Part shown: one piece after another, positions 1 to 64,000 of the stretch
How the letters are laid out: each line of letters begins with the position of its first letter
Position numbering within the stretch: the stretch's first letter is position 1
Virus record (IMG/VR): IMGVR_UViG_3300010885_055964
Coordinates: 96,001-160,000 of that record
DNA length: 64,000 nucleotides
Source of the DNA: a virus
Reading direction: 5' to 3' (one strand)
The notes under the pieces: generated by a model
What the model saw: only the letters and a program-made list of their open reading frames with translations
The model's database searches: none
What the model was told of the DNA's origin: nothing
Program-made: the position numbers and the translations under genes

Positions 1-1
1 T

Positions 2-625
2 GCATATAATGAAGTAAACGATGTATTATATATAGGTGTAGGCCAGGGTATAGATGGTAAGGCACAGACGATTAAGGCTATCGCTGGTGCTGGAGCTTTT
101 GCTACTAATGAATATGTCGTATCAGCCGTCGCTGGCGTCACGTCGCAGTTAGCCAACTATCTTACGATTACTGCTGCTGCGTCGACTTATTTAAGAATAT
201 CGGTCGCATCTACAACATACCTGACAAGGGCATCTGCGAGCAACACATACGCACCACTCGACTCAGCCCATCTAATAGGCATACCGACCGCTCCTACTGC
301 TGAGAACCTAACCAGTACGACACAAGTCGCCAATACTGCTTTTGTACAAACGGCAGTAGGATTGGTCAAGGGCGAAGTACCACAATCACTAGACACTCTT
401 AAGAAGATAGCGGACGCCATTGGCTCAGATGCTAGCTTTTCAGAGACGGTTGTAAATGCATTAGCAGCAAAACTAAATCAGACGTCCAACCTTTCAGATT
501 TAACTAGTACTAGTGATGCTAGGGAAAATCTAGAGCTTGGTACTATGGCGGTGCAGAATGCTGATAATGTATCCATCACTGGTGGATCTATTCAAAGCGT
601 AATCATCGATGGTGGGTCTTTCTAA
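2..625 (+). CDS. Tail-fibre/virion appendage protein, 5'-partial (frame open from the window edge)
   Basis: Frame 2 has no stop from nt 2 to TAA 623-625. It contains PTAPTA..TQVANTAFV and LDTLKKIADAIG motifs typical of phage fibres, and ends IDGGSF like the next gene. Confidence 0.75.
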   Translation, partial: AYNEVNDVLYIGVGQGIDGKAQTIKAIAGAGAFATNEYVVSAVAGVTSQLANYLTITAAASTYLRISVASTTYLTRASASNTYAPLDSAHLIGIPTAPTAENLTSTTQVANTAFVQTAVGLVKGEVPQSLDTLKKIADAIGSDASFSETVVNALAAKLNQTSNLSDLTSTSDARENLELGTMAVQNADNVSITGGSIQSVIIDGGSF

Positions 626-675
626 AACCAAAACGACCCGTGTGAGTAAGTATTAACAACTTTTAGGAGTCGATA

Positions 676-2040
676 ATGCCAAACCCTATTCGTATTAAGA
701 GGACTACTACTAGTAACCGCCCGGCAAGTTTGCAAAATGCCGAGATGGCGTTTATAGAGGGTAGCCAGATATTGACGTATGGTATTGGTACTGGTGGGGC
801 TGGCGGCACTGCTACCAGTATAATCGATATTGGTGGTATTGGTGCTTTTCTGGGGTTGGCTAGCAATCTGACTCAGACTGCTGCCGGAACATACACGTTT
901 TCTGGTACACTCAATTCAGTAACACAGTCTAGCTCTGATAATTCGACCAAAGTAGCAACCACTGCGTTCGTAAAGAATCAGGGTTATTTGACCGCTGAGA
1001 CGTATCTTGGCACGGTTACTAGTGTGTCATTGAGCCTGCCAAATATTCTGACTGTTTCTGGATCTCCGGTCACTAGCTCTGGTACGCTAAGCGCTACGCT
1101 GGCTACACAGACTGCGAATTACGTCTGGGCTGGGCCGACGACAGGCAGTGCATCCAGCCCAACGTTCCGTGCACTGGTTGCAGGTGATATTCCAACTCTA
1201 ACGGCCAGTAAGATCTCGGATTTTGCAACGACGGCTCAGGGCTATCGCCTTGACCAGTTTGCTGTGCCGACTGGTAGCGTGAGTTTTAACTCACAGAATA
1301 TTACCAATCTGGCTGACCCTACAAATGCCCAAGATGCAGCTACCAAAGCCTACGTAGATGCTGCACGTTCTGGTCTGGACGTCAAGCAGTCGGTGCGAGC
1401 GGCAACAACGGCAAATATTACGCTCTCAGGTACACAGACTATAGACGGCATTAATTTGGTGGCTGGCGATCGCGTGCTAGTTAAAAACCAAAGTACTGGT
1501 AGCCAGAATGGTATTTATGTCGTAGCGGCTGGGGCTTGGTCTCGAGCTACTGATGCCGATAGTAGTGCTGAGGTAACACCGGGACTGTTTACGTTCGTTG
1601 AGGAGGGCACGGTCAATGATAATTCTGGTTGGGTGTTAGCTACCGATCAGACGATTACACTTGGTACAACTAGCCTGACGTTCGCACAATTCAGTGGTGC
1701 TGGACAGATTACCCCTGGCGATGGTCTGACCAAAAACGGTAATCAAATAGATGTGGTGACGGCTAGCTCTACCCGAATCGTAGTAAGTGCTGATAGTATC
1801 GATCTGGCAACGACTGGCGTGTTGGCTTCGACCTACAAGAGCGTCACGGTCGATACTTACGGCCGTGTGACAGCCGGCACCAATCCTACGACACTTGCTG
1901 GGTATGGTATCACCGACGCACAAAGCCAGATCACTTCAGTAGGTCTGTTAAAGGGGGCCGGTGCTGGGTCGATTTCAGCAGCAGTGGCTGGCACTGATTA
2001 TCTCTCCCCTAGCAGTGATATTGATGGTGGCAGCTACTAG
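676..2040 (+). CDS. Head/tail fibre-like structural protein with an Mtd_N-like N-terminus
   Basis: SD AGGAG upstream. Motifs IRIKR..P.SL..AE.A, NLADPTNAQDAATKAYVD and SGTQTIDG...GDRVLVKNQ...NGIY; ends IDGGSY. Confidence 0.8.
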   Translation: MPNPIRIKRTTTSNRPASLQNAEMAFIEGSQILTYGIGTGGAGGTATSIIDIGGIGAFLGLASNLTQTAAGTYTFSGTLNSVTQSSSDNSTKVATTAFVKNQGYLTAETYLGTVTSVSLSLPNILTVSGSPVTSSGTLSATLATQTANYVWAGPTTGSASSPTFRALVAGDIPTLTASKISDFATTAQGYRLDQFAVPTGSVSFNSQNITNLADPTNAQDAATKAYVDAARSGLDVKQSVRAATTANITLSGTQTIDGINLVAGDRVLVKNQSTGSQNGIYVVAAGAWSRATDADSSAEVTPGLFTFVEEGTVNDNSGWVLATDQTITLGTTSLTFAQFSGAGQITPGDGLTKNGNQIDVVTASSTRIVVSADSIDLATTGVLASTYKSVTVDTYGRVTAGTNPTTLAGYGITDAQSQITSVGLLKGAGAGSISAAVAGTDYLSPSSDIDGGSY

Positions 2041-2059
2041 TAAATAACTAGGAACTGTT

Positions 2060-3187
2060 ATGCCACGCAAGAATAAAATAATAATACGTAATGGTACGGG
2101 TGCGCCCTCGGCTTCGGACTTCGTGACGGGCGAGCCTGCGTTTGATTCAAGCGCGGGCTCGTTGTATATCAAAAACGCTGCCGGCACGATGGCCCAGATT
2201 ACCGGTGGTGGCGGCGGCAGCGTCCCAGACCCCTACGAGCTGGGTACCTATCCGCTGATCACGATCTCCGCGCAGCCGTCGGCGACAAGCGTGACGGCTG
2301 GCAACAGCGCGACGTTCACCGTCACGGCCGCGGCCACCCTGCCGACGGCGGCGATCTCCTACCAGTGGCAAGTCTCCACCGACGGCGGCTCGACGTGGAG
2401 CAACGTCAGCGGTGCCGCGTCGTCGTCGCTCACGCTCACCAATCTCCAGATCAGCAGCAGCGGGTATCGCTATCGGTGCAGGTTAACGGCGAACCTGTCG
2501 CAGATTTTTTCGTCGTCAGCGACGTTGACGGTAAATATTGGGTTAAATCAAGCTGTCTTGTTGACGAGCGGAACAAGCTACACGGTGCCAAATGGTGCGA
2601 CCAGCATGAAGGCGTGGGCGGTGGGTGGTGGGCAGGGATACGCTGCTAACTTTGGCGGATACGGAAACGCCGCAGGCGTGGCTTACAAGACATGGAGCGT
2701 AAGCGGAGGAGTCACGGTCACGTATTCAGTTGGATCGGGAGGCACGTCAGGCGTGTACGGCGGCGCAGGAACTGATAGCACTGTGACATTCTCCGGCACT
2801 ACAATTACGGGCGGCGGCGGCAAAACACAAAGCACAGGCGGCACGTTTTCAGGTGGAGACGGAGGCAGCGCGGGCGGTCTTTCGCCGGGTAATTTTTCTT
2901 TCCAAGGCACCTATGCTGCTGCTGGTGGCGCAGTTGGCGGAAATGGAACAAGAGCAAGTTGCGGGCGATATCCGGCAACAGACATCAGTGGATTGCTGGC
3001 TGCTGTAGCATTGGCTGGTGGAAAAACAACCGAGGATTGCGGAGCAACTGCTGCATTTGGAAGCGGCGCAGCGGCTGTAAAGTACGGCACCAGTTTGGCT
3101 GCTGGGTATGGAGGTGGTGGCGCATATATCACTGGCGCGACAACTCGGAACGGTGGAGGCGGCGCGGTTGTGCTGTATTTCACATGA
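2060..3187 (+). CDS. Fibre/adhesin: Mtd_N-like domain + Ig-like domain + Gly-rich domain
   Basis: IIIRNGTGAPS...GEPAFD N-terminus; Ig I-set pattern (QP..TSV.AG.SATFTV...SYQWQ...YRYRC); Gly-rich C-terminus ending GGGGAVVLYF. Confidence 0.8.
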   Translation: MPRKNKIIIRNGTGAPSASDFVTGEPAFDSSAGSLYIKNAAGTMAQITGGGGGSVPDPYELGTYPLITISAQPSATSVTAGNSATFTVTAAATLPTAAISYQWQVSTDGGSTWSNVSGAASSSLTLTNLQISSSGYRYRCRLTANLSQIFSSSATLTVNIGLNQAVLLTSGTSYTVPNGATSMKAWAVGGGQGYAANFGGYGNAAGVAYKTWSVSGGVTVTYSVGSGGTSGVYGGAGTDSTVTFSGTTITGGGGKTQSTGGTFSGGDGGSAGGLSPGNFSFQGTYAAAGGAVGGNGTRASCGRYPATDISGLLAAVALAGGKTTEDCGATAAFGSGAAAVKYGTSLAAGYGGGGAYITGATTRNGGGGAVVLYFT

Positions 3188-3666
3188 GCAATGTGCTGAG
3201 ATCGCCAACAACTAACAACGCGATTCTGCTTACACCCAGATCCGGCTCGCACTCACTTGCGGCTGCTGCCATGCAAGTGTTCTGGCCCGGTGTGGAAGTT
3301 GTCGATAATCACCCGGCCTCGTACTTTCCTAACGACGAATGGTGGAGCGATGCGACAGACAATTGCGCAATCGTCGTCCGAAATCCCGTAGAACGCTTCA
3401 GAAGCATGTGCGCACATGTGCCGGGACGACCGCTAGAAGAGCATCTTGCCAATCCGATTTACGGCCCGCTGCCGCAAGGCAACTTCGTCCGCTACTTCCG
3501 TTTTGAGGATCAACTGAACGACGCCGCCGAATGGCTAGGCTTGCCAACGCCGCTGCCGCACGAGGACGCGACCGACCCCGCGGCGAAGCCCGCGTTGACG
3601 CCGGATCAGGAGGCTCTCGTGCGTCAAATCTTCGCCGCGGACATTGCCTTGTGGGAGTCGATCTGA
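3184..3666 (+). CDS. Short sulfotransferase-like (P-loop, PAPS-binding fold) protein
   Basis: The ATG overlaps the upstream TGA (ATGA 3184-3187). Motifs TPRSGSHSL (5'-PSB-like), VRNPVERFRS (3'-PB-like), RFED.L and VRQIFAADIALW. Confidence 0.65.
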   Translation: MSNVLRSPTTNNAILLTPRSGSHSLAAAAMQVFWPGVEVVDNHPASYFPNDEWWSDATDNCAIVVRNPVERFRSMCAHVPGRPLEEHLANPIYGPLPQGNFVRYFRFEDQLNDAAEWLGLPTPLPHEDATDPAAKPALTPDQEALVRQIFAADIALWESI

Positions 3667-3863
3667 TGGCCGTCATCAACACACAACGCGGCACAGCCGC
3701 AGCACTGACAGCGACCAACCCCGTGATCGCGGACGGGCAGGTCGTGTATGAGACCGACACTGGTCGCTTAAAAATTGGCGACGGCGTAACGGCGTGGGTG
3801 TCGCTGCGCTACGTGACGATCAACCACATCGGCGCTTACGCCGCATCAATCCTCTTCGGGTAA
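3666..3863 (+). CDS. Stand-alone Mtd_N-like small protein
   Basis: TGATG coupling; QRGTAAALTATNPVIADGQVVYETDTGRLKIGDGVTAWVSLRY is a near-canonical major-tropism-determinant N-terminal/hyaluronidase-N pattern. Confidence 0.75.
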   Translation: MAVINTQRGTAAALTATNPVIADGQVVYETDTGRLKIGDGVTAWVSLRYVTINHIGAYAASILFG

Positions 3864-3870
3864 AACGAAC

Positions 3871-4242
3871 ATGGCCGCACCAAACGCCAGCGCACCAACA
3901 GCCGTCCGCCTGAAGTCTCTCGCTGGATCGCTGACAACAACGAGCGAAACCGCCATGCTCACGAACGCCGCGAGCAGCGGACTTGCGCAGCGAGTGCGGT
4001 CAATCACGGTTGCAAACAATTCGTCGGCTGGCACAGCCGATGTCACGGTGCGCTACTACGGCGCGGCCAGCGGCGGAACAGCACTGTTCACCATCGGCCC
4101 GCTCACCGTGCCGGTCGGCGGCGCTGGCATCGCGATCGGCTCGGAGAACGTGTGCAATCTCGAAGAGGATCGACGGCTCACGATCCAGGCCAGCGCGGCG
4201 AATTACCTGTCGTGGCTCGTTTCCTATGACGAGGTGTCGTGA
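3871..4242 (+). CDS. Small beta-rich virion structural protein
   Basis: MAAPN...NAASSG...SITVAN...LEE...A.AA..L...SYDEVS pattern, familiar from fibre clusters of aquatic phages. Confidence 0.55.
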   Translation: MAAPNASAPTAVRLKSLAGSLTTTSETAMLTNAASSGLAQRVRSITVANNSSAGTADVTVRYYGAASGGTALFTIGPLTVPVGGAGIAIGSENVCNLEEDRRLTIQASAANYLSWLVSYDEVS

Positions 4243-4670
4243 TGCAGCCCGGCGACCAGTGCTGGCGTGACGCCGCGGGCGTCTCGCACCTCGATCTGCC
4301 GTGGCGTGTGGTGTTGCCCGATGGCACCACGCGGACTGACCCTGCACAGTGGTCCGAGGACGCCGACGTTCTCGCCGCGACCGGCTGGACTCGATCCACG
4401 CTCACCGATTCCGATGTGGCGGCCTTGACGCCGCCCGACCCGGAGCCGGTGGGCTGGCTCACGCCCGGCGGCTGGCGGCTCGGGACCACGCCCGAGGACG
4501 TGTCGCGACTGACGGCCGCCTACGTACTCGCCGCCCGCCGCGAGCAGCTGCGGATGCCGCAGGCGATCACCGTGGCCGATACAAACGGCGAGCGGCACGC
4601 CATGACGTTCGCGGAGTTCGATTCGCTGATGCTGGAGTTCGGCGCGGCGATGGAGGCCACAAATGGCTAG
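4242..4670 (+). CDS. Putative tail-fibre assembly/chaperone-like protein
   Basis: TGATG coupling at 4240-4244; acidic and Trp-containing; lies directly before the lectin-domain gene. Confidence 0.4.
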   Translation: MQPGDQCWRDAAGVSHLDLPWRVVLPDGTTRTDPAQWSEDADVLAATGWTRSTLTDSDVAALTPPDPEPVGWLTPGGWRLGTTPEDVSRLTAAYVLAARREQLRMPQAITVADTNGERHAMTFAEFDSLMLEFGAAMEATNG

Positions 4671-5439
4671 GCCAGCCGGCGGGTATATCTCGGGATACAC
4701 CGCACCGACAGTCAACGCCGCCGTAGGCGTGTGGTCGCTGCGTGACACGTTCCAGTTGCAACGCGCCAGCGCGTGGTTAGGCGTTGATCCATACATTGCC
4801 AACGTGCAGCTGCTTCTGCACGGCGAAGGCAGCTCGGTCGTGGATTCGTCGCCGGCGGCTCGCACGGTGACAAGCTACGGCACGGCGGGCGTCAGCGCGA
4901 CGCGATCCAAGTTCGGCGCGCAGTCGCTTTCTACGCCGACCACGTCGTCCGGGTTTTCTGTGCCGCGAACCGCGTCGCTGCTTGTTGGTTCCTCCGACTT
5001 CACGATCGAGGCGTGGGTGTGGGCGTCGTCTGTGAGTCAGTCTGGGACTATTCTCTTCGGTCCGGCCGCGTTTTCGTGGGCAATATATGTCGGGATTGGT
5101 TCGTGGGGATATTACCTCTCTACGAACGGAACCTCATACAACGTCGCTAACGGCACCAGCATGGGGACGCCCATTGCCAGCCAGTGGAACCACATTGCAT
5201 TGGTGCGCAGCGGCAGCACGTTCAGCCCGTACATCAATGGCGTTCGAGGCATTACGGCAACGTCATCGGCTGCAATTGCCGCGCCTACATCAACGGTTGG
5301 CGCAACGGTCGGCGAAGGGTTTGGCGGCACGTACGGCTACGCGGGGCTGTTCATCGACGACGTGAGGCTGACCATCGGGACGGCGAGGTACAGCGGGGCG
5401 TCGTTCACGGTGCCGACGGCCGAGTTTGCGAACCGCTAA
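4663..5439 (+). CDS. Concanavalin A/LamG-like lectin-domain receptor-binding protein
   Basis: LLLHGEG...DSS, SKFG, DFTIEAWV, WNHIALVRSG...YING and IDDVRLTIG.ARY motifs. Confidence 0.85.
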   Translation: MARPAGGYISGYTAPTVNAAVGVWSLRDTFQLQRASAWLGVDPYIANVQLLLHGEGSSVVDSSPAARTVTSYGTAGVSATRSKFGAQSLSTPTTSSGFSVPRTASLLVGSSDFTIEAWVWASSVSQSGTILFGPAAFSWAIYVGIGSWGYYLSTNGTSYNVANGTSMGTPIASQWNHIALVRSGSTFSPYINGVRGITATSSAAIAAPTSTVGATVGEGFGGTYGYAGLFIDDVRLTIGTARYSGASFTVPTAEFANR

Positions 5440-5495
5440 AAACACACGTTGACAGCCGTACACACCCGGATAGGTAATGTTTCAACAGGTGGCAC

Positions 5496-5750
5496 ATGGC
5501 ATTATCATTTCCAGCCAGCCCCACAATTGGGCAATCCAGCGTGCAAAACGGTCGCACCTACACATGGGACGGCTACGCATGGAATCTTTCCGGGTCTGAC
5601 ACAAAACACGCTAGCACACACGGCCCGTCAGGCGCCGACCCGATTGCAATTGACGGCAGTCAGGTCACGACCGGCACCGTGACCGACGCGAGGCTATCAG
5701 CCAAAGCGAACACAATGCTCAATTTGTACCTTTGGCAAAACTTCCGCTAG
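5496..5750 (+). CDS. Small fibre-associated protein
   Basis: FPASPTIGQ...YTWDGYAW N-terminal motif and HASTH..G.DP motif, both typical of phage fibre proteins. Confidence 0.6.
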   Translation: MALSFPASPTIGQSSVQNGRTYTWDGYAWNLSGSDTKHASTHGPSGADPIAIDGSQVTTGTVTDARLSAKANTMLNLYLWQNFR

Positions 5751-5758
5751 GAGCAATC

Positions 5759-6142
5759 ATGGCAGCATCACCAGCATTCGCAGCCACCCCGCGTATCGGC
5801 TCAGTTTCAATCGCCACGGCAGATTCTAGTTACACAGCGCCCACGAACGTGGGTTCTCTGATCACTGGCGTAGCAGCGGGTACAAAAATCAACGAGATCG
5901 TCTGCAAATGCGCAGCTACGAGCGCGGCAGCAATCGTAAGAATATTTCTTTATGACGGCACGACCTACTGGCTTTTTGACGAAATAACTATCGCCGCCGC
6001 GACCGGCTCGTCCACCGTGCAGCAGACCCGTGTCAGCACGAGCTATAACAACTTGATCTTGCCGACAGCGTTGTGGAGTGTGCGTGTCACAACCAGCGTG
6101 TCTCAGGCGACTCACGTTACCGCTTTTGGGGCAGACCTATGA
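5759..6142 (+). CDS. Small beta-rich virion structural protein
   Basis: SD AGGAG before ATG 5759; Thr/Ala-rich beta-strand pattern, similar in size and character to 3871-4242. Confidence 0.55.
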   Translation: MAASPAFAATPRIGSVSIATADSSYTAPTNVGSLITGVAAGTKINEIVCKCAATSAAAIVRIFLYDGTTYWLFDEITIAAATGSSTVQQTRVSTSYNNLILPTALWSVRVTTSVSQATHVTAFGADL

Positions 6143-6993
6143 ACAACGGCATTTATGGTCTGGCTACTAATAGCTTGACCGGTGCCTCGACTTTCAGCCT
6201 CAACGGCGTCACTGCACCGGTGGCTGTGCGGGCGTTGACTGTCGCTGGCGGCGGCGGCGGTGGCGGTGCGGCATACGGTGCGCCGGGTGCTGGCGGCGGC
6301 GGCGGCGGAATGCTTGAGCAGACGGTGGTCGTGCAGCTTGGCGTGGCCTACGCGGTGCAAATCGGCGCGGGCGGTGCTGCCGGCACAGGAACGTCTACTA
6401 GTGGTGGTGCTCCGGGCAGTCCCGGCAGTTTCTCGCGGTTCGGTTCGGTGATTGCTATCGGTGGTGGTGGCGGTGCATTTTCCAACGGTGCGCTCTCTGG
6501 TGCAGGATCGCCCGGCGGCAGCGGCGGCGGAACGATCGGTGCTGCCGGATACGCGACGCTTTGCTCTGCGCAGGGCAACGCCGGCGCGACGTTGAGTGGC
6601 GGCGGCGCAGGTGGCGCGGGAGTCTCCGGCTCCGCGTCGCAGCGGGCAGATGGCGGTGCAGGCCGCAGCAGCACCGTGCCTGCGGTGCCTCGCAATTACG
6701 CCGGCGGCGGTGGCGGGGGCGCAGGCACTGGAGTCCCGGGCGCTGGGGCCGGGGTGGACGGCGGCGGCAGCGGCGGCGCGAACTCAGGTACGGCCAACAC
6801 AGGCGGCGGAGGCGGTGGCGGCTCGACCAACGGTGGCTCGGGCGGCAACGGCGGCAGCGGTGTTGTAATTGTGAGGTTCAACAACGCGCTGCTGATGACA
6901 GCTACCTCCGGCCTGACCTACACAACGCAATTCTCTGGCTCGGACGCAATCGTCACGTTCACGGCAGGCACCGGCACGGTCACGTTTTCTTGA
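6139..6993 (+). CDS. Glycine-rich tail-fibre-associated protein
   Basis: ATGA coupling; VAGGGGGG...GAGGGGGG, ANTGGGGGG and GGNGGSGVVIVR motifs of phage Gly-rich domains. Confidence 0.8.
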   Translation: MNNGIYGLATNSLTGASTFSLNGVTAPVAVRALTVAGGGGGGGAAYGAPGAGGGGGGMLEQTVVVQLGVAYAVQIGAGGAAGTGTSTSGGAPGSPGSFSRFGSVIAIGGGGGAFSNGALSGAGSPGGSGGGTIGAAGYATLCSAQGNAGATLSGGGAGGAGVSGSASQRADGGAGRSSTVPAVPRNYAGGGGGGAGTGVPGAGAGVDGGGSGGANSGTANTGGGGGGGSTNGGSGGNGGSGVVIVRFNNALLMTATSGLTYTTQFSGSDAIVTFTAGTGTVTFS

Positions 6994-7000
6994 GGCAAGC

Positions 7001-7291
7001 ATGGCTCACTACGCATTCGTTGACGCAGACGGCAACGTGGTGGAGGTGATCGTCGGCCGAGACGAAGGCGAGCTTGGTATCGACTGGGAGCAGTACTACT
7101 CCGAGTTTCGTGGCCTGCGGTGCCTGCGAACTTCTTACAACACACTTAATGGCGAACACACGAAAGGCGGCATTCCGTTTCGCGGAAATTACGCGAGTAT
7201 CGGCATGCGCTACGACGAAGAGCTTGACCAATTTGTGCCGGTTATGCCTGTGGTTATGCCTGTTGTAGAAGGAGGTGATAGGGTCGACTAG
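7001..7291 (+). CDS. Conserved small phage protein that usually follows Gly-rich fibre genes
   Basis: MAHYA...V.EVIVG...TSYNT..G.H..GG.PFRGNYA.IG..YD pattern. Confidence 0.6.
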   Translation: MAHYAFVDADGNVVEVIVGRDEGELGIDWEQYYSEFRGLRCLRTSYNTLNGEHTKGGIPFRGNYASIGMRYDEELDQFVPVMPVVMPVVEGGDRVD

Positions 7292-7315
7292 TATTATCGT
7301 GTACAAATATATTAT

Positions 7316-7948
7316 ATGGGTATACATAAATTTAGCGTTGATACTGGACAGACTAATCCAGACCAATTCGATACTATTTTGACTAGTAATAGGTCAGAAG
7401 TAGAACAAAGACATACTCCATTAGCTATTCATGACAATGAATCAGCCGATATAAGAATGGCTAGGAGGCAAGCAAGGGAGATAATAGACATATCTGGTGC
7501 TGAGGTAACCGTGTACCTTCGCACAGATAATGCCGATTATGATAATGTATGGGATGAAGACCCTGATCCTACTTATTGGAATCCTATTAAATTAAAAGGA
7601 TTTTTTAAACCTCAACCACTAGAAGCTATCCTACAACAGTGGGGTGCTGAGGTTATAAATAAGACAGAAATGACTTTCGATCATTTTGAAATCAGACAAA
7701 TGACTGGTGAAAGGATGATCAGAGTAGGAGATGTTATACAGCTACCATACCGAGCTTCGACAGAAGCGATTAGCCCGAAAAATTATAGAGTATTAAATGC
7801 AACCCCGAGTGGCAATTATAGATACACATGGCTATATCTTACTTGCCAATTAGAGACATTGACTGCAGATCTGACAGTAAGACCAGAACAAGATATGCCT
7901 GAAGAGGAGCAAATAAAGACCAATGGCCAATACAGAGAAAGTATCTGA
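7316..7948 (+). CDS. Neck protein (T4 gp14-like)
   Basis: E.I.I.GA.V.VY.R...D..W.ED and GD.I.LP patterns; lies upstream of the tail terminator and sheath genes. Confidence 0.55.
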   Translation: MGIHKFSVDTGQTNPDQFDTILTSNRSEVEQRHTPLAIHDNESADIRMARRQAREIIDISGAEVTVYLRTDNADYDNVWDEDPDPTYWNPIKLKGFFKPQPLEAILQQWGAEVINKTEMTFDHFEIRQMTGERMIRVGDVIQLPYRASTEAISPKNYRVLNATPSGNYRYTWLYLTCQLETLTADLTVRPEQDMPEEEQIKTNGQYRESI

Positions 7949-8225
7949 ACAGTTAACCAGGATCAAAGACGGCTTTGATAAATCGAACCACACATTTTTA
8001 ACCCGCTTAATGTCTGGGTTGCAAAAGAGAATAGCCGACACAGTACCTGAATTAGAAGTTACGCCTACTGGTAAACAAGCGACTGTAGGGCATATTCGAG
8101 TTAATATGATTGGAAGTAAGGTAGTCGAAGACGAGACTGTCTTAGCTGACAATCAAAGGAAAATACGTCAATTGATGGATATTATGAAGAACCCGACCGC
8201 TATTATTGGAATAATAGGTGAGTAA
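7923..8225 (+). CDS. Hypothetical protein
   Basis: ORF coupled to both neighbours (TAATG at 8223-8227); no recognised motif. Confidence 0.55.
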   Translation: MANTEKVSEQLTRIKDGFDKSNHTFLTRLMSGLQKRIADTVPELEVTPTGKQATVGHIRVNMIGSKVVEDETVLADNQRKIRQLMDIMKNPTAIIGIIGE

Positions 8226-9019
8226 TGGGGCAGTATGACTGGAGCACTGATTTTTCAGTCAAGGCGGGTGCTAATAATACGGCACCCAATATGGTTCCTC
8301 ATGGGTTAACAGAAGTACCTTCAATCAGGCAGATGAGCCACGCTGAAGGAGGACGAAACCCATTTGATGGTACAGATTTTTTGTCTTATCCTAGCCATGT
8401 TGAAGAGTTTCTTCAACCAGGGTTTAGGTCTTTAGATGATGCGATGAAGCAATATTGGTCAGGCATTAGAGTGCCGACAAAAGACACTTATAGGTTTATG
8501 AGAGTAAAGATAGCAGGAGGTGATAAGAGCTTATTAATATGGAGCGATGATCTTAAAGAGGGAAGAGCCAGATTACCACTGGCTGCTATAAGTAGAGAGG
8601 GAGCTGAATTCAATCCCGAGAAGTATAGTCCTAACATATTGCCTATGGCATTACGTTATTTGGGCAGAAGAGGAGATTTGGCCGCACTAATTTACAGGCC
8701 TTCACCCTGGTTAGTTAATTATAAAATAATTATATGGGCCGAACACAAAAGAGATGCAGAATATATATTATATCAAACATTGACTAGATTCAATCCACTA
8801 GCTGAATTCAAGATGTATGATGGTAAATTACAGGGAAATATACAGCTGAGGTTCACAGGATCGACTGATGCAAGTGATAAAGAATCGGGATATGATCAGC
8901 ACGCAAAAGTAAGATATGAGATTGGTTGCACAGCCGAAGCTTGGCTACCTCTTCCAGAAAAGATAGTGAAGACTGTGCTTGGCAAAACAGTTAGCCTCAA
9001 AGAGACCTACGCTCAATAA
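8225..9019 (+). CDS. Tail terminator/sheath stabiliser (T4 gp15-like)
   Basis: RLP..AISR...FNPEK, P.P..VNY.I.IW and DA..IL.Q.L.RFNP patterns; immediately upstream of the sheath gene. Confidence 0.6.
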   Translation: MGQYDWSTDFSVKAGANNTAPNMVPHGLTEVPSIRQMSHAEGGRNPFDGTDFLSYPSHVEEFLQPGFRSLDDAMKQYWSGIRVPTKDTYRFMRVKIAGGDKSLLIWSDDLKEGRARLPLAAISREGAEFNPEKYSPNILPMALRYLGRRGDLAALIYRPSPWLVNYKIIIWAEHKRDAEYILYQTLTRFNPLAEFKMYDGKLQGNIQLRFTGSTDASDKESGYDQHAKVRYEIGCTAEAWLPLPEKIVKTVLGKTVSLKETYAQ

Positions 9020-9093
9020 TTCGCATCGCATCTTGCGTTCTTGTTCAACAGTCGTCTCAGATCGGGTCGAAGATCCTAAGAAGGAGTGATCAG

Positions 9094-9357
9094 ATGGTAA
9101 AAGCTCAAAAGTCACATGTCATCAGAGTCTATAACAATAGTAAGCAGCTAATCCAGCTTCATATGAGGCCACCAGGAGGTGATTTTTTCACCAATGAATC
9201 ACAGGTCAGAATATTACCGGGTATGGAAGTATTGTTACCAAAGACACATTGCAGACAAGATCAATTAGATAATCTGTCAAAAAAGGGTTTCATTAAGATC
9301 ATCTATGACAGTCAAGCTGTAGCTGATAGACAAGAAGCAGCAATAAACGGAAATTGA
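9094..9357 (+). CDS. Hypothetical small protein
   Basis: SD AAGGAG; 87 aa; no recognised motif. Confidence 0.6.
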   Translation: MVKAQKSHVIRVYNNSKQLIQLHMRPPGGDFFTNESQVRILPGMEVLLPKTHCRQDQLDNLSKKGFIKIIYDSQAVADRQEAAINGN

Positions 9358-9409
9358 CAACGTCAAAAATAAGTGTAGAAGCCAACCTAGAGGGATGGAG
9401 TAATAAAAG

Positions 9410-12268
9410 ATGGCAGTATACTTAAGTCCAGGTGTCTTTCCTCGTGAGATAGACCTGAGCGTTCTTCCTACAGCCATTGGCCCGCTGAGGCCCGCTTTCA
9501 TAGGGACAGCCAATAAAGGCCCTATGAATGAACCTAGACTGGTGAGCAATGCTACACAAGCATTGGAGACATTCGGTGAACCGAAGTCAGACAGCTATTT
9601 GATGTATGCAGTATTGGCTTACCTTGAGGAAGGTAACGCTGCCTATGTCATGCGAGTTGGTGTAGAGTTAGAGGAAGGCCAGCCTACCGAATTGTCTGAC
9701 ATATGCATCGATACATCAGGTGGTCGTGTGCAAGGTTGGGGTCGTATCCCACTGTTCACTGGCATTGACTATGGCCGTATAAACCTTAGACGAGTTGGTG
9801 ATGGCACTAATGGAGTATTGCCTTTAGATTTTCATCCGGCATCAACCTCATCTGTCGTTTACAATGATGCCGATTTGTCTGGCACCAATGGTCCGACGTC
9901 TGCTAGTGGCACTGTCTCAGGCACCTATACTGGTGACATTGACGATTCTTGGGTTATGGTAATAACGGGAGCACCAGACTCAGGTGAGTCTCTGGTGGGT
10001 GCGACATACGAAATTGTTCGTAACAGCGACGGTGTTATAGTAGCGCTGGGTACACTCGCTGATGCTAATAACAATGGTACATCTGACTCGATATCCATTG
10101 GCGATGGCCTGTCAGTGACAGTTACAGTCGCGTCTGGAGAGTTAGATGAAAACGATACTTTGACGTGGGGTGCAGCACCAGATAATAGAGATTTGGAAGT
10201 CTCTGTGGAAGGTGCATCACCTAACTCGTACACGATGCCGACTGCCACCTACACTTCAGTGACTGACTTCGTAGATGCAGCTAACGCATTACTGTCAGGT
10301 GAAGATTACTTGTTCATTGAGTATACATTAGATGACGGTGAGACAGTAATCCCTCAGATTATTACCACCATCGCTGGTGATAGAGTCCAACTGGCTGGTT
10401 CTGCTGCCTTTGCTCTGGAAGTAGGAACCAGACAGTACGCATGGGATATACCCCGTGGATATCTGTTAGGTCTTGATTCTGGTCCGCATAACATCACGAC
10501 CCAGAACAACAGGGTCAAAATCAATATGATAGGAGAGAGCAGCACTACAGAGGTAGTGTTCAATCTGCCTGTCGGCTTGAGCCAGACGACCGAGTCACTG
10601 GCATCGGTAATAGATGCTGCCGGGGTGGTAGCTGGAGAGGTGTTGTGGAACTCGTACGCACTAACTGTGCCAGGTAATGAATCACATCTGGTGATTGAGG
10701 CATCAGTAGGCAGACAGTCTAATACAATCCAGCTTAAGTCAGATTATTCGAACCTACGGACGTTAAGGTTTGCCGAGCAAGTCAACATACCTTATCCTTA
10801 CCGTAAGTCTTACCGAGGATATAACGACGGTAGAGTCTCTTTGCCAGAAGCTGGCGAGAATGATCCGGCTACCCCTTTGTCATGTGAAACCGATCCTCTT
10901 GCTTCAGATTGTGCTGCTGACGCTGCTTATTTTTCTAACATAGTTGGATGGTTAGTAGCACCAACTCCAGGTACGTGGGTCGGCGGATATTCGGCCTCGC
11001 TTGAGGTATTTACTGATGGTGTTGGTGACACCTCCGGCAGATACACGTTAGCCATCAAGGACCGTAACAACCAGCCAGTGGATGTGGTCAGAGATATCAC
11101 TTTTGATAAGAGGGACGCACGCTATATTGGTAACGTGGTTAATCCTGGTACGAGTCTTGGCGGGACTAACGGTAATGCGTGGATCAATTGGGAAGAGAGA
11201 CCTGCTTTCCTTGCAAACAATATCAATGACCAGGCCACGTTTGAGGTAAGACTGCCTTCAGCTTTTAACAAGAAGTCATTCGTTGGACAGGCCGACGGCA
11301 TTCCTTACGATCCGGCGTTCTCGTCAGAGTTGGATTCTGCAGTAATCGGTAACCCAGCATTGGCTACCGGTATCTATGCCTTCCAGAATCCAGAGGCTTT
11401 GGATATCAATTTGCTGCTAACTCCTGGTTTTTCGACTGGTGCTGTCATCGGCACTGCATTGCAAATGTGTGAAAGCCGAGGCGATGTACTTTACATAGTT
11501 GATCCTCCATTCGGTCTCAGGCCTCAGCAGGTAGTTGACTGGCACAATGGGATGTTACTGTCCGACTTGAAAGCAGCCGTTAATAGCAGTTATGGTGCTC
11601 TTTATTGGGGTTGGATACGGTACTTTGACCAGTTTGCCTCTGAAGAAATCTGGATCCCGCCAAGTGGCCACGTAGCAGGCGTCTTTAGCCGCACGGCTAG
11701 AGAAGCTGAGCAATGGTTCGCACCTGCTGGCTTGCGGCGTGGTAAACTGTTGACTGCACTAGATGTAGAATACTCGCCCACGCAGGGAGAGAGAGACCTA
11801 CTGTACGGCTCTGGTAATGCAGTAAACCCGATCGTCAAGTTCCCCCAGGATGGCATCACGGTCTGGGGTCAGCGGACTCTGCAGAGATCTGAGTCAGCGA
11901 CTGGACGAGTAAACGTCAGGATGCTTTTGATCGGTATCAAGAAGAATCTGACGCGGCTGCTGCGAAACTTCATCTATGAGCCGAATGACAGAATCCTTTG
12001 GCGGCAGGTATTGGCGACTGTTGATCCATACCTTGGAGACATCCAGTCTCGTCGCGGGTTGACCGCTTACAAGGTGATTGTTGACGAGACGAATAATACA
12101 CCTGAGCGAATCGATCGTAATGAGTTGTGGGTGTCAGTGTTCCTCAAGCCAACGCGGGCTGTCGAATTCGTCGTACTGAATCTTGTAACACTCCGTACTG
12201 GTGCGAGCTTCTCGGCTGAGGAAGTCTTGGCAGCTGGCGGTATCGTAACTGGGGCTACAGCCGAGTAA
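9410..12268 (+). CDS. gp18: Contractile tail sheath protein
   Basis: YLSPGVFPREID N-terminus; PPSGHVAG, WFAPAGLRRG, VNPIV, WGQRTL, RVNVR.LL and VDETNNTP..ID motifs. Confidence 0.97.
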   Translation: MAVYLSPGVFPREIDLSVLPTAIGPLRPAFIGTANKGPMNEPRLVSNATQALETFGEPKSDSYLMYAVLAYLEEGNAAYVMRVGVELEEGQPTELSDICIDTSGGRVQGWGRIPLFTGIDYGRINLRRVGDGTNGVLPLDFHPASTSSVVYNDADLSGTNGPTSASGTVSGTYTGDIDDSWVMVITGAPDSGESLVGATYEIVRNSDGVIVALGTLADANNNGTSDSISIGDGLSVTVTVASGELDENDTLTWGAAPDNRDLEVSVEGASPNSYTMPTATYTSVTDFVDAANALLSGEDYLFIEYTLDDGETVIPQIITTIAGDRVQLAGSAAFALEVGTRQYAWDIPRGYLLGLDSGPHNITTQNNRVKINMIGESSTTEVVFNLPVGLSQTTESLASVIDAAGVVAGEVLWNSYALTVPGNESHLVIEASVGRQSNTIQLKSDYSNLRTLRFAEQVNIPYPYRKSYRGYNDGRVSLPEAGENDPATPLSCETDPLASDCAADAAYFSNIVGWLVAPTPGTWVGGYSASLEVFTDGVGDTSGRYTLAIKDRNNQPVDVVRDITFDKRDARYIGNVVNPGTSLGGTNGNAWINWEERPAFLANNINDQATFEVRLPSAFNKKSFVGQADGIPYDPAFSSELDSAVIGNPALATGIYAFQNPEALDINLLLTPGFSTGAVIGTALQMCESRGDVLYIVDPPFGLRPQQVVDWHNGMLLSDLKAAVNSSYGALYWGWIRYFDQFASEEIWIPPSGHVAGVFSRTAREAEQWFAPAGLRRGKLLTALDVEYSPTQGERDLLYGSGNAVNPIVKFPQDGITVWGQRTLQRSESATGRVNVRMLLIGIKKNLTRLLRNFIYEPNDRILWRQVLATVDPYLGDIQSRRGLTAYKVIVDETNNTPERIDRNELWVSVFLKPTRAVEFVVLNLVTLRTGASFSAEEVLAAGGIVTGATAE

Positions 12269-12283
12269 CAACGGGAGTCAAAG

Positions 12284-12862
12284 ATGCCAGGTTTTAACAT
12301 CAACGGTAGTGGTGGCCAGAATAATAACTCGCCAGCACACACTGTCGAAGTGCGTCGTAAGCACCGTTGGCACTTCGAGACACTAGGTCGCGGAACGGGT
12401 AACTGGTCGCAGACAGAGCTATTGATGCTCCAGTCTGCTTCACGTCCAAGTTTCAAGCTTGAAGAGCCGGAAATGCACCACAACCAAGAGATAGTGCGTT
12501 TTGCTGGCAAACAGAGTTGGGAGCCAGTTACTCTCAAGTGGTATGATGGTGAGCAGAATCCAGACATATCTAAGGGGATATATCACTGGATTGAGACTGT
12601 GGTGAATATGCAGTCGATCCAAGTCGCTCACCCACGTAATTATAAGAAGCAAGCATCATTGGTAGTGACTGATGGTACTGGTCAGACCAATGAGCGGTGG
12701 TCAATGTATGGCACATGGCCCACCGCAGTCAACTGGCAAGAGCTGGATTATTCAGCGACAGAATTGTTGACGTGCGAAGCCACCATGAGATACGATAGAG
12801 CGGTTAGAGACTGTGTCCAGTCCCCAGGGCCACGGACCATATCTCCAAGCTGCCCTAATTGA
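12284..12862 (+). CDS. gp19: Tail tube protein (probably the major tube)
   Basis: Directly after the sheath; SASRPSF...E, AGK..WEP..L, YG.WP..VNW.ELDY and RYDRA motifs. Confidence 0.88.
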   Translation: MPGFNINGSGGQNNNSPAHTVEVRRKHRWHFETLGRGTGNWSQTELLMLQSASRPSFKLEEPEMHHNQEIVRFAGKQSWEPVTLKWYDGEQNPDISKGIYHWIETVVNMQSIQVAHPRNYKKQASLVVTDGTGQTNERWSMYGTWPTAVNWQELDYSATELLTCEATMRYDRAVRDCVQSPGPRTISPSCPN

Positions 12863-12893
12863 TTTGGTTATCGCGATTACCATCAAACACAAA

Positions 12894-12927
12894 GAAAAGG
12901 CCCCGCATTTAATGCTGGGCCTTTTCT
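12894..12927 (+). terminator. Rho-independent terminator, possibly bidirectional
   Basis: GAAAAGGCCC-C-GCA-TTTAA-TGC-T-GGGCCTTTTC inverted repeat with A and T tails, after the first tube gene. Confidence 0.8.
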
Positions 12928-12940
12928 ATAGGTGAACAAT

Positions 12941-13567
12941 ATGCCAGGATTCAATATAGCTACTGATAAAGCCATCAATTGTCCGGCCAACGACAGTAAT
13001 TTAACTAATACGCCAATATATCAAGGGCCTTCATATACTGAAGAAACAGCGAGGAGCTATAGATATAAGCTTGAAGTGTTAGAGCCATTAGGAACTACTA
13101 CAGGAAACGGAATATTGTTGTTTCTCGAGAAATGTACAAGACCCACACCTGAGGTAGATGAGATAGTAATACATAGTGGGCAGGATGAGATTATTAGACC
13201 AGGTAAAAACAGATGGAGTCCGATCGAATTTACTTTCTATGAGAAGCTGTCAGGAGCAGCCTCAGAAGATGGTGGATCCCCAATAGATTCCGTAGCAGAA
13301 AAGATCTACGAATGGTGGGGGTCTTCTATGATAGATTTAAAAACCTCATCGCACCGCCCAGTAACCGATTACTATAAAAGAGCTGAATTATCTATGAAGG
13401 ACGGATATGGTAATGATGTGTGGACATACTATCTGTATGATTGCTGGCCTGTTAAGGTCACACCAGGTAATCTAGATTATGCTGATAGTCAGATTGCCCG
13501 TATAACTGTGACATTGAGATATAATAAAGCACAAGAGCAGAAGAATAGTCATTCCAATACTATTTAA
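12941..13567 (+). CDS. Tail tube protein paralogue 2 (gp19 family)
   Basis: Starts MPGF like tube 1; CTRP.PE.DEI, PGK..WSPI.FTF, LYDCWP.K..PG.LDY and LRYNKA motifs. Confidence 0.8.
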   Translation: MPGFNIATDKAINCPANDSNLTNTPIYQGPSYTEETARSYRYKLEVLEPLGTTTGNGILLFLEKCTRPTPEVDEIVIHSGQDEIIRPGKNRWSPIEFTFYEKLSGAASEDGGSPIDSVAEKIYEWWGSSMIDLKTSSHRPVTDYYKRAELSMKDGYGNDVWTYYLYDCWPVKVTPGNLDYADSQIARITVTLRYNKAQEQKNSHSNTI

Positions 13568-13577
13568 GGAACAGAAT

Positions 13578-14126
13578 ATGCCAGGTTTTAGAGTGAGCGG
13601 TATATCAGGGACATTCGGCGGAGCTGAGAAGCAAGCTGCTACCGCCGGTCCACCATCGACTCGCGACTATCATTATTCATACACATGGCAAGTGTTGGAA
13701 CTAGTGGGCAATTATGAATATCTATTAATCACCACTATCAAGGATATAACATTACCTACATTTACAGTGACCACAGAAACCGCACAGGGTGCGAGTCTAG
13801 AATATAAGTTCGCCAAGAGTGTGTCATACGATGATGTAAAGGTAACCTTTTATGATACAGTAGGATTATTGGCTAAGATGAAGGAATGGAGGATGTCAGT
13901 ATGGACACCACAGCAAGGATTAAAAGTGGCTAATGAATATAAGAAAAACTCAAGGATTAATGTGTTCACGCCAGAATGGGTAGCTGATAAACAGCAAAAC
14001 TTTACATTATATGGTTCTTGGCCATCGGTAATAAGACATGGCGAATTAACTTACGCCAATAGCGACGTGAAAATAGTAGAAGCGACTATAACATACGACT
14101 GGGCTGAAGAACAGCCGTCTGTATAA
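13578..14126 (+). CDS. Tail tube protein paralogue 3 (gp19 family)
   Basis: Starts MPGF; ITLPTF, V.YDDV.VTFYD, LYGSWPS.I..GEL.Y and TITYDW motifs. Confidence 0.78.
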   Translation: MPGFRVSGISGTFGGAEKQAATAGPPSTRDYHYSYTWQVLELVGNYEYLLITTIKDITLPTFTVTTETAQGASLEYKFAKSVSYDDVKVTFYDTVGLLAKMKEWRMSVWTPQQGLKVANEYKKNSRINVFTPEWVADKQQNFTLYGSWPSVIRHGELTYANSDVKIVEATITYDWAEEQPSV

Positions 14127-14201
14127 GAGTATAATGTAAATCAGAGCGTTGTAGGTAAGTATATATCCACGAGTCTACAGAAAATAATCGCAGAGGACGT
14201 T

Positions 14202-15302
14202 ATGGCAGACACTCCAGATGGGATTACCCCGGCTGATTTAGCTGGCAAGAAGATGCCTAATGAAGAACTACTAGATATAGGCTCGAATATAAAGCCGATA
14301 TCTAGTACTTCCAGTGCCGATAGATCGCAGAACAATAGCGATCAGGATGGTGGTACTAAAAATCACATGGAACAGCATGTGGCAGACCTACATAATGTAG
14401 CTGCTCCAGGAGATAATGTAGATGATTTTTTAGATAAATTATTACAGACTCCTGCTAATCAATTAATACCATGGGAAAATTGCTGGCTGCCTAGCAAAGG
14501 GCTTTACTACGATGGTGACTGGGACAATGGCCTAGTTAAGGTCAGGGCCATGGGCCAAACAGCAGAGAAGATATTGGCTACACAACGATTGGCTAAGTCT
14601 GGCCAATCAATAGATATGTTATTTAATGAATGTTGTCAATTTCCCGAAGGTTTCGATCCTATCAATCTGCTGTTAGGTGATCGTGTCTTCTTGTTGTACT
14701 TCTTACGTGGCATTACCCACGGTAACATTTATGAGTTCGCTTTCACATGCCCGAATGAAGAGTGCCAGAAGGTCTCTACGCATGCTTACGATTTGAACGA
14801 GCTGGCAGACACAATTACTTGGGCAGATCCTTCTTTGGGTAATGAACCGTTCAGGGTCGATTTACCATACTTGAGTAAGGCTACAGGAAGAGATGTGTGG
14901 GTAGGGGTTCGCTACTTGCGGGCGTACGATGCTAATGATCTTTTGGCTAAGAGGAAAGCCAAGGATAAGATGAAGGTAAAACCTGGAAATACGGTCCGAA
15001 CTCGAGGGCAGAGTGTCGCCAATTTCAGTAGAAATCAGCAACAAAGTGGGCAGTTAGATGATGCATTAACTGATAACCTCGAGAAAGTGATAGTGAGTGT
15101 GATGGGGTCGCAAGATCCCTTTAAGATTAGGCAATTCGTTCACCAAATGCACGCACAGGACACATCAACTGTAAGAGAATGGTTAAGAGAGCGTACTCCA
15201 GGTATCGATAACACAGTCATAGTCGGGTGCCCCGACTGTAACGCAGACCATACGGTGGAGCTTCCGATTACGGAGGCATTTTTTCGCCCGTCAAAGCGTT
15301 GA
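14202..15302 (+). CDS. Baseplate hub/tail assembly chaperone (T4 gp26-like)
   Basis: LPSKG.YY, V.VRAM...EKIL, two CxxC/CPxxxC zinc motifs (CPNEEC, CPDC) and a C-terminal PI..AFFRP. Confidence 0.7.
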   Translation: MADTPDGITPADLAGKKMPNEELLDIGSNIKPISSTSSADRSQNNSDQDGGTKNHMEQHVADLHNVAAPGDNVDDFLDKLLQTPANQLIPWENCWLPSKGLYYDGDWDNGLVKVRAMGQTAEKILATQRLAKSGQSIDMLFNECCQFPEGFDPINLLLGDRVFLLYFLRGITHGNIYEFAFTCPNEECQKVSTHAYDLNELADTITWADPSLGNEPFRVDLPYLSKATGRDVWVGVRYLRAYDANDLLAKRKAKDKMKVKPGNTVRTRGQSVANFSRNQQQSGQLDDALTDNLEKVIVSVMGSQDPFKIRQFVHQMHAQDTSTVREWLRERTPGIDNTVIVGCPDCNADHTVELPITEAFFRPSKR

Positions 15303-15330
15303 GGAATACGAAAAGCATTGGGCGTCTTTA

Positions 15331-15540
15331 ATGGAACAGCAGTTCCAATTAAAGCATTATGGTAAATTAAGTCTTTTTGAACAAAACCAGATGCCCGCTG
15401 AAGAACGTGCATGGTGGATGAGGCGATTGGATAGAGAATTCAAAGAGCGAAAAGAGAGGGAAGAAGCCCAAAGTAGGTCTGTTCCCAGGCCGAGCACTCC
15501 CTCTAAACCAAATATATCCATGCCGTCTATGAGACGATAA
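15331..15540 (+). CDS. Short tail chaperone partner (T4 gp51-like); may be translated as a frameshift fusion with the upstream gene
   Basis: QF.L.HY.K.SL.E...M...ER.W....L pattern; no well-spaced SD; the frame is open from 15223 with no start codon before 15331. Confidence 0.6.
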   Translation: MEQQFQLKHYGKLSLFEQNQMPAEERAWWMRRLDREFKERKEREEAQSRSVPRPSTPSKPNISMPSMRR

Positions 15541-15609
15541 TAATAGTCTCTATGTGATCATCTTGTCGACCAAATATAAGAGTATGGGGTCAGACAGGAG
15601 ACTTGACAC

Positions 15610-16443
15610 ATGAATAGTACGGGCCAAAATACTTTCCCAAGAATATCGGCCCGGCGTGGACAAGTAGTCGATCTGAATATCGATTTTTTACGTAATGGCA
15701 TACTTACCGACCCTTATGCAATTAGACGAGTCGAGATATATAAAACATCTATCGCTCCACATAATCTAATGGTGACTATCCCGATAGTAGGGATAGATCA
15801 AACAGATTATCCATCACCTCTACTTCCAACAGAGGATACAAACGGCAATGTGATATCTGGAAGCTATCATCTACACTACGCTATACCAGAAGATTTCCTA
15901 GCGCCTGACGTCTATTTTGATCTGTGGTATTATTTCGCCGACGACCCTATCGGTCATATGGGTACGGAAGTCAATCTAACTGAAGCTGACATAGACGATG
16001 ATAAGTATTCTAGTTTGTTGCTGAAGTCCTGCAATAGATTTTGGGTTTATCCAGATGGATGGTTTACTAGCGACGGTCTACAGACTGTGCGTTTTGGGTT
16101 TGAGCCACTCGATCAGAGATTCTACACACCAGAGAAGAGGCCATTAGAGATAGGACTAATGCCATTACCTCTATATGATTATAATTATAACTTAGTAAAC
16201 CCTCTTATACCATTTCTGACACCAAGCATATCTATAGAAACACAACATTGTGAGCTGTTAGTTGACAACGCTCCTGCAAGGATCGGAATAAGACAGGGGT
16301 CATACAGATCCAATCCTTGGGTTATCCAATATGATTTGGACACTTCTGCCTTTTTGAAGGGCACATACCGATATTCAATCAAATTATCGTTGCCCGATGG
16401 TTCGACTAGGGTTAGCCGTAAATTCATTTTGACAATCAGTTAA
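15610..16443 (+). CDS. Hypothetical beta-rich protein, possibly virion-associated
   Basis: SD CAGGAG; 277 aa; coupled to the PAS gene (TAATG). Confidence 0.6.
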   Translation: MNSTGQNTFPRISARRGQVVDLNIDFLRNGILTDPYAIRRVEIYKTSIAPHNLMVTIPIVGIDQTDYPSPLLPTEDTNGNVISGSYHLHYAIPEDFLAPDVYFDLWYYFADDPIGHMGTEVNLTEADIDDDKYSSLLLKSCNRFWVYPDGWFTSDGLQTVRFGFEPLDQRFYTPEKRPLEIGLMPLPLYDYNYNLVNPLIPFLTPSISIETQHCELLVDNAPARIGIRQGSYRSNPWVIQYDLDTSAFLKGTYRYSIKLSLPDGSTRVSRKFILTIS

Positions 16444-16997
16444 TGGATGGAAAAATGATAACAAAAGCTATTGATTTCGGTCCGACTAAGTTGGGCAGAA
16501 TCAGACAACTGACTGAGGAACTCAATTCGGACGAGTTAGCTATTCATTTATTCTTTAATCTAGCTCCTGATTTGTTTTGTATAGCAGACAGTATGGGTTA
16601 CATGAGGAAGATTAACCATGCATGGAAATTGATGTTGGGCTGGTCTGAGGAAGAGCTAACTAGAAAGCCATTAATCGAATTCATACATGCCCATGATGTA
16701 GCCAAGACTAAACAAATAATTGCTAAGATGGTAAGTCATGACATCATAAGATTCCACAATAGGATAAAAAGAAAGCCTGGTTCAGTGAATAGAATCAATG
16801 ACCCGAGTGGTAGCTGTGCAGGTGGCGACGATTATGTGGTTTTAGAGTGGAGTGCGACTGCATGGCATAATGATTTAACATATGCTGTGGCCAGACAGGT
16901 ACCAGTGAGTTGCCTAACATGTCCAGACGCACAAAATCGTTATGGTTGGCTACATCGAAGCATCGGCATGAACGGATCGAAGACTAATGTCCAATGA
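16443..16997 (+). CDS. Stand-alone PAS-domain protein
   Basis: FFNLAPDLFCIAD..GY...IN.AW...LGWSEEEL...P..EFIH..D...T, then LEWSA...YAVAR: the canonical bacterial PAS/PAC signature. Confidence 0.85.
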   Translation: MDGKMITKAIDFGPTKLGRIRQLTEELNSDELAIHLFFNLAPDLFCIADSMGYMRKINHAWKLMLGWSEEELTRKPLIEFIHAHDVAKTKQIIAKMVSHDIIRFHNRIKRKPGSVNRINDPSGSCAGGDDYVVLEWSATAWHNDLTYAVARQVPVSCLTCPDAQNRYGWLHRSIGMNGSKTNVQ

Positions 16998-17379
16998 GCC
17001 GATAATACATGACTGGACAGAGTACAAAAGATTGGTTTTATCAGAGCTTGAGAGACTGAATCAGGCTGTGGAAAAACTGAAGGATCAATGTGTAGAAACT
17101 CAGACATTATTACATTTTGAAATAACCAAAGTCAAGGAATCATTGAACCAGAGGATAAGTGACCTTGATAGAAGTCATCCTACTAATATAGAGATCGAAC
17201 AATTCAAACGTGAATTGGATGAATTAGATAGCAAGTTTTTGGTATACAAGGAAGAGCAACAGGTAGAGACATTTGTCGCTCACCGATGGGAATTTTGGGC
17301 AGCAGTAATATCGATAGTCGGATCTTTAATAGTGTCGGTCACTAGTTTAATAATAACACTGTTGGGAAGTAAACCATAA
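16987..17379 (+). CDS. Coiled-coil protein with a C-terminal transmembrane helix
   Basis: Heptad-rich N-terminus (WTEYKRLVLSELERLNQAVEKLK); hydrophobic tail FWAAVISIVGSLIVSVTSLIITLL. Confidence 0.7.
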   Translation: MSNEPIIHDWTEYKRLVLSELERLNQAVEKLKDQCVETQTLLHFEITKVKESLNQRISDLDRSHPTNIEIEQFKRELDELDSKFLVYKEEQQVETFVAHRWEFWAAVISIVGSLIVSVTSLIITLLGSKP

Positions 17380-17399
17380 TCGTATTAGAATAGCACATA

Positions 17400-18539
17400 A
17401 TGGTGCTATTGGTGGAAAAATATCATAGTTTTCGAACAAAAACAGGTAAAGGATGGAGGCAGATTCCATCAGACAAGATAGTCGCATGGATAGAGAAGAA
17501 TTTCGATTATAAGACGAGAAAGGATGGCTCAGAATATACAATATGTGATCCTTTTTCTGGTGATAGCAAATATAAATTTAATATAAATCCCGAAAATGGA
17601 GTATGTCATTCTTGGCATGGGGATGAGTGGGCAGGGCCGGTAAATCCAAAAACCGGTAAGCGTAACTGCTCAGTGGTTAATTTCGTCAAAACATTTAAAA
17701 AGTGTTCGTATAGACAAGCATTAGCGGAACTACTAGGTGACACCGAAGATATCTCGCAGTTCTTGAAATCAGATGGTAGAATAAATGGATTAGAAAAAGC
17801 AAGATCTGTAACAGTAGCACTGCCTGATGGCGTTGAAATATTATCGACATCACAAGATAAACAAGCATCAGCATTAAGACAATGGCTAAAATCTAGAGGA
17901 TATATAGAGAAAGACATAGAAAAGGCGGAGTTATATTATCTAGGTATGGATGTATATTGGCCTTACTTTGAATTCGAGGAATTAGTTTATTGGCAATCTA
18001 GATCAAGATTGAATAAAAGGTTCGAGTTTCCTCCTATCGAAGTCTTCGACAAGCAGGGAAATGTAATAGGTAAAACGATAGGCTCAAAAGGCGATTATCT
18101 ATACGGATTTGATAATGTAGAGATGGCATCATATTTGATAATAACAGAAGCGATATTCGACCAAAACACATTGGGCATACAATGTGTAGCATCAGGCGGA
18201 TGTGATCTTACAGCGAATCAAATAAATAAGATAAAAATATTGGGTCCTAAAAAAGGCGTTATCCTATCACCAGATAATGATAATGCAGGAATAAGTAGCA
18301 TAATACGTAATCGTAATTTATTAGAACCATTACAGGTGCCACTATTTTACAGTATACCACCCAAGTTACCATACACGATTAATGGAGAAACGAAACATAC
18401 CAAAGACTGGAATGAGATTGGAGAAAAGGTGGTCGGATTCGAAAGAGTGAGAGATTTACATGATCAAGGTATTAAAAAATTAACACTGCGTGAAGTTATT
18501 AAAATAAAAAGACTGCTCCCAAGAGGAAAATCCAGATGA
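17400..18539 (+). CDS. DNA primase (DnaG/gp61-like, TOPRIM)
   Basis: N-terminal metal-binding region (CDPF...CHSWH), L..RG, YWQSR, LYG.D, ITEAIFD and DND.AG TOPRIM motifs. Confidence 0.85.
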   Translation: MVLLVEKYHSFRTKTGKGWRQIPSDKIVAWIEKNFDYKTRKDGSEYTICDPFSGDSKYKFNINPENGVCHSWHGDEWAGPVNPKTGKRNCSVVNFVKTFKKCSYRQALAELLGDTEDISQFLKSDGRINGLEKARSVTVALPDGVEILSTSQDKQASALRQWLKSRGYIEKDIEKAELYYLGMDVYWPYFEFEELVYWQSRSRLNKRFEFPPIEVFDKQGNVIGKTIGSKGDYLYGFDNVEMASYLIITEAIFDQNTLGIQCVASGGCDLTANQINKIKILGPKKGVILSPDNDNAGISSIIRNRNLLEPLQVPLFYSIPPKLPYTINGETKHTKDWNEIGEKVVGFERVRDLHDQGIKKLTLREVIKIKRLLPRGKSR

Positions 18540-18775
18540 AATGGGTATTGATAGATGACGAGTCCTACAAAGGACTTGGTGGATCTGATTCCGAGCACCA
18601 AATACAGACATATGCCTTTATGATAGATGGCATCGGGTGTATCGTGTTGGTTAAGACTATGACTAGTAGCTCTACTACATTCGTCACTGGAACAAAGATA
18701 GTCGACAATAAACTAGTTATAATGGATGGATATAGATATATGCCTGAAGATGTCTGGCCCCACCCTACGGTATGA
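18536..18775 (+). CDS. Hypothetical protein
   Basis: ATGA coupling to the primase gene; 79 aa. Confidence 0.55.
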   Translation: MKWVLIDDESYKGLGGSDSEHQIQTYAFMIDGIGCIVLVKTMTSSSTTFVTGTKIVDNKLVIMDGYRYMPEDVWPHPTV

Positions 18776-18791
18776 AATTAAATAGTCAGTA

Positions 18792-20111
18792 TTACTTGCC
18801 TACTTTGCGAGCAACTGAATCATAATCAAATCTTGCACAATATAGATCTGTGTACCAGAATGCTCTGGTTAGCCTGTGGTGGAACCCATATACTACCCAG
18901 TTGCCAGTCATCCAGTAATGAGGTTTATCTATAAACGAGGTCTTACCTTTGGTCCAGTGGATGTATACTGTGTCTACACCTAACCCATCACAGTCTGACC
19001 ATTCTCCATGCCCTATTATTTGAAATTTTGCACGCATTACTGAATTGATCATATTCAAGTACATGCCCCGAGGTCGGCCGTCGATATAATCCTGATAATC
19101 AAGTCCTAGGTCACCAGCTGACCAAATTTCAGGTATCCCAGAAATGGAGGACCATCCTACCCTTGGTGGGCCAGCCCCAAGCTCATCAGGAGGTTTTGAA
19201 AAACTCCTGTCCATACGAGTTTTGGCTATCAGCTTATTGGGAGTTCTACTGTCTTTGACGACTATTTTTCGCTCATCAGCATCAGTTACTTTATCAAGAT
19301 ATTGGCCAGAAATGGCACTGATGCCTTGTGTTATCAATTTAGTCTGGGTTAGAGATAGGCCATGATCAGCTAATAAATCCCATGTTTTGATATCTGAATG
19401 ATTTTTATCAGCTAATAAAGTATAATACCCCCTTTGTTGTGACTTAAAGTCAGCTTGTTCTTTAAGTTCTAGACGAAAATCGTTAGGATTAAACATCCAG
19501 TGTGTCTTGCCTTTTGTTATGGACGAAGACCAGTCTATCATCGAAGCTATAAATGTCTTAGGATCCTGTCTATGCAACCACCATTTATTGTTTTGATCAT
19601 CAATGGTTTGGCTGATAGACAGGTCTATGTTAGGTGCATAGTCGTTAATCACTTGCTTAATCACATCGCTGGCTCTGCCTTTATATGCCTGACCGCCTGC
19701 ATCTCCCATATTAAGATAGTATGACGGTGGATCAATGGCGACGAACTCCAGAACGCCCTTGTCAGAACTATCAGAACTGCTATGTTTGAGAGTCAAAAGG
19801 CATGCCTGTTTGACTTTAGTAGCACTTTCAGGATATTTAGCCTCATTTTCAGGACCCCATCTAAGCTGGAATTTGACTTTGACACCCTTACTGGCATCTC
19901 TAGTGTTTTCGAAATAACCAGAATCGATAAGGGAATCTAATCTATTAAAATTAGTGTCAAAGAATTTACCTCTGATAATATAGCCACCGTTCACCATGGC
20001 CTTATATTCAAATGAAGATAACAGTGGGCCTAGATCGGTAAAAGGAGAGCCGGAATCGAAATCAAATGTTAAGTAGACTTGAGGCCTAGATTGTGCTTGA
20101 GTAGTTGACAT
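18792..20111 (-). CDS. Putative baseplate hub/late-control-D-like tail protein (gp27-like), inverted
   Basis: 439-aa ORF on the minus strand; G.AS.VI..VI..Y...L.I..T.D...W...Q pattern resembles hub proteins; lies next to the tape measure gene. Family call is tentative. Confidence 0.45.
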   Translation of the reverse strand: MSTTQAQSRPQVYLTFDFDSGSPFTDLGPLLSSFEYKAMVNGGYIIRGKFFDTNFNRLDSLIDSGYFENTRDASKGVKVKFQLRWGPENEAKYPESATKVKQACLLTLKHSSSDSSDKGVLEFVAIDPPSYYLNMGDAGGQAYKGRASDVIKQVINDYAPNIDLSISQTIDDQNNKWWLHRQDPKTFIASMIDWSSSITKGKTHWMFNPNDFRLELKEQADFKSQQRGYYTLLADKNHSDIKTWDLLADHGLSLTQTKLITQGISAISGQYLDKVTDADERKIVVKDSRTPNKLIAKTRMDRSFSKPPDELGAGPPRVGWSSISGIPEIWSAGDLGLDYQDYIDGRPRGMYLNMINSVMRAKFQIIGHGEWSDCDGLGVDTVYIHWTKGKTSFIDKPHYWMTGNWVVYGFHHRLTRAFWYTDLYCARFDYDSVARKVGK

Positions 20112-20397
20112 GGAATTATATTACATCCTATATAATGCTAAAGGTAAAAGTCCAAGATATTTACTAGTATTTCCACTAGGTAGTAGAAATAACAAGCTAT
20201 GCATGATAGACACTACTGGCATGTCAAAGACAGAGATAAGCCGGGTCAAGTCAGCCATTCAAGACTTGGGTGCATTATCTTTGGAGGACAAGCTAGATTG
20301 GGCTAGTAAGCAGATTCCTAATGCTTTTAAGCGAGGCTACAAGGAGATATCGAATAGTAATTATAGAATTATTAGCATGCACAGTATTCACAAATAA
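20110..20397 (+). CDS. Hypothetical protein (start uncertain)
   Basis: 95-aa ORF whose ATG overlaps the ATG of the divergent gene. Confidence 0.45.
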   Translation: MELYYILYNAKGKSPRYLLVFPLGSRNNKLCMIDTTGMSKTEISRVKSAIQDLGALSLEDKLDWASKQIPNAFKRGYKEISNSNYRIISMHSIHK

Positions 20398-20431
20398 TCC
20401 CATCGGTGTAACAAAGTGGTAGGAGGATGAC

Positions 20432-20785
20432 ATGAGTTTTACACCATACTTTGACAGTGATATCAAAGAGACCATCGACAACCAATCCATGCACGATTGG
20501 GTAGAGATGATCCGTGTTGCAAATATGCAGCAGTTGAATGAGTACCACCAAGATCTGGTCACTGAGAGTCAGATCGACCCGGCCTTTAAGAGGTCCAAGA
20601 TCTTCCGCGTTGGCTGCAAAGCCATCGCTAGGGGTCTCCAACGTTGCCGACAACGTGGCGAATATCTGGTAGAGGATGTAGGCCAGCCGATTACTTTAGC
20701 GGGGGTGATTAGTTCTGCGATGAAGGGCTGGATCATCGGTGATGAATTCGCCAAGCGTTGGTCTGGTGAACGGTCTGGCTTCTAA
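20432..20785 (+). CDS. Hypothetical protein
   Basis: Strong SD AGGAGG; 117 aa; somewhat more GC-rich than its neighbours. Confidence 0.65.
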   Translation: MSFTPYFDSDIKETIDNQSMHDWVEMIRVANMQQLNEYHQDLVTESQIDPAFKRSKIFRVGCKAIARGLQRCRQRGEYLVEDVGQPITLAGVISSAMKGWIIGDEFAKRWSGERSGF

Positions 20786-20878
20786 TGTCCATCGATCGTT
20801 TGGCTAGTTGAGAACTGCTAATAGTATTATATATAGATTATAGACTGTACATATCAAAAATACTCTAAGGAGTAAGAT

Positions 20879-23800
20879 ATGGCAGTCGATCCGAATGTAT
20901 ATGCGCTGTCTCTACAGCTGCAATTAGATTCTGCAGAAGCATTCGCTTCTTTAGATAGTTTTGGTAAAGCTGCTAACGATATGGAGCAGCAGGTATCCAA
21001 AGCTGCGCAGGGTGTTATTAACACCATATCTAATAATATAGATGATATGGCCATGAAATTATCTCAGGTGGCCGCGTCCGGTAATGAAGGATTTGATTCG
21101 GCCAGTACCACTTTAGATTCGTTGTCTGCCAAGTTCATAAGCATGGCCCAGAGTGGGGCGGCTAGTTTGGATGATATAAATGAGCGACTTAAAGTGCTTA
21201 GTGATATAGATCAATTATCAGATAAGACTGAAAAACATATGAAATTGGAGAAGAAATACTCTGATGACATGCTAAAGTTTTATGCTAAATTGCAAAAGGA
21301 TATAACTAATAAGAATAAGTTACATCAATCAGAAAATACATTGGTCGGCGACGAGGGCGAGTTATTACGTGAAAATGGGGATATTATCGGCAAAAACACA
21401 AGAAAAATAGATTTAGCTAATCAAGCATACAAAGCGATTGAGCAGCAAGTAACAGCTTTGAAAGCTGCGATCGTAGCGATTGATAGTGAAGCTGAAAATT
21501 TTGTGCAGACTAATTATAGGGCCTATGGTTCACAATATGGCTTGTTACAGAATGCGATGATGCTATCTGGTGAATATGGTGCATTGCGTAAGACCACCAT
21601 CGAAGCATATAAAGCACTCGCTAATGTACGGACCCCGAAAGAAGAGATAGATGGTCTGGCAGGAATAATATCTCAGGCTAATCGTTACACAGGTGTATCA
21701 GCTGAGACAATGGCTGAGTACACTCTGCGTTTGAGACAGGCTGGTCTGAGTGGTACTCAAACTACGCAGCAGATCAAGCTAATGACGTCGGCTATGCGTG
21801 TGTACGGACTAACAACGGCTGATGTAAATGGTCTGATGAATACTAGTGCTACATCAGCATTAGCCTTAGGCGAAATGTTTGGCGGGATCGATACAGATAA
21901 AGTGGAGGAAAGCAGGTTAGTATTTGCTGGTATGGCAAAGCAAATAGGGGTCAGCACAGCAGAAGCGGCCAAATTCTTCGAAACAATGGCTACTGATGCA
22001 ATGGCCATGCAGATGTTCGGCGCTTACGCTGATATGCAGATAAACAGCGCAGAAGATCTACAGCAAGCCATGGTTAAAGCAGGCGTGAAGACTCATGAAA
22101 GTATGGCTGAATTAAAAGCTGACTTGGCTGCTGGAGATATTGGGCAGGCAGAATTTAATATTAGAAGACGACAAATGATAGATCTATATTATGCAGGCAA
22201 CGAGGCTGCATTTAGAGCTTCGATGGAACTAGGAAAAGAGGCTAAACAATTAGGATTAACAGGTGAAGCTGCATCTGATTATGGTGATATAGCTAAAAAA
22301 TTAAGAAAAGATGCGATAGACCCTTGGAGCGAATCGAATAGGACTTTGACAGCTCAGTTAAGATTATTATATAACACACTACATGGTTTGATCGGACCAG
22401 TTATAGTCAGCATATCCGAAGGATTAATGTATCTAATGATGGCAGTCAATGCAGTTATTATACCTATATTAAGGTTTATCGTAGGTCTAGGTGAGCTGTG
22501 GGCCGCGATGGAGAAATGGCCTATTATAGGATATTTATTCTCTACCATAAGAATAGGTTTCTCCATTTTGTTGGGGTTAGTAGGTGTGCTGGCTATGGCT
22601 GGCTTATCGTTAATCACATTTGCATCATTATTCGCAGGTGCTACTAATATAGTTAGAGGAGCATTAAATATAATTCGTTATGTGGGTAGAGCCATAATAG
22701 AAGTAGCACAGGCTTTAGGGCAGGGCATAGCTGCCATATTATCCGGCATAGGACAAGGGCTGGCAGCATTGGGAACCGCAGTACGGCCTGTAATAGTGCC
22801 GTTGTTGCAATTATGTTTTGCGGTGCTGCTGGTAGGTGCTGGCTTTTACATGATGGGCCTTGGTATGGCCGCTGCAGCCCAACATGGATGGGCAGCAGTT
22901 GGTATGCTGGCAGCTATGACTGTCGCTATAATCACACTAATGGTGGCATTCGCATTAATAGCAGCAGTTGCTGCGCCTGTCATACCTTTAATGATTAGCC
23001 TATCAATAGTGGCACTAACATTAGGTGCTGCAGTAATGCTCGCTGGTCTGGGCATGTACATGATGGGGATGGCTGTTGAGAGCATAGCTAACTATGGACT
23101 ACAAGCAGCAGCAGCGATACCAGCATTGGCACTTGGATTGCTAGCGTTAGGAGGAGTTGGTTATGTGGCTTCGTTAGGAATATTGGCACTAGCTGCGGCG
23201 ATGTTGGCTTTAGCCATACCAGTCTTGTTGATTGGTGTAGGATTATCACTGCTATCAGCAGCTATAGATTCTATCCAAGTTGATAACTTGGCGCCAATGG
23301 CTGAGGCCCTGCTTGAATCAGCTTACTATTTCATACAAGCTGGTTTATTATTGATACCTGCTGCAGTAATGTTAATAGTTGGCTCTGCAGGAATACTAAT
23401 AGCATCAGCAATATTAGCAGCAGCTGGAGCTGCTGTAGCAATTGCTGTGCCAGTGGTAGCAGTGGCAGGAGCTGCTTTAGTAGTGGCTGCTGCGTTGTTG
23501 CTAGCTGGTTCGGTGATGGTGTTTATTTCTGGATTAATGTTGTCGGTGGGTTCAACAATGTTGTTAGCTGGGGCCGCCATATTAACACCTGCTTCGTCTT
23601 TGATAATTGCCTCTGCTTTTATTATAGGCGCGGCTGGTTATGCTTTATCAGCTGCTGTTGGGCCGTTGTTAATAGGTGCCACTGCATTATTCACAGCTGC
23701 AGCATTGGTATTAGCGTCCGGAGGTTCAATACTGGTAGGGGCATCAATGCTATTGAGGGGTGCTAATATATTATCGACAGCATCTGAAGCATTGTTAAAC

Positions 23801-25690
23801 GCATCAACACAGGCGATGTCTGCCGCATCTATGCTATCAGATGCAATGATCATACTGCTACCAGCATCTTTAAAGACCGTAGTATCAGGGGCCTTGTTGT
23901 TAATAGGTGCTGGCTTGATATTGGGTGCTTCAATCGCATTATCGATATCTGCTCTAGCATTGGCAGCGGTCGGTACTTTAGTAATTATAGCTGCAGCATC
24001 AATTCTATATGCTTCTGTAGCATTGTCGATAGCGGCTGTGGCGTTAACAGTAGCAGCAGCCTTAATGATATCCGGTTCTGGTATAATGTATATGGCTGCT
24101 ATTACTTATTTGATAGCTTCTGAAGCTTTACTATCAGCGGCTAATAAACTGGTTCCAGCAGCTGAACAATTATATTTAGCTGCTACTAATTTATTACCTG
24201 CTGCAGCGATGTTGTTGGTATCTGCATTCTTGATGTTATCTTCTATCCCAGCATTCGTGACCGCATCCATCGGTTATTTAGTAGCATCTTCTATCTTGTA
24301 CTTAGCATCTAGCATTTTGTCTGAAGCATCGATCATGCTTTATGCAGCTGCTGAGAATATATTGCCCGCATCAGCTATGTTAGCTGCAGCAAGCGGATTT
24401 CTGTTGGTTGGGGCAAACATTATATTCTTAGCTGCTCCAATATTATTGATTGGTTCAGGCATATTATTGATCGCATCTTTGGTGTTGCTACCAGCTTCGA
24501 TAGTGCTGGGCTTAGCCTCGAGTATACTATTACCCGCCTCCACCATGCTGTTCATTTCCAGCATATACTTGTTATTAGGGGCAACTGCACTATTAACTGG
24601 GTCGACTATACTAATAACAGGTGCTGCTATATTAGCAGTAGCCTCAGTTGCTTTACTATTCACTTTACCAATAATCATGTCGGCAGCAGTCGGCATAGTC
24701 GTAGCTGCATCAGTGTTACTAGTCGGGTCGACATTGTTAATTGCGGGTGCTATGTTATTGGCCGTTGCCTCAATAGTAATGCTGTCTGGTGCGACGACTA
24801 TGTTTATGGCGAGTGCTATTCTTTTAATAGCTAGCCCTCTTTTGATTATGGCATCTAGCGGCATGCTGATAGGTGCCTACATTTTAATCTCTTCTTCATT
24901 GGTATTGGTGAGTGGTGCAGTGGCTTTAATGGCCGCATCTTTGATCATGCTACCAGCAGCACTGATTCTTTATTTTGCATTGTCGATAGTGTCTAGTGCG
25001 ACGTCTAGATTCAAGCAATCCATTTCTGACATTGGCATAATGGGTAACGGGCTTAGGATGATGGCTCAGTCATTTACTGCACTGTCAAATTTATCGTTGC
25101 GAGGATTTAGTAAGACCATAGACGATGCACTATCGGCGATGCCAGGCATAAAAAAGCTAGCCACTGAACTATCATCCTCAGCTGATTTGTTACAGAATGC
25201 TGCTGATAAATTCACAAAACCTGTTGATCAAATATCTGAGAGTTTACAGCGACTTGGTACCACACTGGCTAGTGTTGGTAACCAAGGTCTCACAGTGCAA
25301 GCTGACATGGATAAAGTCAGCGCTCTATTAGATGAATACTCCACGCTATTAGAAGGCGCAGCACAACGGATAGAGATAGCTGTGGCTACAAAGGCTCAGC
25401 CTGCTATGGCTACAGCTCGAGATGAAGGTCTGGAACAGACAGTAAGATCCGAAGCGATTAATACAGTACAGGTAATGGATAAGAGAGAAGGAAGCGCAGA
25501 ATCGAATGATATGTCTTACGAAACTAGTATGTCTCAAATAGAAATACTAAAAAGCATAAATGAAAAGATGGATAATATGGGCAATACAGCAGATGTAAAA
25601 GAAATAATATCCATATTGATGGGTTATTTGCCTAATTTAGGCACAGGGTCGGAAGGTTTAACGACTGAATTTAACTCTTGGCTAAAATAA
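20879..25690 (+). CDS. Tail tape measure protein
   Basis: 1603 aa, helical, Ala/Leu-rich, with a long hydrophobic repeat core; lies directly upstream of the baseplate genes. Confidence 0.9.
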   Translation: MAVDPNVYALSLQLQLDSAEAFASLDSFGKAANDMEQQVSKAAQGVINTISNNIDDMAMKLSQVAASGNEGFDSASTTLDSLSAKFISMAQSGAASLDDINERLKVLSDIDQLSDKTEKHMKLEKKYSDDMLKFYAKLQKDITNKNKLHQSENTLVGDEGELLRENGDIIGKNTRKIDLANQAYKAIEQQVTALKAAIVAIDSEAENFVQTNYRAYGSQYGLLQNAMMLSGEYGALRKTTIEAYKALANVRTPKEEIDGLAGIISQANRYTGVSAETMAEYTLRLRQAGLSGTQTTQQIKLMTSAMRVYGLTTADVNGLMNTSATSALALGEMFGGIDTDKVEESRLVFAGMAKQIGVSTAEAAKFFETMATDAMAMQMFGAYADMQINSAEDLQQAMVKAGVKTHESMAELKADLAAGDIGQAEFNIRRRQMIDLYYAGNEAAFRASMELGKEAKQLGLTGEAASDYGDIAKKLRKDAIDPWSESNRTLTAQLRLLYNTLHGLIGPVIVSISEGLMYLMMAVNAVIIPILRFIVGLGELWAAMEKWPIIGYLFSTIRIGFSILLGLVGVLAMAGLSLITFASLFAGATNIVRGALNIIRYVGRAIIEVAQALGQGIAAILSGIGQGLAALGTAVRPVIVPLLQLCFAVLLVGAGFYMMGLGMAAAAQHGWAAVGMLAAMTVAIITLMVAFALIAAVAAPVIPLMISLSIVALTLGAAVMLAGLGMYMMGMAVESIANYGLQAAAAIPALALGLLALGGVGYVASLGILALAAAMLALAIPVLLIGVGLSLLSAAIDSIQVDNLAPMAEALLESAYYFIQAGLLLIPAAVMLIVGSAGILIASAILAAAGAAVAIAVPVVAVAGAALVVAAALLLAGSVMVFISGLMLSVGSTMLLAGAAILTPASSLIIASAFIIGAAGYALSAAVGPLLIGATALFTAAALVLASGGSILVGASMLLRGANILSTASEALLNASTQAMSAASMLSDAMIILLPASLKTVVSGALLLIGAGLILGASIALSISALALAAVGTLVIIAAASILYASVALSIAAVALTVAAALMISGSGIMYMAAITYLIASEALLSAANKLVPAAEQLYLAATNLLPAAAMLLVSAFLMLSSIPAFVTASIGYLVASSILYLASSILSEASIMLYAAAENILPASAMLAAASGFLLVGANIIFLAAPILLIGSGILLIASLVLLPASIVLGLASSILLPASTMLFISSIYLLLGATALLTGSTILITGAAILAVASVALLFTLPIIMSAAVGIVVAASVLLVGSTLLIAGAMLLAVASIVMLSGATTMFMASAILLIASPLLIMASSGMLIGAYILISSSLVLVSGAVALMAASLIMLPAALILYFALSIVSSATSRFKQSISDIGIMGNGLRMMAQSFTALSNLSLRGFSKTIDDALSAMPGIKKLATELSSSADLLQNAADKFTKPVDQISESLQRLGTTLASVGNQGLTVQADMDKVSALLDEYSTLLEGAAQRIEIAVATKAQPAMATARDEGLEQTVRSEAINTVQVMDKREGSAESNDMSYETSMSQIEILKSINEKMDNMGNTADVKEIISILMGYLPNLGTGSEGLTTEFNSWLK

Positions 25691-25700
25691 GGAGTTAGTA

Positions 25701-26267
25701 ATGGGAGTATTTTATACTGGACATGATATAGCATTAGCCGAGGAATGTGAGCTACAATTACCGGACGGACAATTCGTCAATTTTCAGTTCGCTCCAAGAA
25801 TATTATCAGACAATAGAAAGGGAAATTGGAACGAAGGGGAACAGCGGGGCAAAGAACCTGTGGCTGTTTTTCAGAATTCAGGCCAAAGAGAGATGACCAT
25901 GTCTTGGTGCTATATAGTAGATGGGGCTAATTGGACTACTGAAGCAGTCGTATATGAAATAAAGAGGATAAGAGGATATTTCGCGAACGTGTTAGAGCCA
26001 AATGCTGAACAAAGGTCACTAATATGTGGGTTTAAATATGGGTTATACGGAAATCAACAAAGGTTTTCAGCAAGAATTAAATCAATAGATGTAAAGCATG
26101 GTGATACTTTGGTTATACCGAGTGTCGGAGGAATTCCAGACACTACTAAGGCTTTTCCATTAAAATCCGACATAACTATCGATTTGAGATTATGGACTAA
26201 AGGTGGTGATAGAAAAGTGCAGGATTTAAAAGGATTGATTACTAAAGAGACAGTTGACTGGTACTAG
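25701..26267 (+). CDS. Tail tube initiator/baseplate protein (gp48/gp54-like)
   Basis: FQF.P.I.SD.R...W and P...F..SG.RE..M motifs; follows the tape measure gene. Confidence 0.6.
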   Translation: MGVFYTGHDIALAEECELQLPDGQFVNFQFAPRILSDNRKGNWNEGEQRGKEPVAVFQNSGQREMTMSWCYIVDGANWTTEAVVYEIKRIRGYFANVLEPNAEQRSLICGFKYGLYGNQQRFSARIKSIDVKHGDTLVIPSVGGIPDTTKAFPLKSDITIDLRLWTKGGDRKVQDLKGLITKETVDWY

Positions 26268-26277
26268 GAGATAAAAA

Positions 26278-26595
26278 ATGGCGGAATTCGACGAGTTTTC
26301 CAGATATAGATCCACCGAGCCTATATTTTATGATGATAATGAGACATTAGGCACGTGGGCCAAACCAGCTTTCTTATTAAATAGACCTAAAGAAGATCAA
26401 ATCGGAGTATTTAGGGTAACATCAGCTGTTGAAGGCAGACCAGATAAAATAGCCAATCAATTGTATGGTTCTCCACTGTTGGATTGGGTGCTGATCTCCT
26501 TCAACAATGCTAGGTCTGTTCTCAATTGGCCAAAGTCTGGTACCGCTATAGAATATCCGATTAAGTCAATCGTGATCCCGGAGATCGTTGGATGA
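26278..26595 (+). CDS. Baseplate wedge protein, LysM/tail-X-like (gp53-like)
   Basis: GRPD.IA..LYG...L.WV....N motif. Confidence 0.75.
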   Translation: MAEFDEFSRYRSTEPIFYDDNETLGTWAKPAFLLNRPKEDQIGVFRVTSAVEGRPDKIANQLYGSPLLDWVLISFNNARSVLNWPKSGTAIEYPIKSIVIPEIVG

Positions 26596-28724
26596 GTGAT
26601 AATATCAATGTGATATGGAATAAATTCTTTTCGCATAGAACTCGTACATTATGGGACAGATTTCCAGGATATTATAGAGCGTTGGTAGTAGAGACTAATG
26701 ACCCTCTAAATATGTATAGGGTTAGATTTAAATGTCCTGATATGCATGATTTTGATCTAGAACCAGATTGGTGTCCTTGGGCAGTGTCGTGCTTTGATTT
26801 GGGCGGTAAGAAAGCTGGCAGGTGGGTAGCACCTTGTATCGGTGACTGGGTTTGGATCACGTTTGAACGGCAGCATCCATACGGACCAATATGGACTGGT
26901 TTTGCTGATCCTACCAGAAGAAGATTTTATGCTTATCCTCAGGTGTTCGGCATTACACCTCTCAGTGTAAATGAAGAGGGTAAAAAAGATCTAAGACCCA
27001 AAGATTATGACACAAAATACCTCCCTAAAGATGGGAGGCCCATGAGCCATGGGTGGGCAGATCGATATGGCAATTTAGAATTACATTCTGCTGTAGGATT
27101 CTATCCAGCAGAGCATCAAGACCCTCCTCCTCCATCTGATCATGATGCGGTATCTGGTTCTGGGTTCAAGCAGAAGAGAAAAGAACCTTTAGTTAATGAT
27201 CCAGATAAGAAGTATATGGCTCGGGTCACTAAATATGGCCATATTTTTATAATGGGAGATCAGGGTTATCATTGGAAGAAGGATGAATCGCAAGATATAG
27301 GCGAATTCCATGGAGATGCGAAGAAGGATGAAAAATTCGAAACCAAGAGGTGGTTATTTTTACAACGGCTACTGAATGACAATAAGCCTAGAGCTAGTAT
27401 GAACGGTGGTGATCAGCGGAAACAGTTGATGATGACTAGGTATGGTCATCGTATAGAGATGAGGGACGTAGGTTGGGCTCAACAAGGGCCAATTGCTTCA
27501 CAATCTAGACAAGGTGAATTCGGCCCAGCTACTACGTTATCTCAAGAGTCTAATGTAGATCATAGATGGATCAAGATAAGAACCAAAGGCGGGATGTTAT
27601 TCCAAGCTTATGACAAGGGCTTTAACCCAGATAAAGACATATTTATCAAGCGTAAATTATTAGAAGAGTCAGGAGCCAAAAGCGAGCTAGAGGACAAATA
27701 TTGGAAAGATCGTGACGCCAGATGGATGAGAATGGTCACTCGTTATGGCTATAAATTCGTGTTGGATGATCGTGGCAGTAATGAAACAGATGCACGAAGA
27801 CGTGAGCTGCCAAGAGGTATGGGTATATTGATCAAGGGTAGAAGATCCCCATCAGCTAAGAATTTGCCTAGACGAGGTAATAGCAGAGGCTTTCATTGGG
27901 AGATAAATGAAAGAGATGATGCAAACCATACTACTTGGTGTACGCCACTAGGGCAAGCAGTAGAACTCAATGACAGATATCAATATGTGATTATGACATC
28001 ATCGCTAGGTAAAAAGTGGGTATCTAAATGGAGGCATGTAAAAGATAATGAATTTTTAAAAAAGCCTGTGATGATACGTGATCCAGAAATGACCACGCAT
28101 CATATGAAAATAGATCATGACAATGAGTATATTCGCTTCAAGACAAGAGCAAATAATGGTAGCAAACCTATTAAACCGGCTAATCCTAGTATGGTAGGAG
28201 CCGGTGAAATAAATCAAGGGGTAGAGGCTAGAGATGGACGTAAGGGTGATGGAGCTTGGGTGGAAATAGTGGACTGCCAACATAGGGGTATGTGGTTTTC
28301 AAAGAAATACAATATAGGCATTTGGAGAGCTAGAAAAAAGAGAAAAATGTATCAGTGGATGGACGAATCTGCGAGAAAGATAGTTATATTTAACGACGAG
28401 TCGAATGGCAGAATACAAATATTCGCTAATGGTGAAGTAAGCCTGACATCTAATCGTGACATTAATATTAGGGCAGATAGGAATATATTAATGAGGGCTG
28501 GTAATAATATATTCATGCAGGCGGGCGGGTCTAAATTTTCTATCTTACCGAGTGGAAGGATCAGTTCTAATACTGTTATCTTTACCAGAGGTGTTATAAC
28601 CCCTGTTAATGGTGGTACGGCTGTTTCAAGAAAAGCAAGTCCCGATCCTCCACCCAAATTAGAGCCTAGTGATAGAGGTAAAACATACAATAAGCCATAT
28701 GAAGCTTCGGAGGATGTCGAATGA
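26592..28724 (+). CDS. Baseplate central spike/hub (gp5/VgrG-like OB-fold)
   Basis: YRALVV..NDP..M.RVR..CP, W.PWA and P.IGD.VWI.FE...P.W.G motifs; no lysozyme motif seen. Confidence 0.8.
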   Translation: MSDNINVIWNKFFSHRTRTLWDRFPGYYRALVVETNDPLNMYRVRFKCPDMHDFDLEPDWCPWAVSCFDLGGKKAGRWVAPCIGDWVWITFERQHPYGPIWTGFADPTRRRFYAYPQVFGITPLSVNEEGKKDLRPKDYDTKYLPKDGRPMSHGWADRYGNLELHSAVGFYPAEHQDPPPPSDHDAVSGSGFKQKRKEPLVNDPDKKYMARVTKYGHIFIMGDQGYHWKKDESQDIGEFHGDAKKDEKFETKRWLFLQRLLNDNKPRASMNGGDQRKQLMMTRYGHRIEMRDVGWAQQGPIASQSRQGEFGPATTLSQESNVDHRWIKIRTKGGMLFQAYDKGFNPDKDIFIKRKLLEESGAKSELEDKYWKDRDARWMRMVTRYGYKFVLDDRGSNETDARRRELPRGMGILIKGRRSPSAKNLPRRGNSRGFHWEINERDDANHTTWCTPLGQAVELNDRYQYVIMTSSLGKKWVSKWRHVKDNEFLKKPVMIRDPEMTTHHMKIDHDNEYIRFKTRANNGSKPIKPANPSMVGAGEINQGVEARDGRKGDGAWVEIVDCQHRGMWFSKKYNIGIWRARKKRKMYQWMDESARKIVIFNDESNGRIQIFANGEVSLTSNRDINIRADRNILMRAGNNIFMQAGGSKFSILPSGRISSNTVIFTRGVITPVNGGTAVSRKASPDPPPKLEPSDRGKTYNKPYEASEDVE

Positions 28725-29446
28725 TAATTAATTATCCTACTGGATTGTATAATACCGTAATACCTTCAGATACTGAATCTGGCAATGTTACATTCACTGT
28801 TAGTAACCAGATGCCACCTCGTACTGATTTATTATACCCCAAGATACCCAAATCACTAGTGGGTAGAATTAAAGACCGTCGTTCGAGAGAGTTATTATCG
28901 AGACGTGCTACCATGGGTGAACTGGCATTCACTGTCACTAAATCTACCAGGGCCGAATTAGGCAACACAGAACGTGTATACGCTACTGGGCAGATATTAG
29001 ATTTCAACGATGATCCTATCAAAACGATCGAACCAATGTTGGTGGCTGATAAGACAGAGATAGTTCATGATTCATCCCAGATCAATTATAGAGGTCTAGA
29101 TATATTACAACAGGACGTTGACACTATACAGGCTAATGCGTTGGTTATTTATGAAAAATTAAAAAAACAATTAAATGTTATAATCCGTAAGCGGAAAGGC
29201 AATGAGGAGTTGATAGTCACTAATCAGAAAATAGTCAATGATGCCGATCGAACAATTAGTGCCTTAACTATCGTTAATAAAATCGAATATAATTCAGATA
29301 TAAATGGAATAATAATCAAAGCAAAGGCCAAAAAAGCAGACGCATCTAAGAAGATAGACCAAGCGATTATTATAGCGAATAACCTGGCTGTTCAAGCAAC
29401 AGCGATACAAGATCAAATAAGAGAGATATCATTGGTGATCAAATGA
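28721..29446 (+). CDS. Hypothetical protein with a coiled-coil C-terminus
   Basis: ATGA coupling at both ends; heptad-rich C-terminal half. Confidence 0.6.
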   Translation: MIINYPTGLYNTVIPSDTESGNVTFTVSNQMPPRTDLLYPKIPKSLVGRIKDRRSRELLSRRATMGELAFTVTKSTRAELGNTERVYATGQILDFNDDPIKTIEPMLVADKTEIVHDSSQINYRGLDILQQDVDTIQANALVIYEKLKKQLNVIIRKRKGNEELIVTNQKIVNDADRTISALTIVNKIEYNSDINGIIIKAKAKKADASKKIDQAIIIANNLAVQATAIQDQIREISLVIK

Positions 29447-29832
29447 CAGCCACATATTATGGTTTTAATCCTCCATTTTTGGGCGGCCCTCAAAACATTA
29501 TGTCTAGGCAAGAAGATGATAGATTAATAAAGAATGATATATTACAATTATTGTTAACTGTGCCGGGTGAAAGGGTAATGAGGCCTGATTACGGTGTGAA
29601 TTTAAGGAATTTTGTATTTGAGCAATTGGTCGATCGTGATTTGAGTCAATTGAGACAAGAGATAATCAGAGGCATAACAGAATTCGAACCACGAGTAGAC
29701 GTGGAAGAAGTAGTTCTTAAACGGCAAGATGATTCGAATAAGTTAACTATAAGATTGATAGTGACTTTAAAAAAAGATCCACGCAGACAATTGACCATAG
29801 AACAATTTATTAATTTATCAACACAGGCTTAA
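29443..29832 (+). CDS. gp25: Baseplate wedge subunit (GPW/gp25 family)
   Basis: IKNDI..LL.T.PGERVMRPDYG..L...VFE and EPRV motifs. Confidence 0.92.
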   Translation: MTATYYGFNPPFLGGPQNIMSRQEDDRLIKNDILQLLLTVPGERVMRPDYGVNLRNFVFEQLVDRDLSQLRQEIIRGITEFEPRVDVEEVVLKRQDDSNKLTIRLIVTLKKDPRRQLTIEQFINLSTQA

Positions 29833-29843
29833 GGTTATTAAAA

Positions 29844-31433
29844 ATGGGCGACATACAGAAGACATTATTTGATCTGCCAAACGAGCCAGAGCAGTTTGGT
29901 GTTATATTAACCCCAGCTAAATTGAGAAGGATTGACTTTAGTGGGTTGGATTTCACAACAGCTAGAAGGGCGATAATAGAGTATATCAAGACATACTATC
30001 CAGATCAATTTAATGATTATGTAGCAAGTAACGGTATTATGATGATCACCGAGATTATAGCTTCGGTAGTCTCTAAGTTATCGTTACGAGCAGATATATT
30101 AGCCAATGAGGCCACACTACCGACCGCTAAAACCGAGCGGGCTATCATCAATCATTTAGCGTTGATTAACCAACGAATAAAGAGACAAACGCCAGCAATA
30201 GTAGACATAGAAATAACCGTAGATGTCCCAATAACGACAGATATTGAGATCTCACCAGGCATAGTGTTTGCTGCGAATGGTCCAGATAACCAACCTATAT
30301 ATTATGAGGCATTTAAAGCTCCAGGCGATTTTACTAGCAAGATAGTGATACCAGCAGGCAAGAGAGGTGTGATAATTTGGGGTGTGCAGGGGCAGTTCGC
30401 TGGTCCTGTTAGGGTCATTAGTCCAGGCGGGGGCAATCAAACATTTGAAGTCACTGACAAACAAATATTGGATGATCCTATAAGCGTATATGTAACATAT
30501 GGGTCAGACAAAGTAGAGTGGACTGTCGTTAAAGAACCGATTGAAAGATATGGACCTAATGATAAAGTAGTCGAAGTTAACTTCTTTGATGATAACGCCA
30601 TATTTAGATTCGGTGATGATATTACTGGTGCTGCCCCTAAATCAGGGTCACTACTCGAGTTTGTGTATAGGACAGGAGGGGGGATTAGAGGCCGTATAGG
30701 CGTCAATACGATCGACACACAAAGACAAATTACGCCACTCCCGCCAGCTAATTCTGCCGTTTCCGTTCGTTTCCGTAACATTACAGCATCGAGTGGCGGC
30801 ACAGACCGGGAGACAGTAGAACAAGCCAAGAAAAGGGCACCAAGAGACTTTTCTGTGCAAGGGAGCATAGTCACTGCAGGAGACTATGCTACGGCTGCGT
30901 CCAACTTCGCCCATCCTGTCTACGGGTCTATATCTAAATCAGTAGCTGCTTTGAGAACAGGAAAGAATGCTAATTTAGTGGAACTATACGTTCTAGCAGC
31001 AGGACCAGATGGTATTCCTACGGCTCCTAATGCTGGATTGAAGGCTGGTTTAGAAACATATATCAGTGATTTAAATGTCTTCACTGATCATGTGAATGTT
31101 TTAGATGCTAACATTTTGCCTGTGAATATAGAGATGAATATTATTATCGATCGTAACTCTGATGCATCTGTTATTAAACAGAAGGTCGAATCAGCTATTG
31201 ACAAGTTCTTCAATATCAATAATTGGGAACTAGGCCAGGGATTATATGTGTCCAACTTTATTGAGGCACTCGAGGCCGTAGATGGTGTTTCTTATGTGGA
31301 TCTATTTAAGCCATCAGACAATATCGTACCTGCTAACACCACGTTCAATGATAGCAAATTGACTACAATACGATTCAACCAATTAATAGTCGAAGGCGAG
31401 AGAATAACTAATTATTATTATTCCAAGAATTGA
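29844..31433 (+). CDS. gp6: Baseplate wedge subunit (gp6/baseplate J-like)
   Basis: LDF...R..I..Y...YP..FNDY..S, FGD...G..P, GG.D.ET.E..K.RAP and VT..DY motifs. Confidence 0.9.
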   Translation: MGDIQKTLFDLPNEPEQFGVILTPAKLRRIDFSGLDFTTARRAIIEYIKTYYPDQFNDYVASNGIMMITEIIASVVSKLSLRADILANEATLPTAKTERAIINHLALINQRIKRQTPAIVDIEITVDVPITTDIEISPGIVFAANGPDNQPIYYEAFKAPGDFTSKIVIPAGKRGVIIWGVQGQFAGPVRVISPGGGNQTFEVTDKQILDDPISVYVTYGSDKVEWTVVKEPIERYGPNDKVVEVNFFDDNAIFRFGDDITGAAPKSGSLLEFVYRTGGGIRGRIGVNTIDTQRQITPLPPANSAVSVRFRNITASSGGTDRETVEQAKKRAPRDFSVQGSIVTAGDYATAASNFAHPVYGSISKSVAALRTGKNANLVELYVLAAGPDGIPTAPNAGLKAGLETYISDLNVFTDHVNVLDANILPVNIEMNIIIDRNSDASVIKQKVESAIDKFFNINNWELGQGLYVSNFIEALEAVDGVSYVDLFKPSDNIVPANTTFNDSKLTTIRFNQLIVEGERITNYYYSKN

Positions 31434-31898
31434 TTACGGCCAATACTCGCCTCCTTGGTCAATGCGGACTATATCAGATAGAGTGCATTGTTCTTGAGTG
31501 CCTGTCCAGTATATTTCGACTAATTGACCAGTAGATATTACAAAAAATCTGTGTAGCATATTAGGTGGCACAACAAAATATTGTCCTGGTCGTATATAAT
31601 GTACATGGTCTGGTGTCGGGATCGTGGAATGTATTATGTTTTTATCCATAAACATATTTAATAGGCTGGTACCTTTCTTATCATCCCATATTTCGATCCC
31701 TATTGTAGCGGTAGTGCAGATAAACGCGTTGTATCTATGCCTGTGTAAATGTATCGAACTTTGCCATCCACGATTGACCTCCAATATGCTTTCATTGATT
31801 ATTTTATCATCGAATCTATGCCATACTCTGCCCCAGCATTTATGTTCCCATGTGGCAATACCTAACCAAGATAAGATTATACCTGTTAAATATTTCAT
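31434..31898 (-). CDS. Cupin-domain protein (start uncertain)
   Basis: K.WG, SS.H.H...N.F and G...VVPP...HRF metal-binding cupin motifs. Confidence 0.7.
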   Translation of the reverse strand: MKYLTGIILSWLGIATWEHKCWGRVWHRFDDKIINESILEVNRGWQSSIHLHRHRYNAFICTTATIGIEIWDDKKGTSLLNMFMDKNIIHSTIPTPDHVHYIRPGQYFVVPPNMLHRFFVISTGQLVEIYWTGTQEQCTLSDIVRIDQGGEYWP

Positions 31899-31969
31899 AA
31901 ATGTGATACCTGTATTTCAAAACGAACTGGTGCTTAGAGATATTTACCCGCATATCAAGAAGCCGACTA

Positions 31970-32386
31970 ATGGTACAAACAGTAGATGGAGCGAGTGACC
32001 AAGTGGAATTTAAAGATAAGGTAATTACAGTATATTCTATTTGTTATGATGGCAATCCAGATCAGATTTATACGTTCGTTAACTTTGATAAGGCAGTGGC
32101 TTCAATAGAGGGGTCTTTCAGGGATTATTACGGTAGCAGTGATGATGTAGCTATATTCGATTCATTTTGTGATGAGGTAAAAGAAAAGATATATCAATTA
32201 AAAAGTTCACCTTGTATACCTTTGAAATTCGACAATCTACAAGTGATATTATATAGTTGGGAATTAGATCACACTAATCAGATACATCAAGTATTGTCTA
32301 AGAGCTACGATCAGGCCACTAAGACAGGAGACGCTAAGCTCGCATCGGATATAGGAAAATTATTTTCTCAATCGGTTAGAAACTAA
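31970..32386 (+). CDS. Hypothetical protein
   Basis: 138-aa ORF; no recognised motif. Confidence 0.55.
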   Translation: MVQTVDGASDQVEFKDKVITVYSICYDGNPDQIYTFVNFDKAVASIEGSFRDYYGSSDDVAIFDSFCDEVKEKIYQLKSSPCIPLKFDNLQVILYSWELDHTNQIHQVLSKSYDQATKTGDAKLASDIGKLFSQSVRN

Positions 32387-32682
32387 TCATCTCCTTTGTC
32401 TATATCTAAGTCGGATAGGATATCTTTCTTTATCTGACGTAATACCTGAGCCATCAATGAAGCTGCTTCGACTATATGCGGAGCATTATAGAATACCAAG
32501 GGCTCATCAAAATCAGGGTGTTTAGCTATGGCAATAGCACATTGTAATTGCATCTTTTCACATTGTTCGCCAAATCCATTCATTAATTGATTGAATATCT
32601 GTTCAAAGATCTCTTGGCGACCAGGCTCTGGATGATCATTAGCAGCTGGCTGGTTATCGTTCTGGCGGTCAGCGGATTGCAT
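32383..32682 (-). CDS. Hypothetical protein
   Basis: 99-aa ORF, convergent with the previous gene (4-nt overlap); GGGAG SD on the minus strand. Confidence 0.55.
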   Translation of the reverse strand: MQSADRQNDNQPAANDHPEPGRQEIFEQIFNQLMNGFGEQCEKMQLQCAIAIAKHPDFDEPLVFYNAPHIVEAASLMAQVLRQIKKDILSDLDIDKGDD

Positions 32683-32719
32683 TCTGTGCTCCCGTTTAAG
32701 AATGTGTATTAGTTAACGT

Positions 32720-33379
32720 ATGAATACGTTAGAAAAAGATCAAGAAAAAGTGATGATTGTGTGGAATTGGTGTTCTGATGCTTATTTACAGCATGGTATA
32801 AGACTTAAATTACCAGCTAATACTGACCCTACTACTACATATCAATGGAGGTACGCTAGGGCTATAACTAACAAGTTCACTGAGTGGGGTTTTGATGATG
32901 CGACAGCTATCCAATTCATTAAAATCGCAGTTAAGCATTGCAAAGATGCAGGTGTTCTAAAGAAGGGCTTAGCATCTTTGCATCAATCTAATTTATTAAG
33001 CGTGTGCTATAATCGGTTAAAGACGAGGTCTGAGTCAAATTTACTGTCTGTCGAGTCAATCGCCCACATACATTCATGGCTGATGAAGAAATCAGGACAC
33101 GACCTGCTTTCTAGCTTGTTGCATAGGGATGATCCTGACGAATATTGTAATTTAGTCAAATGGTATAAAGCATCACGCATTTCTCGATTGTATTTAGCCT
33201 TATCTAAAACGTGTGGTAAAGCATTAGTTCGTTTAGGTCGCGTCAATCCGGAAGAGCGATCGATAATACCACCTGCTACTTCATTATACATGCTCAGAAC
33301 AGAATTCATTGAAGAAGCTAACAATTTAAAATGTGTTAAACAGATTTTGGGCAACGATTGGAGAGAACCGTGTCAGTAA
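32720..33379 (+). CDS. Hypothetical protein
   Basis: 219-aa ORF overlapping the start of nrdJ. Confidence 0.6.
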   Translation: MNTLEKDQEKVMIVWNWCSDAYLQHGIRLKLPANTDPTTTYQWRYARAITNKFTEWGFDDATAIQFIKIAVKHCKDAGVLKKGLASLHQSNLLSVCYNRLKTRSESNLLSVESIAHIHSWLMKKSGHDLLSSLLHRDDPDEYCNLVKWYKASRISRLYLALSKTCGKALVRLGRVNPEERSIIPPATSLYMLRTEFIEEANNLKCVKQILGNDWREPCQ

Positions 33380-36300
33380 ACATTAAGAATGGACCATCGA
33401 TGAAATCAACTAACGATGTCTCTGAAGAGTATTTTGGCCATATTTATACCAATAATGACTCCCCATTTAAATTAGACACTGATTTCATAGCAATATACGC
33501 TAACCAAAAGCCGAATTTTGGTTTTAATGGCCTTGGGGAATTCGTCTATTATCGAACATACTCGAGACTGCTAGCAGACGATATTAAAGAGCGATTCATA
33601 GATACTTTGATTAGAGTTGTAGAAGGATGTTATGAGATACAGCGTAGACATTGTAAAAAGATGCATATACCTTGGGATTATGATAAGGCCCAAAAGTCTG
33701 CCCAAGAGATGTTCGTAAGAATGTGGAATTTCAAGTTTCTGCCTCCTGGGCGTGGGCTTTGGATGATGGGAACAGACTTTATGTGGAAGCGAGGCAGTGG
33801 TGCATTAAATAACTGTGGATTCGTTTCTACTGACGATGCTATAGAGTCAGATCCTGCTGAGCCATTTTGCTTTTTAATGGATATGTCCATGTTGGGAGTA
33901 GGTGTAGGATTTGATACTAAAGGTGCAGGCAAGATAACTATCAAAAAGCCATGTCAATCAACTACTTATATCCATCAGATTCAAGATAGTCGTGAAGGGT
34001 GGGTCGAATCAGTAAGGTTTTTGATATGGTCATATACAAAATATTCGGAAAATGGTGTAGTTGAGTTCGATTATAGTCTGATCAGAGGCCCTGGAAGTGA
34101 TATTAAAGGCTTTGGCGGCAAAGCCAGTGGCCCAGCTATCCTACAAGAATTGCATGATTTAATTAGAGGACATTTGGCCAAACGCGTCGGTACCACGTTG
34201 TCTAGCGTGGATATAACCGATTTGATGAATTATATCGGAAGGTGTGTTGTAGCTGGTAATGTGCGGCGGACGGCTGAGATAGCATTTGGTGAGCCAGATG
34301 ATACGTCTTACTGCTCGATGAAAAATCCTCTTGCCACATTAGAAGAATCTGATGTTGGCAAGTTCTATGAAATAACAGGAAATCTATATTCTCTAAATCG
34401 TAGTACAGCGGAATTAAACGATTTTGCAGATAATGATGGCGGTTATGTGATACCAATTGACAGATTATTACCTGCTATAGAGACTTGGAATGCACTTAAT
34501 CATCATCGGTGGTCTTCTAATAACTCGATATTTGCCTATGTTGGCATGAACTACGACTTCATTGGTAAGCAAATAGCTGCTAATGGAGAGCCTGGATTGA
34601 TGTGGTTAAATAATATGCGTGATTATGGTAGATTAATCGATGGTAGGCAACCAGGGATAGACGGACGTGTTAAAGGAGGGAACCCCTGTTTTACTGGTGA
34701 TATGAGATTGTTAACAGAGCAGGGTTATGTTAAGTTATATGATTTGTGGTTGTCAGGTGGTTCACATGAATACTACGGTACTGACGATGCTATAGCTAAG
34801 TATGGATCACAAAAGATAGTTAATAATCGCGGTGTGGTCATGGCATCCAATGTTTATCGTACTGGTACTGCAGTTCGCACCTATAGAGTGCGATTTAGTG
34901 ATAACTCTTATATTAATGCTACAGCTGGTCATACTATGATAAGATTGAATAGAAAAGCTAGTAAGAATGCTGGTAAAACCAAGTACGAGGAGCAACGCGT
35001 TGCTCTTAAAGATTTAAATATAGGTGATATGATACCTCTTAATAATAGTGTGAGCTTTGGATCATTCCATAATCCTACTTATGCTGAATTAGCAGGATGG
35101 TGCATAGGCGACGGATCATTGTCCAAAATCGTCTTCCATTCCATTCCAATTAAAGCAGATGGGCAGATAAAAACTGAATGCACTTGTTATGAGTCTGATA
35201 TACACGAGGCTAGACCAAGAATAGTTGGTCTATTGCAGGAGTTATATCTTGCTTATAATCTCTCATCTAGTCAGCAGCCATCTTATGCAGGATGGAATAC
35301 AAAGCAAGATCAAGATCATTTTGAGCAATGCATGCAAGGATCCAAAGTCTTAGGGAGGCTACTGAGGAGTGACGACGTAGTTACTGGCGACAAGCATAAA
35401 GTACCAGTGTCAGTCTGGGGAGGCACTAAGGCCACAGTAGCGGCATTTATACGTGGTTTCGCTTCTACTTATGGAAGTGTTCAAACCAGCAATACTAAGC
35501 ATTCTATATCTGTTAGAATTAAACAATCGAATGAGAAAATGCTTCAAGATTGTCGTTTGTTATTAAACCAATTCGGAATCGCTTCTACCGTGCATAAAAG
35601 ACACGGAGCTATGAAACAATTGCTTAATGACGGCAAGGGAGACAAAAAACTGTATAACAGGAAACCTGGTTATGAACTAATAATATCAGGTACTAAACAG
35701 GTGGATAAATTTATACATGATATAGGTTTCATACAGCCATCTAAGTCTGCAAAGGCTATAGAATGGCTTACGCGACATAGAGGGTCGAATAACTCTAATA
35801 CTGGCCAATATGTGAAGGTGGTATCCGTAGAATATATTGGTGAGCATGATACATATTGTCTAACAGAACCAGGCGATAATAGAGTAGTGATAGAAGGATT
35901 ACAAGTAGGACAATGCTTGGAACAATCGTTGGAATCATACGAGTTATGTAATTTGGTAGAGACATTCCCTGCGAATCATGAAGATGCAGATGATTACATG
36001 CGGACACTCAAATTCGCGTATCTATATGCCAAGACGGTGACTTTGCTACCAACACATAACCCGCGTACTAATCAAGTAACTCTACGAAATAGGCGCATAG
36101 GTCTTTCACAGAGCGGTATAGTGCAAGCTTTCGCTAAATTCGGTCGCAGAGCCATTTTAAACGACTTCTGTGATGCAGGATATAATGAAATTCGTAGGTG
36201 GGATCAAGTCTATTCTGAATGGTTGTGCATTCAGAACTCGATCAAGGTCACATCAGTCAAGCCTAGCGGAACGGTATCTTTAGTGGCTGGAGCAACTCCG

Positions 36301-36801
36301 GGCATACATTACCCAGAAGCTAGTACATACTGGCGTAGAGCTAGGTTAGCTAAGGATAGTCCGCTAGTAAAAATTCTGTCCGATGCGGGATTCCACATAG
36401 AGCCTGATGTTAAGGATCAGGAACGTACTGTGGTAGTTAAATTCGGCGTGAGCGACGAAAGGGTCAAGCCGGTTGATCAAGTATCTATGTGGGAACAGAT
36501 GGCTAATGTTGTAGATTATCAAAGGTACTGGGCAGATAACCAAGTATCATGCACCATCAAATTCAAACCAGGTGAGGCTGGGGAGATCCCACGTATTCTT
36601 GAAACATATGAAGACCAGCTTAAAGGCATAAGTTTTTTGCCTTTAAGTAATCATGGTTATGCTCAAGCTCCTTATGAACCATGTTCGCCGGAAGAAGTAG
36701 AAAAATATAATGCGAGATTAGGCAGCACAGATTATTCGACATTTACCGGTCATGATGCTGAAGGCGCTAAGTTTTGCGATTCGGATAAATGTACCATATG
36801 A
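33370..36801 (+). CDS. nrdJ: Class II (B12-dependent) ribonucleoside-triphosphate reductase, intein-containing
   Basis: FLPPGRGLW, ALNNCGF, VVAGNVRRTAEI, SNNS, NGEPG, NP|C.EQSL.SYELCNL, TSVKPSGT, DNQVS and terminal CDSDKC motifs. Start uncertain (GTG 33370 or ATG 33400). Confidence 0.93.
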   Translation: MSVNIKNGPSMKSTNDVSEEYFGHIYTNNDSPFKLDTDFIAIYANQKPNFGFNGLGEFVYYRTYSRLLADDIKERFIDTLIRVVEGCYEIQRRHCKKMHIPWDYDKAQKSAQEMFVRMWNFKFLPPGRGLWMMGTDFMWKRGSGALNNCGFVSTDDAIESDPAEPFCFLMDMSMLGVGVGFDTKGAGKITIKKPCQSTTYIHQIQDSREGWVESVRFLIWSYTKYSENGVVEFDYSLIRGPGSDIKGFGGKASGPAILQELHDLIRGHLAKRVGTTLSSVDITDLMNYIGRCVVAGNVRRTAEIAFGEPDDTSYCSMKNPLATLEESDVGKFYEITGNLYSLNRSTAELNDFADNDGGYVIPIDRLLPAIETWNALNHHRWSSNNSIFAYVGMNYDFIGKQIAANGEPGLMWLNNMRDYGRLIDGRQPGIDGRVKGGNPCFTGDMRLLTEQGYVKLYDLWLSGGSHEYYGTDDAIAKYGSQKIVNNRGVVMASNVYRTGTAVRTYRVRFSDNSYINATAGHTMIRLNRKASKNAGKTKYEEQRVALKDLNIGDMIPLNNSVSFGSFHNPTYAELAGWCIGDGSLSKIVFHSIPIKADGQIKTECTCYESDIHEARPRIVGLLQELYLAYNLSSSQQPSYAGWNTKQDQDHFEQCMQGSKVLGRLLRSDDVVTGDKHKVPVSVWGGTKATVAAFIRGFASTYGSVQTSNTKHSISVRIKQSNEKMLQDCRLLLNQFGIASTVHKRHGAMKQLLNDGKGDKKLYNRKPGYELIISGTKQVDKFIHDIGFIQPSKSAKAIEWLTRHRGSNNSNTGQYVKVVSVEYIGEHDTYCLTEPGDNRVVIEGLQVGQCLEQSLESYELCNLVETFPANHEDADDYMRTLKFAYLYAKTVTLLPTHNPRTNQVTLRNRRIGLSQSGIVQAFAKFGRRAILNDFCDAGYNEIRRWDQVYSEWLCIQNSIKVTSVKPSGTVSLVAGATPGIHYPEASTYWRRARLAKDSPLVKILSDAGFHIEPDVKDQERTVVVKFGVSDERVKPVDQVSMWEQMANVVDYQRYWADNQVSCTIKFKPGEAGEIPRILETYEDQLKGISFLPLSNHGYAQAPYEPCSPEEVEKYNARLGSTDYSTFTGHDAEGAKFCDSDKCTI
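34687..35913 (+). mobile_element. Intein in NrdJ (409 aa, LAGLIDADG-type, C-terminal Gln)
   Basis: Splice junctions GGNP|CFTGD...YCLTEP...VGQ|CLEQ; internal LAGWCIGDG and FIRGFASTYG motifs. Confidence 0.92.
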
Positions 36802-36817
36802 CAGCGGGGCAACTATC

Positions 36818-37633
36818 GTGTTATGCCAAAGTAGGGGTCGTGCTAAATGGGAACCCGCTGAAATACGTTCTCTGAAGTTATTAGTACAGGGTGTACGAAG
36901 TATATCTATTCCAGGTAGATCTAAGCAAGCGATACAACGAAAAATCAAAGCTTTAGGATTAAAGAAAGATAGACGGTATGAACTATGGACAGATCAAGAA
37001 ATCGCCTCGCTAAGATCAGGGGTATGCATAATAGGCAGATCTAAGGCATCTGCCCTAAACAAAAAACGTAAGTTAGGTCTATATAAAAGAGCACCCAGAT
37101 TCAGATGGTCTAAGCATAACATTGAAATATTGAGACAGGCACATGCTGCTGGCAATAGTGCAAAAGCTATTCACCATAAACAAATACTGCCAATACAATA
37201 TTCTATTAGTTCGATACAGAAGAAATTATGCAGGTTGGGTTTAGCTCGTAATTTACCAAAATATAAGAAATTTAACTCGGTCACTAAGGATATATTCGTT
37301 AAATTTATTACAGATAATTGGGTCGGCCGTTTGCCAGACGAATTGGCTCAAATGTGGAATCGATGCAATGCATCATACCCTGTTACTGCTAGAAGAGTGA
37401 TTATGTATCTAACTAAATTAGGAGTAAAGGTAGCATGTTATGAGATGGGACGTATCAGGAAGTTAAGACAATATGAAAATCAGATAAGAACTAGTGGAGA
37501 ATATAATCCTACAGATGTTAACGATAAAATAAGATGGAATAGGGCTGAGTTAATGGCTTGCAGATTAGCTAATAACCAAGATATATGGAGTGGTTTACAA
37601 ATGGCTTCTTCTATTAATATAGAAGAGGACTAG
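36818..37633 (+). CDS. Basic DNA-binding protein with tandem Myb/SANT-like HTH repeats (start uncertain)
   Basis: Repeated W(E/T/S)..E...L...GRS..(A/S)I..K...LGL units. Confidence 0.55.
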   Translation: MLCQSRGRAKWEPAEIRSLKLLVQGVRSISIPGRSKQAIQRKIKALGLKKDRRYELWTDQEIASLRSGVCIIGRSKASALNKKRKLGLYKRAPRFRWSKHNIEILRQAHAAGNSAKAIHHKQILPIQYSISSIQKKLCRLGLARNLPKYKKFNSVTKDIFVKFITDNWVGRLPDELAQMWNRCNASYPVTARRVIMYLTKLGVKVACYEMGRIRKLRQYENQIRTSGEYNPTDVNDKIRWNRAELMACRLANNQDIWSGLQMASSINIEED

Positions 37634-37679
37634 TAACTATTGAACTTGGCAAAATCGGGCGATTCCGTATTCGATTGAT

Positions 37680-39278
37680 ATGAGAGCCATAATACGTGAC
37701 AATAAATGGATTTGGTTTGATAATATAACTGATGCCGAAGAGGAGGTATTATGGGCTCAGTTCAGTGTGACTAAGCCTGGACTGTATATTGACCCTTCAC
37801 AAATGGGTAATTGGGATGGAATATATAGGAAATATAATAGAGCAAAAAGGAGGATGGCCAGGCCTCTTTTGAGCATGCTTCGTGGGGTATGTGACAAATT
37901 TAATATACCTCTAGTAATAAAAGATGAAAGACCTAAATGGCCTCACTATAAGTTAGACCCAGAAAAAATCGATGAAGATTTATTGCCCGGCATCAAACTA
38001 GACCCACATCAAATAAGGTCAATACAAGCTGCGTGTAGGATAGAATGTGGTATTATAGATATTCCTACTGGTGGCGGCAAGGGTGAGATCATCGCAGGGA
38101 TATGTAAAGCTATAACATGTCCTACTGTGGTAATAGCTGACCAACGTATCGTTGTTGAGCAGTTAAAAAGCAGGTTGGAATTACGAGATGTGATTGACGA
38201 GGTGGGATTATTTTATGCAGGAGTAAAACCAGATGGTGAGCAGATAGTAGTCGGAACGATCCAATCGCTGTCTATGTCTTCTAAGCCCCCAAAAATGCCA
38301 GAACGTACTGCAAAGGACCATGATAAGACGTATGCTAAAAAGTTAGAAAGATGGGAGTCATCATATAAGGGGTATAAGACTAGAAAGCGAAATTGTAAGT
38401 TATTGCAGCAATATGTAAAAGATGCAGAGATGTTATTAGTAGATGAATGTGATAAAGCCACTTCTGATCCATTCAAGAATATGTTTAGATATTTATTTAA
38501 TGGAAGGCGAAGGTATGGATTTAGTGGTACACCATTTGATGAATCAAAACCTGTAGAAGGAATGGTGATGCAGGAGCATTTAGGCTCCATCATCGCAAAA
38601 GAGTCTAGGCAAGAACTACAAAGAATAGGAAGAATAATACCTTTTGACTACCATATGATAGCATTCGGTTTAGAAGGAGAGCTAAACAACCGAGCAGCGT
38701 ATGATATAGCATATAAACAATGGCTTGTAGATAACGAGAAATTCCATCAGTTAATATACTCTATATGTAAAAAATATAGTAAAGAAAAAGAAGACGGGAC
38801 ATTAATTTTAGTCGACAGGGAGAGCTTAGGTTCGCATATTGAAAACATATTAATTGAGAATGGGATCACTGCCCACTTCATATATGGAAAGACTGATAAA
38901 CGTCGCCGAAATGAAAGGTTGCGGGGATTCGAAAATAGGGAATTTAACGTACTTATAGGGGGTAAAATAATCAACCGAGGTTTGGATCTCAAAGGCGGAT
39001 GTGAGAATCTGATAGTTGCTACTGGCGGAAAATTAAGATCGGACTTCGTGCAAAAGGTCGGTAGAGCTGTCAGGCACAACAGACGTGGGCGAAGCAGAGT
39101 TTTTGACTTTTTCTTCAGGTGCAACAAATACTTGTATGACCATTCGCGATCAAGGCTCAAGGCCATGATAGCTGAGGGTTATACAACCACCGTTCATTTT
39201 CCAGGCGGGGGCATTGATGGTGAGCGACTCGTCAAAAGCAGGTTCAGAGTCCCTAGAGGAATTATGTACAGGACCTGA
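37680..39278 (+). CDS. uvsW: SF2 DNA helicase (UvsW-like)
   Basis: PTGGGKG (Walker A), VDECD (Walker B), GFSGTP, RGLD and Q.VGR.VR motifs. Confidence 0.88.
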   Translation: MRAIIRDNKWIWFDNITDAEEEVLWAQFSVTKPGLYIDPSQMGNWDGIYRKYNRAKRRMARPLLSMLRGVCDKFNIPLVIKDERPKWPHYKLDPEKIDEDLLPGIKLDPHQIRSIQAACRIECGIIDIPTGGGKGEIIAGICKAITCPTVVIADQRIVVEQLKSRLELRDVIDEVGLFYAGVKPDGEQIVVGTIQSLSMSSKPPKMPERTAKDHDKTYAKKLERWESSYKGYKTRKRNCKLLQQYVKDAEMLLVDECDKATSDPFKNMFRYLFNGRRRYGFSGTPFDESKPVEGMVMQEHLGSIIAKESRQELQRIGRIIPFDYHMIAFGLEGELNNRAAYDIAYKQWLVDNEKFHQLIYSICKKYSKEKEDGTLILVDRESLGSHIENILIENGITAHFIYGKTDKRRRNERLRGFENREFNVLIGGKIINRGLDLKGGCENLIVATGGKLRSDFVQKVGRAVRHNRRGRSRVFDFFFRCNKYLYDHSRSRLKAMIAEGYTTTVHFPGGGIDGERLVKSRFRVPRGIMYRT

Positions 39279-40242
39279 AGATATAACCACAGAGAGTGAT
39301 GATACTCCTGTAGATACCCCAAACATAGAAGCTGTGATAGGAGAGATTAAACTACCGCAAAGGAAATTATATTTCATAAATGAGATAGTAGAATGGCAAT
39401 TAACTAAATATATTTGGACTGGCTGTACAGATATCGAGTTACGTGATCAAATAATGTCCAATGCTACTGAGTTAATCAGGCAGATAATTAGAAAACAAGG
39501 CCTTCATACGATATATCCTGGCCAGGATGAGTCCTCTTTTGCCGATCTATTACAGACTGCTTGGGTGCAGATAGAGCGAACACTATACAAGTATCGGGCA
39601 AGACCGCATTGCCGTTGTTGTTATAACCCAGACAACCCAGCTAAATCTCTACTATATATGCCAACTGATAGGGAATATGGCATTAAAACGCTAGACGAAG
39701 TCATCGAGATGCATAATGGCAGGAAGTGCCCACATTGTCAATCTAAGTTAACCGTGGGTCCTATATTAGAACCAGTACAGGATTTCTATGCTGGGTCTGA
39801 TACTATTTTATTTCGTGGCATGTCCAAAGTGTTTAATATGTGGTCACAAATAGCAAGAACAGTAATACTTGCTTATATAAAGAAAGAAGGTCGTGATAGA
39901 AAGAATTCGACATCATATGTGACTCATTTGGGTAATAAATCTAGACCGATGAGCGATATAATGATCAGATTTATAAGCGAGGCTAAATTAATATGCCAGT
40001 ATAGCAGTGATCATTTACAGATCATCGAAGCTATAGAATGGCTAATGTACAATGATGAAAGACCACATGACGGAACTATAGGTAAATTGGTGGAAAAGAC
40101 AGGATTATCTAGAGCCGTAATAACACAATTTATGCGGCTGATCAAGTTAAGAAGCCTCGAGTTTACTGATTCTCCAATAAATAAAAATATATTAGAATTA
40201 AAAGATAGGAGAAGGATTAATATGGACTTCGATGATGAATGA
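39217..40242 (+). CDS. Sigma-factor-like (gp55-type late) transcription factor with a zinc-ribbon insertion
   Basis: Region 2-like segments LRDQIMSNATELIRQII, FADLLQTAW..I...LYKY and SKVFNMWSQIARTVILAYIKKE.R; CxCC...CPHC insert; C-terminal HTH-like LVEKTGLSRAVI. Confidence 0.6.
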   Translation: MVSDSSKAGSESLEELCTGPEDITTESDDTPVDTPNIEAVIGEIKLPQRKLYFINEIVEWQLTKYIWTGCTDIELRDQIMSNATELIRQIIRKQGLHTIYPGQDESSFADLLQTAWVQIERTLYKYRARPHCRCCYNPDNPAKSLLYMPTDREYGIKTLDEVIEMHNGRKCPHCQSKLTVGPILEPVQDFYAGSDTILFRGMSKVFNMWSQIARTVILAYIKKEGRDRKNSTSYVTHLGNKSRPMSDIMIRFISEAKLICQYSSDHLQIIEAIEWLMYNDERPHDGTIGKLVEKTGLSRAVITQFMRLIKLRSLEFTDSPINKNILELKDRRRINMDFDDE

Positions 40243-40260
40243 TCCTGCAAATATATTTAT

Positions 40261-41052
40261 ATGGCTACAGATTTAGTTACGAGTTGTTGTGGCCTCCCTA
40301 TCGCTGATTGTCAGGGGTGCCCAGATAGAATGTCATTAATTACCAAGGAAGAGTATATGAGCAATATCAATGTTATAGCCAAGAAAATAGGCGTAAAATG
40401 GGAGGATGTAGAATTTACTAAAGAACATTTAGAATTAGGAATAATTGCGGAGATGAAGCAGTCAGAAGCTCTAGCGATTAAAACCAAAGAACAAGCAGCT
40501 GAGGCTGCTTTAGCTCATCTAAAAGCGGACCCAAAATATTATAATAAAAGCGATCAGATAGCAGAATCGACTATATTATCGTCAGTATTGTTGAAGATAG
40601 AGAATAAGACAGTCAGTATTGATGATTTTAATCAACTAATTAAAGAAGCAACTCCTGCTTCGGTCGTCGATCGTGTACGACGTAAGATGAATCCTAATAA
40701 TAAGAGAAAAAGACGTAAGCATGATGCTTCAGGGCACGCACCTGGGCTGCCTAAGTTAGCAGCCAGGATTAATCCTGCGAGAAAGCGACCTAATAGAACA
40801 CAAATGCAGCATGGTGGCAAACAAGGACATAGAAGAAGCACCAGAACGCAGAGAAGAAATAGTCAGAAATCTAAAATAGCAGAAGCGATCCTATTTTTTA
40901 GGACGCATATGGGCAAGGTAATCGATGATCAGCAATTAGTGAAGCTAGAAAATCGACAAATGCTTAAAAAAGTAGCCACAAAACTAATGTCTAAGCCTAA
41001 TGCTAATCGTGATTGGTTATGCGATTTTATGAACAAGGTGGACAATGGTTAA
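40261..41052 (+). CDS. Hypothetical head-associated protein (DUF5661-like N-terminal half, basic C-terminal half)
   Basis: F..E.L..GI..E...AL.HL...P.YY pattern, followed by an Arg/Lys-rich region. Confidence 0.45.
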   Translation: MATDLVTSCCGLPIADCQGCPDRMSLITKEEYMSNINVIAKKIGVKWEDVEFTKEHLELGIIAEMKQSEALAIKTKEQAAEAALAHLKADPKYYNKSDQIAESTILSSVLLKIENKTVSIDDFNQLIKEATPASVVDRVRRKMNPNNKRKRRKHDASGHAPGLPKLAARINPARKRPNRTQMQHGGKQGHRRSTRTQRRNSQKSKIAEAILFFRTHMGKVIDDQQLVKLENRQMLKKVATKLMSKPNANRDWLCDFMNKVDNG

Positions 41053-41593
41053 TATGGATGATGATCTACAAGATCTATTCGACCAGCTAGACAATAATGA
41101 TGTGCAGGCACCAGCCGATAAATCCTCGTCTGTAAAAGAGACCGGCAACGTGGGCAACGGTGCACCTACTGCATTAAAACCTATAGAAGATATCCCATCT
41201 ACGTTGAATAGTCCTATAATAAGTGAGCAACCACCTACGGTGGATATAGCTAAATATTTGGATAAAATGGAGGTCGTATCTGATGAGGTATTGCAAGCAT
41301 GTAGATCTGATAGAGCAGAGGCCCAAGAAGTTATAAATATGCTTCGTGGACAATGTGATGAAGCTCACAGTAAAAATCATCCGCCAGCAAGAATGTATGT
41401 GGATGGGCTAGTTAAAGCTGTAGAGGTCAAAGCTAATATTAATACTAATGCGGTAAAGGTCATGGAAGGCGTGGCTAAGATGATAGCTGCCACCAGGTCT
41501 AGCTTGAACATAAATAATAATACACTCAATGTATCTACCACAGAGTTGGATGAAATATTAAACGGGCCAGTAAGTACAGAAGAACTAGACTGA
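41045..41593 (+). CDS. Possible small terminase subunit
   Basis: Position only (coupled to terL by TGATG) plus helical content; no motif recognised. Confidence 0.35.
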   Translation: MVNMDDDLQDLFDQLDNNDVQAPADKSSSVKETGNVGNGAPTALKPIEDIPSTLNSPIISEQPPTVDIAKYLDKMEVVSDEVLQACRSDRAEAQEVINMLRGQCDEAHSKNHPPARMYVDGLVKAVEVKANINTNAVKVMEGVAKMIAATRSSLNINNNTLNVSTTELDEILNGPVSTEELD

Positions 41594-44500
41594 TGGTCAG
41601 ATTAAATACTCAACAACGTGAGATCATAAGAAGATCACAGCAATCTGTGAGTTGGTGGTTGAGTAACTTCGGGAGGATTAAGCATTCTTCTGCTGGAATT
41701 CTCCCTTTTAGGCCTTTTAAATATCAGAAACATGCTATTCAGTGCTTTCGTAAGAATAGGTTAAATATATTTAGAAAATGTAGACAGTCTGGAATATCTA
41801 AAATATCTGGTGGATTCGCTACGTGGTTTGCAATGCTTCATTCACATAAGACAGTATTAATAGTGTCTCGTAAAAATGACGACGCTATGGGTTTTTTACG
41901 TGATCATATAGTGTTTTTATTTGAGCATCTGCCTCCATGGATGCAAGATGTATGGGCACCCAAAAAACAGAATGAGCATGAAATAATATTTCCCAATGGA
42001 TCTAGAATACAGTCATTAACATCTCATCCAGAAGTGTTACGAAGTAATTCTGCTTCGCTGAACATCATAGACGAGGCAGCATTTATACAGGGCATGGACA
42101 CGATGTGGGCAGCAGGATGGCCATGTAGTAGGGGTGACACATTAATCCAGACTAAAGATGGACTGATAAAAATAGAGGACATAGCTGCTGGTGGTGATCC
42201 ATGGAAAGATATTGATCTAATGGTGGCGACAGATGATGGATTTAAGCACAGCAACAAAGGATATGTTTCAGGTAAGAAGCCTACTACTATAATAAATACA
42301 TATCTGGGTTTCGAATTTGAAGGTGCTGATCACCATCAAGTAAGAATAATAAATGATAACGGTGATTATGTCTGGTCTAGACTGGATAGCATAAAACCTG
42401 GTGATACTATAGTATCAGTGCCGGGACAATATGTGGGAGCCAGAAGAAAATTATCTAATGATATAAAACTAGATGAACAGCTAGCAGAAATAATCGGATT
42501 ATATATTGCAGAATCAGGCGGCACCACCGAAAATTTGAGACTCAATTCGGCAGAGTTCTCGCAGTTTATGGTAGCCAATGGGCTAAATAGTAAGACATGC
42601 CCTCAAGATGCCCAGATACCTAGTTTAATACTCAAATCAGATGAACCAGTATTATGTGCTTTTTTGAAAGGACTATTCGATTCAGATGGATGGTGTTATC
42701 AGAGCGCTACGAACCTCAAGTTAGGATTTAGTACTACATCTTTAAAATTAGCAGAACAAGTTCAAATATGCCTTCACGCCCTAGGTATAATCTCACGCAG
42801 GAATTATGTAGACAATATTGAATCTAAGAATGAAGACAGATATTCAAAAGACCCATACTGGCGAGTAGAAATATGGGATGCACATAGTAAGTTAGTTTAT
42901 AGACAGAAAATAGGTTTTATCACTCAAAGAAAACAGAAATGTCTTGATTCGTTTAAAGGGAGTAATGAATACTCTGATATAGCCAATGTGAATTTGGTCA
43001 GAGAGTTCGCATTAGCAGCTAAGAAAGCATTATTGAATGATGGCTCATTTAGGAATTGTAAGGATAGCAGAAAGTGGAACATTTATAAGATAGCCAGAGA
43101 AGGCAGAGTAAGATTGTCCGTGGTAAGGGAATTGAGTGAAGAGTTCGATCTGCAATGTAGATTATCTGAGTATGTTAGAAAAGGATATTATTTTGATATA
43201 GTGACTGAGATAAGAAATGGAGAAGAAGATCTTTATGATATATCAGTACCAGGTAACAATACATATTTAGCAAATGGGATAGTTAGTCATAACACGTTGC
43301 AGCATGGTGGTAACGCGATAATAATTAGCACCACTAATGGTATAGGTAATTGGTACTGGTCTACTTGGACTGATGCAGTAGCTGGTGTGAATGGCTTCAA
43401 TCCTATCAATGTGGATTGGTGGGATATGGATTGGGCTATAGAATACAAAGATGCAATATCTGCAGAGTGGAAAAGAATAGCTCCTTGTGATGATATTCGT
43501 AAATGTACTGATAGTAAAGAAATAAGTAAATATGGACCTTATTGGTCTCCTTGGTTAGAAGTACAGTACAATGCATTACAACAGCAAGGAGACGGTTGGA
43601 AATTCGAACAAGAGGTGCTAGCTTCATTCATAGGATCAGGCAATACGGTTTTATCTAAGGATGCATTATCACATGTACAGACCACGATTAAAGAGCCCAT
43701 CCAACGTGTCGCCGGTTACCAAACATATGTGCATCCAGTAAGTGGTGAGGTAGAGGATATCAACTTTGATTTTGATGACGCGGAACAAGGCCTATGGATT
43801 TGGAAAAAACCAGTAGCAGCTCAGCCTATTAAGAGGAAAGGCAATGAAGTCATACATCCTGGTTCATCTGCCCATTCCTATGTGATGGGAGTAGACATAG
43901 CGACAGGCAAAGGCCGAGATTTCAGCACTATAGAAATATTCGACATAGATGAAATGGAGCAGGTCGCTGAGTTTATGGCCAGATGCCTGCCAAGGGAACT
44001 GGTGAAATATATCGACAGAATAGGCAGATTATACAATTGTGCTTTGGCGGTCGTAGAGCGTAATAATGGTGGTGACACACTAATAGACAGCTTGAGATAT
44101 GATGTAATGTATCCTAGGATATGGAGGAAGAAGGATATAAATGACAAGCCAAGAATAAGTGATGGTGGTCAGAGATCTTTGAAGGTATCACAGTATGGCT
44201 TTTCTACTAGCTTAGCTAGTAAGCCGACCTTGAATAAATATCTTATAGATTATATATCGGCTACTGAAGGAGAAGGATACAAGATCTATAGTGCAAGATT
44301 ACTGAAGCAACTACAGATATATGTTAGAAAGAGGGATAGAACTGGGAGAGATACGAATAAAACAGAGGCCGAAGATGGTGCCGGTAACTTTGACGATTTG
44401 GTCATAGCTACCGCTTTGTCGCTGGTGGGTGCCTCAGACGCATTTGTGGTGGATAGTTCTAATTTATTACCTACTGGTAGTGCGAATGATTTCAGTCCTG

Positions 44501-44715
44501 GTATAAATGATCGGATAGCCCAGGGTAAAGAGAAGCATTTCATAGAGCAGGGTGGTCAGACTCTATTAATGCCAGTGATACTACCACCAGATGAAATACC
44601 AGATGTAAGCAGACAAAGATACTTAGATGAATACACTATCCAGCTAGGCGGTATACCGGTAAATACAGGTGGGCCAATTGTTATCCCTAACAAAGAATAT
44701 TTTAAAGGTAAATGA
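41593..44715 (+). CDS. gp17: Large terminase subunit, intein-containing
   Basis: KCRQSGIS (Walker A), IIDEAAFI (Walker B), IISTTNG, MGVDIATG.G.D.S, VVERNN.G and DDLVIA nuclease motifs. Confidence 0.95.
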   Translation: MVRLNTQQREIIRRSQQSVSWWLSNFGRIKHSSAGILPFRPFKYQKHAIQCFRKNRLNIFRKCRQSGISKISGGFATWFAMLHSHKTVLIVSRKNDDAMGFLRDHIVFLFEHLPPWMQDVWAPKKQNEHEIIFPNGSRIQSLTSHPEVLRSNSASLNIIDEAAFIQGMDTMWAAGWPCSRGDTLIQTKDGLIKIEDIAAGGDPWKDIDLMVATDDGFKHSNKGYVSGKKPTTIINTYLGFEFEGADHHQVRIINDNGDYVWSRLDSIKPGDTIVSVPGQYVGARRKLSNDIKLDEQLAEIIGLYIAESGGTTENLRLNSAEFSQFMVANGLNSKTCPQDAQIPSLILKSDEPVLCAFLKGLFDSDGWCYQSATNLKLGFSTTSLKLAEQVQICLHALGIISRRNYVDNIESKNEDRYSKDPYWRVEIWDAHSKLVYRQKIGFITQRKQKCLDSFKGSNEYSDIANVNLVREFALAAKKALLNDGSFRNCKDSRKWNIYKIAREGRVRLSVVRELSEEFDLQCRLSEYVRKGYYFDIVTEIRNGEEDLYDISVPGNNTYLANGIVSHNTLQHGGNAIIISTTNGIGNWYWSTWTDAVAGVNGFNPINVDWWDMDWAIEYKDAISAEWKRIAPCDDIRKCTDSKEISKYGPYWSPWLEVQYNALQQQGDGWKFEQEVLASFIGSGNTVLSKDALSHVQTTIKEPIQRVAGYQTYVHPVSGEVEDINFDFDDAEQGLWIWKKPVAAQPIKRKGNEVIHPGSSAHSYVMGVDIATGKGRDFSTIEIFDIDEMEQVAEFMARCLPRELVKYIDRIGRLYNCALAVVERNNGGDTLIDSLRYDVMYPRIWRKKDINDKPRISDGGQRSLKVSQYGFSTSLASKPTLNKYLIDYISATEGEGYKIYSARLLKQLQIYVRKRDRTGRDTNKTEAEDGAGNFDDLVIATALSLVGASDAFVVDSSNLLPTGSANDFSPGINDRIAQGKEKHFIEQGGQTLLMPVILPPDEIPDVSRQRYLDEYTIQLGGIPVNTGGPIVIPNKEYFKGK
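42124..43293 (+). mobile_element. Intein in the large terminase (390 aa, LAGLIDADG-type)
   Basis: Junctions AGWP|CSRGDT...YDISVP...YLANGIVSHN|TLQHGG; internal LAEIIGLYIAE and FLKGLFDSDG motifs. Confidence 0.93.
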
Positions 44716-44972
44716 ACATGGATGATGTAGGCGGTATTAAATCTACTGAGCTATGGTTGACAACTATTTCTGGAGTCGTGCAGGTGATATTGGTATCAGC
44801 AGCACCATCATATACCTCAATATCTATATCTGTCTGCTTGACTGTGACCGCATCTGTATACTTAATATGTAGAACATGTTTTAAGATAGCAAAATTAAAA
44901 TATGCTCCTGATTCAGCAGTTGAATTTTCGGCTAGCAAACTAGACAAACCCAAACAAACGATAATCGACTAA
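44712..44972 (+). CDS. Holin-like small membrane protein
   Basis: GIKSTELW motif followed by two hydrophobic segments and a charged C-terminus. Confidence 0.5.
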   Translation: MNMDDVGGIKSTELWLTTISGVVQVILVSAAPSYTSISISVCLTVTASVYLICRTCFKIAKLKYAPDSAVEFSASKLDKPKQTIID

Positions 44973-44981
44973 AGGTGTGAC

Positions 44982-45719
44982 ATGAGTAGAGTATATGGCT
45001 GGAGGCCTGATAAACCTGATACTAGGGATCATAAATACGAGATAGAAGCGTTTGGCCTATTGCCCAAAAAGGTAGATTTAAGAAAGAACTGCTCACCTGT
45101 CCAAGATCAAGGTGAACTTGGTAGTTGTACTGGCAATGCGATAGCCTCAGCTCTCGAATTTTTGGATAAAAAGGCCGGAAGGAAATATTACGATTATAGT
45201 CGTCTGTTCATATATTACAATGAGAGGGTATTAGAGAATACAGTGAATAGCGATGCCGGAGCTGAAATACGTGACGGCATCAAGACTGTTAATAAAACTG
45301 GCTGCTGTTATGAATCTCTATGGCCATATATTATAGAAAATTATACTAAAAAACCTCCGGTCACAGCGTACACGCAAGCTAAAACACACTTATATACGAA
45401 ATATCAAAGGTTATGTACAGTCGACCAATATAAGAGTTGCCTCGCGTCAGGATATCCATTCGTGTTTGGATTCACCGTCTATGAAAGTTTCGAATCTGAT
45501 ATGGTGGCCAAGACTGGTGTAGTATCGATGCCTGCGCCGAACGAGAACATACTAGGTGGTCATGCAGTATTGGCCGTTGGATATGACGATAATACTCAAA
45601 GATTCACGGTACAGAATTCATGGGGCACTACTTGGGGCCAGAACGGATTTTTCACTATACCATATGATTATTTGGGCAATACCGACCTAGCTGATGACTT
45701 TTGGGTGATTAAAGCATAG
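44982..45719 (+). CDS. Papain-family (C1A) cysteine peptidase
   Basis: QDQG.LGSCT.NA (catalytic Cys), GGHAVLAVGYD (His) and QNSWG..WG..GFF (Asn) motifs. Confidence 0.93.
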   Translation: MSRVYGWRPDKPDTRDHKYEIEAFGLLPKKVDLRKNCSPVQDQGELGSCTGNAIASALEFLDKKAGRKYYDYSRLFIYYNERVLENTVNSDAGAEIRDGIKTVNKTGCCYESLWPYIIENYTKKPPVTAYTQAKTHLYTKYQRLCTVDQYKSCLASGYPFVFGFTVYESFESDMVAKTGVVSMPAPNENILGGHAVLAVGYDDNTQRFTVQNSWGTTWGQNGFFTIPYDYLGNTDLADDFWVIKA

Positions 45720-45737
45720 ATATAAGGAGGACGCGCG

Positions 45738-46043
45738 ATGAGCCTGCATGACGACATGGCAGAGGTAAACGCCATGCTCGACGACCTTGAACGTAGTCGG
45801 TTCAAGCCGTTGGAGAGAGAACGCTTTAAATGGACGATCGATCATGCGTGGACGCTCTACGCGGCGTGCTGGTGGTTCAACAGCATTATGACCCATGTTG
45901 CCGGATTTGCGTCACTCTCCCACCCGTGCAATGTGGACGGACCGGCGGCGTGGTGGATGTACGCTTCGGGTTGGATCACGGGCGGCCTGATGTTTGCGCC
46001 GCTGCTGGTTCTGATGGCTGGGCTAAGGCTCCCTGGAGATTGA
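45738..46043 (+). CDS. Small membrane protein in a GC-rich patch
   Basis: SD AAGGAGG; two Trp-rich hydrophobic segments. Confidence 0.6.
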   Translation: MSLHDDMAEVNAMLDDLERSRFKPLERERFKWTIDHAWTLYAACWWFNSIMTHVAGFASLSHPCNVDGPAAWWMYASGWITGGLMFAPLLVLMAGLRLPGD

Positions 46044-46239
46044 AATGGCGAATTGGGCGACCATTACGTTTTCTACATGAGCGAGCCTATGGACAGCGTT
46101 GACGCCGTGCTGGCCGCCACGATCCGCGGCCTGCTCGCGCGGGCAGCTAATAATACGATCTGCAAATTTAATATATGCTGAGCTGTTATAATTCTGTTTT
46201 AGTACATCCTCTGTAAATATACATAAATAAAGGACTTAT

Positions 46240-48231
46240 ATGCCTAGTAGCTGGCTCGCTTGGGATAGACTTAGAGCATTAACTCGCACGAGTAATATTT
46301 TTCAAGCTGAACGTATATTTCAAGACCAATCCAATCTGGATACGTTGGTGGCTGGTGGTCAGTTCTTCGATCTGAATGACCAGTCTTTAATATTAGATCA
46401 GACCAATCTACAAATTAATAGGTTAGAGAGATATAAAGATTATGAGCAGATGGACCAAACGGGTGAAGTCAGTTTAGCTTTGGATTTATATGCCGATGAA
46501 GCAAGCCTGGTCGACCCAGAGAAAAAACACACATTAATTATCAGGGCACAGACAAAGAGGATCAAGAAGGAGTTAGAAGATTTATTTTATAACACTTTAC
46601 AATGGGATGCATATTGTAGGCCCACTGTGCGATATCTATGCAAGTATGGGGACATGCCATATGAAATAGTTATGAATAATGCCCGGGATGGGATATCATC
46701 TCTAAAGTTCATGAATGTATACAACTTCACTCGAATAGAAACGAGGCATGGAGACTTGGTCGGTTTTTTCTACATGGACCCGATGGTGTCTGAACCTCAG
46801 TTCTTCCATCCTTGGCAAGTGATGCACTGCCGATTGACTAGCTTTGAGAATCTGTACCATCCATATGGTAGATCAATATTGGATGGAGGCCGCAAAGCAT
46901 TCAAGCAGCTGAGACTAATGGAAGATTCAGCTCTAATATACAGGATAACTAGGGCACCAGAAAAGAGGAAATTCACAATACCTGTTGGTATGATACCTCC
47001 CAAGGAGGTACCAGAATATATGCAAATGATAGCTAGGACTTTTAAGCGTCAGAGATTCTATAATCCGACTAATCAATCTTTCGATGAGAGGTATTCACCG
47101 CTGACACAAGAGGATGATTTTTTCTTGCCTCGGAGGCCTGATGGTTCTGGTCCTGATATAGACACATTGCCAGGTGCAGAGAATCTAGACCAGATAAAGG
47201 ACATAGAATACTTCAAGAAGAAGATGATAGCACCGACTAAGATACCATTCGCTAGAGTAGGAATAGGCGATGGAGCCGGCGAATCTAGTGAAAAATCGTT
47301 ATCAATGTCTCACTCTGAATTCGCTAAGGCGGTACAATGGATTCAGCGTGAAGTGGCTACTGGATTGACCAAAGTAGCCATAGTGCATCTAGCATTAAGA
47401 GGATATACCACCAAGGAGTTAAAAGGATTCGAAATAGCGTTAACTGCCACTTCGGCTATGGAAGAATTATATAGGATAGAGACTTGGCAGACTAGAACTG
47501 GCGTGATGTCTGATTTAAAAGATTTGGGCTGGTTCCCTAAAGAATGGATAGTCACGCATTTTACTGACTTGTCACCAGATGAAATAGAAGAAATCAAAGA
47601 GATGGAGGATGTAGAATCCAATGGTGGTGGTGGGGGAGGCAAACCAATTGGTCTCGGTGGTGGGATGGATCTAGGCGGTGGGGATGGATTAAAAGATGGA
47701 CCGCCTGATGGTCCGCCTGGCGATGATCCGCTAGCAGACTTAGAAGGCCCTGATGAGGAGGCTGGTGCGCCAGGTATGCCACAAGCTGGTGGTCCATCGG
47801 TTGGTGCAGATGGTTCTGCATTGGAGGGGTTCGACTACGCTGCCGAAAGAAGATTGCTAGTCGAGATGAGGAAACAAGGAAGGATATCTGAGAGTCGTAA
47901 TATAATTAATAAATGGGCAGAAAGGATAGGCCGCACAGCTTATACTAATAGAGAATACCATAGTGGGTTCGATCATTTATTGGAGATGAAAGAACTCGAT
48001 GGATTGACAAAGACTCAGATGGAAGATAGTAGTGGTGCAAATATACAAAATCCGAATGACACAGACGGTCTGCTGGTAGAGTGGTCTGTGAGTGAAGATG
48101 AAAGATCAGAAGCGATCAAAGAAGTGTTGAGTGTCTTAGTTAGTGATACGGCCGATACTCTTCCGATTGATGAAAACCTCATCACTGACGAGGATATAGC
48201 CGTTTCGACTAGAACTCTGAATGAGGGATAA
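46240..48231 (+). CDS. gp20: Portal protein with an acidic low-complexity C-terminal extension
   Basis: ALD.YADEA, LMEDS.LIYR..RAPE.R.F.I.VG, EDDFFLPRR and TLPGA.NL..I.DIEYF motifs. Confidence 0.95.
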   Translation: MPSSWLAWDRLRALTRTSNIFQAERIFQDQSNLDTLVAGGQFFDLNDQSLILDQTNLQINRLERYKDYEQMDQTGEVSLALDLYADEASLVDPEKKHTLIIRAQTKRIKKELEDLFYNTLQWDAYCRPTVRYLCKYGDMPYEIVMNNARDGISSLKFMNVYNFTRIETRHGDLVGFFYMDPMVSEPQFFHPWQVMHCRLTSFENLYHPYGRSILDGGRKAFKQLRLMEDSALIYRITRAPEKRKFTIPVGMIPPKEVPEYMQMIARTFKRQRFYNPTNQSFDERYSPLTQEDDFFLPRRPDGSGPDIDTLPGAENLDQIKDIEYFKKKMIAPTKIPFARVGIGDGAGESSEKSLSMSHSEFAKAVQWIQREVATGLTKVAIVHLALRGYTTKELKGFEIALTATSAMEELYRIETWQTRTGVMSDLKDLGWFPKEWIVTHFTDLSPDEIEEIKEMEDVESNGGGGGGKPIGLGGGMDLGGGDGLKDGPPDGPPGDDPLADLEGPDEEAGAPGMPQAGGPSVGADGSALEGFDYAAERRLLVEMRKQGRISESRNIINKWAERIGRTAYTNREYHSGFDHLLEMKELDGLTKTQMEDSSGANIQNPNDTDGLLVEWSVSEDERSEAIKEVLSVLVSDTADTLPIDENLITDEDIAVSTRTLNEG

Positions 48232-48295
48232 ATAACCTTATTCTTCATTCAAAGTTATAGTGGTCACAATATAAAGATTTAGTAGGAGTAAATCA

Positions 48296-51241
48296 ATGGC
48301 TCAGAATCAGAATCCAACGGCTAGCCAATCCGTAAAAATGGATAGTCGTAAATTTCTGGGAGCTTTGAACGATTCAGCTCAGGCTCGTATCACATACTTC
48401 GAGGACAAGATCGCTAGCATGGGCCAGCATGCCGGTAAGAATTACCGGCTGGTAGCTCTACATGCTAAAAACTTATACTTTGAGGATATCGACGCCAACA
48501 ATTTCTATGTGGCTGACCACATAAGAGATAAGGGTAACAAGGTATCAATTTCTAATATCCGTAAGGTGGACATCGTCGAAGAAGAGAAAGCTTCTCTCTT
48601 CGGTGAGTCATGTCTCAAGTTAATCAATGCCATCGAAGAGAATGATCAGAAGGGCATGGGAGCGGCATTCAATAGAATGAGTGCCCAACGGTTTTCTAGC
48701 CGGGTAGTTCCCTTTTCTGGTATGGTTAAAGGTAGAGACAATGTTACTCGTAAGATTACGATCTCGAGCAACACGAACTTAAGCGAAGATATTAGACATA
48801 AATTGATAAGCACCATAGTCGAGAGTCTCCGAGATAAGGTGATCGTGGAAAATGGCCAGATAGTAGCAGGCCAGTTTGTAGATGGTGAGGCATTTAAGCT
48901 GCCAGTTACCAAATGGGCATCTCGTAAGCTAGTCGCTCGCAGAATGCGTGAGACAGCCCAGAATGCATATTGGTCAGAGGGCTTTCAAAAGAGGGTCTCT
49001 CATTGCGCAAGATTGGTAGCAGAAGGTAAGATTCAGGATGCCGTAAAATCGGTAACTACTTTCTTGAGCGAGAACGAAGAGTTTACGTTACTCAGACGTG
49101 ATCAAGTACAGACGTTGATAGAGAACGCTCTCGCTACCAAAGCGGTGTTTAATGACCAATTGGCGACTGACACAGCCACGCTATTCTACAGAACCAATAT
49201 GCGTTTAAGTCGCCATAAGATTATCGACGAGTGGAGAAACATAGCAAGAAAGGCAGAGCATCCTGTCTTAGCAGAAAACGTGCACATACTCGAGTCTGCC
49301 TCGAATTTCGAGCCGGCTTACGATAAGTTCTTGACCCTTATCTTTGAGGCATTCAGCAACAAAGATGTGGCTGCTTCGGCTCTAGCGACGACTCTTACCA
49401 CGTTGATGGACAAGACTCCAAAGATCAAGGAGTCAAATGAGCTTTCCAGTAAGCTCAATGGTCTTATCAGTCGTCTGTCTGGTAAGGATTGCGATGATGC
49501 AGCGATTTATGAAGCTGAGGATTTAATAGCGACAATCCAAGAGGAATTGTCTGCTGCTGATTCGCTTAGCAATTTCGATATGATGCCTGGCGATGAGAAT
49601 GATGTCTCGAGCGTACTGAACAAGGGCCAAGGCCAAGGCCAGCCAATCATTAATATCAATTCTCCACTTATCCAGATAGGTGGGCAGAGTGGTAAGAATG
49701 ATCAAACTGAAGATGAAATACCGGCACTCGATGATGATAACGACGTTGACGAGCTAAGTGCGTTATTGGGTGCAGGTGATGAAGCTCCAGCACCTGCTCC
49801 TGCCCCGGCCCCTGCCGCGAAACCAGCTGCTGCACCAGCTGCTCCTGCCGCACCAGCCGCACCAGCTGCTTCAGGTAATCCTTTCGAAAGCAAGAAGTCG
49901 CGAAAAGCCATCAATGAATCGAGACCGGTTCATTATGAGATGAGAAGAGATGGTATAGACGATGATATGCCAGAAGATGAAGACAATGTGGAAGAGAGCC
50001 GTGACCCATATGCCATAGCCAAGGGCGAATTAGACATAGCTGAAAGTGGTAGGCTGATGTCCGACTACGGGGCACCAGTTATCAATGATTCAGCAGATGT
50101 GCAGCGGATCGTAAAGATCATCAATAGACTAGCTGAAGAGCACCAGCTCGAGGGTGAGCAGTTGCAGGGTAATCTGGTGTACATGGCCGAAGCAGCAATA
50201 AAGGCTATAGGGTTGAGAATACCGGAAGGCAGAATGAACAAGGCTGTCGAGCAATGCCTAGAAATGTACGAGTCACAGTCTAAGAAGTTGCCAGACTTTA
50301 TCAAGAATAAGATGAAGGATGATGATGACTGTGATGACGAAACTGAAGAGGACATGGCTGAGGATCAGCGTAAGGGTCCCCGGATCAGGAAGAATGGTTA
50401 TGCTCGTAGTGCAATAGCAGCGAGAGAACTCAAAGAATCAATCCAGTGGAATCAGACACAGTCTGACGCTTTATTGGGAGAGATGGCCGGTGTCGGGTTC
50501 ATATTTGACCATGGTGGTGACTCCCAATTGAAGCCAGTAATACTGTCTGAGGATGGGTCTGTCGAGATCCCTGTCCCAGAAGAGATTGTGGAAAGTGCTT
50601 ATGCTAGTGCCGGTTTGTTAGATGGTGATGGCCGTAAGTTCGAGGGGTGGCTAAGAGGGTCATTGGAACAATTGAGGCCCATCCTTGACGATGAGGACAC
50701 AGCTCTAGCCGAAGCAATGGCCACAATCAGGACTAATCCAGACGGTTCGTTATCTGTCGAAGTCACAGACGATGTAGACGTTCAAGACGTCCCGAGTTCA
50801 GATGATCTAGACGATTCTGTCGGTATGGCACCAGTGGATTCTGTTACCACATCGGCAGATATTGGTGATGACCTAGGCGACGATGGCGGAATGCCAGACT
50901 TTGAGAAATTTGGTGGAGATTCTGAAGACGAGTCAGAAGATGAATCTGATGAATCTGATGATATGGAATCGGATGAATCTGATGATACGGAATCAGAAGA
51001 TGATTCAGAGGATGGCTCCGATGAGGATGAAGATGAGGACGGGATGTTCGAAGACAAGGACATCACTGACCCTAAGAACTCCAAGTACGCTAAGCATGTC
51101 AAGGAAGACCCTCGAGACATGCCAACTCCAAAGATGACCAAAGATAGCGATGATAAGTTAGATGGCATCGGACCAGACGTAAAAAAGGATGATGGCACTG
51201 GCACCAAGCCACCCACAGCTAGACCGATGAGCAAACAGTGA
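48296..51241 (+). CDS. Large acidic prohead core/inner-head protein (putative)
   Basis: 981 aa between portal and protease; Pro/Ala linker, Asp/Glu-rich tail and many (L/I)xE motifs. Confidence 0.5.
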   Translation: MAQNQNPTASQSVKMDSRKFLGALNDSAQARITYFEDKIASMGQHAGKNYRLVALHAKNLYFEDIDANNFYVADHIRDKGNKVSISNIRKVDIVEEEKASLFGESCLKLINAIEENDQKGMGAAFNRMSAQRFSSRVVPFSGMVKGRDNVTRKITISSNTNLSEDIRHKLISTIVESLRDKVIVENGQIVAGQFVDGEAFKLPVTKWASRKLVARRMRETAQNAYWSEGFQKRVSHCARLVAEGKIQDAVKSVTTFLSENEEFTLLRRDQVQTLIENALATKAVFNDQLATDTATLFYRTNMRLSRHKIIDEWRNIARKAEHPVLAENVHILESASNFEPAYDKFLTLIFEAFSNKDVAASALATTLTTLMDKTPKIKESNELSSKLNGLISRLSGKDCDDAAIYEAEDLIATIQEELSAADSLSNFDMMPGDENDVSSVLNKGQGQGQPIININSPLIQIGGQSGKNDQTEDEIPALDDDNDVDELSALLGAGDEAPAPAPAPAPAAKPAAAPAAPAAPAAPAASGNPFESKKSRKAINESRPVHYEMRRDGIDDDMPEDEDNVEESRDPYAIAKGELDIAESGRLMSDYGAPVINDSADVQRIVKIINRLAEEHQLEGEQLQGNLVYMAEAAIKAIGLRIPEGRMNKAVEQCLEMYESQSKKLPDFIKNKMKDDDDCDDETEEDMAEDQRKGPRIRKNGYARSAIAARELKESIQWNQTQSDALLGEMAGVGFIFDHGGDSQLKPVILSEDGSVEIPVPEEIVESAYASAGLLDGDGRKFEGWLRGSLEQLRPILDDEDTALAEAMATIRTNPDGSLSVEVTDDVDVQDVPSSDDLDDSVGMAPVDSVTTSADIGDDLGDDGGMPDFEKFGGDSEDESEDESDESDDMESDESDDTESEDDSEDGSDEDEDEDGMFEDKDITDPKNSKYAKHVKEDPRDMPTPKMTKDSDDKLDGIGPDVKKDDGTGTKPPTARPMSKQ

Positions 51242-51255
51242 TAATGGAGGCTGTG

Positions 51256-51990
51256 ATGATACCAACTAGAAAACGAGTCGCCGACATAATGCGTGCTTCT
51301 AATTTTGACAGAAGAGTGATAGCAGAGACTGGTGTTCTGCCGGTTGGCTCCAAGTTGATAAGAGACACTTTTGCATTCGATGTCATAGACAAGAAAGAAG
51401 TAGTTATTGAGGGCAAGAATGGGTCGGAGATACCTGCGATGCGGGTGTCTGGTCTGATACAGATGGGCGATCGTGAAAATGCGAATGGTAGACTATACTC
51501 TACTGCTGAGGTTTTAAGGCCAGCAGTTCAGAATATACAGGAAGATATTCAGTCCAGGGCTGTGATGGGTGAATATGATCATCCAGCAGACGCCAAAATA
51601 CATCTAGATAGAGTCAGTCATTTGATGACTAAGGTATGGATGGACGGCAGAAAGGTGTATGGCGAGGCAGAGATATTATACAACCTGCCGTGTGGTGCTT
51701 GCTTGCGTGGACTATTCGAACATAAAGTCAGAGTTGGCATATCATCACGCGGTGTAGGCGATATGGAAGTAGTTGAGAGTTCTGGTAAAGAACTATACCG
51801 CGTAATGCCAGGATACAACTTTGTCACATGGGATGCTGTTGCCGAACCTTCAGTAAATGGGGCAATACTTAATATTCAAGAGGGATTAGCACGTAAGATA
51901 AAGCCATTGAGCAATAATAAACATAAATTTAATCCTGAATTATATCAGGGTATATTAGTTAAAGAAATAAACAAATATTTTGGTCTGTAA
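51256..51990 (+). CDS. gp21: Prohead maturation protease
   Basis: NANGR.Y, GEYDHP, VSH, P.G..L, VGISSRG.G and WD.V..PS motifs; SD GGAGG at 51246-51250 favours ATG 51256. Confidence 0.93.
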   Translation: MIPTRKRVADIMRASNFDRRVIAETGVLPVGSKLIRDTFAFDVIDKKEVVIEGKNGSEIPAMRVSGLIQMGDRENANGRLYSTAEVLRPAVQNIQEDIQSRAVMGEYDHPADAKIHLDRVSHLMTKVWMDGRKVYGEAEILYNLPCGACLRGLFEHKVRVGISSRGVGDMEVVESSGKELYRVMPGYNFVTWDAVAEPSVNGAILNIQEGLARKIKPLSNNKHKFNPELYQGILVKEINKYFGL

Positions 51991-52004
51991 CAAATAGCTT
52001 GGCT

Positions 52005-52037
52005 TAACCTCGTCTAGTATATAACCAGGCGAGGTTA
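52005..52037 (+). promoter_or_regulatory. RBS-sequestering hairpin upstream of the endonuclease gene
   Basis: TAACCTCGTCT (52005-52015) pairs with AGGCGAGGTTA (52027-52037) with one G-U pair, enclosing AGTATATAACC; the SD GAGG is in the 3' arm and the ATG is at 52039. Confidence 0.7.
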
Positions 52038-52038
52038 T

Positions 52039-53613
52039 ATGATAGACTGGACTCTTTCTAATTATAATGTGAATAATGTAAAGAATCGATGTATAGTCAT
52101 AGTAGTATGTGAATCCTGTGATCGAAAACGTGAACAATCGTATCAAGTGGCTAAGAGAAAGCCTACACATATATGTATGTCTTGCGTTCAATCTAAAAAT
52201 AAACATGGTAATTTTAAAACTGGCCAATTAGTCATTCATAGATGTACTTGTGGTATAGAGAAGGAATTAAAATACAGACCAAATAGATATGAAGGATGGC
52301 AATGCCACCATTGTGCGATGGTGCAGGGTCACAAGGATGGTAAATTTAAGATAACCCGTAATGTACCATCAGAGGAAGGTAAGAAGAGATTATCTATTAT
52401 AGCCAAGCAGAGATGGAATGATCCAGCGTATAGGGAAACAATGGCTGCTAAAAAAGCAGCTTCTAGGGACAAAAGATCCGCGATATCCAAACGACAGTGG
52501 TCGGATGATGATAGATTAAGGGCCTTGTCAGAGTCACTTAAAAAATTATGGCTAGATGAAGAATATAGGGCTGTAAAGACCAATCAAAGTAGGCAGCTAT
52601 GGTCAAATGAACTATACATAGAAGCACAATCCAATGGTTACAATAACGATGTAAGAAGAACCATATCTGAAAGTAGTGCAAAAAGATGGCAGGATGATAG
52701 CTATAAAGAGAAAATGGTTCACTATAGAGCTAATCAACCTAGGGTAAGTAATATACAGGTTTTACTATACAAATTGTTAGATGATTTGAATGTGACTTAT
52801 TTCAAAGAAGGATCAGAAACAGTAATAGGACCATATTCATTTGATTGTCTGATACCTGCCAAGAAGAAGTTATTAATAGAGTGTCAAGGAGACTATTGGC
52901 ATACTTTGGAAAAGGCGGCGAGTAGAGATAGAGCCAAGTTTACTTATATTAATAGATATTTCCCAGAACATGAAATAATGTATATCTGGGAACACGAATT
53001 CTATGCTAAAGACAAGGTGTTAGGGCGGCTAAAACACAAACTAGGAATAGATATCTTAGTAGAGGAATATGACTTTAGTGATGTAACGATTAAAGATGAT
53101 ATCAAAGCTGCAGATATAAATAACTTTTTAGATGCATATCATTATATTGGTAAAGGTAGATCTGGGCATAATTTTGGAGCTTATTTAGGTGATCAACTAA
53201 TTGGTTGCGTCGTATACTCTAATTTAGTTAGACAAAATATTGCACACCAATTTGATGGATCGTGTGTTGAATTGTCTAGGTTATGCATCCATCCCAAATA
53301 TCAAAAGCATAATTTAGCTAGTTATTTTGTTTCGAGGACATTTAAAAACCTAAAATATAACAATGTGGTGAGTTATTGTGATACTACTGTTGGACATACA
53401 GGAGCTGTCTATAAGTCGCTTGGGTTTACATTGCACCATGAGGTAGATCCTGATTATTGGTATGTTGATATTAATGGGTGGGTAATGCATAAGAAGACAT
53501 TATATGAGCGTGCTAAGAAAATGAGCATCAAAGAGAATGATTACGCTCACCGATTTGGATATATTAGGATATATGGCGGCAAGAAATATTGCTTTGTCAA
53601 GCAATTATATTAA
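52039..53613 (+). CDS. Free-standing endonuclease fusion A: zinc ribbons + basic repeats + DUF559/Vsr-like nuclease + Mom-like GNAT domain
   Basis: CxxC pairs; K.RW.D..Y repeats; FD..IP...LIECQGDYWH...D..K...WEHE; YHY.G...GAY...ELSR.C...SYCD...H.GA.YK motifs. Confidence 0.7.
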   Translation: MIDWTLSNYNVNNVKNRCIVIVVCESCDRKREQSYQVAKRKPTHICMSCVQSKNKHGNFKTGQLVIHRCTCGIEKELKYRPNRYEGWQCHHCAMVQGHKDGKFKITRNVPSEEGKKRLSIIAKQRWNDPAYRETMAAKKAASRDKRSAISKRQWSDDDRLRALSESLKKLWLDEEYRAVKTNQSRQLWSNELYIEAQSNGYNNDVRRTISESSAKRWQDDSYKEKMVHYRANQPRVSNIQVLLYKLLDDLNVTYFKEGSETVIGPYSFDCLIPAKKKLLIECQGDYWHTLEKAASRDRAKFTYINRYFPEHEIMYIWEHEFYAKDKVLGRLKHKLGIDILVEEYDFSDVTIKDDIKAADINNFLDAYHYIGKGRSGHNFGAYLGDQLIGCVVYSNLVRQNIAHQFDGSCVELSRLCIHPKYQKHNLASYFVSRTFKNLKYNNVVSYCDTTVGHTGAVYKSLGFTLHHEVDPDYWYVDINGWVMHKKTLYERAKKMSIKENDYAHRFGYIRIYGGKKYCFVKQLY

Positions 53614-53653
53614 TATTATCTGTCAAATATAAATATAACCAAAGGAGAATTAT

Positions 53654-54001
53654 ATGAAGGTATCTAGTGAATACGGACCTTTACATGTGAATATGCTTGC
53701 TTCTAGCGTTAATAAGTCGATGAAAACAGTATATTTTTGGATAATGAATACTTTAAATCCCAAAGAGAATATTACATTTGGGTTTGAACATGATTCGGTT
53801 TATGTGGGAGCTAGGGCTGACGTCGAGGGTTCATCTGGGGTATATGGTTGGGCATTGATAGCCCACCGAGATGGTACTGCAACACTTCAAGTAAGAGATG
53901 AAAAAGGTGGTGCAGTAACAGTAGACTTGCTTAAGGCCGCTAGGGTTTTGAAGCGGCTTATAGATGCTGAAGATACTAATGCTAGCCAAGACGATGAATA
54001 A
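53654..54001 (+). CDS. Hypothetical protein
   Basis: SD AAGGAG; 115 aa. Confidence 0.65.
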   Translation: MKVSSEYGPLHVNMLASSVNKSMKTVYFWIMNTLNPKENITFGFEHDSVYVGARADVEGSSGVYGWALIAHRDGTATLQVRDEKGGAVTVDLLKAARVLKRLIDAEDTNASQDDE

Positions 54002-54096
54002 TAAAATACCTGGATTTAATCAAAGATATATAGTAAATAGGGAATGCTCGACTCAGGCAAAAATAACATTACACGTTATCAGTGAGGAGTTAAGAG

Positions 54097-54816
54097 ATGG
54101 ATAAGATTAAGGCGCTTCTCGAAAAAGCTGGTGTCAAGAGTGAGTTGGCTGACCAGATATGCGAGTCGCTGGCCAATTATAAGACATCTCTACGTCAACA
54201 ATTCAATCAAGAGTATGCTGCTAAGGTCGAGCAGGCCAAGAAGGTCTGCGTTGAAGAGACTGAGGCGCATAAGAGAGAACTTGCACGTCGTGTGCAGATT
54301 TGGTGTGAAACGAAGGGGACAGCGATCGAGGCACAACTTGCTAGGCAGTCGGCCCTTAACGAATCCGATGCCATGTCCAGGCTAACCCGCATAGTAGGAT
54401 TACTAGAGGGTATTGAGCCAAATGGCGGGCAAAGCGGTGAAGTTACAGCCACAATAGAGAAGCTCAAGCAACAGGTCAAAGTCGCATCTGAGGGGAAGGT
54501 TCAAGCAATCGAACTTGCTAATCGCAAGACAGCGATTGCAGAAAAGGCTCTTAAGCGTAACCGGCAATTGGCAACTGCTCTGAAGACACTCGAAGAGCGG
54601 AAGCAACAGGCCCGCCCTGCTAATACCGTTTCGGAAGGAAGGGTACCAGCAAAGGCAGCCCGGATTGATCAGTCACGTGATTCTGGTCGTTCCAGATCAA
54701 CTAGAGCTACCCTCACTGAGAATCAGGATCGTCGTCCAGTGCAGCAGCAAAGACCGTCGACTAATGGTTTCAGCATCGACAACATTGCCGCTGACATGGA
54801 CAGCGATCTAGTTTAA
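54097..54816 (+). CDS. Prohead scaffold/core protein (gp22-like)
   Basis: SD GAGGAG; coiled-coil, charged; immediately upstream of the major capsid gene. Confidence 0.75.
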   Translation: MDKIKALLEKAGVKSELADQICESLANYKTSLRQQFNQEYAAKVEQAKKVCVEETEAHKRELARRVQIWCETKGTAIEAQLARQSALNESDAMSRLTRIVGLLEGIEPNGGQSGEVTATIEKLKQQVKVASEGKVQAIELANRKTAIAEKALKRNRQLATALKTLEERKQQARPANTVSEGRVPAKAARIDQSRDSGRSRSTRATLTENQDRRPVQQQRPSTNGFSIDNIAADMDSDLV

Positions 54817-54866
54817 CTTGTACTTGACCCAATAACAGAGCATTTTTTTATTTAGGAGCAACAAAG

Positions 54867-56495
54867 ATGGCACTGGCTAGAACTGGTAGAACTGGAATGA
54901 GCAGAACTGGAATGAGCAGAACTGGAATGAGCAGAACCGGTTGGACCGGCAGACACCTACAGAACCGTATGGTTACTGAGGCTTCCGATCCCCATCGTGC
55001 ATCTGTCGTGCTCGAGTCCAAGAAGAACCAACTCGTTAAGAAGTGGTCGCCAGTTCTTAACAAGTGCCGTGAGGTTCCCAAGGCCAAGTTCGGCCTGATG
55101 GCTTCGATCCTGGAAAACCAGTACAATGCCTGGAATCCAGGTAATCGATCGATGCTGTTAGAGGATCAGACCACCACGGCTAACATAGCAGACTTCACCC
55201 GGTTTGCTCTGCCCCTGATTCGCAAGTCGTATCCCAAGCTCATTGCTGACAATCTGGTTGGCGTTCAGCCAATGAGCCAGCCAGCAAGCTTGATCTTCTA
55301 CATCAGATATCGTTATGCCCTTTCCAAGGGTCAGACGGTAGCTGGTACGCAGATCATGCGTCAGAACACCGCCCAGAGCTACTCACGCTCTAACGGTTGG
55401 GCACTCGATCCTTACTACAGCTCGCAAGAGGTTCGTGGTGAGGACGCTACGGTTGCTGGCGATTTGATGAACGTATCAGCCACCCTGGCACACCGACCAG
55501 TTCTTGCTGGTACGGTAGTGGTCGAGGTGTTTGCGAGTGAGAACGACGCAAGTCCCAACTGCGATGACGCAGTACCTTGCCTCAGAGTGGGCTTCAACAG
55601 TGCTGGCGATCCGGACGTGGTGCTAATCGGTGACTGCACCGAGTTTACTTCGACCCTAGCAGTAAACGAGTCTGGTTCGAACTTCAATCACGCTACCGGT
55701 GCGGTTAATATCGCACTGTCGGGTGGTTCTTTCCCAGCTGGTGCTGTGGCACGGGTTAACTACGAGTACGATCTCGAGGCTAACCCTTTCCAGCCAGAAG
55801 TGACCATGAGCATCGACAGTGATAGCGTTTCGGCTATACAACGTAAGCTCAAGACCAGCTGGAGCTTGGAGGCGGCTCAGGATCTTAAGGCTGTTCACAA
55901 CATCGATGCCGAGAGCACTCTCACCGACCTTATGGCCGATGAGATGGTCGCGGAACTCGATCGTGAAATCATCAATGACTTGATCATTGCTGCAGCTATC
56001 CGTGCTGAGCACAACTTCGCGACCGCAGCCGGTGCTTCGGTTAACTTCACAGACCGCAACATCGCTCTGATGTACAAGGCTCTGGAAGTTGCCAACATCA
56101 TCCACCGTACCACTCTCCGTGGTCCGGCTAACTGGATGGTGATGAGTGCTGACCTCTGCAGCAAGTTCGAGCAGTTGAACGATTTCCGTGCCAGTGATGC
56201 TTTCAGCACCGAGGGTGTTGACATCGGCATCATGAACGTCGGGACTGTTCAGGGCAAGATGAAGATCTACAAGGATCCACTCTTCCCAAGCTGCAAGATC
56301 CTTCTAGGGTTCAAGGGTAGCAGCGTCCTCGACGCTGGTTACTTCTACGCTCCCTACATTCCGTTGCTAAGCACCCCGACCGTGATGGATCCCAACAGCT
56401 TCACCCCAAGCAAGGGCATCATGACCCGCTACGGGAAGAAGCTCATAGAGGACGGTGGTCTTTACTACGGTGTGATCACTGTCAGCAACCTCTGA
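54867..56495 (+). CDS. gp23: Major capsid protein (gp23-like)
   Basis: KW.P.L, A.LLENQ-like segment, VGVQPM..P...IF..RY, RKLK..WS.EAAQDL.A.H.ID.E, EI.AE..REI and FYAPYIPL motifs. Confidence 0.97.
   Translation: MALARTGRTGMSRTGMSRTGMSRTGWTGRHLQNRMVTEASDPHRASVVLESKKNQLVKKWSPVLNKCREVPKAKFGLMASILENQYNAWNPGNRSMLLEDQTTTANIADFTRFALPLIRKSYPKLIADNLVGVQPMSQPASLIFYIRYRYALSKGQTVAGTQIMRQNTAQSYSRSNGWALDPYYSSQEVRGEDATVAGDLMNVSATLAHRPVLAGTVVVEVFASENDASPNCDDAVPCLRVGFNSAGDPDVVLIGDCTEFTSTLAVNESGSNFNHATGAVNIALSGGSFPAGAVARVNYEYDLEANPFQPEVTMSIDSDSVSAIQRKLKTSWSLEAAQDLKAVHNIDAESTLTDLMADEMVAELDREIINDLIIAAAIRAEHNFATAAGASVNFTDRNIALMYKALEVANIIHRTTLRGPANWMVMSADLCSKFEQLNDFRASDAFSTEGVDIGIMNVGTVQGKMKIYKDPLFPSCKILLGFKGSSVLDAGYFYAPYIPLLSTPTVMDPNSFTPSKGIMTRYGKKLIEDGGLYYGVITVSNL
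54879..54941 (+). repeat. 15-nt tandem repeat in the capsid leader (RTGMS x3 plus partial copies)
   Basis: AGAACTGGAATGAGC in three perfect copies at 54888-54932, flanked by AGAACTGGT and AGAACCGGT. Confidence 0.95.
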
Positions 56496-56525
56496 GAACA
56501 AGCCCTTAATAAGGCTAATAATAAG

Positions 56526-56555
56526 AAACCCGGCCCGAAAGGGCCGGGTTTTTTT
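56526..56555 (+). terminator. Rho-independent terminator after the major capsid gene
   Basis: AAACCCGGCCC-GAAA-GGGCCGGGTTT followed by a T run. Confidence 0.95.
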
Positions 56556-56591
56556 ATGTATTTAAATGTGACTCGTTATGGGAAGAACATA

Positions 56592-58019
56592 ATGCCAATA
56601 CCAGTTAAAGATCAGTTTACTAATGATCAAATACAAGATATAAAAACCTTTTTTAATCAAGGGAAAACCAGAGCAGAGATAGGAGTAATTTATAATAAAC
56701 CACCTAGGACTATAGGGAAGTTATTAAATATTTTAGGAATTAAAAGATCACATTCCGAGGCTGCTAAATTAAAAATATTTTCACCAATAGACAATATGGA
56801 ATCTATAACTATAATAAAGTCAATGCGTAATACTCATAAGCTAGAAGATATAGCGACGAGCTTAAACTCTTCAATTAGTGCTGTTCAGAGGATATGCAAA
56901 AAATATGCTATAGATTTACCAACAGACTATCAAGAGCAGCAGGCGAAGAGGTTAAGGGATGCTTGGACCAATAGCATGAAAGAAGTAGCTTCTGTAAAAT
57001 CAAAACAAAGATGCACCGAAGATATAAGGAATAAACTAAGCAAGGCTTCTAAACTAAGGTGGAAAGAAGATAAATATAGAGAGGTCCAAGCCGAGCATAG
57101 GTCCAAACAAGCTTTTAATATATCATCTATTCAACAATATTTGTACGACATTTTGGATGATATAGGGGTAAAATATTATAGAGAATACAAAGACAAGCAG
57201 AATGATCCGGAGACTGTTATTGGGCCATATAATTTCGATTGTGTGATACCAAGAAATAATAAACCCACTCTTTTGATCGAATGCCAGGGAGATTATTGGC
57301 ACACAATAGATAAAACTATAAGGAAAGACAATCAGAAAAGTTCATATATATCCAACAACTTTGCGAATGAGTATGAACTGAAAACATTGTGGGAACATGA
57401 ATTCAAATGCCACGATAAGATCATGGAATTATTAAAATATTGGTTGGGTATAACCAAATTGGAAGTAATAGAATATGAGTTGAATCAGGTTATTATTAAG
57501 AAAATAGACGTTAAGGAAGCTAATACTCTACTAGACAAATATCATTACTTGTCTGGGTGTGGTAGAGGAGGAATTATCTATGGTGCGTATCTAGATGATA
57601 GATTAATAGCTGTTTGTTGTTTTTCATCATTAATTAGACAAAATCTGCCATATGATCATATTACTAGTAGGGAATTGTCTAGGTTCTGTATACATCCTAA
57701 ATATCAAATGAAAAATTTTGGTAGTTGGTTTATAGCACGATGTATAAAACTTCTTCCGGCCAGCATTAGTTTAATCATATCATACTGTGATACTACATTT
57801 AATCATGATGGGGCTTTATACAAGGCATGTAACTTCTCATTCGATGGCATGGTGCGACCAGATTATTGGTATGTTAATCAAACAAGATGGATTATGCACA
57901 AAAAGACTTTATATAAGCATGCGAAGAAGATGTCTATGACAGAGGTAGAATTCGCAGATAAGAATGGTTATAAGCGAGTGTATGGATCTGAGAAGTTAAG
58001 ATTCATATATCGAAGGTAA
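56592..58019 (+). CDS. Free-standing endonuclease fusion B: HTH + basic repeats + DUF559/Vsr-like nuclease + Mom-like GNAT domain
   Basis: Clear paralogue of 52039-53613 in its C-terminal part (LIECQGDYWHT, WEHEF, YHY, ELSRFC, ISYCDTT, PDYWYV, MHKKTLY). ATG 56556 abuts the terminator, so ATG 56592 is preferred. Confidence 0.7.
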   Translation: MPIPVKDQFTNDQIQDIKTFFNQGKTRAEIGVIYNKPPRTIGKLLNILGIKRSHSEAAKLKIFSPIDNMESITIIKSMRNTHKLEDIATSLNSSISAVQRICKKYAIDLPTDYQEQQAKRLRDAWTNSMKEVASVKSKQRCTEDIRNKLSKASKLRWKEDKYREVQAEHRSKQAFNISSIQQYLYDILDDIGVKYYREYKDKQNDPETVIGPYNFDCVIPRNNKPTLLIECQGDYWHTIDKTIRKDNQKSSYISNNFANEYELKTLWEHEFKCHDKIMELLKYWLGITKLEVIEYELNQVIIKKIDVKEANTLLDKYHYLSGCGRGGIIYGAYLDDRLIAVCCFSSLIRQNLPYDHITSRELSRFCIHPKYQMKNFGSWFIARCIKLLPASISLIISYCDTTFNHDGALYKACNFSFDGMVRPDYWYVNQTRWIMHKKTLYKHAKKMSMTEVEFADKNGYKRVYGSEKLRFIYRR

Positions 58020-58068
58020 TATGGTCTGTAATGCCTTCTGTGGTAGAGAAGGATTAATGGTTAGCAGT

Positions 58069-58099
58069 GGTCAAATATAACGAAAAGGAGAATAATATG
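58069..58099 (+). repeat. 31-nt promoter/RBS cassette, copy 1
   Basis: GGTCAAATATAACGAAAAGGAGAATAATATG matches 61536-61566 with a single mismatch. Confidence 0.85.
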
Positions 58100-58255
58100 A
58101 TACGGAATGGCGACCACAATGAATTCTGTAGTTTCGTATTCAACAGCACAGCTCCAAATAGATATGAAATGGTGCTGGAGTTATCTAAATATAAGAAGGT
58201 AGATTGTTATGAGGAGTATGCAAATGTCCTATGTGGTAACACATTGGCAAGGTGA
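58097..58255 (+). CDS. Small hypothetical protein (52 aa)
   Basis: Strong SD AAGGAG and ATG inside the repeated cassette. Confidence 0.5.
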   Translation: MIRNGDHNEFCSFVFNSTAPNRYEMVLELSKYKKVDCYEEYANVLCGNTLAR

Positions 58256-58314
58256 GTATAGATGGTTAACGATATGAATGTTGCAAAAATCAAATATATA
58301 TAAAAGGATCTTCT

Positions 58315-61300
58315 ATGAGAATAGGTATTATTGCAGAAGGCCCACGAGATGATACTAAATCATTATTATATAATAGGTTAGTCCAACGGGTGAAGTTGGC
58401 CGGATATCACTTTAAACCAATCAACTACCGCAGCACATATAATCCCGTGGCGTGGTTTGCCAGGGTGGTACCAGACGATCCCGAGCTAGAGAAGGCGATG
58501 GGGCATGGGAACGTGATAGACATAGGTATTGTCAATGGTGAGCCAGGTCTGCGTGTGCAACAAATGGGTCATGCCACTACTTGGGAGCAATTAGAAAAGC
58601 TTATAAAACTGCGTATTGAGCGGGAAAAACGGCTATATAGTAAGGGTGCTGCATCGGTTACCAAGGCAAAGGGAATCATAGATATTCTCGATGGTTGCTG
58701 GTCTAAAAACTCTTCTACAGGCATGGTCGGTGGGTTAGTTCAGACCAAAGTTAATGATTCAGGTAGTGGGGTAATTTATCGTAATTATCTCGGTGGGTTA
58801 GTTCAGACACCAGTTAATGATTCAGGTAGTGGGGTAATTTATCGTCATTATCATTTTTCTACTCCTCAATTATCACATGCCGATTTTGAAGGGATTAGTG
58901 TATCGATAAAGGGGGCAATTATAGTACCATTGCAAGTAGCTCGTGCAGCATCTACAGTATTTGAATACACTGCCACCGTCCGGATGTCCGTAGGGCCTAT
59001 AGCCGACGGGAAATATCATGAAATAACACTAAGCATGCATTCGAAAGTACACCCGTCTAATATAACTACATTGTTTTCCACTGAGTCTACGAAAGCGGAA
59101 GAGAGTTTACGCCAGATATCGATATCGAAGTTCAATATAAATAACAATTATCATACGTGGCCATCGGTCCGTGAGATTACTGATCTATCAAAACACATCA
59201 CACAATATGGTGTGAAGATATATGTGCCGAATAATGATCTAAAAGATTATGTAAACAAAAATGTCTTGCGTGTGCTGCAAATGTTGGTTACTGGGGTGAG
59301 AATGCCAGAAATTGATATACCCCAATCCATGGCTGAATTGAGTAGAGTGCTGCGTTCTTATCGGGCTGAGGATGAATGGTATCAACCTATAAAAGCCAAA
59401 ATCGAGGATTACCTGCCAACCTACGATCCTAATTCTGGCACGGTCAGCCGCCAAATGTCAGCTAATTCTGACGAGTTAAATTTATCGATGAACACAGATT
59501 ACGGTCGCGTCAAAGTCAAGCTTGATCGTCCTGATGATACAGGCATGCATTTGATCAAAATAGAACCTGAACAGACCGATGGTATAACTGATGACAAGCA
59601 TCTTACTGCCAAGATCACATCTGAACAAGCGTTGGATTTTTTCGATACAGTTAACTCGATGCTCGAAAAAAGCATTGTGGGAGAGAATTACAGACGAAAA
59701 CTAGATATGATTTTTGAAGATGATTATGACGATATCGGGGAAGATCTTACCGCCCAAATTAAAGAGGTCCTCAAGGACGCGATTCGGAAACACCCAGAGA
59801 TTCAAGTGAAACGAAGTAACTACGTTCAGAAGGGCAATTTACACGGTCTGTTTACACTCTCTCACCCTAATGCCAAAAGATCCTTAGATATCTTGGATAA
59901 TGGCAATCTGGTGGTTGGTTCTTACGGTAGCAAAAAGAGAGAGGTGAATACAGATGCGGAACTTGAGGCGGCCATCGACGACTGGGTAACTGGCAAAACA
60001 AGGAAAGCTCCTCGTGGTCCTGCGGCTCCTCCAACAGATCGGAACCTTAACCAAATTAAACAGGTAAGCAAAAGAACAGGACGCGTTGTTGAGGTGCCAA
60101 TATCTTCCTTCTTCCCATACAACGTGCATCGATTGAATAAAAAGATACCGGGGGTACTAGTCTCCAAAGGCAAGCCATTCACCCTCGCTATAAGTGCCAG
60201 AGACATAGACATACCAAGTGAAATATTTAGCAGTATGGATTTGCATCGTTTCAGCAAAGTCATCAAATCTCCTCAGGACATAGACCAAGGTCCCTCGTAC
60301 AAGCACCTAGGTTGGATAGGCGGTACCGTCGACGGTACTAGCATGCACATTGACGAGGTCCAGTCAGACCTAATGCAGCGTACTATAGAAATGACTAATC
60401 AGGAACAATTTGACATAAAGAATACTAAAACTATCGAAGATATCAAGTCTATGATTGGTCAGAAGCGGCGAGAATTAGCTACAATGAAGCGTGAGTACCA
60501 GCTAGCTCCGGTCAGTCACCGCCTCAGATTAGCTCAGGATATTAATCATGCGGTAAAAGAATTAAAGACTGCTCAAAACAACGCAGCACGGAGATATAAA
60601 CTAACCGATTTTTCGCAATTCAAATCAAAGGTCGAGAATTTTTACAAGAACTGGATAGATGCCTTCTACCATGCTTGTTTTAATTATGCCCGCAAGAATG
60701 GAGTCACAGATGTTTACATTATCTCTAGTGCTATGATCAGTAAAATTTGGAGCAAGGCAAGAGGGAAAGAAGAAGAGGAAGGGAGCATATATTACCGGGC
60801 TTATGACAAGGTTGCCCAAAATCTGGGTGCTGAGAAGGTTGATGACAAATGGTGGCATATTAAATTGGATAAAATCACGCAACGTGAAGCGAAGGATCTC
60901 GAGCTGATTTCGTCGTTGCTTACCGAACATGTGCTGTTGGAATGGGATGGGGTCGACATACGACGAATACTACAATGGTTGGAGCACGCTGGTTTTACCG
61001 TTAGCGAGATCCACGGTGCACATCAGGAAGGAGACTTTAGAAACCTCAGTATGATGGTCTCCAAGATTATCGATGGTCAGGCGATAACGACTCAAGAATA
61101 TACTGATATCAATCCTGAGCAGTTACAGAGGGCACTCAGTTTCGTGCAGTACGACGTTTCAGCAACACCGGTAGAGGAGAACGAGTACGAAGTTGAAGAA
61201 TTAAAGCGTGACGCAGCGATATTAATTACTGCGTACAAGATGATTGGCGATATTCCTTGTGGTATCGCAATCGCGAGTATGGAAGACCCTAACATGGAAA

Positions 61301-61473
61301 TGTTTGTACACGAGCCAGAGAGTGCTGGTATAGGGTACGGCGGGGTGGATTTATTAAATAATCCTGGTTATGAGGAAGAGAAATATCAGGATGATCAAAT
61401 GACCGATGCCGATCTGTTTGGCTTATCACCCGAAGAAATGGACGACATATGGGATCGGCACGGTAATACTTAG
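58315..61473 (+). CDS. Large multi-segment protein, probably packaged and injected (polyvalent-type)
   Basis: 1052 aa; contains MHIDEVQSD.MQ followed by W....Y..A...G...YD, resembling the EIQSD domain of large phage internal proteins; acidic tail. Confidence 0.45.
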   Translation: MRIGIIAEGPRDDTKSLLYNRLVQRVKLAGYHFKPINYRSTYNPVAWFARVVPDDPELEKAMGHGNVIDIGIVNGEPGLRVQQMGHATTWEQLEKLIKLRIEREKRLYSKGAASVTKAKGIIDILDGCWSKNSSTGMVGGLVQTKVNDSGSGVIYRNYLGGLVQTPVNDSGSGVIYRHYHFSTPQLSHADFEGISVSIKGAIIVPLQVARAASTVFEYTATVRMSVGPIADGKYHEITLSMHSKVHPSNITTLFSTESTKAEESLRQISISKFNINNNYHTWPSVREITDLSKHITQYGVKIYVPNNDLKDYVNKNVLRVLQMLVTGVRMPEIDIPQSMAELSRVLRSYRAEDEWYQPIKAKIEDYLPTYDPNSGTVSRQMSANSDELNLSMNTDYGRVKVKLDRPDDTGMHLIKIEPEQTDGITDDKHLTAKITSEQALDFFDTVNSMLEKSIVGENYRRKLDMIFEDDYDDIGEDLTAQIKEVLKDAIRKHPEIQVKRSNYVQKGNLHGLFTLSHPNAKRSLDILDNGNLVVGSYGSKKREVNTDAELEAAIDDWVTGKTRKAPRGPAAPPTDRNLNQIKQVSKRTGRVVEVPISSFFPYNVHRLNKKIPGVLVSKGKPFTLAISARDIDIPSEIFSSMDLHRFSKVIKSPQDIDQGPSYKHLGWIGGTVDGTSMHIDEVQSDLMQRTIEMTNQEQFDIKNTKTIEDIKSMIGQKRRELATMKREYQLAPVSHRLRLAQDINHAVKELKTAQNNAARRYKLTDFSQFKSKVENFYKNWIDAFYHACFNYARKNGVTDVYIISSAMISKIWSKARGKEEEEGSIYYRAYDKVAQNLGAEKVDDKWWHIKLDKITQREAKDLELISSLLTEHVLLEWDGVDIRRILQWLEHAGFTVSEIHGAHQEGDFRNLSMMVSKIIDGQAITTQEYTDINPEQLQRALSFVQYDVSATPVEENEYEVEELKRDAAILITAYKMIGDIPCGIAIASMEDPNMEMFVHEPESAGIGYGGVDLLNNPGYEEEKYQDDQMTDADLFGLSPEEMDDIWDRHGNT
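58727..58852 (+). repeat. 63-nt in-frame tandem duplication (21 aa)
   Basis: GGLVQTKVNDSGSGVIYRNY and GGLVQTPVNDSGSGVIYRHY; copies at 58727-58789 and 58790-58852. Confidence 0.92.
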
Positions 61474-61535
61474 GATTTTGGCTAGTGAGACTAATATTCC
61501 TATGAAGCTATTATGTTCGATTCGATAGTCGAGAA

Positions 61536-61566
61536 GGTCAAATAAAACGAAAAGGAGAATAATATG
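61536..61566 (+). repeat. 31-nt promoter/RBS cassette, copy 2
   Basis: GGTCAAATAAAACGAAAAGGAGAATAATATG. Confidence 0.85.
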
Positions 61567-62136
61567 CCATACAAAGTGGTTAAATCAGGTAGTGGTTACA
61601 AGGTGCGGAATAGTGATACAGGCAAGACATATAGCCGCAAGCCTCATAAAACCAAGGCTAAAGCATTAGCACAAATGCGAGCTATATATGCTAACACTAA
61701 TGAGTCTAGAGTGATAAATCCGCTAGTTCGCAAATTAGAGGAAGCTATGGACATGCGTGGTATATCGCCTGTTATTCCACATTTAGATGCTTTCACTAGT
61801 GCATATATGGATACGGCACTATGGTCTAGCATTGATAATGGTCATCCTTTAGACCGTGGATATGATATTCGTGATATATCTGATGAGACTAAGGCAGAGA
61901 TGATTGCTGACTGTGCCGATTTTCAGGAATCTGCTAAACCATGGCTCATGAAGTCGGATAAAAGAGATGCTGATGCCCAGGCTGGCAAAGATTTTTGGTT
62001 AACAAGAAATGGACATGGTGCTGGATTTTGGGATGGTAGTTGGGGCAAAGAGGCTGGTGTGGCATTAACTAAATTAGCTAAGTCTTTCGGTGTTATGGAT
62101 TTATATGTGGGTGATGATGGTAAGATTTATAGTTGA
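61564..62136 (+). CDS. Conserved phage protein (basic N-terminal module + DFWLTRNGHGAGFWD domain)
   Basis: SD AAGGAG; recognisable AG.DFWLTRNGHGAGFWD...GDDG.IY motif of unknown function. Confidence 0.65.
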   Translation: MPYKVVKSGSGYKVRNSDTGKTYSRKPHKTKAKALAQMRAIYANTNESRVINPLVRKLEEAMDMRGISPVIPHLDAFTSAYMDTALWSSIDNGHPLDRGYDIRDISDETKAEMIADCADFQESAKPWLMKSDKRDADAQAGKDFWLTRNGHGAGFWDGSWGKEAGVALTKLAKSFGVMDLYVGDDGKIYS

Positions 62137-62198
62137 TACGATCATATCGCTACGATTAAAAAGCCAGATCCATGTAAATTGGCCATGAGTCATATTAT

Positions 62199-63011
62199 AT
62201 GTTTATGCGTGGTAAATGTTTGGTAGTTCACCCTCTTGGTGGCTTTGGCAATAGGATGTTAGCGATATTCTCAGGTATAAGAGAATTGGCTTTATCTAGG
62301 TATGATGCTATTATTATCAAATGGGATATTGATAGTAACTGTAATATTAATGTGTTAGATGTTTTTACTTTTAGAAACGATATTATCATAGATACTACCG
62401 ACAAGTATAAGATCACTAACATAGGTGGGTATAATCAGATTATTGAAAGTGGATGGTATGATTATATCAGAACATCGACACTTTTTGACAGCCATGTACC
62501 AGTCGACGTAGAATATATTGTAGGTTGGCTTAAGGCGAATCTTCACGATCATTTAATATTTAAGTTAGTTAGACCAGACAAAGAGACAATTGGAATACAT
62601 TGTAGGAGAGGTGATTGGGGCAGAGCTGATAATAATTGTAGAGAAGTAATCAACCTGGAGGATATTCAATATAATCATTTATTACTAGACTTGGCATTTT
62701 TTGAATACATAAAGAAGTATGAAGATACAACAATATTTATCAGCACAGATTCAGCAAGTACTTTAGCATTTTTCAGACATCAGTTCAAGGATCGATTATT
62801 TTATAATAAGAAGGTCGAATACAGTTACACCACTACAAAGTCACCTCGATCAATGATTGAGGCTATAGAAGATTTAACATCTCTAGCGGCGTGTAAGTTA
62901 ATAATTCGTGACTCTCATAGTACATTTTCATTGGTTGCTAGTATTCTAGGCTGTAAGCCTTTGGATTCATGGGATAGGCCAGTATTGATTTACTCTGGTT
63001 CAGGGCTATAA
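62199..63011 (+). CDS. Fucosyltransferase-like glycosyltransferase (GT11/GT23/NodZ-type)
   Basis: GGFGNR, IGIHCRRGD, IFISTD and DL..L..C..I....STFS motifs. Confidence 0.8.
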   Translation: MFMRGKCLVVHPLGGFGNRMLAIFSGIRELALSRYDAIIIKWDIDSNCNINVLDVFTFRNDIIIDTTDKYKITNIGGYNQIIESGWYDYIRTSTLFDSHVPVDVEYIVGWLKANLHDHLIFKLVRPDKETIGIHCRRGDWGRADNNCREVINLEDIQYNHLLLDLAFFEYIKKYEDTTIFISTDSASTLAFFRHQFKDRLFYNKKVEYSYTTTKSPRSMIEAIEDLTSLAACKLIIRDSHSTFSLVASILGCKPLDSWDRPVLIYSGSGL

Positions 63012-63100
63012 AGTGTGGCGATACTAAGCACATGTATTTTAATGTGAGTGCTGATCGTGTGGTCAGCTGCGATTTAAAGGAACCTATCAGGGAGGATCTA

Positions 63101-63472
63101 ATGCGTGGTTTATTAGTATTGGTTTTAATCTGTGTGTGCAGTGTTGCCGAAGCTCGTCCTAGACGGGTTTATAATTCTGGGTCCACATCTGCGGGTCAGT
63201 CAGCTAATAACTTCACGTATACTTCTAACACTACTTCTAGTGCTAACATTGGAAGTAGTGACCAGGAGAGGTGCCAGGCAGAAGCTAATTACATGGCAGC
63301 TAATAATATAACTGGCCATGTTTGGGGGTGCATCGGAAGTTTTGAGGGGGTTGGTTATGGTTCTAGTCCTAACTGCAACACGTGCACACCTTCGAGTCGC
63401 ATGAATAATACTGGCGATGCCTCTGCCCAAGGCCGCAATGGCATGTGGTATAGGGTCAGAAGCTGGCGGTAG
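63101..63472 (+). CDS. Small secreted protein with a minimal CAP/SCP-like core
   Basis: SD GGAGG; signal-peptide-like N-terminus (LLVLVLICVCSVAEA); A.YMA....GH...G..EGVG...C..C...G.WY pattern. Confidence 0.55.
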   Translation: MRGLLVLVLICVCSVAEARPRRVYNSGSTSAGQSANNFTYTSNTTSSANIGSSDQERCQAEANYMAANNITGHVWGCIGSFEGVGYGSSPNCNTCTPSSRMNNTGDASAQGRNGMWYRVRSWR

Positions 63473-63532
63473 TCAGATCGGTATATAATCGATCGGAGGC
63501 TGACGCTGAGCCAGTTGACGATTGGTATGGTG

Positions 63533-63603
63533 TGCCTGATGGTGTAACGGTAGCACAAAGGATTTTGGTTCCTTTTGTCTAGGTTCGAATCCTAGTCAGG
63601 CAA
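63533..63603 (+). tRNA. trnQ: tRNA-Gln(TTG), CCA not encoded
   Basis: Acceptor stem TGCCTGA/TCAGGCA; D arm GTG-TAACGGTAG-CAC; anticodon arm AAGGA-TTTTGGT-TCCTT with TTG at 63565-63567; T arm CTAGG-TTCGAAT-CCTAG. Confidence 0.95.
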
Positions 63604-63644
63604 TTGTTCAACTGTTTCTTAACTATTACACAGGAGTTAATATA

Positions 63645-63830
63645 ATGTTAAAGATATTTAATGCATTTCAGATGGTTGCAATGTTTGCCTTTGCCCCATT
63701 TGGTATCCAATATCTGGCTAATGCGTCTTTTCCATTTCAAGCTGCAGCTCTTTGGATTGGTATAATCATATATCTTGTGTTTTTCGTGATAATGTGGGTA
63801 TGCATTGTAGCCGCAATCGAAAAGCAGTAA
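63645..63830 (+). CDS. Small two-TM membrane protein
   Basis: SD CAGGAG; two hydrophobic stretches. Confidence 0.65.
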   Translation: MLKIFNAFQMVAMFAFAPFGIQYLANASFPFQAAALWIGIIIYLVFFVIMWVCIVAAIEKQ

Positions 63831-63842
63831 CATAGGTGAAAT

Positions 63843-64000
63843 ATGTACCTGTTTATCGACACAGAAACCGGAGGTATAACTACGGATTATAGTTTATTAT
63901 CTATTACGGCTATCGTAACAGATAAACATTTTAATGTGGTACCTGTGGTCGATTATCCGAATGGCATCCAATTATTCATTAAGTCTCCAAAATATGTAGT
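63843..64000 (+). CDS. DEDD 3'-5' exonuclease, 3'-partial
   Basis: MYLFIDTETGG (ExoI motif); SD AGGTG; the frame is open to the window end. Confidence 0.75.
   Translation, partial: MYLFIDTETGGITTDYSLLSITAIVTDKHFNVVPVVDYPNGIQLFIKSPKYV

Follow-up and report, generated by a model that had tools for sequence, protein, structure and literature searches.

The DNA analyzed here, a 64,000-nt stretch that will be called the window, sits inside a 178-kb virus record; complete relatives of this virus have genomes of 354-408 kb. The record comprises only about half of the whole genome, and this bounds every genome-wide negative given below. The virus belongs to a clade of uncultured jumbo phages with T4-like tails, and no sign of lysogeny is seen in the jumbo-phage DNA examined. 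INPHARED searches at the DNA and protein level found no cultured-phage match for the region, g277, cc130, the PAS protein, or either of two divergent anchors; the sheath is the only protein with cultured-phage relatives there, and these are distant.

The locus lies within a tail module. Genes for the sheath, three tube paralogues, a gp26-like hub protein, and g277 are located upstream, and tape measure and baseplate genes are located downstream. Genes for ribonucleotide reductase and primase are also found within this structural region. Three open reading frames that an earlier note described are all present on the + strand, at 15610-16443, 16443-16997, and 16987-17379. The features of the locus are as follows:

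15571 to 15583, + strand: promoter-like box CCAAATATAAGAG, about 38 nt 5' of the 277-aa gene; putative function, assigned from sequence
15610 to 16443, + strand: g277, a tandem Ig-like β-sandwich protein; context, outside the sensor cassette
16443 to 16997, + strand: stand-alone PAS protein, 184 aa when read from 16443, probably 180 aa from the ATG at 16455
16482 to 16526, + strand: N-terminal tag helix of the PAS protein, residues 14-28, PTKLGRIRQLTEELN; R21, L23, T24, and L27 are invariant in alignment A1
16770 to 16832, + strand: variable G-beta/H-beta loop insertion of the PAS protein, residues 110-130, with Cys125, between model strands 101-109 and 131-139
16911 to 16922, + strand: C-terminal CLTC (CxxC) motif of the PAS protein, residues 157-160, in short helices that follow the last strand, a part of the model with falling confidence
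16987 to 17379, + strand: cc130, a 130-aa tail-anchored membrane protein whose gene overlaps the PAS gene by 11 nt
17014 to 17058, + strand: invariant motif W-T-EYKRLVLSELERL, residues 10-24 of cc130; W10, E12-L18, and E20-L24 are invariant in 25 sequences
17287 to 17361, + strand: C-terminal transmembrane (TM) helix of cc130, residues 101-125, identified by hydrophobicity, with a conserved Gly/Ser-containing pattern
17400 to 18539, + strand: DNA primase (context), matching Toprim_2 and phrog_47 (E 1.5e-21), which adjoins g277 directly in cassette-free relatives

The first of the three genes, g277, matches no Pfam or PHROG family. Its AlphaFold model contains two β-sandwiches (pLDDT 90), and Foldseek comparison with the PDB and BFVD, together with a wide VIA search, gives only generic Ig/FN3 matches. 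The gene is present in at least 127 IMG/VR loci and is kept in all 80 of those fetched for comparison, invariably 3' of the gp26-like hub gene and a 69-aa gene and often with primase directly next. However, primase follows g277 directly, with neither a PAS nor an anchor gene, in 25 of these 80 loci. Consequently, the three-gene operon proposed in the earlier note is not supported; g277 is instead a member of a conserved tail-hub backbone.

The second gene encodes a genuine PAS protein. It scores 33.8 bits against PF00989 (Pfam cut-off 22.6; 34.7 bits in a genome-wide scan) and 29.7 bits against PF08447 (cut-off 25.6), and it is the single PAS in the 178-kb record. Its AlphaFold model has the canonical PAS fold with a core pLDDT of >90: strands at residues 44-49, 53-57, 101-109, 131-139, and 145-152, with helices between them, form a five-stranded antiparallel sheet. 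The best Foldseek match is 8px4 (E 4e-9, target-normalized TM 0.87), for which a literature search found nothing on a ligand. Pfam gives only PAS models for this protein and no other domain, and past the last strand the model contains only two short helices and a disordered tail. Thus, as the earlier note held, the PAS is real and has no output domain. A VqmA-type transcription factor can be set aside, since there is no fused helix-turn-helix, and so can a two-component sensor kinase: HisKA/DHp and HATPase_c are absent from both the PAS protein and cc130, and there is no receiver in the 178-kb record, where profiles for HATPase_c and Response_reg found neither a kinase nor a receiver gene.

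The 38 orthologues in alignment A1 (21 + 17) range from about 27% to 80% identity and have invariant core residues in common. Longer relatives are limited to 814-aa hybrid kinases that are 33-35% identical, and no fused form of the PAS protein itself was found; the resemblance is strongest to the PAS domains of hybrid kinases and of a diguanylate cyclase. The protein is conserved and is not a decaying fragment of a host kinase, which the earlier note had raised as a possibility. Viral contigs L009-L012, which also gave PAS matches, carry ordinary GC-rich hybrid kinases of 626-1099 aa that are unrelated to the module. LOV domains have as their hallmark a conserved Cys flavin-adduct motif (NCRFL-type) in the E-alpha region. 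No such motif is present in the alignments of either 21 or 38 orthologues, and the near-invariant Cys46 is located in strand A-beta. Heme-binding PAS domains of the FixL/EcDOS type hold heme in a pocket with a proximal His on the F-alpha helix. Among many Foldseek matches, FixL and a heme PAS come at ranks 12 and 18, no higher than ligand-free PAS domains, and the invariant His82 is part of the generic PAS_3 H-x-x-D cap.

In front of the PAS core is the short tag helix, which the model places at residues 16-24 with low confidence. It reads KLGRIRQLTEELNS and fits the pattern x-[LI]-x-[RK]-[IL]-R-x-[LI]-x-x-x-L-x-D. Two other features had been singled out in the earlier note. A special role for the Cys-containing insertion finds no support, because the Cys is unique to this genome (1 of 38 orthologues); the insertion itself is missing in 16. 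The C-terminal CLTC motif is present and common, with a CxxC in 33-34 of the 38, but it is not universal: divergent members do without it (it is missing in L006/L007, L022, and L026, and partly in L005). This tail lies outside the core; in most members it may contribute thiol or metal sensitivity. The TAATG overlap between g277 and the PAS gene likewise exists as described; however, coupling through it is uncertain, because the gene call on record, like the homologues, begins at Met5 (16455).

The third gene product, cc130, has an invariant helix at its N terminus and a TM helix at its C terminus, with a variable coiled-coil spacer between them. There is one hydrophobic stretch (residues 105-123; maximum 19-residue Kyte-Doolittle mean 2.43), which is preceded by a highly charged, heptad-like region, as expected for the coiled-coil/TM partner that the earlier note had recognized. 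The most divergent members of the family retain W, EY, LVL, and ELER of the N-terminal motif, and unrelated lineages retain EYRRL. None of the 25 members matches a Pfam family. There is no conserved phospho-acceptor His; a His in the middle of the protein varies. The nearest named look-alikes in the ESM Atlas include XhlA, DUF2951, and DUF7201 clusters (scores 0.89-0.91). However, XhlA (PF10779) has no match in the genome even at E 10, nor among the 25 members at E up to 1. A canonical holin is also a poor description, both by architecture, with only 5-7 residues after the TM helix and the charged part N-terminal rather than in a charged C-terminal tail, and by context, with g277 and primase rather than endolysin or spanin genes as the neighbors of the cc130-PAS pair. 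LysF1b of mycobacteriophages was considered as a relative but is built the other way around, its TM helix being N-terminal (PMC13056207).

A PAS or an anchor gene is present in 22 loci, and both are present wherever the DNA extends far enough, either overlapping or at most 24 nt apart. This adjacency and overlap persist down to 27% identity, so that the tight link between the PAS gene and its membrane partner, as earlier claimed, is maintained. The one exception is L051 (G004, a 98%-complete genome), in which the PAS gene is intact but the anchor gene is broken into two ORFs, of 35 and 46 aa. This would mean that the pair is dispensable or that the PAS protein can act alone, unless the break is an assembly error. 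Translation of the anchor gene is probably coupled to that of the PAS gene.

The PAS and anchor genes form an optional two-gene cassette at the g277/primase junction, with a history of several gains or losses. A tree of g277 places the pair in just one well-supported clade, interspersed with loci in which g277 is followed by primase; parsimony gives 6 changes, and well-supported branches force at least 2. At the same junction, L034/L035 (sister to a PAS-bearing locus with 98% support in this tree) contain instead a receiver with a C-terminal TM helix and a TM-GAF-PAS protein. Primase is the next gene after the pair in most loci; inserts lie between the two in L016 and L017. Judging from identities across loci, the PAS protein (31-62%) and the anchor (27-64%) evolve faster than the neighboring hub, g277, and primase (52-77%).

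The anchor family extends beyond the jumbo phages. The family, whose signature is W-x-EY[KR]RLVL-x-ELER, recurs in 16 unrelated viral loci, and hhalign links the jumbo-phage anchors to those of the unrelated phages with a probability of 99.1% (E 5.6e-19). In the unrelated loci, the anchor gene lies directly 3' of genes for PAS domains of several subfamilies, one GAF, and one cupin. The tag-helix pattern is present in 11 other upstream proteins of the PAS, GAF, or cupin type; in L146 and L150, an anchor is present with no recognizable sensor upstream. These loci lie outside tail modules, and in the unrelated phages that have both a helix-tagged sensor and an anchor, primase is not nearby. As a module, the arrangement can be defined by an anchor with the looser motif W-x-EY[KR]RL[VI]L-x-x-L-x-R and a C-terminal TM helix, plus a small helix-tagged sensor protein encoded directly upstream; the pair in the window has both. 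The anchor family is thus modular: sensor domains have been exchanged on one anchor family. It is also confined to viruses: a scan of 185,579 prokaryote species genomes gave no true relative; the sole match, the C-terminal tail of an ABC-transporter ATPase, is not a relative.

The time at which the cassette is expressed may be indicated by the box at 15571, which reads CCAAATATAAG and includes the word CAAATATA. In this genome the word is enriched about 6-fold upstream of genes, and its 7-base core, AAATATA, is intergenic in 27 of 97 occurrences, although intergenic DNA makes up 10%. Five related loci (L002-L005 and L008) have a GGCCAAAnATA box about 35 nt 5' of the 277-aa gene. Scans for σ70 promoters and terminators gave results at the level of chance. 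The sequence that the earlier note proposed as a promoter is therefore present and belongs to a word enriched 5' of genes; its function as a promoter is what we infer. Since the word is also found 5' of the portal gene, the box may be promoter-like and of a late type, and late expression of the cassette would be implied by this resemblance.

Several known systems share parts of this arrangement. The best-documented PAS sensor in a phage is VqmA_Phage of vibriophage VP882, a phage-encoded PAS-domain quorum-sensing receptor (PMC8284805). Like it, the window protein would be a phage-encoded, cytoplasmic PAS sensor for reading a chemical cue. However, VqmA is a transcription factor with a DNA-binding output domain from a temperate phage, whereas the window PAS lacks an output, is paired with a membrane anchor, and belongs to a jumbo phage; no sequence relationship between the two was found beyond the PAS superfamily. 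Short effector-less PAS/LOV proteins of bacteria are similar in having a single PAS core and flanking helices with no fused effector, and bacterial stand-alone PAS clusters of 120-210 aa are common in the ESM Atlas. Such proteins must signal through protein-protein contacts of their flanking helices. Unlike them, the window PAS lacks the LOV flavin-binding Cys motif, belongs to a family confined to viruses, and is partnered with a membrane protein dedicated to it, which is tail-anchored and whose gene overlaps its own. Together, the two phage proteins resemble the sensory half of a membrane-bound PAS histidine kinase, with a membrane helix, a coiled coil, and a cytoplasmic PAS. In contrast to such a kinase, the pair consists of two separate polypeptides with the membrane helix C-terminal, and it has no DHp, ATPase domain, conserved phospho-acceptor His, or receiver.

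Among proteins that act at the membrane, XhlA of the Bacillus prophage PBSX (PF10779) and similar holin-accessory proteins share with cc130 a small size and a coiled coil followed by a C-terminal TM helix; however, cc130 has no PF10779 match, and no holin or endolysin neighbors were found in the 178-kb record. T4 holin T and its cytoplasmic antiholin RIII offer a possible parallel, in which a small cytoplasmic protein would bind the cytoplasmic part of a single-pass membrane protein and so time a membrane event. The TM helix of T is N-terminal, however, and its periplasmic domain is large, and RIII is not a PAS protein. The likeness would be one of mode of action only, and a role of the PAS-anchor pair in lysis is conjectural.

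The explanation that we prefer, to which we give about an even chance, is that the optional cassette encodes a split, membrane-tethered PAS sensor and an anchor that together switch a membrane event. It builds on the domains of the two proteins, their conservation and adjacency, the patchy distribution of the cassette, and the swapping of sensors on one anchor family; from these we infer a physical complex, a signal, and an output. The PAS protein would be a cytoplasmic sensor with no enzymatic or DNA-binding output and with a short conserved tag helix in front, and cc130 would be a tail-anchored protein of the inner membrane. The tag helix, probably together with the outer face of the PAS sheet, would dock on the invariant helix (W-x-EYKRLVL-x-ELERL) of the anchor, so that the two proteins would act as one split sensor tethered to the membrane. 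A ligand or a redox change in the PAS would then change how the membrane helix of the anchor packs or oligomerizes, and this change would switch a membrane event late in infection. Of the possible outputs, the timing of membrane permeabilization or lysis is favored, at about one chance in four. The preference is weak, because cell-wall genes are near the anchor in only 3-4 of the 16 unrelated loci and none is near it here. The 3-4 loci, counted within 3 kb of the anchor, are little above chance for a 6-kb span in phages of 40-100 kb, and profiles for Phage_lysozyme and Amidase_2 have no match in the 178-kb record (about half of the genome).

Other explanations would give the pair a different target. 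The PAS protein could be a decoy, although this seems unlikely: lacking an output, it would pair with PAS domains in chemoreceptors or membrane histidine kinases of the host, the anchor would hold it near these targets, and host two-component signaling would be blocked or redirected. In its favor, PAS domains commonly dimerize, and those most like this one come from a diguanylate cyclase and from hybrid kinases. Within the 178-kb record the phage itself encodes neither a kinase nor a receiver, and the rapid evolution of both proteins is as expected of host-interaction genes. However, identity to any kinase is at most 35%, and the same anchor family is paired with GAF and cupin elsewhere; therefore, a general sensor slot fits better than mimicry of one host protein. 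The pair might also protect the infected cell at its membrane, either by excluding superinfecting phages or by serving in defense or counter-defense, tuned by an intracellular signal. The patchy presence of the cassette at a variable junction, where it has been gained and lost repeatedly, the replacement of the pair by other membrane signaling proteins in a sister phage, the fast evolution of both proteins, and the virus-only family (with no true relative in the 185,579 prokaryote species genomes) agree with such a role. Exclusion genes, however, are usually made early, and the resemblance of the box to that of the portal gene suggests late expression; in addition, no similarity to a known exclusion protein was found in searches that lay outside the PADLOC library. 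Protection is thus given a low probability.

Two further alternatives take the neighboring genes as their guide. The cassette lies inside the tail module, between g277 and the tape measure and baseplate genes, on the same strand as g277, with which it may share a promoter. At the inner membrane, the pair could then act as a tether or timer for the assembly of the hub and tail, the PAS being a protein-interaction fold rather than a sensor. This is very improbable: 25 related loci keep the hub and g277 yet lack the pair, the anchor family is found outside tail modules in unrelated phages, and position says little about function because primase and ribonucleotide reductase genes are also in the structural region. 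A stand-alone cytoplasmic regulator, in which the PAS would act on primase, transcription, or some other target and its adjacency to the anchor would reflect only a shared insertion history, would be consistent with the intact PAS and split anchor of G004 and with primase as the next gene in most loci. The adjacency and overlap are nevertheless kept down to 27% identity, helix-tagged sensors are paired with the anchor in unrelated phages that lack a nearby primase, and inserts part primase from the pair in L016 and L017, leaving this account a very slight probability.

Returning to the split, membrane-tethered sensor, a broader proposal, tentative and in our judgment somewhat doubtful, is that the pair represents an undescribed class of modular phage switch. 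Interchangeable sensors carrying a tag helix (several PAS types, GAF, and cupin) would plug into a virus-only, tail-anchored membrane protein, which would execute or block a membrane event (the moment of lysis being the most plausible one) in response to the metabolic or redox state of the infected cell. Literature searches on phage and jumbo-phage PAS proteins, holins, and lysis cassettes found no description of such a sensor-anchor pair. If the proposal is true, this would be a signaling architecture that works with no kinase, second messenger, or DNA-binding step.

For the jumbo phages themselves, the analysis corrects the annotation of the locus by assigning the Ig-like g277 to the tail-hub backbone, and it identifies the g277/primase junction as a hot spot where this group keeps kinase-free signaling cassettes. 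To our knowledge, how lytic phages read the state of the host is largely unknown beyond T4 lysis inhibition, arbitrium, VqmA_Phage, and a few others. The pair is small enough to be expressed in laboratory strains, and mutations could be aimed squarely at its tag helix and its anchor motif. A compact, virus-only pair of sensor and anchor in which the sensor has been exchanged would offer a simple, testable system for phage decision-making at the membrane.

The record that holds the window is 178,026 bp long and 49% complete by CheckV, and related records that are 98-100% complete span 354-408 kb; thus, the source of the window is a jumbo phage. The three ORFs that the earlier note had grouped as a PAS operon are all present as it described them, within the tail module:

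15571: promoter-like box
15610-16443, + strand: g277, a gene of 277 aa
16443-16997, + strand: PAS gene
16987-17379, + strand: gene for the anchor, a membrane partner of 130 aa
17400-18539, + strand: primase gene

Upstream on the + strand lie, in order, a gp18-like sheath, three gp19-like tube paralogues, a gp26-like hub protein and a 69-aa gene. Downstream, also on the + strand, the primase is followed by a 1603-aa ORF, a gp5-like hub lysozyme, a gp6-like wedge, the portal and the major head protein. The tandem tube paralogues (12284-14126; 192, 211 and 182 aa), whose mutual identity is 20-30%, are kept as a trio in all related loci. Genes of replication and nucleotide metabolism are thus embedded, on the same strand, in this structural region: the primase, and a 1147-aa ribonucleotide reductase (33358-36801) with an additional segment, roughly residues 443-800, matching a PHROG of unknown function. 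No recognizable relatives of the three genes were found in the cultured phages searched, and the 178-kb record contains no kinase, receiver or second PAS gene.

The box at 15571, proposed earlier as a putative promoter, contains CAAATATA, a word that is enriched about six-fold upstream of genes in this genome, the portal gene included. Together with the conservation of a GGCCAAAnATA box before g277 in five related loci, this enrichment makes a promoter plausible. Within the window CAAATATA occurs at 7305, 15572, 40249, 46215, 53625 and 58292, and there are further sites in the genome; these sites lie 11-77 nt upstream of start codons. The word is reminiscent of T4's TATAAATA and may represent the late promoter of this phage group.

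ORF 16443-16997 passes the Pfam cut-offs for PAS and PAS_3, its top structural and sequence matches are solved PAS domains, and it is modelled as a canonical PAS fold that has two helices at the N-terminus and, between strands G and H, an inserted loop. Residues L23, F37, D43, N58, W61, G66, H82, D85, R107, E135 and R151 are invariant across the family; several of these are part of the generic PAS_3 signature. An N-terminal helix, G-R-I-R-Q-L-T-E-E-L, is conserved as strongly as the core. Other details of the original description fare less well. The cysteine of the insertion is found in just 1 of 38 orthologues, and in 16 of them the insertion itself is missing. The C-terminal CxxC is present in 33-34 of the 38, but divergent members lack it. 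The TAATG overlap with g277 exists, but homologues and the recorded gene call start at Met5, and so the overlap may not mark the true start. The PAS protein did not arise by decay of a recent host kinase: nothing longer is related to it except hybrid kinases of 814 aa, at 33-35% identity.

The coiled-coil/TM partner is also as first described. The first 98 residues of ORF 16987-17379 are 35% charged with heptad-like periodicity, and the protein ends in a single hydrophobic helix (residues 105-123). Like the PAS protein it lacks a signal peptide, and sequence analysis classes it as tail-anchored. Across the family, the N-terminal stretch W-x-EYKRLVLSELERL is invariant and the Gly/Ser-containing membrane helix is conserved; the spacer between them differs greatly in both sequence and length.

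The proposed linkage of the PAS gene to this partner proves robust. Every contig that has one of the two genes and extends far enough has the other as well, apart from that of L051, a viral locus in which the anchor gene is split. Their order is constant, with an overlap of 11-38 nt or a gap of at most 24 nt, and adjacency holds down to 27% PAS identity. Between loci, PAS proteins are 31-62% and anchors 27-64% identical, compared with 52-77% for the hub, g277 and primase; thus, the pair evolves faster than its neighbours.

The inclusion of g277 in a three-gene unit, however, does not hold. Its family (at least 127 IMG/VR loci) is far larger than that of the PAS protein. The g277 model comprises two Ig-like beta-sandwiches (pLDDT 90) with only generic structural neighbours. 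In the 80 loci whose junction was analyzed, the order hub, 69-aa gene, g277 is nearly always kept and what follows is variable: the primase directly (25/80), PAS, anchor or both before the primase (21/80, or 22 when the window is counted, as in the tree), or other inserts (26/80), among them genes for fibre-like proteins that contain dockerin, F5/8-type-C or PKD domains. In the g277 tree the PAS-anchor state is limited to one well-supported clade of 52 rows, where it is interspersed with direct g277-primase junctions; parsimony gives six changes of junction state, at least two of them forced by well-supported branches. Consequently, g277 is a backbone gene, and the junction behind it is a variable site that the PAS-anchor cassette may or may not occupy.

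Two loci, L034 and L035 (IMG/VR 3300013120_000738 and 3300009127_000001), are the closest relatives of cassette-bearing L033 (98% support). Both have, at the same junction (L034:4369-6981), one gene for a receiver domain with a C-terminal TM helix (163 aa) and one for a multi-TM GAF-PAS protein (596 aa); kinase and other output domains are absent from the two proteins. Therefore, a different kinase-less membrane signalling pair fills the same slot. In more distant relatives (L080:4376-7153, L099:3884-5389, L096:3913-5531), g277 precedes fibre-like proteins in which dockerin, F5/8 type C, Gp80-fibre and PKD domains occur, and some distant g277 homologues are fused to galactose-binding-like domains; these contexts hint at a virion-surface or tail-accessory role for g277. 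The complete 408-kb jumbo phage record G001, which lacks the cassette at this junction, encodes (L110:1360-2283, - strand) a 307-aa protein in which two TM helices flank a periplasmic Cache-like region; a PAS domain comes next, there is no output domain, and a 91-aa coiled-coil ORF lies after the gene.

A search of viral contigs with divergent anchors yields 16 further loci outside the jumbo lineage. Their anchors (70-134 aa) retain both the motif and the membrane helix at the C-terminus and are homologous to those of the jumbo phages (hhalign probability 99.1%, E 5.6e-19). In most loci the gene directly upstream, often overlapping, codes for a PAS domain, which belongs to different Pfam subfamilies in different loci; L137 has a GAF domain there, and one locus a cupin. 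Twelve upstream proteins, the window's included, share a short helix immediately N-terminal to the sensor domain, with the pattern x-[LI]-x-[RK]-[IL]-R-x-[LI]-x-x-x-L-x-D. Among 185,579 prokaryote species, one genome each, there is no true anchor relative; the sole pattern match was rejected as the tail of an ABC-transporter ATPase.

Sensor domains that are otherwise unrelated all bear this short "tag" helix, and the otherwise hypervariable anchor has an invariant helix; hence the tag helix would dock directly on the anchor helix at the cytoplasmic face of the inner membrane, and we infer a PAS-anchor complex. The alternative that the PAS protein acts alone stays alive: in G004, a 354-kb relative that is 98% complete, the PAS gene is intact and the anchor gene is split (L108:1471-1904), so that one ORF of 35 aa carries the EYRRLVL motif and another of 46 aa the TM helix. 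Decay, a genuine split and an assembly error are the candidate causes.

For the output of a PAS-anchor complex, lysis timing ranks first and is still rather unlikely, because the neighbours here are structural and replication genes and the anchor is neither an XhlA nor a canonical holin, both assignments having been rejected (it is not in the XhlA family). Of the 16 unrelated loci, 3-4 have a cell-wall gene no more than 3 kb from the anchor: PG_binding_1 in two cases, DUF5675 in one, and in L137 a weak CHAP match that directly follows. The clearest lysis-cassette context among the loci examined is L155 (554-2218), where the PAS-anchor pair comes straight after a gene for a PG_binding_1 protein and two small, holin-like ORFs with several TM helices. 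Such proximity is suggestive of lysis and close to chance; any likeness to T4 holin T and antiholin RIII would be a functional analogy only. In rival readings, the pair would act as a decoy in host signalling, serve superinfection exclusion or defence, or take part in tail assembly.

The known phage PAS sensor VqmA_Phage of VP882 has a DNA-binding output (PMC8284805), which the window's PAS protein lacks. Short effector-less PAS proteins are common in bacteria but, unlike this one, have no dedicated membrane partner, and no description of the PAS-anchor pair was found in the literature searched. The pair is thus an effector-less PAS sensor in an undescribed partnership. What is new here is that the pair is a cassette, that a receiver-TM plus TM-GAF-PAS pair replaces it at the same junction, that g277 drops out of the module, and that the tag helix common to swapped sensors was checked directly. 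There is a real chance that the PAS-anchor pair represents a new class of modular phage switch.

Follow-up and report, generated by a model that had tools for sequence, protein, structure and literature searches.

The head module and its two insertions

What are the two related genes that lie behind the prohead protease and capsid genes of a T4-like jumbo phage, and what does the domain fused to their nuclease do? Both are found in the window, a stretch of 64,000 nucleotides from an uncultured phage of this kind, taken from a record that is a jumbo-phage fragment of 178 kb, about 49% complete. The region is organized as follows.

51238..51990, + strand: gp21-type prohead protease gene, upstream of site A (Pfam Peptidase_S77 57 bits; phrog_207 138 bits)
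52005..52037, + strand: 11-bp hairpin with the GAGG Shine-Dalgarno of HEG1 in its 3' arm (sequence and fold)
52039..53613, + strand: HEG1, coding for a Hef-type homing endonuclease of 524 aa (phrog_3339 'homing endonuclease' matched over the whole length; Pfam Mom 64.4 bits)
53654..54001, + strand: orf115, small gene in the inserted block at site A (empty sites leave only 54-157 nt from protease to scaffold)
54097..54816, + strand: putative scaffold-like gene, downstream of site A (adjoins the capsid gene in relatives covering the region)
54867..56495, + strand: gp23-type major capsid protein gene, upstream of site B (Pfam Gp23 261 bits; phrog_138 276 bits)
56523..56554, + strand: intrinsic-terminator-like hairpin and U-run in the gap between the capsid gene and HEG2 (scan and fold)
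56556..58019, + strand: HEG2, coding for a second Hef-type homing endonuclease, ORF of 487 aa (phrog_3339; Pfam Mom 64.5 bits)

The two products share 40% identity across about 457 aa (E 3e-98) and the ECxGDYWH motif is near-invariant across the family, in agreement with an earlier note on this DNA that had described a paralogous pair with a common nuclease core. The same note placed each gene directly after a head gene and behind an RNA structure, and both were found: HEG1 follows the S77 prohead protease gene and a ribosome-binding-site hairpin, and HEG2 follows the gp23-type capsid gene and a terminator. The stem of the first hairpin ends 2 nt ahead of ATG 52039, with a z of only -1.7 for the 76-nt region. 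The second is a G+C-rich hairpin of 13-14 bp, with a region z of -5.0 and equally good folds in 0 of 200 shuffles. Since the first ATG of HEG2 falls inside the terminator U-tract and homologues begin MPIPVKDQF..., the true start is most likely Met13 (ATG 56592), giving 475 aa; more than 400 homologues of HEG2 were found.

In most relatives, the scaffold gene lies directly 3' of the prohead protease gene, and the product of 54097..54816 is judged scaffold-like from its position. Between HEG1 and this gene, orf115 had no relative by Pfam, PHROG or tblastn in 80 loci, and is possibly cargo of the inserted block. The G+C content of HEG1 and HEG2 is 31-39%, against 45-55% for the flanking head genes.

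N-terminal heads and nuclease domain

The N-terminal and central parts of the two proteins were assigned as follows.

52108..52314, + strand: HEG1 head, two Cys4 zinc ribbons, residues 24-92 (CxxC/CxC pairs)
52405..52713, + strand: five K/R-x-W-x-D-x-x-Y-R helical repeats of HEG1, residues 123-225 (motif scan)
52732..53073, + strand: HEG1 Vsr-like (EDxHD) nuclease, with D269, E281, H288 and D297 (alignment, residue table, profile match to 3r3p)
56592..56915, + strand: HEG2 N-terminal HTH head (weak HTH_38 match in the window protein)
57108..57455, + strand: HEG2 Vsr-like (EDxHD) nuclease, with D228, E242, H249 and D258 (AF2 pLDDT 92.8; Foldseek)

The heads are unlike, as the sequence had suggested, with zinc ribbons in HEG1 and an HTH in HEG2. 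The ribbons of HEG1 are formed by C24xxC27...C46xxC49 and C69xC71...C89xxC92, Cys pairs that are kept in the orthologues of loci L046 and L032, and the W-D-Y-R repeats behind them are presumed to be a DNA-binding array. For HEG2, homologues at the same site match Sigma70_r4, HTH_38 and HTH_23 above cut-off. In L032, L033 and L046, site A carries the zinc-ribbon head; in L001, L003 and L041, site B carries the HEG2-type HTH. Heads are thus exchanged within the family and their type follows the insertion site, which fits the proposal of swappable heads; the choice of target by the head would be the corresponding function.

The best Foldseek match of the HEG2 nuclease is I-Bth0305I (PDB 3r3p; probability 1.00, TM 0.65/0.79), with Vsr (1cw0, TM 0.65) among the matches, and a profile search with the nuclease domain also reached 3r3p (E 8e-4). 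Across 58 sequences, the residues D, E, H and D are each unchanged in 57-58. Of the initial label 'DUF559/Vsr-like', the Vsr-like part stands, but the label is too loose: the domain belongs more precisely to the EDxHD/Vsr-like homing family, in which Hef-type enzymes were placed by Taylor et al. 2011 (PMC3239194). I-Bth0305I shares the nuclease fold, the catalytic Asp, His and Asp with an extra conserved Glu, and a modular build with an N-terminal DNA-binding region (PMC3239194). It differs in being intron-encoded, in its NUMOD/HTH heads, in having no Mom domain and in its first motif residue, which is Glu (E25 in Vsr) but an invariant Gln in the HEG family.

The Mom-type domain

The C-terminal part of both proteins was assigned to the Pfam Mom family.

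53101..53610, + strand: HEG1 Mom-family GNAT domain; H368, Y369, R414, S428, D448 and Y458 kept, T450 for Mu R151 (Pfam Mom, residues 355-499; residue mapping)
57489..58016, + strand: HEG2 Mom-family GNAT domain; H330, Y331, R376, S390, D412 and Y422 kept, T414 for Mu R151 (Pfam Mom; structure matches; hhalign)

Both scores clearly exceed the 27.1-bit cut-off of the family (PF25680), and Mu Mom (8bv8) was the top structural match of the HEG2 domain by Foldseek (E 1.8e-10) and VIA-align (Z 15.5), so that the suspected GNAT-like, Mom-like nature of this region was upheld. The hhalign match to Mu Mom (97.8%) extends over Mu residues 26-224 and so takes in the Mom-specific insertion near the C-terminus. 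What does not fit is the name 'acetyltransferase', with its acetyl-CoA reading, because the co-substrate of Mom is Gly-tRNA(Gly) (Silva et al. 2026, PMC13219725).

Seven positions linked to Mom activity (equivalents of Mu H58, Y59, R111, N121, S124, D149 and Y159) are 98-100% kept in 165 diverse sequences. Those of H58, Y59, R111, D149 and Y159 are retained in at least 163 of the 165, and that of S124 is Ser or Thr in 164. This conservation extends to LAGLIDADG fusions, and the Mom R and D do not vary at all among 94 diverse representatives taken without filtering. The domain shares with Mu Mom the GNAT fold, the C-terminal insertion and these residues. Mu Mom itself is a protein of its own, a 241-aa dimer whose anti-restriction action extends over the whole genome, whereas in HEG1 and HEG2 the Mom domain is the C-terminus of a predicted site-specific nuclease.

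Two features depart from Mu Mom. At the position of R151, a residue that Mu Mom cannot do without (PMC13219725), 153 of the 165 family members have Thr, HEG1 and HEG2 among them, and the dimer residue W48 is not retained; therefore, the chemistry may differ or be lost. Together with the retained C-terminal HTH-like insertion, a predicted DNA-binding element, these losses speak for homing endonucleases with a non-catalytic Mom-like domain, kept as a DNA-binding, base-flipping or folding module on which the nuclease docks. In 2005, Sandegren and colleagues reportedly characterised the founding Hef solely as a nuclease, which counts in the same direction. Nevertheless, the near-complete conservation of the seven positions would be hard to explain without catalysis, and an invariant His three residues past the lost Arg could substitute for it, which leaves a non-catalytic domain a serious but unlikely explanation.

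Presence and absence among relatives

Of 56 relatives, 5 carry a family member at site A, and in about half the gap from protease to scaffold is only 54-157 nt; for site B, about 6-9 of 63 are occupied. In L032, L033 and L046, site A is taken by HEG1 orthologues of 62-63% identity. Loci L046 and L048 have about 97% identical flanks around a clean indel of 2.39 kb, and in this one pair of loci the identity drops from 100% to 86% towards the indel junction. The closest capsid relative (93% identical) is without HEG1, and the gene at its HEG2 site is only 50% identical. Since the genes are absent from the two sites in most relatives and a near-isogenic pair differs by a clean indel, HEG1 and HEG2 are considered mobile; their AT-richness and their presence or absence at conserved sites likewise match the Hef-like mobile nuclease genes first suspected.

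The same data bear on the idea that HEG1 and HEG2 are immobile, either fixed domesticated regulators or decaying remnants. Decay after fixation is common among homing genes, and both genes stand behind expression-limiting structures. Yet both ORFs are full length with intact catalytic residues (the Thr at the Mu R151 position excepted), near-isogenic relatives differ in presence and absence, and the closest capsid relative diverges at both sites, so immobility is very improbable.

The post-capsid site also holds other combinations. In L047, it carries a LAGLIDADG nuclease joined to the same Mom subtype, a fusion found in at least 16 clusters, and this subtype is almost never free-standing. In L053 and L059, an HEG2-like HTH head and a PD-(D/E)xK-like motif are joined to a probable N6/N4 DNA methyltransferase, with no Mom; the methyltransferase call in L053 relies on weak scores (Pfam E 0.021; PDB E 0.085) and an Atlas look-alike search, which are leads rather than tests. 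As either LAGLIDADG with Mom or a nuclease with a probable methyltransferase occurs at this site, a DNA-modifying role of the Mom slot is favoured.

Comparison with known systems

As the earlier note had cautioned, similar proteins go under the name 'Hef-like homing endonucleases', as seen from the phrog_3339 match and from matches to Campylobacter phage copies. By tblastn, both domains match such proteins in 5-10 places per Campylobacter phage genome at 23-27% identity, and hhalign gave 98.4% over both domains for Hef74 of phage NCTC12673, whose gene likewise comes right behind gp23 and whose annotation notes a similarity to U5 Hef. The set (PHROG 3339/559) comprises Hef of phage U5, Hef74 and Hef73 of Campylobacter phage NCTC12673, Campylobacter phages CP30A and CPX, and F-LimIII, VII, VIII and X of Dickeya phage LIMEstone1. 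Like HEG1 and HEG2, these proteins carry a Vsr-like nuclease between a DNA-binding head and a Mom-like GNAT domain at the C-terminus, and their genes are free-standing beside conserved phage genes, with several paralogues per genome. Unlike the window genes, they have other heads and belong to another phage clade, and the Campylobacter copies are too divergent for the Pfam Mom model.

The architecture of HEG1 and HEG2 is thus that of an ordinary Hef-like homing endonuclease. Novelty had been sought in the function of the GNAT domain, but Mom fused to REase-fold nucleases was described in jumbo phages by Iyer, Anantharaman, Krishnan, Burroughs and Aravind in 2021, who also proposed that momylation protects phage DNA and the nuclease attacks other DNA (PMC7824862). 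Both the fusion and the cut-and-protect prediction are therefore already published, and the source of the window is likewise a jumbo phage. [quoted passage not shown]

A genome-wide conflict system, in which momylation would shield all phage DNA from host restriction and the nuclease would degrade host or superinfecting DNA, thus has a published precedent (PMC7824862), and Mu Mom is itself an anti-restriction enzyme. This explanation sits poorly with two paralogues that have different sequence-specific heads and a Mom domain each, with presence and absence strictly linked to sites beside conserved head genes, with head types that follow the site, and with the lack of either gene in most close relatives. 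Moreover, the nuclease comes from a homing family with long targets (a footprint of about 60 bp for I-Bth0305I, PMC3239194). Such a system is accordingly regarded as distinctly unlikely for HEG1 and HEG2.

Proposed mechanism

The explanation that we favour, with moderate confidence, is that free-standing Hef-type homing genes coding for three-part proteins with a Mom-type GNAT domain invaded two intergenic sites of the head module, behind the genes for the prohead protease and the major capsid protein. The exchangeable N-terminal head would presumably set the target, the Vsr-like EDxHD nuclease would cut the HEG-less allele of a co-infecting relative, and recombinational repair would copy the HEG and neighbouring head-gene sequence into the cut relative. 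For HEG1 and HEG2, we infer cleavage, homing and head-set target choice.

The likeliest role of the Mom domain, though at somewhat less than even odds, is that of an active transferase, which would modify an adenine in or near the enzyme's own target and so shield the carrier genome. Such a transferase would probably depend on aminoacyl-tRNA, as in Mu Mom, rather than on acetyl-CoA. The modification of DNA, the marking of self and the block to cleavage would all be predicted consequences, and telling self from non-self is a difficulty for cut-and-protect because the fused modifier meets both alleles in a mixed infection.

Type IIG/IIC enzymes such as MmeI and BcgI offer an analogy, since in each of them a single polypeptide brings cutting, DNA modification and target recognition together. 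Their domains are unrelated to those of HEG1 and HEG2, the modifier being a methyltransferase and the nuclease one of another kind, and they serve cellular defence rather than being mobile phage genes. With an active Mom domain, the HEG protein would, much like Type IIG restriction-modification enzymes, both cut and protect with one chain.

Locus Organization

The earlier note had described two paralogous fusions of a nuclease to a Mom-like domain on either side of the scaffold and capsid genes, and this observation was confirmed. HEG1 (524 aa) and HEG2 (487 aa) share 40% identity over about 457 residues (E 3e-98), and both C-termini pass the Pfam Mom model PF25680, scoring 64.4 and 64.5 bits (cut-off 27.1). 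They are the sole two copies on the contig, the six-frame Mom search included (67.8 and 65.6 bits). The window covers bases 96001-160000 of an IMG/VR viral contig of 178 kb, which is a jumbo-phage fragment, since CheckV puts its completeness at about 49%. Since positions 51000-59000 gave no megablast match among GenBank phages, the phage is one without a close cultured relative in that collection. HEG1 lies at the junction of the protease and scaffold-like genes (site A) and HEG2 just after the capsid gene (site B).

Genes and RNA structures of the locus (window positions)
48296-51241, 981-aa acidic protein
51238-51990, S77 prohead protease (Pfam, PHROG)
52005-52037, 11-bp hairpin with the GAGG Shine-Dalgarno of HEG1 in its 3' arm
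52039-53613, HEG1
53654-54001, orf115, part of the insert at site A
54097-54816, scaffold-like gene
54867-56495, gp23-type capsid gene
56523-56554, strong terminator-like hairpin and U-run upstream of HEG2 (region z -5.0)
56556-58019, HEG2
58067-58255, small ORF, 62 aa
58315-61473, 1052-aa protein

The G+C content is 31-39% in the two HEGs versus 45-55% in the head genes on either side. Regarding the RNA structures, the first ATG of HEG2 falls within the U-run and the homologues begin at the equivalent of Met13, so the real start is probably at 56592. In T4, upstream RNA structures restrain free-standing endonuclease genes.

As the note had indicated, the N-termini differ: HEG1 begins with two Cys4 zinc ribbons followed by five W-x-D-x-x-Y-R repeats, and HEG2 with an HTH. 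PADLOC gave a weak 'HEase' match and no defence-system model, and no NCBIfam model scored above its cut-off.

Among the neighboring genes, orf115, possibly cargo or a partner of HEG1, had no Pfam or PHROG match and no relative in 80 related loci. By tblastn, the 62-aa ORF and the 1052-aa protein both lacked a match within up to 7 kb after the capsid gene of the 80 relatives, which indicates that the post-capsid region is highly variable in the clade. The longest capsid ORF opens with a threefold GMSRTG repeat (54867-54960). Since alignments with most relatives start at about residue 28, and with some at residues 8-13, the true capsid start codon may be further downstream.

Nuclease Domain

HEG2 residues 185-305 were modelled alone with AlphaFold2 (pLDDT 92.8). 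The best Foldseek matches were both chains of the I-Bth0305I catalytic domain, 3r3p_A and 3r3p_B (E 1.7e-4, probability 1.00, TM 0.65/0.79), and the TM against Vsr (1cw0) was 0.65. The same structure was also reached by sequence with the family profile (E 8e-4). From model and profile together, the nuclease is predicted to have a Vsr-like fold and is placed in the EDxHD homing family, closest to I-Bth0305I. This family was defined by Taylor et al. 2011, who explicitly included the phage Hef-type enzymes (PMC3239194).

The nuclease residues are D228, H249, D258 and E242 in HEG2 and D269, H288, D297 and E281 in HEG1; they correspond to Vsr D51, H69 and D97 and to I-Bth0305I E206, and each is conserved without change in 57-58 of 58 sequences. 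The position of Vsr E25 and I-Bth0305I E170 is a Gln in all 58 (Q193 in HEG2, Q240 in HEG1), an assignment that is less certain, being matched by eye through the helix register and not by a computed alignment. The region of this first motif residue is weakly conserved (Taylor et al. 2011, PMC3239194).

Mom Domain

The HEG2 core comprising both domains (185-487) was modelled with AlphaFold2 from a 58-row alignment (pLDDT 91.7, pTM 0.82). A homodimer prediction for the nuclease and Mom core scored 0.00, which gives no answer either way on dimerisation. The proposed likeness of the C-terminal domain to Mom, the GNAT-fold DNA modifier of phage Mu, held in the structure search, where Foldseek ranked the Mu Mom structure 8bv8 first (E 1.8e-10), the next GNAT being at 2.9e-6. 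VIA-align to 8bv8 gave Z 15.5 over 156 residues (chain 20-221), with other GNATs up to 14.6. Since these are so close in Z, the fold alone would say only "GNAT", and the domain is placed in the Mom family because of the Pfam score and the residue pattern.

The Mu Mom sequence (from NC_000929) was compared by hhalign with a profile of 165 trimmed Mom domains, giving 97.8% (E 5e-12) over Mu 26-224, a span that takes in the C-terminal HTH-like insertion of Mom. With the full two-domain profile, the N-terminal half was misaligned and the value was 14%. The C-terminus of HEG1 alone found nothing in the PDB by phmmer; only the family profile reached 8bv8 and 3r3p.

Mu Mom moves glycine from Gly-tRNA(Gly) onto adenine N6 (Silva et al. 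2026, PMC13219725). R111, S124, D149 and R151 are essential, and H58, Y59, Y159, W48 and W181 are important (PMC13219725).

Equivalents of Mu Mom residues in the 165-sequence set, which was picked with an ExxR anchor
H58: H in 163/165; HEG2 H330
Y59: Y in 163/165; HEG2 Y331
R111: R in 165/165; HEG2 R376
N121: N in 162/165
S124: S or T in 164/165; HEG2 S390
D149: D in 165/165; HEG2 D412
Y159: Y in 164/165; HEG2 Y422
R151 (essential in Mu): T in 153/165
W48 (dimer residue): not conserved (K, D, A, E)

The R and the D do not vary in the unfiltered alignment of 94 diverse representatives at 50% identity either. The CoA pyrophosphate loop Q/R-x-x-G-x-G/A is absent and reads Q-x-x-N-x-G/A, in which the Asn aligns with Mu N121, and no generic GNAT model of Pfam exceeds its cut-off. 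The "acetyltransferase" label of the note was consequently rejected, on the grounds of the altered CoA loop and of Gly-tRNA being the cofactor of published Mom. With an Asn in the loop as in Mom, neither that name nor an acetyl-CoA assay is apt.

Insertion Sites and Mobility

Gene order was mapped in each of 80 related phage loci (designated by L numbers) whose capsid proteins are 70-93% identical to that of the window. At site A, a family member occurs in 5 of the 56 assessable loci, while about half have only 54-157 nt there and the others carry unrelated cargo; at site B, about 6-9 of 63 loci have one. Comparison of L046 with L048 showed about 97% identity on either side of a clean 2.39 kb insertion, made up of a HEG1 orthologue plus an FkbM-type methyltransferase gene on the reverse strand. 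Identity drops from 100%, at a distance of 500-700 nt from the junction, to 86% over the final 250 nt of the protease gene, which is the pattern expected of co-conversion or target polymorphism, seen in one pair only. The HEGs are mobile, being sporadic, low in G+C and located at fixed sites beside conserved genes.

The type of N-terminal head follows the insertion site. Orthologues with zinc ribbons, sharing 62-63% identity along the whole protein, follow the protease in L032, L033 and L046, and HEG2-type HTH genes follow the capsid gene in L001, L003 and L041; the exception is an HTH-type gene at the protease site of L056 and L058.

In this phage clade, the protease-scaffold junction serves as a general hot spot for insertions. 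Its cargo across relatives includes FkbM-, TylF- and Methyltransf_24-type methyltransferases and a family-2 glycosyltransferase (L046:5139-5882(-), L032:3507-4241(-), L028:1722-6142), and in L046 and L032 such cargo adjoins the HEG1-type gene. The prohead protease itself is interrupted in L021 (3431-5353), where it is a single 640-aa ORF with an in-frame LAGLIDADG intein, and likewise in L002. The split falls at about residues 117-140, within the conserved DHP|ADAKIH motif, and Cys opens both the intein and the downstream protease segment. A group I intron was rejected for these two genes, since there was no Rfam match and the in-frame intein explains the split.

Family Distribution and Known Relatives

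A word-indexed search found more than 400 full-length family matches. An exhaustive search with the Mom domain alone reached 2750 clusters (50% identity) at E <= 1e-3 and 284 at E <= 1e-30; almost all of the 150 best are proteins of 350-750 aa that have the domain at their C-terminus. Mom is carried by 93 of the 94 diverse representatives, and its partner is mostly Vsr-like (60 MTES_1575, 9 Vsr and 3 DUF559 matches). That this Mom subtype is commonly free-standing was rejected, as the corresponding search gave 21 matches, most of them from contigs only about 1 kb long and hence probably fragments.

The same build is named "Hef-like homing endonuclease" in cultured phages, and the HEGs match annotated Hef-like genes by tblastn, as well as phrog_3339 (E 1e-23, profile positions 162-533 of 536). 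Hef74 of Campylobacter phage NCTC12673 aligns across both domains (hhalign 98.4%) and also lies directly after gp23. In that genome (GU296433.1), Hef74 and Hef73 stand in tandem directly after gp23, each bounded by annotated 63-nt repeat units. HEG1 and HEG2 are themselves ordinary, further members of a very large Hef-like family. Jumbo-phage proteins in which Mom is fused to a REase-fold nuclease were reported by Iyer et al. 2021, who gave them a protect-and-attack reading (PMC7824862). The interpretation in the earlier note, a mobile nuclease carrying a domain that could mark self DNA, is partly supported, in that the genes are mobile and Hef-type and the Mom-family domain is genuine; its core idea was already published.

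Other Combinations of Nuclease and Putative DNA Modifier

Other proteins at the post-capsid site show further domain combinations. Right after the capsid gene, L047 (8747-10171) encodes HTH, LAGLIDADG and Mom domains (LAGLIDADG_3 32 bits, Mom 87 bits) with the Mom residues kept and a Thr at the S124 position; this architecture is found in at least 16 protein clusters of 49-91% identity. In L051, an HTH and NUMOD3 are followed by a different nuclease-like region and Mom, and a Vsr-like domain was not detected there by either the HMM of the HEG family alignment or a nuclease-only profile (hhalign).

In L053 (8630-10471) and L059 (2536-4485), the HTH head of HEG2 occurs at the same site, followed by a PD...ExK-like motif and a final domain with DPxMGxGG and TSPPY motifs. 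This domain resembles phage N4/N6 DNA methyltransferases (Atlas 0.97, TM 0.80-0.86), and sequence E-values are 0.021 for Pfam N6_N4_Mtase and 0.085 for the PDB. Since the sequence statistics are weak, it is called only a probable N6/N4 DNA methyltransferase.

The design of a cutter with a DNA modifier thus recurs with unrelated parts. This recurrence makes a DNA-modifying role of the Mom slot likelier than a purely structural one, as far as can be judged from comparative evidence.

Proposed Role of the Mom Domain

We tentatively propose, while considering it rather unlikely, that free-standing homing nucleases use the Mom-type domain as a general accessory, which would mark an adenine in the enzyme's own target and leave the carrier uncut. 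Steered by the DNA-binding head of the same enzyme, the Mom domain would reach one adenine of the nuclease target, and an aminoacyl-tRNA would be the source of the bulky adduct placed on it. The carrier's virion DNA would in this way be immunised in advance, and the unmarked alleles of co-infecting relatives would be cut, making one polypeptide a tRNA-dependent hybrid of homing and restriction-modification. Either Mom or a DNA methyltransferase could occupy the modifier slot, and the cutter could be a Vsr-like, LAGLIDADG or PD-(D/E)xK nuclease.

The significance lies in the consistency of the Mom-type domain on homing nucleases, with its catalytic residues almost invariant and the domain almost never free-standing. 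On comparative grounds only, the putative methyltransferase in the same slot and the LAGLIDADG-Mom fusions argue for a DNA-modifying role. If the domain does mark its own target, this would explain how the target stays intact in the genome that carries a free-standing homing endonuclease, and it would also give the toolbox a DNA modifier that depends on tRNA and is directed to a site.
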